Of a stretch of DNA of 32,000 nt, positions 1 to 32,000 are shown in pieces (the stretch's first letter is position 1; each line of letters opens with the position of its first letter). The DNA comes from an uncultured archaeon. GTDB taxonomy: Archaea > Asgardarchaeota > Jordiarchaeia > Jordiarchaeales > Jordiarchaeaceae. A model generated the notes under the pieces. That model made no database searches and was not told the DNA's origin. It saw only the letters and a list, made by a program, of their open reading frames with translations. A program made the translations under genes and the position numbers. The stretch lies in assembly GCA_964510585.1 (NCBI GenBank), contig CAZECW010000118.1, positions 5,552 to 37,551 of the forward strand, in the 5' to 3' direction.

Positions 1-1
1 G

Positions 2-844
2 TCGGAGAAGGAGCTAATGGATGTAATCACCAAGGAGAACGTGGAAAAATACAAAATAGACCGGAAAGCAGTTGGAGATGTGCTCAGGATACCTACTATG
101 TGGGTCATCATTGCGCAGGGACTGACAGGGTACTTCCCATGGATAGTTTATCAGGTTTGGCTTATACACTGGTTGGAGAGTGTACGCTACCTTGCTCCAG
201 AGCAGGCTACCATGGTTTTTGCAATGATTGTGCTTGGTGCGGCTGTAGGTAGCCTCATAGGAGGTTTTCTGGGAGATAAAATGGAGACGAGAACTCCCAA
301 TAGAGGTAGAGTTATTGTTGCTCAGATTTCAGTTTTTGTCGGTATTCCTATGTCATGGATTCTCTTGTTCTTGGTACAGGACTTCATTATGTTCATGGTT
401 GTGGCGTTTGTTACGGCGGCTCTTATTAACTGGCCTGGCAGCGGCGCTGTTTATCCCATTGTTGCGTCTGTTAATAAGCCTGAGGTTAGGAGCACTGCTT
501 GGTCTCTGGAACAGATTTTTGAGCAGGGATTCGGAGCCTTCGCCGCGGTTCTTGTGGGCTTCTTTGCTGACAACATAATAAGTGGTGGTGTTGCCGGATT
601 TGTTATGGGCTGGGTTAGCCCCAATATAGGTATATGGTTGGTTTGGGGCACACCAGTAGTGGAGCTTTTGTGCTGGATGACTCTATCAGGTCAAGCTCTG
701 ACATATTCTATGGTATTATTCGTAACTATTCCTTGGACTTTATCGTTCATATTCTGGTCTTTAGCCTATAGGTACTATCCCAGAGACAAGCAAAAAATAA
801 TTGATCTACTAGTGCAGCGGAGAAAAGAACTTGCCAAGAAATAA
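2..844 (+). CDS. MFS transporter, C-terminal half (5'-truncated by the window edge); resembles Spinster-like MFS proteins
   Basis: The frame is open from base 2 to TAA at 842-844. It has about 6-7 hydrophobic helices and an MFS motif-A-like loop 'GGFLGDKMETRTPNRGRVIVAQ'. The Spinster-like assignment is by resemblance only. Confidence 0.85.
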   Translation, partial: SEKELMDVITKENVEKYKIDRKAVGDVLRIPTMWVIIAQGLTGYFPWIVYQVWLIHWLESVRYLAPEQATMVFAMIVLGAAVGSLIGGFLGDKMETRTPNRGRVIVAQISVFVGIPMSWILLFLVQDFIMFMVVAFVTAALINWPGSGAVYPIVASVNKPEVRSTAWSLEQIFEQGFGAFAAVLVGFFADNIISGGVAGFVMGWVSPNIGIWLVWGTPVVELLCWMTLSGQALTYSMVLFVTIPWTLSFIFWSLAYRYYPRDKQKIIDLLVQRRKELAKK

Positions 845-851
845 TGAGGGC

Positions 852-889
852 TGCGGTTGCCGCAAATTCCCCTTTTCCTTTTCTTTTTT
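852..889 (+). terminator. Probable terminator of the MFS gene (short hairpin plus T-tracts)
   Basis: TGCGG-TTG-CCGCA stem-loop (852-864) is followed by TTTT/TTTT/TTTTTT tracts (873-889) just after the stop codon. Confidence 0.5.
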
Positions 890-1038
890 ATTAGTAGGAG
901 TATCTGCCTCTTTTGCATATGCAACACCCTGATTATGCCAAAATTCAAATTAGAGAGAAAAAAGTTTCTGCGTATGCTTCCTATTGATTGGTCTTTTTAG
1001 CGGAAACTTCGGTTGGTAGGTTGAACCCTTTTGACTTT

Positions 1039-2004
1039 TTAATTTTTTGTACTGTTGTGTTGGAGGTACAAGTGGTTCATTATGTGTATTTTCGATTCTT
1101 TTTGTAGTTTCTTGATGGTGCTTTTTATGGTTTCTTCACTTTGGTTTTTGGTCTTCCTCATAATGTCTAGGGCATCTTCTAGGTATTTGATTGCGTTCAT
1201 ATAATTTTTCAGTTTTGCATATGTTTCTCCAATTTTTTTGAGGATTTCACATTGCTGTGCGATGCTTCCCGATTCTTGGTAGAGACATAGCGTCTCCTCA
1301 TAGAATGCTAGTGCGTTTTCGTACTCTTGGAACTCGTAGTACATGTTTCCCATCCCTTGGAGGGCTACAGCTAGGCTCTTTCTATTCCCTATCTCTTTCA
1401 TAATTTTGAATGCTTCACTGAAACTTATCAGGGCAGCTGAGTACTTTTTGAGCTTAACGTATATTTTTGCGGCCTGTAGGTATCCTTCGCCCTCTTCTTC
1501 TCTTCTTCCCAAGTCTCCATTGATTCTCACCATTTCTTGGTAGCACCTGAGCGCAGAGTGGTGCATTCCAAGATTATCATACGCATTTGCCATTCCTTGG
1601 ATTATAATCCTTTCACCCTCATGGTCGCCGGTTTCGCGGGCTATGCTTAGAGCTCTCTTGAAGGTCTTTATTACAGATAAGTAGTTGTGTAGTAAGAGGT
1701 GCATGTACCCTATGCCGAGGAGTGTTTCCAACTCTTCCTTATGGTTGCCATGTTCACTTACTATTTCCAGTTTTCTCTGTAGGTCTCTCAGCACAGCCTG
1801 GTAGTCGCCGATTTGGTAATGTATGTGTCCTATTTCGGTTAGTAGATTTTGAACCATGTCTGTTTTATTTATTAGTTTCAGAAGTGGAATGGCTTCATTC
1901 AGCAGGCTGACTGCTTTTTCTATCTCGGAGTTTTTGTAGGCTTTGAAGCCCTCCTCCACTAGTTTCTGAGCTGTATTTTCCAGCGAATTGCCTTCTCGTC
2001 CCAT
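1039..2004 (-). CDS. Tetratricopeptide-repeat protein (about seven 40-residue TPR units, no catalytic domain)
   Basis: There is a 40-aa periodicity of G/A-x-x-Y-x-x-x-G-x-Y-x-x-A motifs, e.g. 'LQGMGNMYYEFQEYENALAFYEE' and 'LKKIGETYAKLKNYMNAIKYLEDAL'. An AGGAG SD precedes the ATG. Confidence 0.9.
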   Translation of the reverse strand: MGREGNSLENTAQKLVEEGFKAYKNSEIEKAVSLLNEAIPLLKLINKTDMVQNLLTEIGHIHYQIGDYQAVLRDLQRKLEIVSEHGNHKEELETLLGIGYMHLLLHNYLSVIKTFKRALSIARETGDHEGERIIIQGMANAYDNLGMHHSALRCYQEMVRINGDLGRREEEGEGYLQAAKIYVKLKKYSAALISFSEAFKIMKEIGNRKSLAVALQGMGNMYYEFQEYENALAFYEETLCLYQESGSIAQQCEILKKIGETYAKLKNYMNAIKYLEDALDIMRKTKNQSEETIKSTIKKLQKESKIHIMNHLYLQHNSTKN

Positions 2005-2066
2005 GTTTTATCTCCTTTTCTCCCAAAAGTGGGAATTTTCCCAATTTAGGAATATTACCCACCATA

Positions 2067-2082
2067 TTTATAAATTTTTGCG
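2067..2082 (-). promoter_or_regulatory. Putative BRE/TATA promoter of the TPR gene
   Basis: The minus strand reads CGCAAAAA-TTTATAAA about 63 nt upstream of the ATG at 2004. Confidence 0.5.
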
Positions 2083-2221
2083 TATAAGAAATGCTCTTAA
2101 AAGGCTTCAAGGCTGGATAAAGAAGAAAAACCTTTTCTTAAAGAGTATTGAGAAACTGTTTTCAAAATGGATAAGTGTTTGTTTTACTAATGATTTTGAG
2201 AATAGTTGGAAAAAATGTTTT

Positions 2222-3163
2222 CTATTTTTTGGTTATTCTTTCAATTAGTAGACTCTTAAATTGGTTGAAATCCGCATCTATGCACACTTTTACTTCGGTT
2301 CCCTTCTCATCCGGAATAATTCTCGCTTTTCCTTCCTGCGTATCTATTCTTAGGTGACATGTTTCAGTTTTGAAGAGTTCTCTTCTGAGGGTGACTGCTA
2401 CAGTTAGCGGATCGTGCATCCACGGCTTGACCATCTGGGGTGTGAGTCCCAAAATTGGGGCTAGCTGCCTGTAATGGTTCATCCAAACTCTTGTCATTTC
2501 GAGGAGGGCTTTTGTGAGTGGGGTTTTAGCTCTCTTCAGTTTTGCTAGTTCCTTTTTGCCTAGGTGGTTTTCGGGTTTCATGGTGACATCTACTGGAACC
2601 AATGTGATGGGTATTCCAGATTCAAAAATGGTTTTTGTGGCTTCTGGATCACAGGTGAAATTATACTCATTATCCATGGGCACCCTCACCCCACCTATTT
2701 CAGGAGGGTTAATTACTCCCCCCATTAGGACAAGCTCTTTAATGTTTTTTCGGATGTTGGGCTCCCTCTTGAGGGCTGTGGCTATATTTGTTAGTGCTCC
2801 AATACAGACGAGAGTTAAGTCCCTCTTGGAGTCCAACCCTCTGGATATTATGAATTCCACTGCGTTTCCGACTGTAACTTTGAGTTCCCTGTCTTCAGGT
2901 GTAAGCAGGCCTTCTCCCTCGAAACCTAGCATAAACGATTTCTTATTCTCCGTAATTGGCTCCCCTTCGCCTACAAAAACTGGAATATCACTTCTACCCG
3001 CCAGCTTAAGCAGTTTAAGCGCGATTTTGGCTCTGAGCAGCGTGTCGCCGTAAACAGTGGTAATGCCCTCAATAGTGATTTCTGGAGATTTTGCTGCTAA
3101 GGAGATGGCGTATGCATCGTCAACATCCATGCCCACATCTGTGTCTAGTATTATGCTTGTCAA
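2222..3163 (-). CDS. Nucleoside hydrolase (inosine/uridine-preferring family)
   Basis: N-terminal Asp cluster 'DTDVGMDVDDA', 'GALTNIA', 'LMGG', 'EYNFTCDPEA' and C-terminal 'HDP'. TTG start. Confidence 0.93.
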   Translation of the reverse strand: MTSIILDTDVGMDVDDAYAISLAAKSPEITIEGITTVYGDTLLRAKIALKLLKLAGRSDIPVFVGEGEPITENKKSFMLGFEGEGLLTPEDRELKVTVGNAVEFIISRGLDSKRDLTLVCIGALTNIATALKREPNIRKNIKELVLMGGVINPPEIGGVRVPMDNEYNFTCDPEATKTIFESGIPITLVPVDVTMKPENHLGKKELAKLKRAKTPLTKALLEMTRVWMNHYRQLAPILGLTPQMVKPWMHDPLTVAVTLRRELFKTETCHLRIDTQEGKARIIPDEKGTEVKVCIDADFNQFKSLLIERITKK

Positions 3164-3191
3164 TTTTTACCACATCATCCTAGCTCTTTTT

Positions 3192-3428
3192 TTATGTTTG
3201 GTTTTTATTTATTGATTTTTGGGAGTCTTTCGCTTCTAGTAGTTTTTTGACTTCCTCGTATTCGAATGGGCACCGGTTTCTCACCAAGAAGTCGTAGTGT
3301 TTTTTGTATCTCCAGTGGGATTTTCCCTTTGTGAAGGCTGAGGCCCATTCTAATATGTGTTTAGCTTCGTTGCCAATGCCCTTTATGCGTTTACCGCACA
3401 CTCGACAAAAGTAAGGCAGAACCACCAC
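3192..3428 (-). CDS. Small hypothetical protein with a C-x2-C-x12-H zinc-finger-like motif
   Basis: 78 aa with 'FCRVCGKRIKGIGNEAKH'. It is co-oriented with and 29 nt upstream of the nucleoside hydrolase, and fills an otherwise empty gap. Confidence 0.7.
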   Translation of the reverse strand: MVVLPYFCRVCGKRIKGIGNEAKHILEWASAFTKGKSHWRYKKHYDFLVRNRCPFEYEEVKKLLEAKDSQKSINKNQT

Positions 3429-3782
3429 TTCCCATTTCTAAAAAATTTTTTCTGGCTATGAGACTTGTTTGCAAGCCTTTCCTAACTTCATTATATGCTA
3501 ATTTGAATAGGAACCTTTCTTCTCATCTATTGAAGCTTTTCGAATTAGATTGGTTTTTGGATTTTCTATGATTTAGGTTTCTAAACAGTTCCCTCTTTTA
3601 ATATTTATGGTGTATGTTTTCGACACAAGATAAATTGTACCATTTTTGATGGCATTATGTTTTTGTTTGTTGGCTGTTTATGGAGAGAGCTTTACCTCCC
3701 TAATTCCAGTTTTTAAAAAAGGTTGGGCAAAAAATTTCTGAATAATCAAATAGTCGAGATGAACCCGACCTATATTTTGCTC

Positions 3783-4568
3783 CTATTTCCCTTTGAATAC
3801 TGGTTTTCTTTTTTCTTTTATGGCTTTGAGGGCTTCATTATGGTCTTCGGTTTGGAATAATAATGTTTGCTGTAGGGCGACATATTCTAGTTCTTCTTTG
3901 AGTTGGGGTATTATTCTTCTGTTCAGTGCATTCTTGGTTGCGGCTATTGCTCTTGTGGCTCCTTGAGCCAGTCTTTGTGCTAGGGCTTCTGCCTCCTCTT
4001 GTAGTTTTTCTTCTGGGACGCACTTGTTTACCAGTCCTATGCGCTCCGCCTCCCTGCCCTCAATATCGTCACCCGTAAACAGGAGTTCGCTGGCTCTTCC
4101 CAAACCCACAAGGAGTGGAAGCATATAGGTGTCTCCGTCTCCAGGCATTATACCTATTCTCACAAATCTTTCACTGAAAACCGCTTTTTCAGAAGCAATT
4201 CTAATATCGCAGGCTAAAGCCAAGCCGCACCCAATACCCAAAGCATAACCATTGACAGCAGCTATCACTGGCTTTTCTAGGCTTCTCACCGCAATTATCA
4301 GCCTTTCTACGAAGGAACGCATGAAATTTATGGAGTCAAATGGGCTTGGTCGGGCTCCTAGCTCTGTAAGTTCAGCTCCGGAGCAGAAGGCCCGGCCAGC
4401 ACCCGTAATTATAACTGCTCTCACCTCATCGTCTACATCAATTCCGTCCAATGCGTCGACCAATTCGTCAACCATCTGGAAATTCATGGCGTTCAACTTA
4501 TCAGGCCTATTAAGAATAATTTTGCCTATACCATTTTTCTTTTCATAAATTATGGTCTCGTAACCCAA
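3783..4568 (-). CDS. Enoyl-CoA hydratase/isomerase (crotonase) family protein
   Basis: 'LNRPDKLNAM', 'ITGAGRAFCSGAEL', 'KPVIAAVNGYALGIG', 'AERIGLVN' and C-terminal 'KRKPVFKG'. I prefer the TTG start at 4568 (GGAGG SD 8 nt upstream) over the track's GTG at 4583. Confidence 0.95.
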   Translation of the reverse strand: MGYETIIYEKKNGIGKIILNRPDKLNAMNFQMVDELVDALDGIDVDDEVRAVIITGAGRAFCSGAELTELGARPSPFDSINFMRSFVERLIIAVRSLEKPVIAAVNGYALGIGCGLALACDIRIASEKAVFSERFVRIGIMPGDGDTYMLPLLVGLGRASELLFTGDDIEGREAERIGLVNKCVPEEKLQEEAEALAQRLAQGATRAIAATKNALNRRIIPQLKEELEYVALQQTLLFQTEDHNEALKAIKEKRKPVFKGK

Positions 4569-4886
4569 ACATAAAGCCTCCACTAAATGCTTCTTAAAAC
4601 TGTTATGGCATTTAACCTTTTAAAATAGACCCAAAAAATGATATTAAATTATCCTAAAAATTTTTGATACGATAGAAATAAACTAAAAAGCCGAATTGGT
4701 ACACTAGGTTCATAAAATGTGGCTTACAAGAAAACTTACAACCCGTAGCCACCTAGAACATGGCTATGTAGCTTCCAATGTGGGTGCTTTACCTTGCTTC
4801 TTGAAGGGTCTTAATTTACTTCTAGTGGTGAAGTTAAGAGGGAAAGGATGGGCAAAAATTTGTCTAATTTTACAAAGGCTGGTTTT

Positions 4887-5285
4887 TTAAATTTGGTCTT
4901 GAATAACTGTTATTGTTTCTTCGCTTATGTGTTCTATTAGTTCCTCCAGAATTGAAAATAGTTTTGAGGCGATAACTTTTTTGTTGTGTAGTATCATTTC
5001 TTGTATTGTGATTGCAAGTCCATCTGCTCTCTTTGCAAATTTGATGCTTCCGATGTCACGAAGAACCCACATTAAACACATTAGCTTGCGTTCCTCATCC
5101 GTGACCATTTCAACTTGGTTTTGAATCACATTTTTTAATCGTTCCATTAGGGCTTTGGCCGAGTAGGCGGTTATTATCTCGCAGAGTTCACTGAGTTCCA
5201 GAATTTTTTCTCGAAGTCTTGAATTTGCATTGTTCAGGTATGTTTGAAGTTCTGAAAGTTTTACTATCAAGACACCCTTCACCAA
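4887..5285 (-). CDS. Hypothetical all-alpha protein (132 aa)
   Basis: Clean ORF with amphipathic helical patterning, filling the gap between co-oriented genes. No family is recognised with certainty. Confidence 0.7.
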   Translation of the reverse strand: MVKGVLIVKLSELQTYLNNANSRLREKILELSELCEIITAYSAKALMERLKNVIQNQVEMVTDEERKLMCLMWVLRDIGSIKFAKRADGLAITIQEMILHNKKVIASKLFSILEELIEHISEETITVIQDQI

Positions 5286-5431
5286 AATAATCTCTAATAT
5301 ATTTATACGTTTTTTACATTTATAAGTTTATTAGTTGAGCATTTCCAGCAATTTTTTGAGATTTTTACCCCCAAAAAATTGTGAAGATGCATGCAGAGGG
5401 TTTTAGAAGGCGCTTAAGCGGGAAGGTTTTT

Positions 5432-6280
5432 CTATTTTACTTTGTGTTTTTTCTGGAGTTGGGTTAGTTTTTCAACTATGTTTTCTTTATATTTTGGCAT
5501 TTCTATTTTCCTGAAATTTTTTGGGTCGATTTTTTCCCGAATCAGTTTTAGCTGTTCTTTTGTGGGTGGCTCTGTTTCGGGAACTTTGTCGGGTATAATA
5601 AGTTTGAAGCCCGTATTTTTAACCACCTCTTCAACTGATACCCCTGGGTGGATTGATTCCAGTTGTAACTGCTTATCTCTATTTTTAAAATTCATTACTG
5701 CCAAATTGGAGATAACCTTGGTTGGCCCTTGAGAGTGAATATTCAGTCTTTTTCTCCACTGGCCATTTTCAAGATGTCCTGCTCCGGTAATGTAGTCCAC
5801 CTTTTCTACAAAAACTCGGGTGTCGTGATGGGGAGCATAATACACCACCCTATTCGCAAGAACTAATAGATCAGCGGTACCCACACCCCCACTGAATCTG
5901 ATAGTAGGTTTGGTACGGTTTCCAATCAGGGACATATTTGCGTTTCCCAATCTGTCTATTTGGGCGGGTCTAAGAAACATTAGATCTATACCGTTTCTCT
6001 GTTGTAGGTTCCAAAACTCGCTAATACTCAGAACGCCGAAGACTGTTCCCAAAAAACTCTCAGTCTTAACCATAACTTGGGATATGTCTTGGATGGCCGG
6101 ATTAACTCCTAAGAAGTATAGATGGTTTGCGTTTGGGGCGTGAGTTTCCCTAGCCAGCATAATAGCAGCCCCCGCTAAAGGGGTGGTGATACCCTGAAAA
6201 ACTAAATCTCCATCTCTGATCTCTCGAGACATGGCAACTATCATTAACTCGTCAACAGTGTAATCCTCAGCATATTCCAT
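5432..6280 (-). CDS. Family I CoA-transferase-fold protein, beta subunit (GctB/CatJ-like); catalytic Glu apparently absent
   Basis: 'YTVDELMIVAMSREIRDG', 'AQIDRLGNAN', 'GGVGTADL', 'FVEKVDYITGAG', 'SIHPGVSVEEVVKNTGF' and 'TEPPTKEQL'. Confidence 0.9.
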   Translation of the reverse strand: MEYAEDYTVDELMIVAMSREIRDGDLVFQGITTPLAGAAIMLARETHAPNANHLYFLGVNPAIQDISQVMVKTESFLGTVFGVLSISEFWNLQQRNGIDLMFLRPAQIDRLGNANMSLIGNRTKPTIRFSGGVGTADLLVLANRVVYYAPHHDTRVFVEKVDYITGAGHLENGQWRKRLNIHSQGPTKVISNLAVMNFKNRDKQLQLESIHPGVSVEEVVKNTGFKLIIPDKVPETEPPTKEQLKLIREKIDPKNFRKIEMPKYKENIVEKLTQLQKKHKVK

Positions 6281-6283
6281 GGC

Positions 6284-7138
6284 TCAGCACCTACCCACCA
6301 TTTTCAGATATTCCTCGTGTCCACTTGGCTGATAAACATATTTCTCTAAATACTCTTGGAATGTCTTGGGGTCGTTTGAAGCCCTCATGTACTCCATTAA
6401 ATGCCCTACATCTTGATCGTAGAGAGGATAGAAAGCCGTAGGATGGGCACCTTGAGGCACTTCCACCACTGCGTCAACTTCGTAGCTGAACAGTATAGTT
6501 TTATCAAAATTTTTTCTTATATCCTCGGGGCTAACTATCCTTTCCACGGTGGCTATGACTAATTTACTCGCCCTTGCAAGGGAAGTATCATAATCAATAG
6601 TACTCTCAGTAGGCAAGTAGGCTTGAACATTGCCATAACAATCGGCTTGAAGCTGGTGTACTACGCAAACATCTAAATCGAAAGCTGGAACCGCTAACAA
6701 TTCTTGATCAGTGTAGGGACAACTTATGGTTTTAAATCCCAGGTCTTTTACAATATCGCTGCCAAAACCTCCCCTCATAGGCAAGAAAGGTAAACCCATA
6801 ACCGCAGCCCTTAAGGCTGAAGCGAAACCCAGAACATCATACTCATTAATTTTAATTAGGCCCTTCTCCGCAGCTCTCCTAAAATTTAGCGCAAGTCCCA
6901 ATTGTCCCATACCCAGATAAGTGTAGTTGACACTCTGCACGCATCCCGCACCAATTAACATGTCAAGATCCATATTTGCATTAAGAGAGTAGGCATCCAA
7001 ATTCTTTTTTCCAGCCTTTATCAAACCTCTGATGAAAGCCATCGGACGACGGAAAAACATAAACCCCCCGAACCCTATAGAGGAAGCGTCCTCTACCAGT
7101 TCAACAGCCTCTTCCAACTTCATCAGTTTATCCTTCAT
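6284..7138 (-). CDS. Family I CoA-transferase-fold protein, alpha subunit (GctA/CatI-like)
   Basis: 'KLMKLEEAVELV', 'GFGGF', 'LRAAVMGLPFLP', 'VPAFDLDVCVVH..QAD.YGN', 'VIATVERIV' and 'VDAVVEVPQGAHPT'. The ATG at 7138 has a GAGGAG SD; the track's start at 7156 overlaps this SD. Confidence 0.92.
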   Translation of the reverse strand: MKDKLMKLEEAVELVEDASSIGFGGFMFFRRPMAFIRGLIKAGKKNLDAYSLNANMDLDMLIGAGCVQSVNYTYLGMGQLGLALNFRRAAEKGLIKINEYDVLGFASALRAAVMGLPFLPMRGGFGSDIVKDLGFKTISCPYTDQELLAVPAFDLDVCVVHQLQADCYGNVQAYLPTESTIDYDTSLARASKLVIATVERIVSPEDIRKNFDKTILFSYEVDAVVEVPQGAHPTAFYPLYDQDVGHLMEYMRASNDPKTFQEYLEKYVYQPSGHEEYLKMVGRC

Positions 7139-7251
7139 TACAAATCTCCTCAACACAAGACAGCCACTAAAAATTGGGAAAATAAGTCTTATTTCAAAAA
7201 TTTGCTCGCAACCTTGCTTTTCATCCTTTATCGCGATAAACCTTTTGCTCT

Positions 7252-7500
7252 CTATTCGTGTCCCAGAACGTGCTTTTTCAAGGTTCTTGTTTTTTCAGGT
7301 AAATTTTTTTCCAAAATTTCAATAATCTCTTCATTTATTTTTGCGTGTTCCAGAGTGCAACTGCCAGCCTTCTCTTTGCCACTCAAAATTGCTGCGGTGT
7401 TTTCTGTGATGCGGATTAACTCTGTTGCAATTACTCCGTTGAGCCATATGAGCTCCTTCAAAACTTCCTTCAACTCTTTAAGTTCCTTTTCATATTCCAT
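7252..7500 (-). CDS. Small helical hypothetical protein (82 aa)
   Basis: GGTGA SD before the ATG. Protein-like composition ('LKELIWLNGVIATELIRITEN'). Co-oriented with both neighbours. Confidence 0.75.
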   Translation of the reverse strand: MEYEKELKELKEVLKELIWLNGVIATELIRITENTAAILSGKEKAGSCTLEHAKINEEIIEILEKNLPEKTRTLKKHVLGHE

Positions 7501-7595
7501 AATTGCTCACCAGTAAATTTCCTAAAAGAATTAGGATTGACAGGGGAAACATTATTTTGCGATTTAAAAAGTGTTAGGTTTCTCTGTTGTGTCTG

Positions 7596-8594
7596 TTACT
7601 CTTTTTTAATTAGTAGTTCTGCCATTGATCTGAAGAGTTCCTCAATGTTTATTCCAGTGTTGGCGCTCGTTTCAAAGTAGGTTGCATTTATTTCTTTGGC
7701 ATATTTCAGGCCTTCCTCAACTGGTATCTTCCTCTCCAGATCCGATTTGTTGCCCACTACAAACATTGTAAGGGAGCCAAAGGAACTTTGTATCTCTTTG
7801 CGCCATTTCTCCAAGTTTTTGAGTGATTCTGGATTGGTTAGGTCAAAAACCAGAACGGCTGCATCCGCATCTACGTAGAGTTCCCTTCTCATATGCTCAA
7901 AGTTTGTTGAGCCCCCGAAATCCCAGAAGTGCAATCGCACCTTGTTCCTGCCAATTTCAAACTGTTTCACGGTGAAATCGCAGCCAATGGTGGGTTTATA
8001 TTCTGTGGAAAATTTATTTTCGGTGGTTTTTTTAACAATACTGGTTTTTCCAACACTTTGGTCGCCGACAAGAAGGATTTTGAACATGAAGGTTTTCGAT
8101 CTTCTGAGAATCTGCTTTAAAGACAAAACTGGTTTAGATACTTCCTGCATTGAGACCGTGGCTTTAGGCGTAACTTCTGGGGCTTCGGATACAATTAACT
8201 CTCTCAAATCCTTCTCCAGAAACACTTCATCAATTTTTTTCTCGAAACCTGCAAACGGTTGAACGCTTCCATTCCAATATTGGAGTTGTGAACCAAAATT
8301 TCTGATAAATAGGCTGATTATTTTTCGCAAAGCGTCCCTTACCATTTCCTCATTGTCTTCCCTGTGAATGACTGCCACTAGTTTAAGGTTGTCACTTGAC
8401 TCATAGATTATTCTGTAATTTCTCAGCATGATTTCCTGAAGATCTTCCTCTTCTCCGTGAATAAGTTTACTGGAAAACTTGAGGATTGCAGTTAAAAAGC
8501 CTCCGATAAGATTCTCATCAATATCAATTGAACCATACTTCCTTGAAAGAATACACACACCACGATGGTCAATAAGATAAATTCCCTGAATCAT
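7596..8594 (-). CDS. Longin-like domain fused to a Rab/Roc-like small GTPase
   Basis: The C-terminal G domain has G1 GDQSVGKT, G2 YKPTIGCDF, G3 WDFGGS, G4 NKSD and G5 ETSAN. The N-terminal ~128 aa 'MIQGIYLIDHRGVCILSRKY...DENLIGGFLTAILKFSSKL...FAGFEKKIDEVF' follow the longin pattern. Confidence 0.9.
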   Translation of the reverse strand: MIQGIYLIDHRGVCILSRKYGSIDIDENLIGGFLTAILKFSSKLIHGEEEDLQEIMLRNYRIIYESSDNLKLVAVIHREDNEEMVRDALRKIISLFIRNFGSQLQYWNGSVQPFAGFEKKIDEVFLEKDLRELIVSEAPEVTPKATVSMQEVSKPVLSLKQILRRSKTFMFKILLVGDQSVGKTSIVKKTTENKFSTEYKPTIGCDFTVKQFEIGRNKVRLHFWDFGGSTNFEHMRRELYVDADAAVLVFDLTNPESLKNLEKWRKEIQSSFGSLTMFVVGNKSDLERKIPVEEGLKYAKEINATYFETSANTGINIEELFRSMAELLIKKE

Positions 8595-8994
8595 AAAAGG
8601 AAACCACCCATAAACCTAAAGCAAACAACAATTCATAATATACAAACACACCCATATTAAATTATCACCACCCTTTAATCATTCCTCTCAGTAGCTTTCA
8701 GACCTTCCCTTTGACATAAAAATAAATTAAAACATAATAACCACATTAATAACCAAGACCATCCAAGAAGTTCCCATCGAACCAATCTTCCTCACGCAGA
8801 AAAACTTTAAGCCTAAACTTAACTTTTGAGAACCGTTACCTCACTAACCATGATGCCCACTCGTAAAAAAGCAGAATTCAGCAAAACCCTAGAAGGATAA
8901 AATGCTAGACATTAACAGAAATGCTGAAGAAAAAAATCACATAAAGCAAAGATGTAAATAAATGAACGATAAAAAAATGAAAATGAAAGTTGTT

Positions 8995-10662
8995 CTACTT
9001 TTTCATTTTGGCTTTTTCTTCTTCTCTCAATTCTCTCTTAAGAACTTTACCTGTGGCGCTGAGGGGCAGTTCTTTTCTGAACTCAATTATTTTTGGAACC
9101 TTATAGGGTGCTAAACTTTTCTTTAGGAACTGCCTAATCTCTTCGGCGAGTTTAGGGCTTCCCTCGTATCCCTCCTTCAATGTGACAAAAGCCTTCACTA
9201 TTTCGCTACCCGGTCTATCTGGGTCAGGTATACCAATGGTCGCGGCCATGTTCACTGCGGGATGTTCAAATAATATGTCGTCAACTTCTCTTGAAGCCAC
9301 CTTATACCCTGAAACATTGATTATGTCCTTCTTCCGATCAACGATGTAGAAGTAGCCATCCTCGTCCATATAGCCAATATCGCCAGTATAGTACCAACCA
9401 TTCCTTAAAGCCTTCTCAGTCTCCTCCGGTTTCTTCCAGTAACCCTTATAGAAAACTTGAGGGCCGTATGCTATGAGTTCTCCCCGCTCTCTCACTGGAA
9501 GCTCTTCACTCCCAGTCTCTGGATCCACCACCTTAATTATGGTGTCTGGGAGGGGAATACCCACAGATCCCACCTTTTTTAGTCCCTCAACTGGGTTTGC
9601 TGTGAGCACGGGACTGGCCTCGGTCATTCCCCAGACTTCAAGCACCTTTCCTTGGGTTTTGCTGTTATACTCGTTTATAATTTCTGGGGGGAAGGCTGCA
9701 GCTCCGCTTATGAACATTTTCGCGTTTCTTATTGCTGATTTTTCAAATTTTGGATGTCTCAGTAGCTGGATGTAGATTGTGGGAACATTGCATATGACCG
9801 TAGGGTGGTACTGGTCGATTAGGTTTATTGTTCCCTCAATGTCTCTGGGGTTGGCTATTAGGATTTGGCCGGCTGCCATAGAAACACAGCCTATATTGAA
9901 CTCTAGACCCGCTAGGTGAAAGAATGGGAAAGATGAGCAAACAATCTCCTTACCTCTCTCAAACTTTAACCAAGACATGAGTTGAGTTGTTTGTCTAACC
10001 ATATTTTCGTGAGTGAGAATTGTTCCCTTAGGTAAACCAGTTGTGCCCGCAGTATACTGGAGCAAAGCCCAATCATCTCTGGGATTTATTTTCACCTCTG
10101 GGGGTTTCGGCTCATATTTAAGAAGTTCCAAGAATGAGACTGCCCCCTCATACTCTGTCGGCTCAGGCAGAGGGCCCTCCTGTGGAAAGTCGCCTAACCC
10201 CGCCACTATCACATTCCTCAATTTGGTTTCCTTTCTCACTTCCTGTACTCGGGACAGGAAAAGGTCTAGGGCTACAATTGTTTCCGCGTCAGAGTCGTCT
10301 AAAATGTATTTGATTTCTCTGGGAGTGAGGAGCGGGTTTATTCCTGTGGGCACCGCCCCAATTTTTATGGCTGCGTAGAGAGTTATCAAGTATTGGGGCA
10401 TGTTTAGACAGTATATTCCCACTCGGTCCCCCTTCTTTACCCCCATATCAGCAAGGGCCGCTGCGAAGCTGTAGTGGTAATTGCCGAACTCTTTGAAGGA
10501 AATTATTCTCTTGCCCTGAATCATCATGGGTCTATCTGGAAATTCCTTCACTGAATCATCCACAAAGTGAGATAATGGTACGTTTGGATATTCAAGAGTA
10601 TTTGGAACGTGAGGGTCATAGTGTTTCAGCCAAGGTTTACTCTCATATATTCCTTTAGACAA
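8995..10662 (-). CDS. fadD: Long-chain-fatty-acid--CoA ligase / AMP-dependent acyl-CoA synthetase
   Basis: 'LQYTAGTTGLPKG', 'WGMTEASP', 'YTGDIG', 'DRKKD' and 'ELPLSATGKVLKR'. TTG start with a GGAGG SD. Confidence 0.93.
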   Translation of the reverse strand: MSKGIYESKPWLKHYDPHVPNTLEYPNVPLSHFVDDSVKEFPDRPMMIQGKRIISFKEFGNYHYSFAAALADMGVKKGDRVGIYCLNMPQYLITLYAAIKIGAVPTGINPLLTPREIKYILDDSDAETIVALDLFLSRVQEVRKETKLRNVIVAGLGDFPQEGPLPEPTEYEGAVSFLELLKYEPKPPEVKINPRDDWALLQYTAGTTGLPKGTILTHENMVRQTTQLMSWLKFERGKEIVCSSFPFFHLAGLEFNIGCVSMAAGQILIANPRDIEGTINLIDQYHPTVICNVPTIYIQLLRHPKFEKSAIRNAKMFISGAAAFPPEIINEYNSKTQGKVLEVWGMTEASPVLTANPVEGLKKVGSVGIPLPDTIIKVVDPETGSEELPVRERGELIAYGPQVFYKGYWKKPEETEKALRNGWYYTGDIGYMDEDGYFYIVDRKKDIINVSGYKVASREVDDILFEHPAVNMAATIGIPDPDRPGSEIVKAFVTLKEGYEGSPKLAEEIRQFLKKSLAPYKVPKIIEFRKELPLSATGKVLKRELREEEKAKMKK

Positions 10663-10722
10663 ACTTGTTCCTCCAAAAAATTACGCAGTTATATTGTATG
10701 GATATATTTATAGAGTAAGTAG

Positions 10723-10736
10723 TATATAAATTTTCG
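10723..10736 (-). promoter_or_regulatory. BRE/TATA promoter of the acyl-CoA ligase gene
   Basis: The minus strand reads CGAAAA-TTTATATA about 60 nt upstream of the start codon. Confidence 0.6.
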
Positions 10737-11271
10737 ATACTCTACGTCTTGACAAGTTGATTTTCGCTTTTTCCTCTCAATTTTTTCATTTTTGAAGCAT
10801 CTTATTTGCGACGAAAAACGGTACTTCTCCCCTACCCTAAAGGTGAAATACGTCTTAAAGTATAAATTTTGTTTCAAAGCCCTATTCTGCGATACCTTTC
10901 AGGACAAATCCTGTCCGTTGCCCATTAGACTTTCTTTTTTGGTAAATGGTTCAATGCTCTCTCTTGAAATTACTGGGATAGGAATAAACTGGTCTGGCAT
11001 TTGCACCACTATCCTAGGAGGGGTCTTGATAGTTAAATAAAGGAAGCTGAGTTTGAGAAAGAATCCTGCTGTTCAGGCGCAGAGCTCCTATGATAATTAA
11101 AAGGATAAGAAAACGTGTAAAAAAATGATATATTTCTTAAAATTTCAGAAAATTTTTTAACACAAAATGATATTTTTGGATAATATTCTGTATTCCTTAT
11201 ACAACGCTTCACAAATGTTTATTAGGGGATAGGTATGCTAAACTTTAAAAATTGAGACTTTGTTGTGATGT

Positions 11272-12177
11272 GTGGTGATGCTTGTGGGTTTTGAGTTTCC
11301 TCCTTATCGTCCGCCATCTGAGGCTTATAGTATGCTTATTAGGGTGACTCGTAACTGTCCTTGGAACCGTTGTGCTTTCTGTAATATGTATAAGGGTCAA
11401 AAGTTTTCTCGGAGGTCGGTGGAGGAGGTTAAGAGTGATATTTCGATGGCGGCGGAGGTTTACGGTGAGAGACCCAACATGTTTTGGGGAGACAGCAACT
11501 CCATTATTCTGAAGACTCAAGAATTGGAGGAAATATTAGATCACACCTATAGGGTTTACCCCAATTTGGAGAGGATAACAAGCTACGCTAGGGCGAAAAC
11601 CATTCTCCATACTAAGACTGTTTCTGAATTGAGGAGGTTGAATGAGGCTGGTCTCACAAGGTTACATGTGGGTCTTGAGACCGGTGACGACTGGCTTTTG
11701 AAATTCATAAATAAGGGGGCAACAGCTGAGGAAATGATTAAAGCGGGGAGAATGGTGGTGGAGTCTGGAATTCACCTCAGTGAGTATGTGATTCTGGGTT
11801 TGGGCGGGGTGGAGAGGAGCGAAATTCACGCAAGGGAAACTGCTAGAGTGTTAAACCAGATTGACCCTGCATTCATTCGCGTACGCACCCTTGTACCAAT
11901 TCCGGGCACTCCTCTGTATGAGGTTTTTGAGAAGGGGATTCTACATTTGGGCTCTCCACTTGACATACTAAAAGAGACCAGAATCCTTATAGATGAACTG
12001 GAGGTTAACAGCGAATTTCTAAGCGACCATGTTTCCAACTATTTACCCATTAACGGCAAACTGCCGGAAGATAAGGATGACATGTTAGAATTTCTCGATT
12101 CCCACATTGAGCTCTTAGAGGTTGACCCAGAAACTGGAAGGAAGCTTCTCCAACCAGAATACCTAAGGAGACTCTAA
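11272..12177 (+). CDS. Radical SAM protein (stand-alone, 'YRPPSEA' subfamily, function unknown)
   Basis: 'RPPSEAYS' and Cys motif 'CPWNRCAFC' (CX4CX2C), plus 'GDSNS', 'VGLETGDD' and 'GLGG'. No N-terminal cobalamin-binding domain. Confidence 0.9.
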   Translation: MVMLVGFEFPPYRPPSEAYSMLIRVTRNCPWNRCAFCNMYKGQKFSRRSVEEVKSDISMAAEVYGERPNMFWGDSNSIILKTQELEEILDHTYRVYPNLERITSYARAKTILHTKTVSELRRLNEAGLTRLHVGLETGDDWLLKFINKGATAEEMIKAGRMVVESGIHLSEYVILGLGGVERSEIHARETARVLNQIDPAFIRVRTLVPIPGTPLYEVFEKGILHLGSPLDILKETRILIDELEVNSEFLSDHVSNYLPINGKLPEDKDDMLEFLDSHIELLEVDPETGRKLLQPEYLRRL

Positions 12178-12191
12178 AAAGGCTAGGGGCC

Positions 12192-12833
12192 TCAAAACTG
12201 TTCCCCGAATATTTTTAGGAGTTCCCTTAAATCATCTATTACCAAATCCGCGCACTCTACTAGTTCTTCTGAGGGTTTGTAGGCTACGCCTAAACCCGCC
12301 GCTGATAAGAAGGACTTGTCAAATTTACTATCCGCCACCGCTACGCACTCTGAGAGTTTAACGCCGTGAATTTTTGCAACCCTTTTCAGTGCCTTCTCTT
12401 TTTTTAATAGTTCAACTCTTAAAATTCCTTCTCCCGTAAGGTAGCCGTTTCTGTCTGTTTTTAAACCGTTTGCAACCGTACACTTTATACCCAATTTTTC
12501 GCCCAAGTCTCTAGCCCTTATGTCTATACCCGCGGACACTATGCAAACCTTTAGTCCCCAGTTTAACAGTTTTTCTGTGACGTACTGGGCGTGTGGCTCC
12601 AACTCGTAGTTTAGGAGAACACTTCTCACCTCATCTATATGGGGTGGCGGTTGCCAGAGCTTTATATCCCTTCTCATAAACTCAGAGTAATCAATTTTTT
12701 TCTCCAAATAGTCCCTCAAATTTGTTAGGTTCTCCACACCGAAGTGCCTGTGCAAACACTGCCAACTATTAACTCCCGAGATAATTGTTCCATCCATATC
12801 AAAGACAACTAAGCGATACTTCCTCAAAATCAT
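12192..12833 (-). CDS. HAD-IB hydrolase, phosphoserine-phosphatase-like
   Basis: Motif I 'VFDMDGT', motif II 'VSAG', 'VANGL', the motif III Lys and motif IV 'ADSKFD'. Confidence 0.85.
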   Translation of the reverse strand: MILRKYRLVVFDMDGTIISGVNSWQCLHRHFGVENLTNLRDYLEKKIDYSEFMRRDIKLWQPPPHIDEVRSVLLNYELEPHAQYVTEKLLNWGLKVCIVSAGIDIRARDLGEKLGIKCTVANGLKTDRNGYLTGEGILRVELLKKEKALKRVAKIHGVKLSECVAVADSKFDKSFLSAAGLGVAYKPSEELVECADLVIDDLRELLKIFGEQF

Positions 12834-12896
12834 CTACACCCAGACTACATACAATGTTTCACTTTTCACTGTGTAGTCCCCATTTTTTTTAAGAAT

Positions 12897-14231
12897 TTAT
12901 GTGATTTCTTTTAGAGACTCCTCGAGAATATCCAGTCCCATGTTCAGGAGTCCTTCTTCTATAATCAGAGGTACCAAAATTCGTATAACGTTGTCGTAGA
13001 TTCCGCACCTCAATGTAATCAGTCCCTTTTTGGTACAGGTTTCAACCAGCTTCTTAGTTTCTTGGTCTGCAGGCTCCTTTGTTCTTAGATCCCTCACCAG
13101 TTCCAAGGCTGCCATGGGTCCTTTGCCTCTCACGTCTCCTATTATTTCGTACTTTTCCTGCATCTCCCGCAATCTTTTATGTATGATTACTCCCATTTTT
13201 TGGGCGTGGGCAAGGTTATCTTCTATGACTTTAATGGTTTCAAGAGCAGCAACGCATGAAACAGGGCTCCCCCCAAATGTGGTTCCCAATCCTCCTCTCT
13301 GGGGGGAGTCCATAATTTCGGCTTTACCAATAGTGGCACTCACCGGAAAGCCTGCGGCAATAGATTTTGCCACTGTGATTATATCTGGCTCCACCCCGTA
13401 GTGCTCCACGCAAAACATCTTTCCCGTTCTGCCCATTCCCGCCTGAATCTCATCATCAATTAACACTATTCCATACTTATCACATATTTTTCTAAGTCCT
13501 GGGAACCAGTCGTCTGGAGGCACAATGAAACCTCCCTCGCCCTGAATGGGTTCCGCTATAATGGCAGCGGTCTCTTCTGCAGCGTAGCGAACTGCGAACC
13601 CCTCCTCTATGGCATGGAGACACCTCAATCCACAACTGGGATACTCCAAACCATAACGGCACCGATAACAGTAAGCGTAGGGATAACGATCCAAATTATA
13701 TAGGTAAGCATTAAAACCAAGCTTGTAGGGCCTTACTTTGCTTGTGAGAGCCATCCCCAGCCTTGTTCTTCCATGAAAGGCATTCTCAAAGGCAATGATT
13801 ATAGGCCTTTTAGTGTAATGGATTGCGATTTTAACCGCATTTTCAACAGCTTCCACTCCGCTGTTGATTATGAGAACCTTTTTTTCAAAGGAGCCTGGGG
13901 TAATCTCACAAAGCTTTTCCGCCAATCTCACGTAAACTTCATATGGCACAACCTGATACCCAGTGTGTATGAGTCTCTCCACCTGTTTCTGAACAGCTTC
14001 AACAACGGATGGAGGGCAATGACCGGCATTTATAGTACCTATTCCTCCCGCAAAATCAATGTAAACATTCCCATCTACATCTCTTAGGAGGGCCCCCTGC
14101 GCCTCTTCAACAAATATTTCATTATCCATACCCAGACTTCTAGTAATGTACTTCTCGTGAAGTTTCCATAACTCTCGGGACTTGGGACCCGGAATTTCCG
14201 TAACGATTCTCGGTCTATGCAACTGCTTCAT
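12897..14231 (-). CDS. gabT: Class III PLP aminotransferase, 4-aminobutyrate/5-aminovalerate aminotransferase-like
   Basis: 'IPGPKS', 'DVDGNVYIDFAGGIG', 'SGVEAVENAVKIA', 'FHGRT', 'EPIQGEGG', 'DEIQAGMGRTG' and PLP Lys in 'AKSIAAG'. The ATG at 14231 is preferred over the TTG at 14243. Substrate is inferred. Confidence 0.88.
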   Translation of the reverse strand: MKQLHRPRIVTEIPGPKSRELWKLHEKYITRSLGMDNEIFVEEAQGALLRDVDGNVYIDFAGGIGTINAGHCPPSVVEAVQKQVERLIHTGYQVVPYEVYVRLAEKLCEITPGSFEKKVLIINSGVEAVENAVKIAIHYTKRPIIIAFENAFHGRTRLGMALTSKVRPYKLGFNAYLYNLDRYPYAYCYRCRYGLEYPSCGLRCLHAIEEGFAVRYAAEETAAIIAEPIQGEGGFIVPPDDWFPGLRKICDKYGIVLIDDEIQAGMGRTGKMFCVEHYGVEPDIITVAKSIAAGFPVSATIGKAEIMDSPQRGGLGTTFGGSPVSCVAALETIKVIEDNLAHAQKMGVIIHKRLREMQEKYEIIGDVRGKGPMAALELVRDLRTKEPADQETKKLVETCTKKGLITLRCGIYDNVIRILVPLIIEEGLLNMGLDILEESLKEIT

Positions 14232-14578
14232 TTTCGCCACCAACCTATAAAAGATACTAACAAATTCTGCACCACATTTTCTAATAAAAAAAATTATTTT
14301 TTCCTAAAAATCATAGAAAAAACTTAACTTCTAGTTATTAAACCTAAATTATAAGAGGTATTTTGTTTAAAAAATTTTTCCTCCAACATTCTGTAGGGAG
14401 TATAAGAGGCAAACAAATTTTTAAGCTTTTTTTCTTTTTTTGGGGAAAAGCACCATTTTTGAGAATAAAAAAGTTAAAAGAATAGAGGTTTTTACAACCA
14501 AAATGTTTTTTGCAGAATAATTTTTCCTTTTTCTTTTGCAATGCCTTTTCGGCCTTTTCCCTTTTTTTTATGCAAATA

Positions 14579-14944
14579 TTAAGGATTTTTTGGTTTTGTT
14601 TTGTCAAGAAATTTTTCAAGTTTTTCCTTAATTTTAGAATCGGGAGCAAGAATTGCTTTTTGTTTTGAGTTGTTAATTTCAATTGTGAGCATTCCAGAAC
14701 CCATGATTCTTCTATTTATATGAGATGATTTGGTTTGTATAGCTTGCATAGCAATCTCTGCAATTTGGTTAAACAATTTAACATCTATATCTCTTTCAAA
14801 CGGTTCGCCACCATAGTAGAAGCCACTAGAACTCCTCTCAGGTGTCATAGGCTCATATTTGACTACTGCTTTTCCCTCTTCTGATTCCAAAATGTACCTA
14901 TTTCCAGAGCCATCGACATAATCAATTCTTTTTACTTGAGCCAT
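14579..14944 (-). CDS. Hypothetical protein
   Basis: Protein-like sequence with Gly/aromatic motifs 'YVDGSGNRY', 'PERSSSGFYYGGEP' and 'RRIMGSG'. ATG at 14944 (in-frame TTG at 14968). Confidence 0.75.
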   Translation of the reverse strand: MAQVKRIDYVDGSGNRYILESEEGKAVVKYEPMTPERSSSGFYYGGEPFERDIDVKLFNQIAEIAMQAIQTKSSHINRRIMGSGMLTIEINNSKQKAILAPDSKIKEKLEKFLDKTKPKNP

Positions 14945-15285
14945 ACATAAATTCAATAATTGTCCCAAACTAAAAGATTTCGCATTGGATTATCCAAACA
15001 ACCAGTACAACTGGATGAATTCCAAAACAAGTAACAAAATTTGAAAAATTTAAGCCTCCAGGGTTCGCTGGGACGAAGAAACAGTCACGTTAACATTGCC
15101 AGCTCAGAACTCACAGAAAGTCGGCTAAAAGCAAAGAGCTACAAGTAGTTGTGCTTCAACTTTTTATTGCCGAACACTTAAATTAGGGGGGATAAACTGA
15201 GTTTGTGAAACTAATGGTTTAGAGAAGGTTTCCAAACAAGGGAAAAAATTGGGGGAGTGGTAAAGAGAATTTAGTAATTGCTCGT

Positions 15286-15702
15286 TTAGCCAGTCATAGC
15301 AATTACTTGTAGTGCTCCACAGTTGCTGCACTTTCCTACAACAACTCCTTCACTGAAAACGTTGGCGTCTTCTACTCTCTCCATTCTGTCGCAGCTTGCA
15401 ATGTAGAATGTGGGATTGTCGCACTTACACCTGCGTTGCTCAAAATAATTAGGCTTGCCGCCGTCCTCCAGTACCGATAGATACTCCTTTTTCCGCCCGC
15501 ACACTGAACACTGCAACCAAATAATTCCATGAAAGGCAACTGGGGAGTCCCCATTCCAGTGCTCTACAGTCACATTAAAAGGAACCAAACCGCAGTCAAC
15601 GCACTCCGCCTCAACGTACACGTGGGCGTTCTCGGGATAATCCTCGGCACAAATTTTTTCATACGCAAAAACCTTAAGATCCAGTAATTTTGGTTTCTCC
15701 AT
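15286..15702 (-). CDS. Cys-rich protein with tandem zinc-ribbon-like units
   Basis: CVDC, CSVC, CKC and CSNC motifs. GGAGTG SD before the ATG. Confidence 0.8.
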   Translation of the reverse strand: MEKPKLLDLKVFAYEKICAEDYPENAHVYVEAECVDCGLVPFNVTVEHWNGDSPVAFHGIIWLQCSVCGRKKEYLSVLEDGGKPNYFEQRRCKCDNPTFYIASCDRMERVEDANVFSEGVVVGKCSNCGALQVIAMTG

Positions 15703-16022
15703 AGTAAAATCACTCCTGCGTCAACACTATTCTACTGCAACAAGGGTCACTATGCTTGAATCAATCATGTATAAAGCTATAGATACCTCTTCTATTTTTG
15801 AATTTTGCCCAAAACTTTTATATCTCCAAAAATGGAGCTTGAGAAGGTTTCAGCTTGAATCTGTTGGTCTATGCTGCAAGAATAGTCGTACTGTTTTATT
15901 CCCTTTTTCTGGTGCGGCGGAATCGAGAATTCATCATTATGCCTTTTAAGTATTAGAAAGATATAAGTTGGTTTCCTACAAAGACTTATTAAACCAGTAA
16001 ATAGTTTTGGAGTGGCAATTTC

Positions 16023-17198
16023 ATGCGTATTGTTGTTCTGGGTGGAGCTGGAATAATAGGTTCCGCTGTAGTAGAGGATTTGGTTAAGAGCGGTGTTGAA
16101 GAGATTGTTGTTGCGGATTTAAATCTGAGCGCCGCCCAAAAAGTGGTTGAAAAATATAAGAAATCGAGCGTTGAGATTACCGCACAATTTGTGGATGCCA
16201 ATGAACCTAAGCTTTTAACTGAAGTCATTTCGGGCGCAGATGCAGTTTCCAGTAACATTGGCCCCTTCTATGAGTACTGCGAAAAGGTTGTTAATGCCGC
16301 CATAGAAGCCAGAGTCAACCTCGTAGATATTTGCGATGATTTTGACGCCGCAGAAGAAGCCTTCAAACACGACGCACAAGCCAAAAAGGCCGGGATAACC
16401 GCGTGTATAGGCTGTGGTACAAGCCCCGGACTCAGCAACATGACTGCCAAGTACGCCTCAACCAAAATGGACGAAGTGGAGGATATAAAAATAGCTTGGG
16501 CTGTTAGCGTCCGTGACACTGGGGGACCCGCAGCAAATTATCACATCCTCCACTCCCTAAGTGGGAAGATTCCCACGTTCCGCAATGGAAAACTAAAGTA
16601 CATTGAGGCTGGCACTGAAAAAGAAGTTGTGAAGTTCATAGACCCCATCGGAGAAGTGGAGGTTTACAGCATAGGGCACCCGGAACCCCTCACACTACCC
16701 CGCTACATCAAAGGTGTAAGGAATGTGAGCGTCAAGGGGGCAACTCTTCCCTCTTGGCTCGATGAGGTTTTCAGAAAACTGAGCAAATCCGGATTTGCAA
16801 GCAAGCAACCAGTAAACGTTAAGGGAGTATCCATAGTTCCACTGGATTTTGCTGTTTCGCTAACATTCTCACAACACGCCTACCCCCAAGAAATTAAGGA
16901 AATGATCGAAAAAGCGGCTCCCACCGCATCCGCCGCAAAGCTCATTATCGCAGGAAAAAGAGAAGGAGAATCGGTAAAATACACCTATGATGGGCTGGCC
17001 AATTTCGCCACAACAACTGCAGCTGCAGCCTCCGCTGCTGTACAAATGATTGCCAACGGAAAAGCCACAAGCAAGGGAGTACTACCACCCGAAGGATGCT
17101 TGGAAGCCCGAGAGTTTCTCAAAGAGATGATAAAAAGAAAAATAGAGATAATTGAAACCGAAGAAGTAACCAGAAGCCTAACAGAGGAAATAATTTAG
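16023..17198 (+). CDS. Saccharopine dehydrogenase / lysine 6-dehydrogenase-like NAD(P)-dependent oxidoreductase
   Basis: Rossmann 'VVLGGAGIIG', 'NIGPFY', 'VDICDD', 'GCGTSPGLSN', 'GHPEPLTLP' and 'GVLPPE'. GGAGTG SD. Confidence 0.9.
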   Translation: MRIVVLGGAGIIGSAVVEDLVKSGVEEIVVADLNLSAAQKVVEKYKKSSVEITAQFVDANEPKLLTEVISGADAVSSNIGPFYEYCEKVVNAAIEARVNLVDICDDFDAAEEAFKHDAQAKKAGITACIGCGTSPGLSNMTAKYASTKMDEVEDIKIAWAVSVRDTGGPAANYHILHSLSGKIPTFRNGKLKYIEAGTEKEVVKFIDPIGEVEVYSIGHPEPLTLPRYIKGVRNVSVKGATLPSWLDEVFRKLSKSGFASKQPVNVKGVSIVPLDFAVSLTFSQHAYPQEIKEMIEKAAPTASAAKLIIAGKREGESVKYTYDGLANFATTTAAAASAAVQMIANGKATSKGVLPPEGCLEAREFLKEMIKRKIEIIETEEVTRSLTEEII

Positions 17199-17407
17199 GA
17201 AACTAGCTGATTCACTTAGAGACACAAGCTCACTTCTTTAACTTGACTAAAGAATACCCACAAAAAGGTCTAATTTTCACTTCATATATCTTCTAAAAGT
17301 TTTTCCGATAAAAAGCATATTCACCAGAAAATATTAATTTGCTAAATAAGAAGAGCAATGAACTGGTAGAAATAAAAGAGGGAGGATGTGGAGGTTTTAT
17401 GATCCAT

Positions 17408-18229
17408 TTAACTGATTCCAAGGAGTCGCTTCGGGTTTTCTTCGAATAGTTTTGTGAGTATACCTTCTTTAAAGGGGAGCTGCTTTAATTCTTCCACTAT
17501 TCTTTTTCTGGGCAGAAGGGGGTAGTCTGAACCGAAAAGCGCCTTGTTTCTCAGAGGACCATTAATGTAGCTTATTACTGGTTCTGGTATGTGTCTGGGA
17601 GCCCACCCCGCCAAATTAATGTAGACGTTGGGATTCCTCTGACACACAGCTATGGCTTCGTAAAACCATGGAAAACCGAAGTGAGCGATGACAATTTTGA
17701 GGTTTGGGAAGTCCACCGCTACATCGTCAATGTATAGGGGTTGACAGTACTTTATGCGTGTTCCAGAGTGGAACTGAGTTCCAGTGTGGAAAAGAACCGG
17801 TATCCCTAGCTCCTGGGCTTTTTCATAGACAGGATACATCACTTTGTCGTTGGGATAAAGTTCAAGAAGGTGAGGTAAAAGTTTGAGTCCTTTTAACCCC
17901 AATTCTTTAACAGCTCTCTCAAGCTCTCTTACTGCTAGAACACCTTTATGGGGGTCCACCCCCGCGAATCCTATTAGTCTATCTGGGTACTGGCTTACCG
18001 CCTTTGCAACCAGCTCGTTTGAAACCTTGTATCCCCACACGGTTTCAGCATCTATTGCCACTATGACTGCTTTGTCAACTCCTGCCTCATCCATATCCTT
18101 TATTTCGTCTTCAAGCTTGGGCCCCGCAAAACCGGTTCCGAAAACAGCCAAGTAGCCCGCCTTCATATGTTCAGGCATAGCCTTGAAAGCTTCCTCATTC
18201 CAGAGCTGACTATGGGTGTCAATAATCAA
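17408..18229 (-). CDS. Amidohydrolase family 2 (TIM-barrel metallo-hydrolase/decarboxylase)
   Basis: 'IIDTHSQ', 'RLIGFAGVDP', 'GLKGLKLLP', 'VLFHTG', 'IAHFG', 'NVYINL' and 'LFGSDYP'. The TTG at 18229 has a GAGGTG SD (the track starts at 18238). Confidence 0.92.
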   Translation of the reverse strand: MIIDTHSQLWNEEAFKAMPEHMKAGYLAVFGTGFAGPKLEDEIKDMDEAGVDKAVIVAIDAETVWGYKVSNELVAKAVSQYPDRLIGFAGVDPHKGVLAVRELERAVKELGLKGLKLLPHLLELYPNDKVMYPVYEKAQELGIPVLFHTGTQFHSGTRIKYCQPLYIDDVAVDFPNLKIVIAHFGFPWFYEAIAVCQRNPNVYINLAGWAPRHIPEPVISYINGPLRNKALFGSDYPLLPRKRIVEELKQLPFKEGILTKLFEENPKRLLGIS

Positions 18230-18266
18230 TAAAACCACCTCAAATATACAGCTAAAGTTTTTATTA

Positions 18267-18281
18267 CAGAAGTTTCTTCTG
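18267..18281. promoter_or_regulatory. Perfect 6-3-6 palindrome in a divergent promoter region (candidate operator)
   Basis: CAGAAG-TTT-CTTCTG lies between the divergent amidohydrolase and Fe-S genes. Confidence 0.35.
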
Positions 18282-18387
18282 GTTTTAATCCCTTTCGTCA
18301 GAAAAACTGTTTAAAACTAAAAATTCAAAAATAAGAATATTCTAGTTATGTTTAGCTCTTCTTCGATTTTATGAGGATGTGGAGATA

Positions 18388-19236
18388 TTGTGCAAATTCT
18401 GTAAGATGCATGCTCAAGGTTATGGTAAATGGTATCTTAATCCTAAAGGGTTCTCTGAAGAATTTTTCTATAAGCTCTCGTCATTAGACCGAATTCTGGG
18501 TAGGGAGCCTAGGAAAGTTAGAGATGCAAAAACTGTCTCCGAATCAGCTTGGTACCCGATCCGAATTTCAAAAATGATGGATGAGGTTAACTGGGCAAGC
18601 CTCCCATTTGTAGGTCGCCTAGTTAGAATCTACGGGAACTATGTTGCCATCCGCGACCATGCGGCTCAAGTGGTTCCATTAGAGGATGCCTTAAAAATAG
18701 TTGATTTGAGCCACGATCATGTTCTATATCCCTGTATGTGTAAGAGACTCTTCAAGGGGCAGGACGAATACAAGTGCCTAAACTACGCCCCAATCACCGA
18801 AATAAATAGGAAGGCAATCAGAGGTTGGAAGGAAAAAAGACTAAGCCCCGAGGAAGCGAAGGAAAAGCTACAAGAATTCGACGAAAAGGGTTACGTACAT
18901 GCGGTATTCTGGTGGTGTGAGATGCCTCAATCCATCTGCATCTGCAATTGCGATACCAAATACTGCTATGCTGCAAGACCGAGAATATGGTATGGTATTG
19001 AGAACGCTTATCGCAAAGCAGAGTATGTATCCGAAGTTGACATCGACAAATGTATCGGCTGCGGCGAATGTGTAAAGCGCTGCCAGTTCGGGGCAATCAG
19101 TCTAGGAAAAGACAACCGTGCATATGTAGACCCTAAACTATGCTTCGGATGCGGGCTTTGCAGAATGGCCTGCGAACAAAACGCCATTAACCTTTTAGAC
19201 AGGAATACTCATCCTCTTGCGAGAGAAATCTGGTAG
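18388..19236 (+). CDS. Fe-S protein with a C-terminal 2[4Fe-4S] ferredoxin domain and extra Cys clusters
   Basis: 'CIGCGECVKRCQFGA' and 'CFGCGLCRMACEQNA', plus 'CKFCKMH', 'CMCK' and 'CICNCDTKYC'. The TTG at 18388 is preferred (track 18379). Confidence 0.88.
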   Translation: MCKFCKMHAQGYGKWYLNPKGFSEEFFYKLSSLDRILGREPRKVRDAKTVSESAWYPIRISKMMDEVNWASLPFVGRLVRIYGNYVAIRDHAAQVVPLEDALKIVDLSHDHVLYPCMCKRLFKGQDEYKCLNYAPITEINRKAIRGWKEKRLSPEEAKEKLQEFDEKGYVHAVFWWCEMPQSICICNCDTKYCYAARPRIWYGIENAYRKAEYVSEVDIDKCIGCGECVKRCQFGAISLGKDNRAYVDPKLCFGCGLCRMACEQNAINLLDRNTHPLAREIW

Positions 19237-19247
19237 AGGTTCTAATA

Positions 19248-19511
19248 ATGGTCAAATTCGAATACAACTCCCAAAAATGTATTCTACCTCACGATCCTTC
19301 GGAGAATCGTCCAACAAAATGCTTAAAATGCTTAAGTATCTGCCCACACTCCCTGCTAATGTTCAAGCCAACAAAAGAAAAAAGTGAGGATGGAGCACCC
19401 AAAAGGTACGAAATCTATTTAACCTTCAAAGCCTACGCGGACAAGTATTGCCCACAATGCCTAAAATGCGTCGAAAAATGCCCCAACCAGGCAATAAAAA
19501 TATCAATCTAG
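19248..19511 (+). CDS. Small ferredoxin-like protein
   Basis: 'CLKCLSICP' and 'CPQCLKCVEKCP'. It starts 11 nt after the previous gene's stop. Confidence 0.85.
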   Translation: MVKFEYNSQKCILPHDPSENRPTKCLKCLSICPHSLLMFKPTKEKSEDGAPKRYEIYLTFKAYADKYCPQCLKCVEKCPNQAIKISI

Positions 19512-19645
19512 ACCCCAAACCATGTTCAACACACAAAGGATTCACTTAGCAAGCCGGTTTTTAGGAAACCAAAAAAGTTAAGTATTACACAAAACCTTTA
19601 TGCTAATTAATTTATTTTTCAGCACTCCTAGGTCAGTGATACCAA

Positions 19646-20914
19646 TTGTTGAAACGTAGCCTACCACTAAGAATCGTCTTTATTATTCTGTTCATCGCTG
19701 TGTTTACCTCGATGCTCGGGATCGGGATAGTCGCACCCATACTGCCGCTATACGCTGAACAAAACCTAGCGGCTTCGGGAATCTGGATTGGCTTAATATT
19801 CTCGGGATTCGGCCTCTCTCGAACAATTGCAAGCCCCATAGTGGGGCGAGTGTCCGACGTAAGGGGCAGAAAAAATTTTCTAATAATCGGACTGCTGGGC
19901 TACGCCCTTACCGGTTTAGGTTACGTTATAGCCAATAACGTGGTTCTCCTCACCACGATACGCTTCGCCAACGGCTTCACCTCCGCCATGGTTCTACCCG
20001 TTTCCCAAGCCTACATAGGTGACCTAACGCCGAAGGGGAAAGAGGGAACCTACATGAACACATTCATGACCTCACTCATGGTCGGATTTGGAGTAGGTCC
20101 CTTCATAGGTGGCTGGATGTTTGACAATTACAGTGCAGCCGCAGCCTTTTACACCATGGCCGCCCTAAGCGCAATTGCCCTAGTTCTGGTCATAGTTTTC
20201 CTCCCCAATCTTGAGGATATAAAAAGAAATCCCGGCCCAGTATTACAGAAAATCAAAACTGTTACCACGACAAACTTTAAACCCTCAGTGAGAAATGCGT
20301 GGAAGGACCCCCATGTAAAGGGGATAATGACTTACAGAACAAGTGTTGGTCTTTCAAGAAACGCTTTGGTATCCTTCCTACCAATTTTTCTAACGTCAAA
20401 ATTTGCAGCCTCAGCCACCCAAGTCGGAATAGTTCTCGCCATATTTCTCTTGGTAAGCGCCTTACTCCAACCCCTCATGGGTCTGGCCTCGGACCGCTTT
20501 GACAGAACAAAACTAACCGTTATGGGTATGAGTGTTGGAGCAGCTCTAATACTTATTATGCCGTTTGTTCCCAGTCTGGAGGGAATAATACCGCTGGTTG
20601 TTCTCGCTCCAATTTTCTCTGCTGCCGCCGAGGCTCCCGCCTTAGCCTTGGGAACAGAGGCGGGAAGAAAGCACGGTATGGCTACTGTCTTAAGCCTTTA
20701 CGACACTGCTATGGGAATAGGAATGGTGGGAGGCCCCCTAATATCCGGCTTATTTGTGGACAACCTTGGAATCAGCAGCATGTTTTATCTCTGGGGAGTG
20801 GTGGGCTTCATAGCCGCAATAATTTGTCACCTACATTTAAGAGGAAAAAACAACGAAACCCCCCAAGAAAAACCAGAAAACGTAAAAATCGTTGAAAAAG
20901 GAACAAGCGAATAA
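19646..20914 (+). CDS. MFS transporter (DHA1/TetA-like, 12 TM)
   Basis: 'MLGIGIVAPILPLYA', motif A 'GRVSDVRGRK', motif C 'GFGVGPFIGG' and second-half 'GLASDRFDR'. Confidence 0.93.
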   Translation: MLKRSLPLRIVFIILFIAVFTSMLGIGIVAPILPLYAEQNLAASGIWIGLIFSGFGLSRTIASPIVGRVSDVRGRKNFLIIGLLGYALTGLGYVIANNVVLLTTIRFANGFTSAMVLPVSQAYIGDLTPKGKEGTYMNTFMTSLMVGFGVGPFIGGWMFDNYSAAAAFYTMAALSAIALVLVIVFLPNLEDIKRNPGPVLQKIKTVTTTNFKPSVRNAWKDPHVKGIMTYRTSVGLSRNALVSFLPIFLTSKFAASATQVGIVLAIFLLVSALLQPLMGLASDRFDRTKLTVMGMSVGAALILIMPFVPSLEGIIPLVVLAPIFSAAAEAPALALGTEAGRKHGMATVLSLYDTAMGIGMVGGPLISGLFVDNLGISSMFYLWGVVGFIAAIICHLHLRGKNNETPQEKPENVKIVEKGTSE

Positions 20915-20968
20915 GTAGACTCGCAATTTAAAAAAAGGTGGGAAGGGGTGGAAGGCCTTTTATCTTGT

Positions 20969-21178
20969 TTACTCTGGACGCTCTACTTCGAAGATTACTT
21001 TTATTCTGGCTCTGTAGGCTGCTACTTTGTCGTTTTCAATTTTGCAGTCGAATTCTTCAACTGAGACTCTGGTTATGTTTCGCAGAGTTTTTGCGGCTTC
21101 GGCTACTGCGCTTTTGACGGCGTCCTCCCAAGACTTCTCAGATATGCCCACAAGTTCAATCATTTTCCATACAGGCAT
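20969..21178 (-). CDS. Dodecin (small flavin/nucleotide-binding protein)
   Basis: 'VWKMIELVGISEKSWEDAVKSAVAEAAKTLRNI...YRARIKVIFEV' is the dodecin pattern. GAGGTG SD. Confidence 0.95.
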   Translation of the reverse strand: MPVWKMIELVGISEKSWEDAVKSAVAEAAKTLRNITRVSVEEFDCKIENDKVAAYRARIKVIFEVERPE

Positions 21179-21211
21179 GATTCACACCTCATCCTTACAA
21201 AATATATTATT

Positions 21212-21228
21212 TATATTTTATAAATATA
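21212..21228 (-). promoter_or_regulatory. TATA-containing palindrome upstream of dodecin
   Basis: TATATTT-TAT-AAATATA includes TTTATAAA (21217-21224), about 40 nt upstream of the ATG. Confidence 0.5.
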
Positions 21229-21811
21229 TATGAATATTATTAAGTCTAAAAAGTCCTATATTAAGCTTTCCAAAAAAGGAAACAAAACCCAAGAAAATCA
21301 AGCCTCAAACAAGCCATCAAAGTCCAACTTACTTCTGCCCCTCCTAAATTTTTCAACATAGAGTGGGCTTAATTTTCGGGGGGATTCTGATTTGGGTGTC
21401 TGGAAAACTCAAACCGAAAAGTAGTGATTGGAGAAGCGACACAATACAGGTTCCCCGCTTATATATGTGGGAGATAAAAGGTAAGCTTATATCGGGATAG
21501 CGAGTTGCACCGAAAGTTTTACAAGAATAGCCTTTAAGGCTACTATTAGAAATTTTGGGTTCCAGATATTTGGATTTGCAGCTGAGGATTACTGTGTGAG
21601 CCTTAATCTGGGAAGCTTTTTGTGTCCTCATAAAGATCAATAACGCGACTTATGTTGGGCAGGATTGATTATAATTAATTAGTTTAGAGTTTTGTCGAAG
21701 GACTTTTTAGATGGGTTTATTTTCCTGTTATCCTAAGGTCTAAAGCTTTGAGATAAAAATATTATTGTTTAGCTTGTTTAGTATTATGTTGGCGTTTTTG
21801 AGGTGAGGCAA

Positions 21812-23113
21812 TTGAGTATTATGGATGTGGTTTTGAAGGAAATTGATTCGAGAAGAGATGATATAGTTAAACTGGTTCAGGAGCTGATCCGTTATAAGAC
21901 TGTGAATCCTCCCGGAGATACTGTTGAAATTGCTGGTTTCATGAAGGATTATCTTTCTGATAGTGGCTTGAGTGTTAATCTCTATGAATCGCAAAAAGGA
22001 AAGGTGAGTGTGGTGGGAATACTGAGGGGGCGGGGTAAGCGTAGATTCATTTGGGATGGTCATGTGGATGTTGTGCCGGTATCTAATCCTGAGGCTTGGA
22101 TTGCTGATCCTTGGGAGGGTAAAGTGGTTGATTCGCGTATTATTGGCAGAGGGGCTGCAGATATGAAAGGCAATGTTGGAGCTGCTATGGTGGCGGCTAA
22201 GGTTCTGGCCGAGAAGGATGTGGGTCTTATGGGGGATCTGGTTCTGGCTTTGGTTCCTGATGAGGAAACTGGTGGATATTTGGGTTCTGGTTTCCTTGTG
22301 GATAAAGATGTTTTAAAGGGTGACGCCTGCATTGTGGGCGAATTCTCCCCCTTTAATACACTGTGCGTAGGTGAAAAGGGTATATTATGGCTGAGCGTGA
22401 AGGCTAGAGGAATACCTGCTCATGCCAGTGTGAAATTTCTAGGTGTTAACGCTATAGATCTGCTGTGTCAGTTCTGCTTTGAGTTATACAAAATTGAGCA
22501 GGTGGATAGAACGCTTCCCGAAGATGTCAATAGGATAATAGATGCGATACAGCCCACCTTGAAACAGCTGGAGGCCCTGGGATTTCCTAGGGAGTTGATT
22601 AACAAAATGTACAAAAGATTATCTGTAAATGTGGGTATGATTAGGGGAGGAGAAAAGGTAAATATCGTTCCAGCTAATGCGGAGGCGGAAGTGGATATAA
22701 GAATCCTACCTGGAATGGACTATGACCAGGTTAAAGAGGAAATTAACAAAATCCGAATAGACTTTAACAAAACTTTGGAGAAAACCTATCCAAATCTAAA
22801 GTCTGCGGGAATAGAGGGAATCACAGTGGAAGAAACACTTAGATTTGAACCCTCCTACCAAAAACTCGACGCGCCTTTAGTTCCGCTGGTGAAAAATGTT
22901 ATAAAAAAGGTAACCGGTAGAGACCCATTACTATTTGTGCATACTGGAGGTACAGACGCTCGATTCTTCCGCGCTAAGGGCATTCCAACAGTCTGCTATG
23001 GTGCAGGCTCAGAAACTCCACATGGAACTAATGAATATGTACCGATAGAGAATCTGATCGAAGCCACAAAAGTTTACGCACTCGCTGCTGTAGATATCCT
23101 AGGCACTACTTGA
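21812..23113 (+). CDS. M20 family metallopeptidase/deacylase (ArgE/DapE-like)
   Basis: 'TVNPPG', 'DGHVDVVP', 'GRGAADMKG', 'DEETGG', 'GE', 'HAS', 'GGTDARFF' and 'HGTNE'. The TTG at 21812 follows a GAGGTGA SD (track 21803). Confidence 0.93.
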   Translation: MSIMDVVLKEIDSRRDDIVKLVQELIRYKTVNPPGDTVEIAGFMKDYLSDSGLSVNLYESQKGKVSVVGILRGRGKRRFIWDGHVDVVPVSNPEAWIADPWEGKVVDSRIIGRGAADMKGNVGAAMVAAKVLAEKDVGLMGDLVLALVPDEETGGYLGSGFLVDKDVLKGDACIVGEFSPFNTLCVGEKGILWLSVKARGIPAHASVKFLGVNAIDLLCQFCFELYKIEQVDRTLPEDVNRIIDAIQPTLKQLEALGFPRELINKMYKRLSVNVGMIRGGEKVNIVPANAEAEVDIRILPGMDYDQVKEEINKIRIDFNKTLEKTYPNLKSAGIEGITVEETLRFEPSYQKLDAPLVPLVKNVIKKVTGRDPLLFVHTGGTDARFFRAKGIPTVCYGAGSETPHGTNEYVPIENLIEATKVYALAAVDILGTT

Positions 23114-23354
23114 CCTTGAATAAAGTTCTTAGAATTTTCATTGCTTCATCAATATTCAAATTTTCCAATTTTTTCGCTTCTTCGTAGTGGTCTCCGCAGA
23201 ACCATCCCGCATAGGGCGGATGGCCAGTCATTCCCCCTTTTCTCATTTTTTCATCCCACTTATAATCGTCTGGTCGCTTTTTGAAATAGACCAACCCTCC
23301 CTCTTCACGGTCTCGAAAATCTTTATAACATATGTAGCATATTGGAGGTTTCAT
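23106..23354 (-). CDS. Small hypothetical Zn-binding protein (C-x2-C ... C-x2-H)
   Basis: 'PPICYIC' and 'GHPPYAGWFCGDH'. AAGGGTG SD. It overlaps the M20 gene end convergently by 8 bp. Confidence 0.8.
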   Translation of the reverse strand: MKPPICYICYKDFRDREEGGLVYFKKRPDDYKWDEKMRKGGMTGHPPYAGWFCGDHYEEAKKLENLNIDEAMKILRTLFKVK

Positions 23355-23781
23355 AAAAACACCCTTTAAGTGAAATTGTTAAGCTTGTGAGGAGCTTAAA
23401 TGTATAATAAGTGTGTTAAACTACATAAAAACATTATTGAAGGAAAAGTTTCTGTAAAAAAATTACTTACTTTATCTGTTGCTGTGTAGATTTTCTCTTT
23501 AATTTTTTTTAAACTGTTTCAAAAATGGGGCTATATTACCTCCTTTTCGCTAATGGAGGAGAGAAAGGGAGATTTTCACGGGAGGCGAAAAGGAAAAAAT
23601 CAACGAGAAAGTGTGTAGAATAACTGATGATGGTCATCTTTGTATTAGAGGAGGACTTTATATTTGGGGATAACTACTTATCTGTGGGCATCCTCGTAAT
23701 TAAGCATTTAAGATGTGAGTGTGGTGGTTGTTTCTTCAAGTTCAGTCGATGTATTTTTCTATAGTAGGGTGGTGAGTTTGT

Positions 23782-24903
23782 TTGTCGTTGGCAGATGTTT
23801 TGGACCGTGTTATTGAGAATTTGGATAGATTTGTTAATGAGGCGGATCTTGGTGATCCTTTCTTTTCGGGTTCGGGATACGTGGCGTATCCCTTTAGTGT
23901 GGAGAATTTTAGGGAGATTAAAGGTACTGGGTCTGAACGCAAAATGGCTTTTGTTGATGGGGGGAATCAGGAGATTGTGGGTGCTCCAAATTTTTCAATT
24001 CAGATTAATCGGGTTTTTTTCAACATCTTCCAGAATAAGAAGCGGGTTTTTGAAAGTGTGATGCCGAGGAGAATAGAATTTTTTTCGGTCACCTTTTCAA
24101 ATTTTAGGCAGAGCGAGATATATTATGACACCTCGATTTTCCCGGTAAGTGAAGAATTTGAAAACTATCTTCCAGACACTCGGGATCTCTCATTCAGCTC
24201 CATGGATCGCAGCGTGATGCAGGGGAATCTCAGAGCGGACATAGCAACAGTTTCCTCTATAGCGAGAAGATTCGCAGAGTGGGAATTCGCCAAACACGTA
24301 ATAGAGAATGAGCTAGAAGAAAAAGATGTCATTGTTATGGATGGCACCCTCCAAACCGCGTTTACCAACGAGTCTAAATACTCAAAGGCTGTCTATGAAC
24401 TGGCTAAAAAGAAGGGCGTTATTGTTACCGGTTTAACTAAGACCTGCGGCCTATTCACCACTACGGGCTTATCTCTTCTTGGGGCTGCAAGAAAATTCGC
24501 AAAAAACAACAATATAATATACCCCATGTGGTACTATTATCCTGTCGCAGAAGCCTTTAGCCCAGTTCACGAGGCAGTCATACTCTTAGTAAAACTCAAT
24601 CCTATGACGGAGCGAATCTTCCGATTCGAAATATATAGGGAACAGGCAAAAAAATTAAGTATAGAAGAAATAGGCGAGATAGTGGAATCTCTTTCCAACA
24701 ACTCTGCAGACATCACATTTCCAGGATATCCCTACGGACTTATAGACGCAGATTCAAACGCCCGGGTCCGCTCCGACGAAATGCAAAGATACAAGTATGC
24801 CCTGCTTTCAGCAATATCTAAAAAAGGTATATGGGGGAAATTTGCGAGACACATCCAAGCCAAAGACGCGCACGATAAGCTAAACCAACTGACCCACTGG
24901 TAA
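23782..24903 (+). CDS. nurA: NurA 5'-3' nuclease
   Basis: 'AFVDGGN', 'RRFAEWEFA', 'VMDGTL', 'GLTKT' and 'GYPYGLIDAD', plus proximity to herA-mre11-rad50. GGTGA SD. Confidence 0.88.
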   Translation: MSLADVLDRVIENLDRFVNEADLGDPFFSGSGYVAYPFSVENFREIKGTGSERKMAFVDGGNQEIVGAPNFSIQINRVFFNIFQNKKRVFESVMPRRIEFFSVTFSNFRQSEIYYDTSIFPVSEEFENYLPDTRDLSFSSMDRSVMQGNLRADIATVSSIARRFAEWEFAKHVIENELEEKDVIVMDGTLQTAFTNESKYSKAVYELAKKKGVIVTGLTKTCGLFTTTGLSLLGAARKFAKNNNIIYPMWYYYPVAEAFSPVHEAVILLVKLNPMTERIFRFEIYREQAKKLSIEEIGEIVESLSNNSADITFPGYPYGLIDADSNARVRSDEMQRYKYALLSAISKKGIWGKFARHIQAKDAHDKLNQLTHW

Positions 24904-24987
24904 AAATAGTCCTCCCCAAAACCTGCTCAATAAGAATTACACTCACTAAATCTCTCCACTTCCTTCCAGTTCGAACCAGAAGCAACT

Positions 24988-25113
24988 TTATGTGGTAGTT
25001 GCGGCCTTCGCTTTCGCTGCTTTTGCTGTTTTTGCCTTTGCCTTTGCCTTTGCTGGTTTTGCTTCCTTTTCTTTTGGTTTTTCTTCCTTCTTCTTTCCAA
25101 ATATCCAACTCAT
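24988..25113 (-). CDS. 41-aa Lys/Ala-rich microprotein MSWIFGKKKEEKPKEKEAKPAKAKAKAKTAKAAKAKAATTT (not in ORF track)
   Basis: Translated by hand from ATG 25113 to TAA 24988. GAGG SD 12 nt upstream and TTTATA box at 25170-25175. It has a codon-phased (Ala-Lys) repeat and does not overlap other genes. Confidence 0.7.
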   Translation of the reverse strand: MSWIFGKKKEEKPKEKEAKPAKAKAKAKTAKAAKAKAATTT

Positions 25114-25354
25114 AATCTAATCAGTCCTCGCTCCAATTTTTTGCAAGAGGGTTTAACCCTAATTGTAGATATAAAGTCTTATAATTTTTAGCCTAATTAT
25201 CCTAATAAAAGTTTTCCAAAAATGTTCCTATTTTTTGGGCTGAGAATATGGAATTGTTATAGATGAGGAGAGTGGAGCAGAGTAAACGGGTGCTTCGCCT
25301 TTTGAATTTTTGAGCTTCTCCCTCGAATTTTTTAGAGTTTTTCTCTTTACGTGT

Positions 25355-25489
25355 TCATTTGCCTTTTGATTTTTTTCTTTTCGGGCTGGACTTTCTTTTC
25401 TTTTTAGTTTTCCGTCTCCTCTTTTTCTTTGATCCGAATAAGTCATCTATTTCCTTCTCAGTTTTTGGACCGATTATTCTTTTGCCCAA
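25355..25489 (-). CDS. 44-aa Lys/Arg-rich microprotein MGKRIIGPKTEKEIDDLFGSKKKRRRKTKKKRKSSPKRKKSKGK (not in ORF track)
   Basis: Translated by hand from TTG 25489 to TGA 25355. A strong AGGGTGA SD lies 7 nt upstream, the same spacing class as nurA and mre11. TTTATTA box at 25538-25544. Confidence 0.65.
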   Translation of the reverse strand: MGKRIIGPKTEKEIDDLFGSKKKRRRKTKKKRKSSPKRKKSKGK

Positions 25490-25907
25490 AAAATTTTCAC
25501 CCTAACATGTAGTAAATTGCTTAATTTATTTCTTGGCTAATAAATATTTGTGGAAAATTTAAATTTCTTCTTTGGAGATGAGAATTGTTGATTGGTATGG
25601 GGTGCTTATTATTTATCCTAAAATTTTGGGGTCTGTTGTTTTAGTTGGGAGAATGTGTGGGGTTGATTAGGGCTCTTGGCTAATTGGTTTAGAAGGAAAT
25701 CTTAAAAAAACCTACATGGTCTGCATTTCAAGACAAATGAAAACGTTTTTCATGTTAAAGTGTCTTAGATGACCTATTAGAGCAAGTAGTGGTAAATGTT
25801 TGTATCCTTATAAATGGAATCGCAGACAATTTTTAGAAAATATTAAAGACGTTGAATGTTGAGTTTCAAATTGAAGTCTTTCTATTTTCATAGTTGGTGG
25901 GTAAAAT

Positions 25908-27458
25908 ATGGATGTCGTTGGGCAAATAGTTGCGGGAGAGGTTTCCTCCATACTTATTCGCGAAAAGAGTGGTGAGAGAATCGAGCTGGGTGACCTCTTG
26001 GTTGTTGATGATAAGGATGGCTACCTTATTTTGAAGGTCTTCAATCTCTTGTATGGCAGTCAAGTTCCCCAAGCCGCCAGAGAGCTTCTTGCAGGTATGG
26101 AGTTGGAGGGGCATGGCGGCGCAGTTGATTTTCTAGAGCCTGAATTGAGGAGCTACGTTTTAGCTGAGGTTAAGGCCATCGCAAAGGTTACGGGAAAAAA
26201 CGAGTTGTATGCTCCTAAAACTTTGCCGGGATTCTTTAAAAGTGTTAGATTAATTTCGGAGAAAAACCTTAACTTTTTGACCAAGCCACCCTGTCCCGTG
26301 TATCTGGGTAAGGTTCGCAGTGGCTCCAAGGTTTTGAATGTTGATGTTTTTTTGAACGGCTTAGACATTTTTACCCATCACGTCTTGGTTGCAGCCACTA
26401 CGGGTAGGGGCAAAAGTAACTTGGTGAAGGTTATGCTGTGGAGCATTGTGGGTGAAGACAATTTTGGCGTCTTGGTTCTGGATCCCCACGACGAGTATTA
26501 CGGGCGTCATGCCAACGCCAAAGGTTTGAAAGATCACCCTAAGGCTAAGGACAACATATTCTATTTTTCTCCGAATCCCATTCCGGGCACCCATACCTTG
26601 GTGGTTAATTTAAAGTCCATTAAGCCCTCACACTTTGAAGGGATAATTGACTTTACTGATCCCCAGTGGGACGCCATCAAAATTTATTATAATCTTTATG
26701 GGGAAAACTGGATTGAAAGCATTGTAAGGGGGGAGAAATCAAATGGCATTGCTTCAAGAACATTGGATGTGCTCCAAAGAAAGTTCAATAACGCTTTGGG
26801 AGTTTATATGGACTCCTCAGGGATTCTCCAGTGTAGAAGCCGAACATTCAGCGACACTGCGGGGGAGTCTACTATAAATGAAATAATTCAGATTCTGGAG
26901 AAGGGAAAAATGGTGATTCTCGACACTTCACGGTTACTGGATCAAGCTGAGCTACTTCTGGGCAGCATAGTGATTGAGGGTATATTTAACAGGTATCAGC
27001 AGTATAAATCTACGGGTGAGCTTGACGCCAAGCCGGTGATAACACTGGTGATTGAGGAGGCTCCACGCGTACTGGGAACTGAGGTTTTGTCCTCGATGGG
27101 TGAAAACATTTATGCCACTGTGGCTAGGGAGGGAAGAAAATTTAAAGTGGGGCTTATTGCCATTACTCAATTGACTAGCGTTATTCCCAGAACTATTCTT
27201 GCAAATATGAATACCAAAATCATTATGGGTAATGAGGTGGCTCCCGAGCGCAGGGCCATCATTGATAGCGCCGCCCAAGACCTTTCAGATGAGGACAGGG
27301 AGATTGCAAGCCTAGATAAGGGCGAGGCCATTATAAGCAGCAACTTCACAAAGTTCGCCATACCCGTACACGTTCCGCTTTTTGAAGAATACATTAAAAA
27401 ATTTGAAGAAGAGGCCCGAACTAAAAAGAAGGAGGAGTCAACGGTTTTCATCGGGTGA
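25908..27458 (+). CDS. herA: HerA bipolar DNA helicase/translocase
   Basis: N-terminal HAS-barrel-like region, Walker A 'ATTGRGKS', 'VLDPHDEY', Walker B 'VIEEA', '[10 protein letters not shown]' and '[10 protein letters not shown]'. Confidence 0.93.
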
Positions 27459-27464
27459 ATTGAT

Positions 27465-28718
27465 TTGAAGTTTGCCCATATATCCGACTGTCATCTCGGT
27501 TCCAATAAGGAACCACTACTAAAAAATTTGGAATTGGAAGCCTTCCACTACGCCTTGGAGGAATGCATGAAGAGAAAGGTAGACTTCATCCTAATCACTG
27601 GAGACCTTTTCCATTCCAACATTCCGGACCTTGGGGTGGTGAACTCTGCAGTTAAAAAGATGAAGGAGGTGGTTCTCCAGAACATCCCCATATATGTAAT
27701 ATATGGGAGTCATGACTATAGCCCCAATGAAACCTCCATAGTTGACATTCTAAGCAGTGCGGGTCTATTTACAAAGGTGGTTCGGGGGGAAATAAGGAAC
27801 GAAAAGTTGACGCTACAATTTTTCACAGACCCAAAAACTGGGGTAAAAATAGTCGGCATTTCCGCCCGCAGATTGGGGCTTGAAAAGAAGTATTTTGAGA
27901 TGCTTGACCGTGAAGCTCTAGAAAAGGAGTCGGGTTTCAAAATTTTTGCTTTTCATAGTGGAATAACTGAACTTAAACCCAAAAGCCTCTCCCCCATGGA
28001 GTCCATACCCCTCTCCTATCTCCCCAAAGGATTCAATTATTATGCCGGCGGACATATACACCAGCACATAAAGCAGAGATTTGAGGGGTATGGACTGGTA
28101 GCTTATCCAGGCACAATTTTTGCGGGTTATCCCCGAGACATGGAGGACAGTGCGAGAGGTGAAAGAAGAGGGTTCCTAATAGTTTCATTTGGCAGTGATA
28201 TTGAGAATGTGGAGTTTGTTGAGATACCCGGACCCGAATATGTCCTTTTTGACTATGACGCCACTGGCAAGAATTCAGCTAGAGTAAATGAAGAACTCAC
28301 CAATAAATGTAGTGAGCTCTCCGCAGAGAACAAAATCGTCCTTATTAGAGTCAGCGGCGAAATGTCCGGAGGCAACACAGCCGACATAGACTTTACAAAA
28401 CTGAGAAACATACTTACTCAGAAGGGCGCGCTCTACGTTAATATTAACCGTCATAGTCTAACCACAAGGGAGTATCAGACACTGAGACCTATGGGGGAAG
28501 ATATTAGTGAAATTGAGAGAAATCTCTTCAGGGAAAACATAGGAGCAGTAAAGGTATCGGTGGAATCTCTAAAGGGTGAGCAGGGAGCAAAATTAGCCTC
28601 AGACCTTCTAAAGATCTTGAAACAGAGCCAGAAGGTTGGCGAAACTAAGAAGGATTATGAGAGTAGGGTGTTAAAACAAGCAGTCGACCTTCTAAAGCTG
28701 GAGGAGGCTTTAGAATGA
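27465..28718 (+). CDS. mre11: Mre11 DNA double-strand-break repair nuclease
   Basis: Phosphoesterase motifs 'SDCHLG', 'GDLFH', 'GSHD', 'AFH', 'GGHIH' and 'YPG'. Its stop overlaps the rad50 start (ATGA). Confidence 0.95.
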   Translation: MKFAHISDCHLGSNKEPLLKNLELEAFHYALEECMKRKVDFILITGDLFHSNIPDLGVVNSAVKKMKEVVLQNIPIYVIYGSHDYSPNETSIVDILSSAGLFTKVVRGEIRNEKLTLQFFTDPKTGVKIVGISARRLGLEKKYFEMLDREALEKESGFKIFAFHSGITELKPKSLSPMESIPLSYLPKGFNYYAGGHIHQHIKQRFEGYGLVAYPGTIFAGYPRDMEDSARGERRGFLIVSFGSDIENVEFVEIPGPEYVLFDYDATGKNSARVNEELTNKCSELSAENKIVLIRVSGEMSGGNTADIDFTKLRNILTQKGALYVNINRHSLTTREYQTLRPMGEDISEIERNLFRENIGAVKVSVESLKGEQGAKLASDLLKILKQSQKVGETKKDYESRVLKQAVDLLKLEEALE

Positions 28719-30745
28719 GAGTTAAATCATTAAAACTGGTAAACATTCGCAGCTACCAGGAAGAAAATATTGAGTTTCCAGAGGGAACAACCCTTTTTGA
28801 GGGTGATATTGGCTCCGGAAAATCCACCATTCTCCTAGCCATCGAATTTGCGCTTTTCGGTTTAGGAGACCAGAAGGGGGCCTCTCTACTAAGACTTGGG
28901 GCTAAAGAAGGCTCTGTAACCTTCACCTTCGAATTAGACGGAAGCGAGTACGAAGTTCAACGCAAACTTGTGAGAAAAGGAAACACTGTTCAACAGAAGG
29001 AAGGCTGCTTAATCATTAATGGTAAAAGATATGACCTCTCACCCACTGAACTGAAGGAAAAAATTTTGGAAATTCTCAGGTTTAACGAGCCTCCCAATCC
29101 TAATGCTCAAAGTGTAATCTATAGGTATGCTATTTTTACACCCCAAGAAGAAATGAAGGCAATTCTGTGGGCTAAACCCCAGGAAAGACTACAGACTATG
29201 AGGAAAGCCTTCGGAATAGAAGACTACAGAACCGCTGCAGAAAACGCAAAAATCCTCATAGGCAAAATCAAGGAAAAAAGCGATTTTCTCAAAGGAAGAA
29301 TCCAAGACCTAGAGCAAAAGAAAAAGGACCTAGAAACGAAAACAGACGAAATAAGAAAAGCAGAAGAATCACTAAAAACTTTAAGCGAAGAAAATCAAAA
29401 GCTGGACTCTGAACTCAAGAAGCAAGAGGAAGAAATAGAAAAGCTCAGAGAACAGGAAAAGGAGCTCAGCAGCATCCAGAAGCTAATTCCCAAACTCAAA
29501 GAAGACATAAAAGAAAAAACAAAAAGAAGACAAAAACTGCAGCTCGAAAACAATGATTACAAGAAGGAAATAGAAGAACAGCTCCAACCCAAAATAGAAG
29601 AACTCAGCAAATTCCAAAAACCAACAGACAAAAATGAGAAGGAACTGCAAAACATAATCGACGAAATGAGAAGGAACGAGCGAGAACTATTCCAAAATGT
29701 CAACAGATTTAACCTCAAAATAGAAGATTACCAACAAATAATCGATAACAAAATCTGCCCCACCTGCGACAGAGAAGTTGACCCCAAAGAATTCGGAGAA
29801 AAACTAAACAACCTGAAGAAAGAAAGAGACACGGTAGAAGAAGAACGCAAAAAACTGGCCGAAGCCCTAGAAAACACACAATCCCAACTGGACATACTCA
29901 GAGAATACAACAAGAATCAGGAAAAACTCAGCCAACTCACCAAAAGCCTAGAAGATAAAAAGAAGAGGCTCACTCAAAACATGGAAGAAATGCTTGAACT
30001 CTCCAACCAAATAGAGCGGCTAGACGCCGAGATAAAAATAAACCAGAAAAAACTTGAGGAACTAAAAAGTGTCTCTGAAAAAATTGAACAAGCAAAAAAC
30101 AAGCTGGAAACCCTCAAGAAGCAGAGTGAAGAAATAAAAGACCAAATTTCCAAAGCCCAAAAACAAATAGAAATCTACAAAAAACATAAGGAAGAACTCC
30201 AAGCTGAGATTCAAGAGAAGGAGAAACAGGCAAAAACCAAACAGTTACTTGATGAACACCGCATCTGGCTCCAAGACTACTATACACCCACACTGGAAAG
30301 TATTGAGAAACACGTATTGAGAAGCATAAACCAAGAATTCAACCAACAACTCCAGAAATGGTTCACCATCCTCGTAGACGACCCAGGAAAAAGCGTCAGA
30401 ATAGACGAAGAGTTCACGCCCATAATTGAGCAAGACGGCTACGAGCAAAACATAAACTACATGAGCGGAGGAGAAAAAACCAGCCTAGCACTCGTATACC
30501 GACTAGCACTAAACAACATAGTAAGAAAAGTATCCACCGCCATGAAAACCAACCTCCTCATAATGGATGAACCCACCGATGGATTCAGCAAGGAACAGCT
30601 CTCAAAAGTGAGAGAAATACTAAACGAGCTGCAAAACGCACAGGTAATATTGGTTTCACATGAGAGAGAGTTGGAGAGCTTCGCCGATCAGGTCTTCAGG
30701 GTAGAAAAAAGAAACGGCGTATCAAAAGTAGAACCGGCAACATAA
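28715..30745 (+). CDS. rad50: Rad50 ATPase
   Basis: Walker A 'GDIGSGKST', Q-loop 'TPQEE', coiled coils around a central Zn-hook CPTC (C348/C351), signature 'MSGGE', Walker B 'IMDEPT' and H-loop 'VSHE'. Confidence 0.95.
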   Translation: MRVKSLKLVNIRSYQEENIEFPEGTTLFEGDIGSGKSTILLAIEFALFGLGDQKGASLLRLGAKEGSVTFTFELDGSEYEVQRKLVRKGNTVQQKEGCLIINGKRYDLSPTELKEKILEILRFNEPPNPNAQSVIYRYAIFTPQEEMKAILWAKPQERLQTMRKAFGIEDYRTAAENAKILIGKIKEKSDFLKGRIQDLEQKKKDLETKTDEIRKAEESLKTLSEENQKLDSELKKQEEEIEKLREQEKELSSIQKLIPKLKEDIKEKTKRRQKLQLENNDYKKEIEEQLQPKIEELSKFQKPTDKNEKELQNIIDEMRRNERELFQNVNRFNLKIEDYQQIIDNKICPTCDREVDPKEFGEKLNNLKKERDTVEEERKKLAEALENTQSQLDILREYNKNQEKLSQLTKSLEDKKKRLTQNMEEMLELSNQIERLDAEIKINQKKLEELKSVSEKIEQAKNKLETLKKQSEEIKDQISKAQKQIEIYKKHKEELQAEIQEKEKQAKTKQLLDEHRIWLQDYYTPTLESIEKHVLRSINQEFNQQLQKWFTILVDDPGKSVRIDEEFTPIIEQDGYEQNINYMSGGEKTSLALVYRLALNNIVRKVSTAMKTNLLIMDEPTDGFSKEQLSKVREILNELQNAQVILVSHERELESFADQVFRVEKRNGVSKVEPAT

Positions 30746-31002
30746 AAAATTACTACCCTCACCTAAAACATCAGAGCAGTAAACCTATTGTCTGGAAAAA
30801 ATTTATAGCTAAAACCGAATACCATCCGAGATTATGGTTTAAAGATTATCCATCCTCTTTTTTTGAATTCCAAAAAGTTCTTACATTATTCATTCCGGAT
30901 TATCATGGGATTCCGCTTGCCTGGAACACTTTTTAGTGGTGCTTACCTATGGGGGAAAAATGTTTATGCAAGTTTCATACCTTATGTATTTGGGTGGTTT
31001 AC

Positions 31003-32000
31003 TTGCCAGATAAGTTGATTCTCTCATTTGATATTGGTACCAGCTATATTAAAACGAGCTTAGTTGATACCAAGTTTAACATACTGGCAACTGAGCTTGA
31101 CAAATATCCCATATATTTTCCAAAAAAGGGCTATGTGGAACAGGATCCTCTTGATTGGTGGAACGCTGTTGTGAAAACCACGAAGCGATTGGTACAGGAG
31201 AAAAGTGTAGACGCTTCCAAAATTGTGGGAATAACCTTTGGTGGGCAGGCCCTTTGCACTGTTCCAATAAATAAGGATGGCGAGCCCCTAATGAGGGCTA
31301 TAAGCTGGATGGATGCAAGAGCTGCTGAACAGGCAAAAAAGGTGGCAGGCGGTGGACTCTTAAAAATTGGTGGCTACAACCTTTTTTCCCTCCTCACATT
31401 CCTGAGGATAACTGGCGGAGGTCCGGGTCTTGCTGGAAAGGATCATTTACCAAGAATTCTATGGCTTAGGGAGAATATGCCAGACGTTCTTCGAGACACG
31501 TACAAGTTTGTCGACACTAACGGCTTCATAATTTTCAAAATGACTGGCCAAACAGTGATGAGTAAATTCGATGCCCACATAACTTGGATGATGGATACCC
31601 GTCCTGGGAAACATTGTTGGTCGGATAAAATTCTCAAAAGGTATGGAGTAGACAAAGAAAAACTCCCCGAAATAAAAGCTTCAACCGATGTTGCTGGTAA
31701 ACTCACAAAAAAAGCTGCGGACGAACTGAGTCTAAAAGAAGGGACACCAGTTATCGTTGGGTCAGGCGACGTGGCAGCAGTGGCTGTGGGTTCTGCTGCA
31801 GTTAAAGAGAGGGAATACTTCATTTATATCGGTACTAGCGACTTTATGGGCACCCACACAAAGCACAGAAAGGTGGATATATCCCACTATATGGGAAGCA
31901 TATGCAGCGCTATCCCCGATATGTATCTATACACGGGGGAACAAGAAAATGCGGGGACCTGTTTAGACTGGGTGAAGAATGAAGTGTACAAGAGTTCAGC
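31003..32000 (+). CDS. FGGY-family carbohydrate kinase, xylulokinase-like (3'-truncated by the window edge; absent from ORF track)
   Basis: TTG at 31003 after a GGGTGG SD. It reads MPDKLILSFDIGTSYIKT...GYVEQDPLDWW...GITFGGQ...SWMDAR...GSGD...IGTS and stays open to the window end. Confidence 0.92.
   Translation, partial: MPDKLILSFDIGTSYIKTSLVDTKFNILATELDKYPIYFPKKGYVEQDPLDWWNAVVKTTKRLVQEKSVDASKIVGITFGGQALCTVPINKDGEPLMRAISWMDARAAEQAKKVAGGGLLKIGGYNLFSLLTFLRITGGGPGLAGKDHLPRILWLRENMPDVLRDTYKFVDTNGFIIFKMTGQTVMSKFDAHITWMMDTRPGKHCWSDKILKRYGVDKEKLPEIKASTDVAGKLTKKAADELSLKEGTPVIVGSGDVAAVAVGSAAVKEREYFIYIGTSDFMGTHTKHRKVDISHYMGSICSAIPDMYLYTGEQENAGTCLDWVKNEVYKSS

Follow-up and report, generated by a model that had tools for sequence, protein, structure and literature searches.

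NurA is a partner-regulated protein, with SSB and Hel112 among its known modulators, and none from an Asgard archaeon has so far been characterised (PMC13748450). Two sets of described basic proteins also bear on the locus analysed here. In archaea, Sul7d, Cren7, Alba, MC1 and the histone fold bind DNA without sequence specificity, several of them coming from thermophiles, and all are folded domains of 60-100 aa. The linker-histone H1 C-terminal tails, Chlamydia Hc1/Hc2, the mycobacterial HupB C-terminus and AlgP make up a second, H1-type comparison set. We examined a 44-codon open reading frame (ORF), here called pep1, together with its neighbour pep2, in a 32,000-nt stretch of DNA from an uncultured Asgard archaeon (the window, in whose positions all coordinates are given unless a contig or locus is named). 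An earlier note on this DNA had placed pep1 within a DNA-break-repair cluster, and the Pfam assignments of the surrounding genes bear this out. On one side is nurA (23782-24903, plus strand; PF09376), which is convergent with the microgenes. On the other side lie herA (25908-27458, plus strand; PF01935), separated by 418 nt from pep1 and on the opposite strand to it, the gene for an Mre11-type phosphoesterase (mre11; 27465-28718, plus strand) and that for a Rad50/SMC-type ATPase (rad50; 28715-30745, plus strand).

The pep1 coding sequence occupies positions 25355-25489 on the minus strand and runs from a TTG start through 44 codons to a TGA stop. Residues 1-19 form a conserved motif, MGKR-h-h-G-x-[KR]-TE-[KR]-x-h-D-x-L-x-G, whose second half in the source species reads TEKEIDDLFG (residues 10-19), and residues 20-44 form a polybasic tail that includes SSPKRK (residues 34-39). 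Lysine and arginine account for 22 of the 44 residues (16 Lys and 6 Arg) and for 18 of the 24 at the C-terminal end, giving a net charge of +18 in 44 residues. A Shine-Dalgarno (SD)-like AGGGTGA (25497-25503, minus strand) stands 7 nt upstream of the TTG. The ORF, its SD-like sequence, both Lys/Arg counts and the TEKEIDDLFG segment had been described in the earlier note, and all were reproduced. GGTGA is complementary to the canonical 3′ end of archaeal 16S rRNA; the 16S rRNA 3′ end itself was not found in the source assembly. Because an in-frame stop lies 2-4 codons upstream of the TTG in genomes of the source-species type, the start of pep1 cannot sit much farther up. Upstream of the TTG, at a distance of about 36 nt to its centre, is a putative TATA-like A/T-rich box, gAAATAAATTAAG (25520-25532, minus strand), with a second A/T box at 25538-25549; from the motif alone, we infer that the A/T-rich box is a TATA-like promoter element.

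The genes nurA (23782), pep1 (25489) and mre11 (27465) all begin at TTG. By a rough count across the source genome, 1134 of 2361 long ORFs have a candidate start with an SD-like 5-mer ahead of it; TTG is the start in 435 of these 1134 SD-preceded candidates, and TTG initiation seems to be unusually common in this organism. The Lys/Arg content of pep1 was ranked against 34,093 ORFs of 25-90 aa from the 3.78-Mb genome. It comes first among ORFs of at least 30 aa and is exceeded in the whole set by only two ORFs, both of 25 aa, and its Lys/Arg richness exceeds chance composition. One of these two is an eL41-like ORF (…REKWKKKRLRRQRRKRRKRK; contig C72:13906-13983, plus strand), which is the most Lys/Arg-rich small ORF of the genome. 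The DNA also occurs in hot-spring metagenomes.

Orthologues of pep1 were recovered by six-frame search from all six Jordarchaeum species genomes, namely that of the source species (G000) and five others (G001-G005; L-numbers below denote contigs or loci). These six copies are 53-89% identical to the G000 copy, comprise 41-44 codons and contain no internal stops. An exhaustive HMMER profile search of 1.84 billion representative proteins added two kin of 38 and 42 aa, both encoded on short metagenome contigs and beginning at TTG, and two further orthologues (45 and 40 aa) were obtained from contigs encoding close NurA relatives. The resulting alignment, A2, holds 10 distinct sequences of 38-45 aa with 11 invariant columns, all from one genus-level clade, so that the sequences are non-independent and the counts small (22 codons). 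Searches with the profile against five same-order genomes and 389 other Asgard genomes returned nothing credible, only low-complexity matches at E>0.01, and a near-length protein search of 5.8 billion predicted proteins gave no match at E<=1. Pattern scans derived from A2 found no confirmed relative among JGI metagenome and IMG/VR viral contigs, a miss that may in part be technical, since one of the two patterns begins with M while the gene begins with TTG. The family to which pep1 belongs is restricted to Ca. Jordarchaeum and close kin and was previously unnamed, and the gene is mostly unannotated. The expectation that gene callers would miss or misframe such a gene was borne out on two contigs, where a wrong overlapping 85-aa frame had been called; the correct product of 38-42 aa had been called on four others.

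The proposal that a hidden coding frame lies here has held up on comparison of related genomes. The frame is open in all 10 orthologues, and each begins with TTG. An SD-like sequence, GGTGA in nine and GAGG in one, is retained 7-9 nt upstream of every one of these starts. All length differences among the orthologues are multiples of three nucleotides, and the flanking spacers carry indels of 1, 2, 4 and 5 nt between species and among the strains listed. The stop codon is TGA in most orthologues and TAA in one, indicating that the ORF ends at an ordinary stop. Read-through of the TGA was considered and rejected: the 49 open codons that follow it in G000 are broken by non-triplet indels in sister species, and the TAA in one orthologue contradicts it as well. 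Also rejected was a 72-aa minus-strand frame at 25228-25446, in which pN/pS is 0.9-1.3 and which a 5-nt indel disrupts in G004. A scan for sigma-70-type promoters and terminators was set aside as not relevant to archaea.

Selection on the frame, which the earlier note had framed in terms of dN/dS, was measured as pN/pS over the first 22-23 codons. Between clades, pS in this segment reaches 0.63-0.87, matching nurA (0.69-0.72). The corresponding pN/pS is 0.10-0.43, with a pooled value of 0.34 over 45 pairs, compared with 0.07-0.15 for nurA and 0.9-1.3 for the other two sense frames over pep1. The replacements in the pep1 frame are conservative (I/V/L, K/R, D/E and I/L/M), with a mean per-column BLOSUM62 score of +0.97 and scores of at least 0 in 10 of the 13 variable columns. 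The tail behaves differently: over its 19-26 residues the sequence drifts among the 10 orthologues and the composition is kept, with 65-79% Lys plus Arg, no Asp or Glu in any orthologue, and a net charge of +16 to +22. These patterns indicate that the N-terminal part is under purifying selection and that the polycationic tail is selected by composition. The flanks in G002 and G005 are unalignable with those of G000 except for the A/T box upstream of the start, and the peptide is nonetheless kept, so that its conservation does not merely reflect a short divergence time. A box of the form (A/G)ATATAAA(T/A) occurs 33-47 nt upstream in eight of the 10 orthologues. About 15 nt past the stop, four of the more distant orthologues (those of G002, G005, L042 and L048) carry a T6 run, which fits a putative oligo-T terminator of the archaeal type and a gene transcribed as a unit of its own. 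With its kept start and ribosome-binding site, triplet-only indels, excess of synonymous and conservative change, and synteny, pep1 bears the marks of a coding gene and is, on this comparative evidence, very probably a real one. Two runs labelled metatranscriptomic yielded contigs from a relative about 92% identical, with flat depth over nurA, the spacer and herA; since depth is flat across genes and spacers alike, those contigs are uninformative on transcription.

The same gene order is found in all six genomes: an M20 peptidase gene, an 82-aa ORF, nurA, a microgene on the opposite strand, and herA-mre11-rad50. All the Jordarchaeum-type nurA contexts examined have a microgene of this family directly downstream of nurA and convergent with it, and the pep1 and nurA stop codons are about 45-60 nt apart in G002, G005, L040, L042 and L048. 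L041, a contig of 672 nt with a coverage of 1.6, carries a pep1 orthologue without nurA downstream. The synteny with herA/nurA for which the earlier note proposed a test is constant at the nurA 3′ end, L041 excepted, and does not extend to the herA side, which is variable. The 418-nt spacing belongs to the source species. In G002 the pep1-herA spacer is 3.3 kb long (L010:2995-6308) and contains TPR and HTH-type genes as well as a duplicated 24-codon fragment of the herA 5′ end (L010:5072-5143). In G005 it spans about 4 kb (L011:8250-12050) and contains two HEAT-repeat genes, together with a small two-gene pair that, by eye, looks like a toxin-antitoxin system. The pep1-herA spacer is an insertion hot spot in these two genomes. 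G003 carries a 328-bp element with a 10-bp direct repeat, TAYGTGTTAG, on either side (L013:5028-5365; equivalent to about position 25505 of the window), and diverged copies or fragments of the element are present elsewhere in G003, G000 and G001; this insertion is probably a MITE-like dispersed repeat. It separates the TATA-like box from the SD of pep1, which makes that promoter assignment uncertain. The divergent region that pep1 was said to share with herA therefore exists here, at 418 nt, and gives way to 3-4 kb of other sequence in G002 and G005 and is interrupted by the 328-bp element in G003; given this variability, it is specific to the source species group.

Two other lineages encode a NurA 57-58% identical to that of the window, and in both nurA and herA overlap directly, without a microgene between them, which indicates that the microgene cassette breaks into an operon that is otherwise tight. 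Other lineages encode NurA relatives at 52-61% identity, some of them in records labelled Thermoproteota or Thorarchaeota, and a protein search of five same-order genomes did not find the window NurA. At least four genes of the source genome score above the Pfam cut-off for the NurA domain, the others being on contigs C137, C114 and C195; the copy in the window is the one linked to herA-mre11-rad50. The 82-aa ORF on the far side of nurA (23106-23354, minus strand) has a Cys/His-containing N-terminus and no Pfam match. It is 68-84% identical and syntenic in all six species, and at its 3′ end it shares 8 nt with the end of the M20 peptidase gene.

Between pep1 and nurA lies the second microgene, the likewise unannotated pep2 (24988-25113, minus strand), which encodes 41 aa from an ATG start, beginning MSWIFGKKK and continuing into a Lys/Ala/Glu/Pro tail. 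Upstream of its ATG is an SD-like GGAGCGAGG (25126-25134, minus strand) that is kept in G000, G001, G003 and G004 and is represented by CGAGG in L049/L050. Orthologues of 39-45 aa, differing by triplet indels, are present in G001, G003, G004 and contigs L049/L050; with the source-species pep2 as query, none was found in G002 or G005. In L049/L050, whose NurA is 84% identical, the pep2 type is the sole family member at the nurA 3′ end. L049 further retains, just before the pep2 ATG, an untranslated in-frame ...RTEKNM that matches the [KR]TEKxM of pep1. A colinear alignment of the pep1 and pep2 loci, extending from the promoter box through the tail, scores 36; shuffles average 21.4 (sd 3.0), and two of 500 reached the score of the real pair. 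Among the small ORFs of the source genome, the combination h-F-G-(S)-KKK plus a basic tail was found in pep1 and pep2 only, plus one dubious match. These features identify pep2 as an apparent diverged duplicate of pep1, in which the N-terminal segment would have been lost and a new start acquired.

Direct searches for a function gave no lead. No Pfam family matches pep1 at E<=0.1, and its best ESM Atlas score, 0.79, is to unnamed clusters that provide no functional lead. AlphaFold2 models it with a mean pLDDT of 65 and a pTM of 0.23, with a low-confidence helix over residues 8-27. A predicted complex of a NurA dimer (84-row alignment) with pep1 (10 rows) scored 0.12, below the mark of 0.32, and was counted neither way. 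A PIP-box, Q-x-x-[ILM]-x-x-[FY]-[FY], was looked for and rejected, the best register being E-K-x-[ILM]-D-x-L-[FS], with Glu in place of Gln, Leu at position 7 and, in three orthologues, Ser at position 8. Likenesses to a ribosomal-stalk-type 'LFG' and to a Ku-binding motif are not claimed.

The charge of the peptide, together with the analogy to H1-type tails, protamines and polybasic ribosomal proteins, suggests that pep1 may bind nucleic acid, a proposal to which we give about an even chance. On this model, the polycationic tail would make non-specific, electrostatic contact with a polyanion, most probably DNA or RNA, and the N-terminal segment would give specificity, through docking to a partner or folding on a ligand. 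In the ancestor of Jordarchaeum, the gene would have arisen, or been inserted, in the nurA-herA interval and so have split the usual nurA-herA-mre11-rad50 operon. A later duplication would then have produced pep2, with loss of the N-terminal segment and gain of a Lys/Ala tail. As a whole, the account that we narrowly favour is that pep1 is a real, genus-restricted microgene encoding a two-part nucleic-acid-binding peptide, with an origin between nurA and herA and a duplication giving rise to pep2. A role specific to repair is speculative, the link being gene position.

One more specific possibility, which we regard as unlikely, is that pep1 is an accessory of end resection, its N-terminus docking to NurA (or to HerA or Mre11-Rad50) and its tail tethering the complex to DNA ends or shielding them, as in the break-protecting protein suggested by the earlier note. 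In favour of such a role, a family member has persisted beside the 3′ end of nurA through repeated remodelling of the herA side, both paralogues are found in the source genome only at the nurA locus, and NurA is known to be regulated by partners such as SSB and Hel112 (PMC13748450). However, the genes are convergent rather than co-transcribed, synteny within one genus can result from simple inheritance, and the short contig L041 has pep1 without nurA. Moreover, among the NurA relatives 52-61% identical from elsewhere, the two contexts examined are without a microgene, so that pep1 is not a general requirement of that type of NurA. We hold to be quite unlikely the extended proposal in which the pep1/pep2 family, born between nurA and herA and then duplicated and remodelled into pep1 with a Lys/Arg tail and pep2 with an H1-like Lys/Ala tail, is a dedicated DNA-end or chromatin adaptor for NurA-HerA-Mre11-Rad50.

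A different kind of ligand also has to be weighed. Both paralogues have a hydrophobic h-F-G motif with a polybasic run behind it, which would be compatible with a membrane- or surface-active polycation (acting on anionic lipids or the envelope) or with a peptide of antimicrobial or toxin type, and the occurrence of an eL41-like ORF among the very short Lys/Arg-rich proteins of the source genome would be compatible with an eL41-like filler of the ribosome. The start of pep2, MSWIFGKKK, resembles the membrane-inserting N-termini of ESCRT-III proteins, a resemblance that points in this direction and that we do not claim. Against a non-nucleic-acid ligand, the peptide has no signal peptide and no hydrophobic segment long enough for a membrane span or anchor, no neighbouring immunity or export gene is linked to pep1, and a family confined to one genus is unlikely to be a ribosomal component. 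We consider such ligands rather improbable.

Another alternative accepts that pep1 is translated and holds that it is young and dispensable, having possibly arisen de novo from A-rich intergenic DNA, and that it mainly uncouples the transcription of nurA and herA. Its restriction to one genus would be expected of such a gene, as would the fast turnover of the locus, at which pep1 only, pep2 only or both are found according to lineage, and the insertion of a repeat element into the leader in G003. This alternative is nevertheless decidedly improbable, because purifying selection on the N-terminus is seen where synonymous divergence is already saturated, all 10 orthologues retain the start and SD, and the composition of the tail is held despite drift of its sequence.

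The weakest alternative ascribes the conservation to the plus strand, either to a Phe/Leu-rich 48-aa ORF (25359-25505) that is antisense to pep1 and runs in the same direction as nurA and herA, or to a cis-acting or antisense RNA element between those two genes, with no gene on the minus strand. The antisense frame that shares its wobble positions with pep1 is uninterrupted in each of the 10 sequences, has a pN/pS of 0.37, near the 0.34 of the pep1 frame, and in G002 has a possible start in an ATG that overlaps the stop of nurA. Statistics of codon position alone consequently cannot choose the strand, which was decided instead by the quality of the replacements and by the kept start and stop of pep1; the open antisense frame is explained by the fact that a stop there would need Tyr, His or Gln codons in pep1, which has none. 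This alternative is very improbable, as neither the start nor the end of the antisense ORF is conserved, non-triplet indels occur in the DNA through which its upstream part runs, its replacements are radical (I/T, S/L and F/R; mean BLOSUM62 score -0.76, with 6 of 14 columns at 0 or above), Rfam has no match over the pep1 region at either the gathering cut-off or E<=1, and RNA folding of the region is no better than that of shuffles (z -0.32). A tRNA scan also found nothing.

Returning to the account that we favour, metagenome-assembled genomes systematically miss microproteins, and pep1 is a case with unusually clean comparative support. In a relative of the eukaryotic ancestor, it shows a lineage-specific gene splitting the end-resection operon, which in archaea is otherwise tight, and together pep1 and pep2 appear to capture the duplication of a microgene with a swapped start and tail type. 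If pep1 binds DNA or modulates NurA or HerA, it would provide a new, chemically synthesisable handle on Asgard repair or chromatin, and if the family were indeed an adaptor of the NurA-HerA-Mre11-Rad50 system, it would be an archaeal counterpart, no larger than a peptide, to the disordered basic tails of eukaryotic repair and chromatin factors. Should neither be true of pep1, the result would be a modest correction to the annotation of one uncultured genus.

How pep1 compares with known basic proteins depends on which of its features is considered. Like protamines, it is very short and has an extreme positive charge. Unlike protamines, which are Arg-dominated and eukaryotic, it is an archaeal peptide with no sequence relationship to them, and Lys dominates its composition, with Arg at only 6 of 44 positions; its orthologues are likewise Lys-dominated. 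The likeness is one of composition only, and the label 'protamine-like' used in the earlier note does not fit. With eL41 (eS32), pep1 shares its length class, its density of Lys and Arg, and runs such as KKKR and RRK, and it differs in having no Pfam match, in being confined to one genus, in its TEKxIDDLFG motif and in its place beside nurA. Like Sul7d, Cren7, Alba, MC1 and the histone fold, pep1 is small, basic, lineage-restricted and archaeal; in contrast to those folded domains, it is predicted to be mostly unstructured, and it matches none of them in Pfam.

The H1-type set offers a further comparison. As in these tails, the peptides of the pep1 family are predicted to be disordered, with Lys-rich, acid-free sequence, S/T/P/A/G spacers and conservation of composition over sequence. 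Unlike H1-type proteins, pep1 lacks a globular winged-helix or HU domain (Pfam finds none, and 44 aa are too few to form one), and unlike the tails themselves it is only 38-45 aa long and starts with its own conserved motif of 19 residues. The S/T-P-K/R-K/R repeats of H1 are represented by a single SPKR in G000, the other sequences having SSSKRK, PGSKRR or neither. The S-S-P-K-R-K motif to which the earlier note drew attention is accordingly genuine in the source species and absent from the other nine orthologues, and the argument built upon it, from minor-groove-binding and phosphorylation motifs of the S/T-P-K-K type, fails for nine of the 10 sequences. The tail of pep2 comes closer, consisting of AKPKAAKAK-type Lys/Ala/Pro repeats that are typical of H1-like tails, and in this respect the paralogue strengthens the H1-like analogy for the family.
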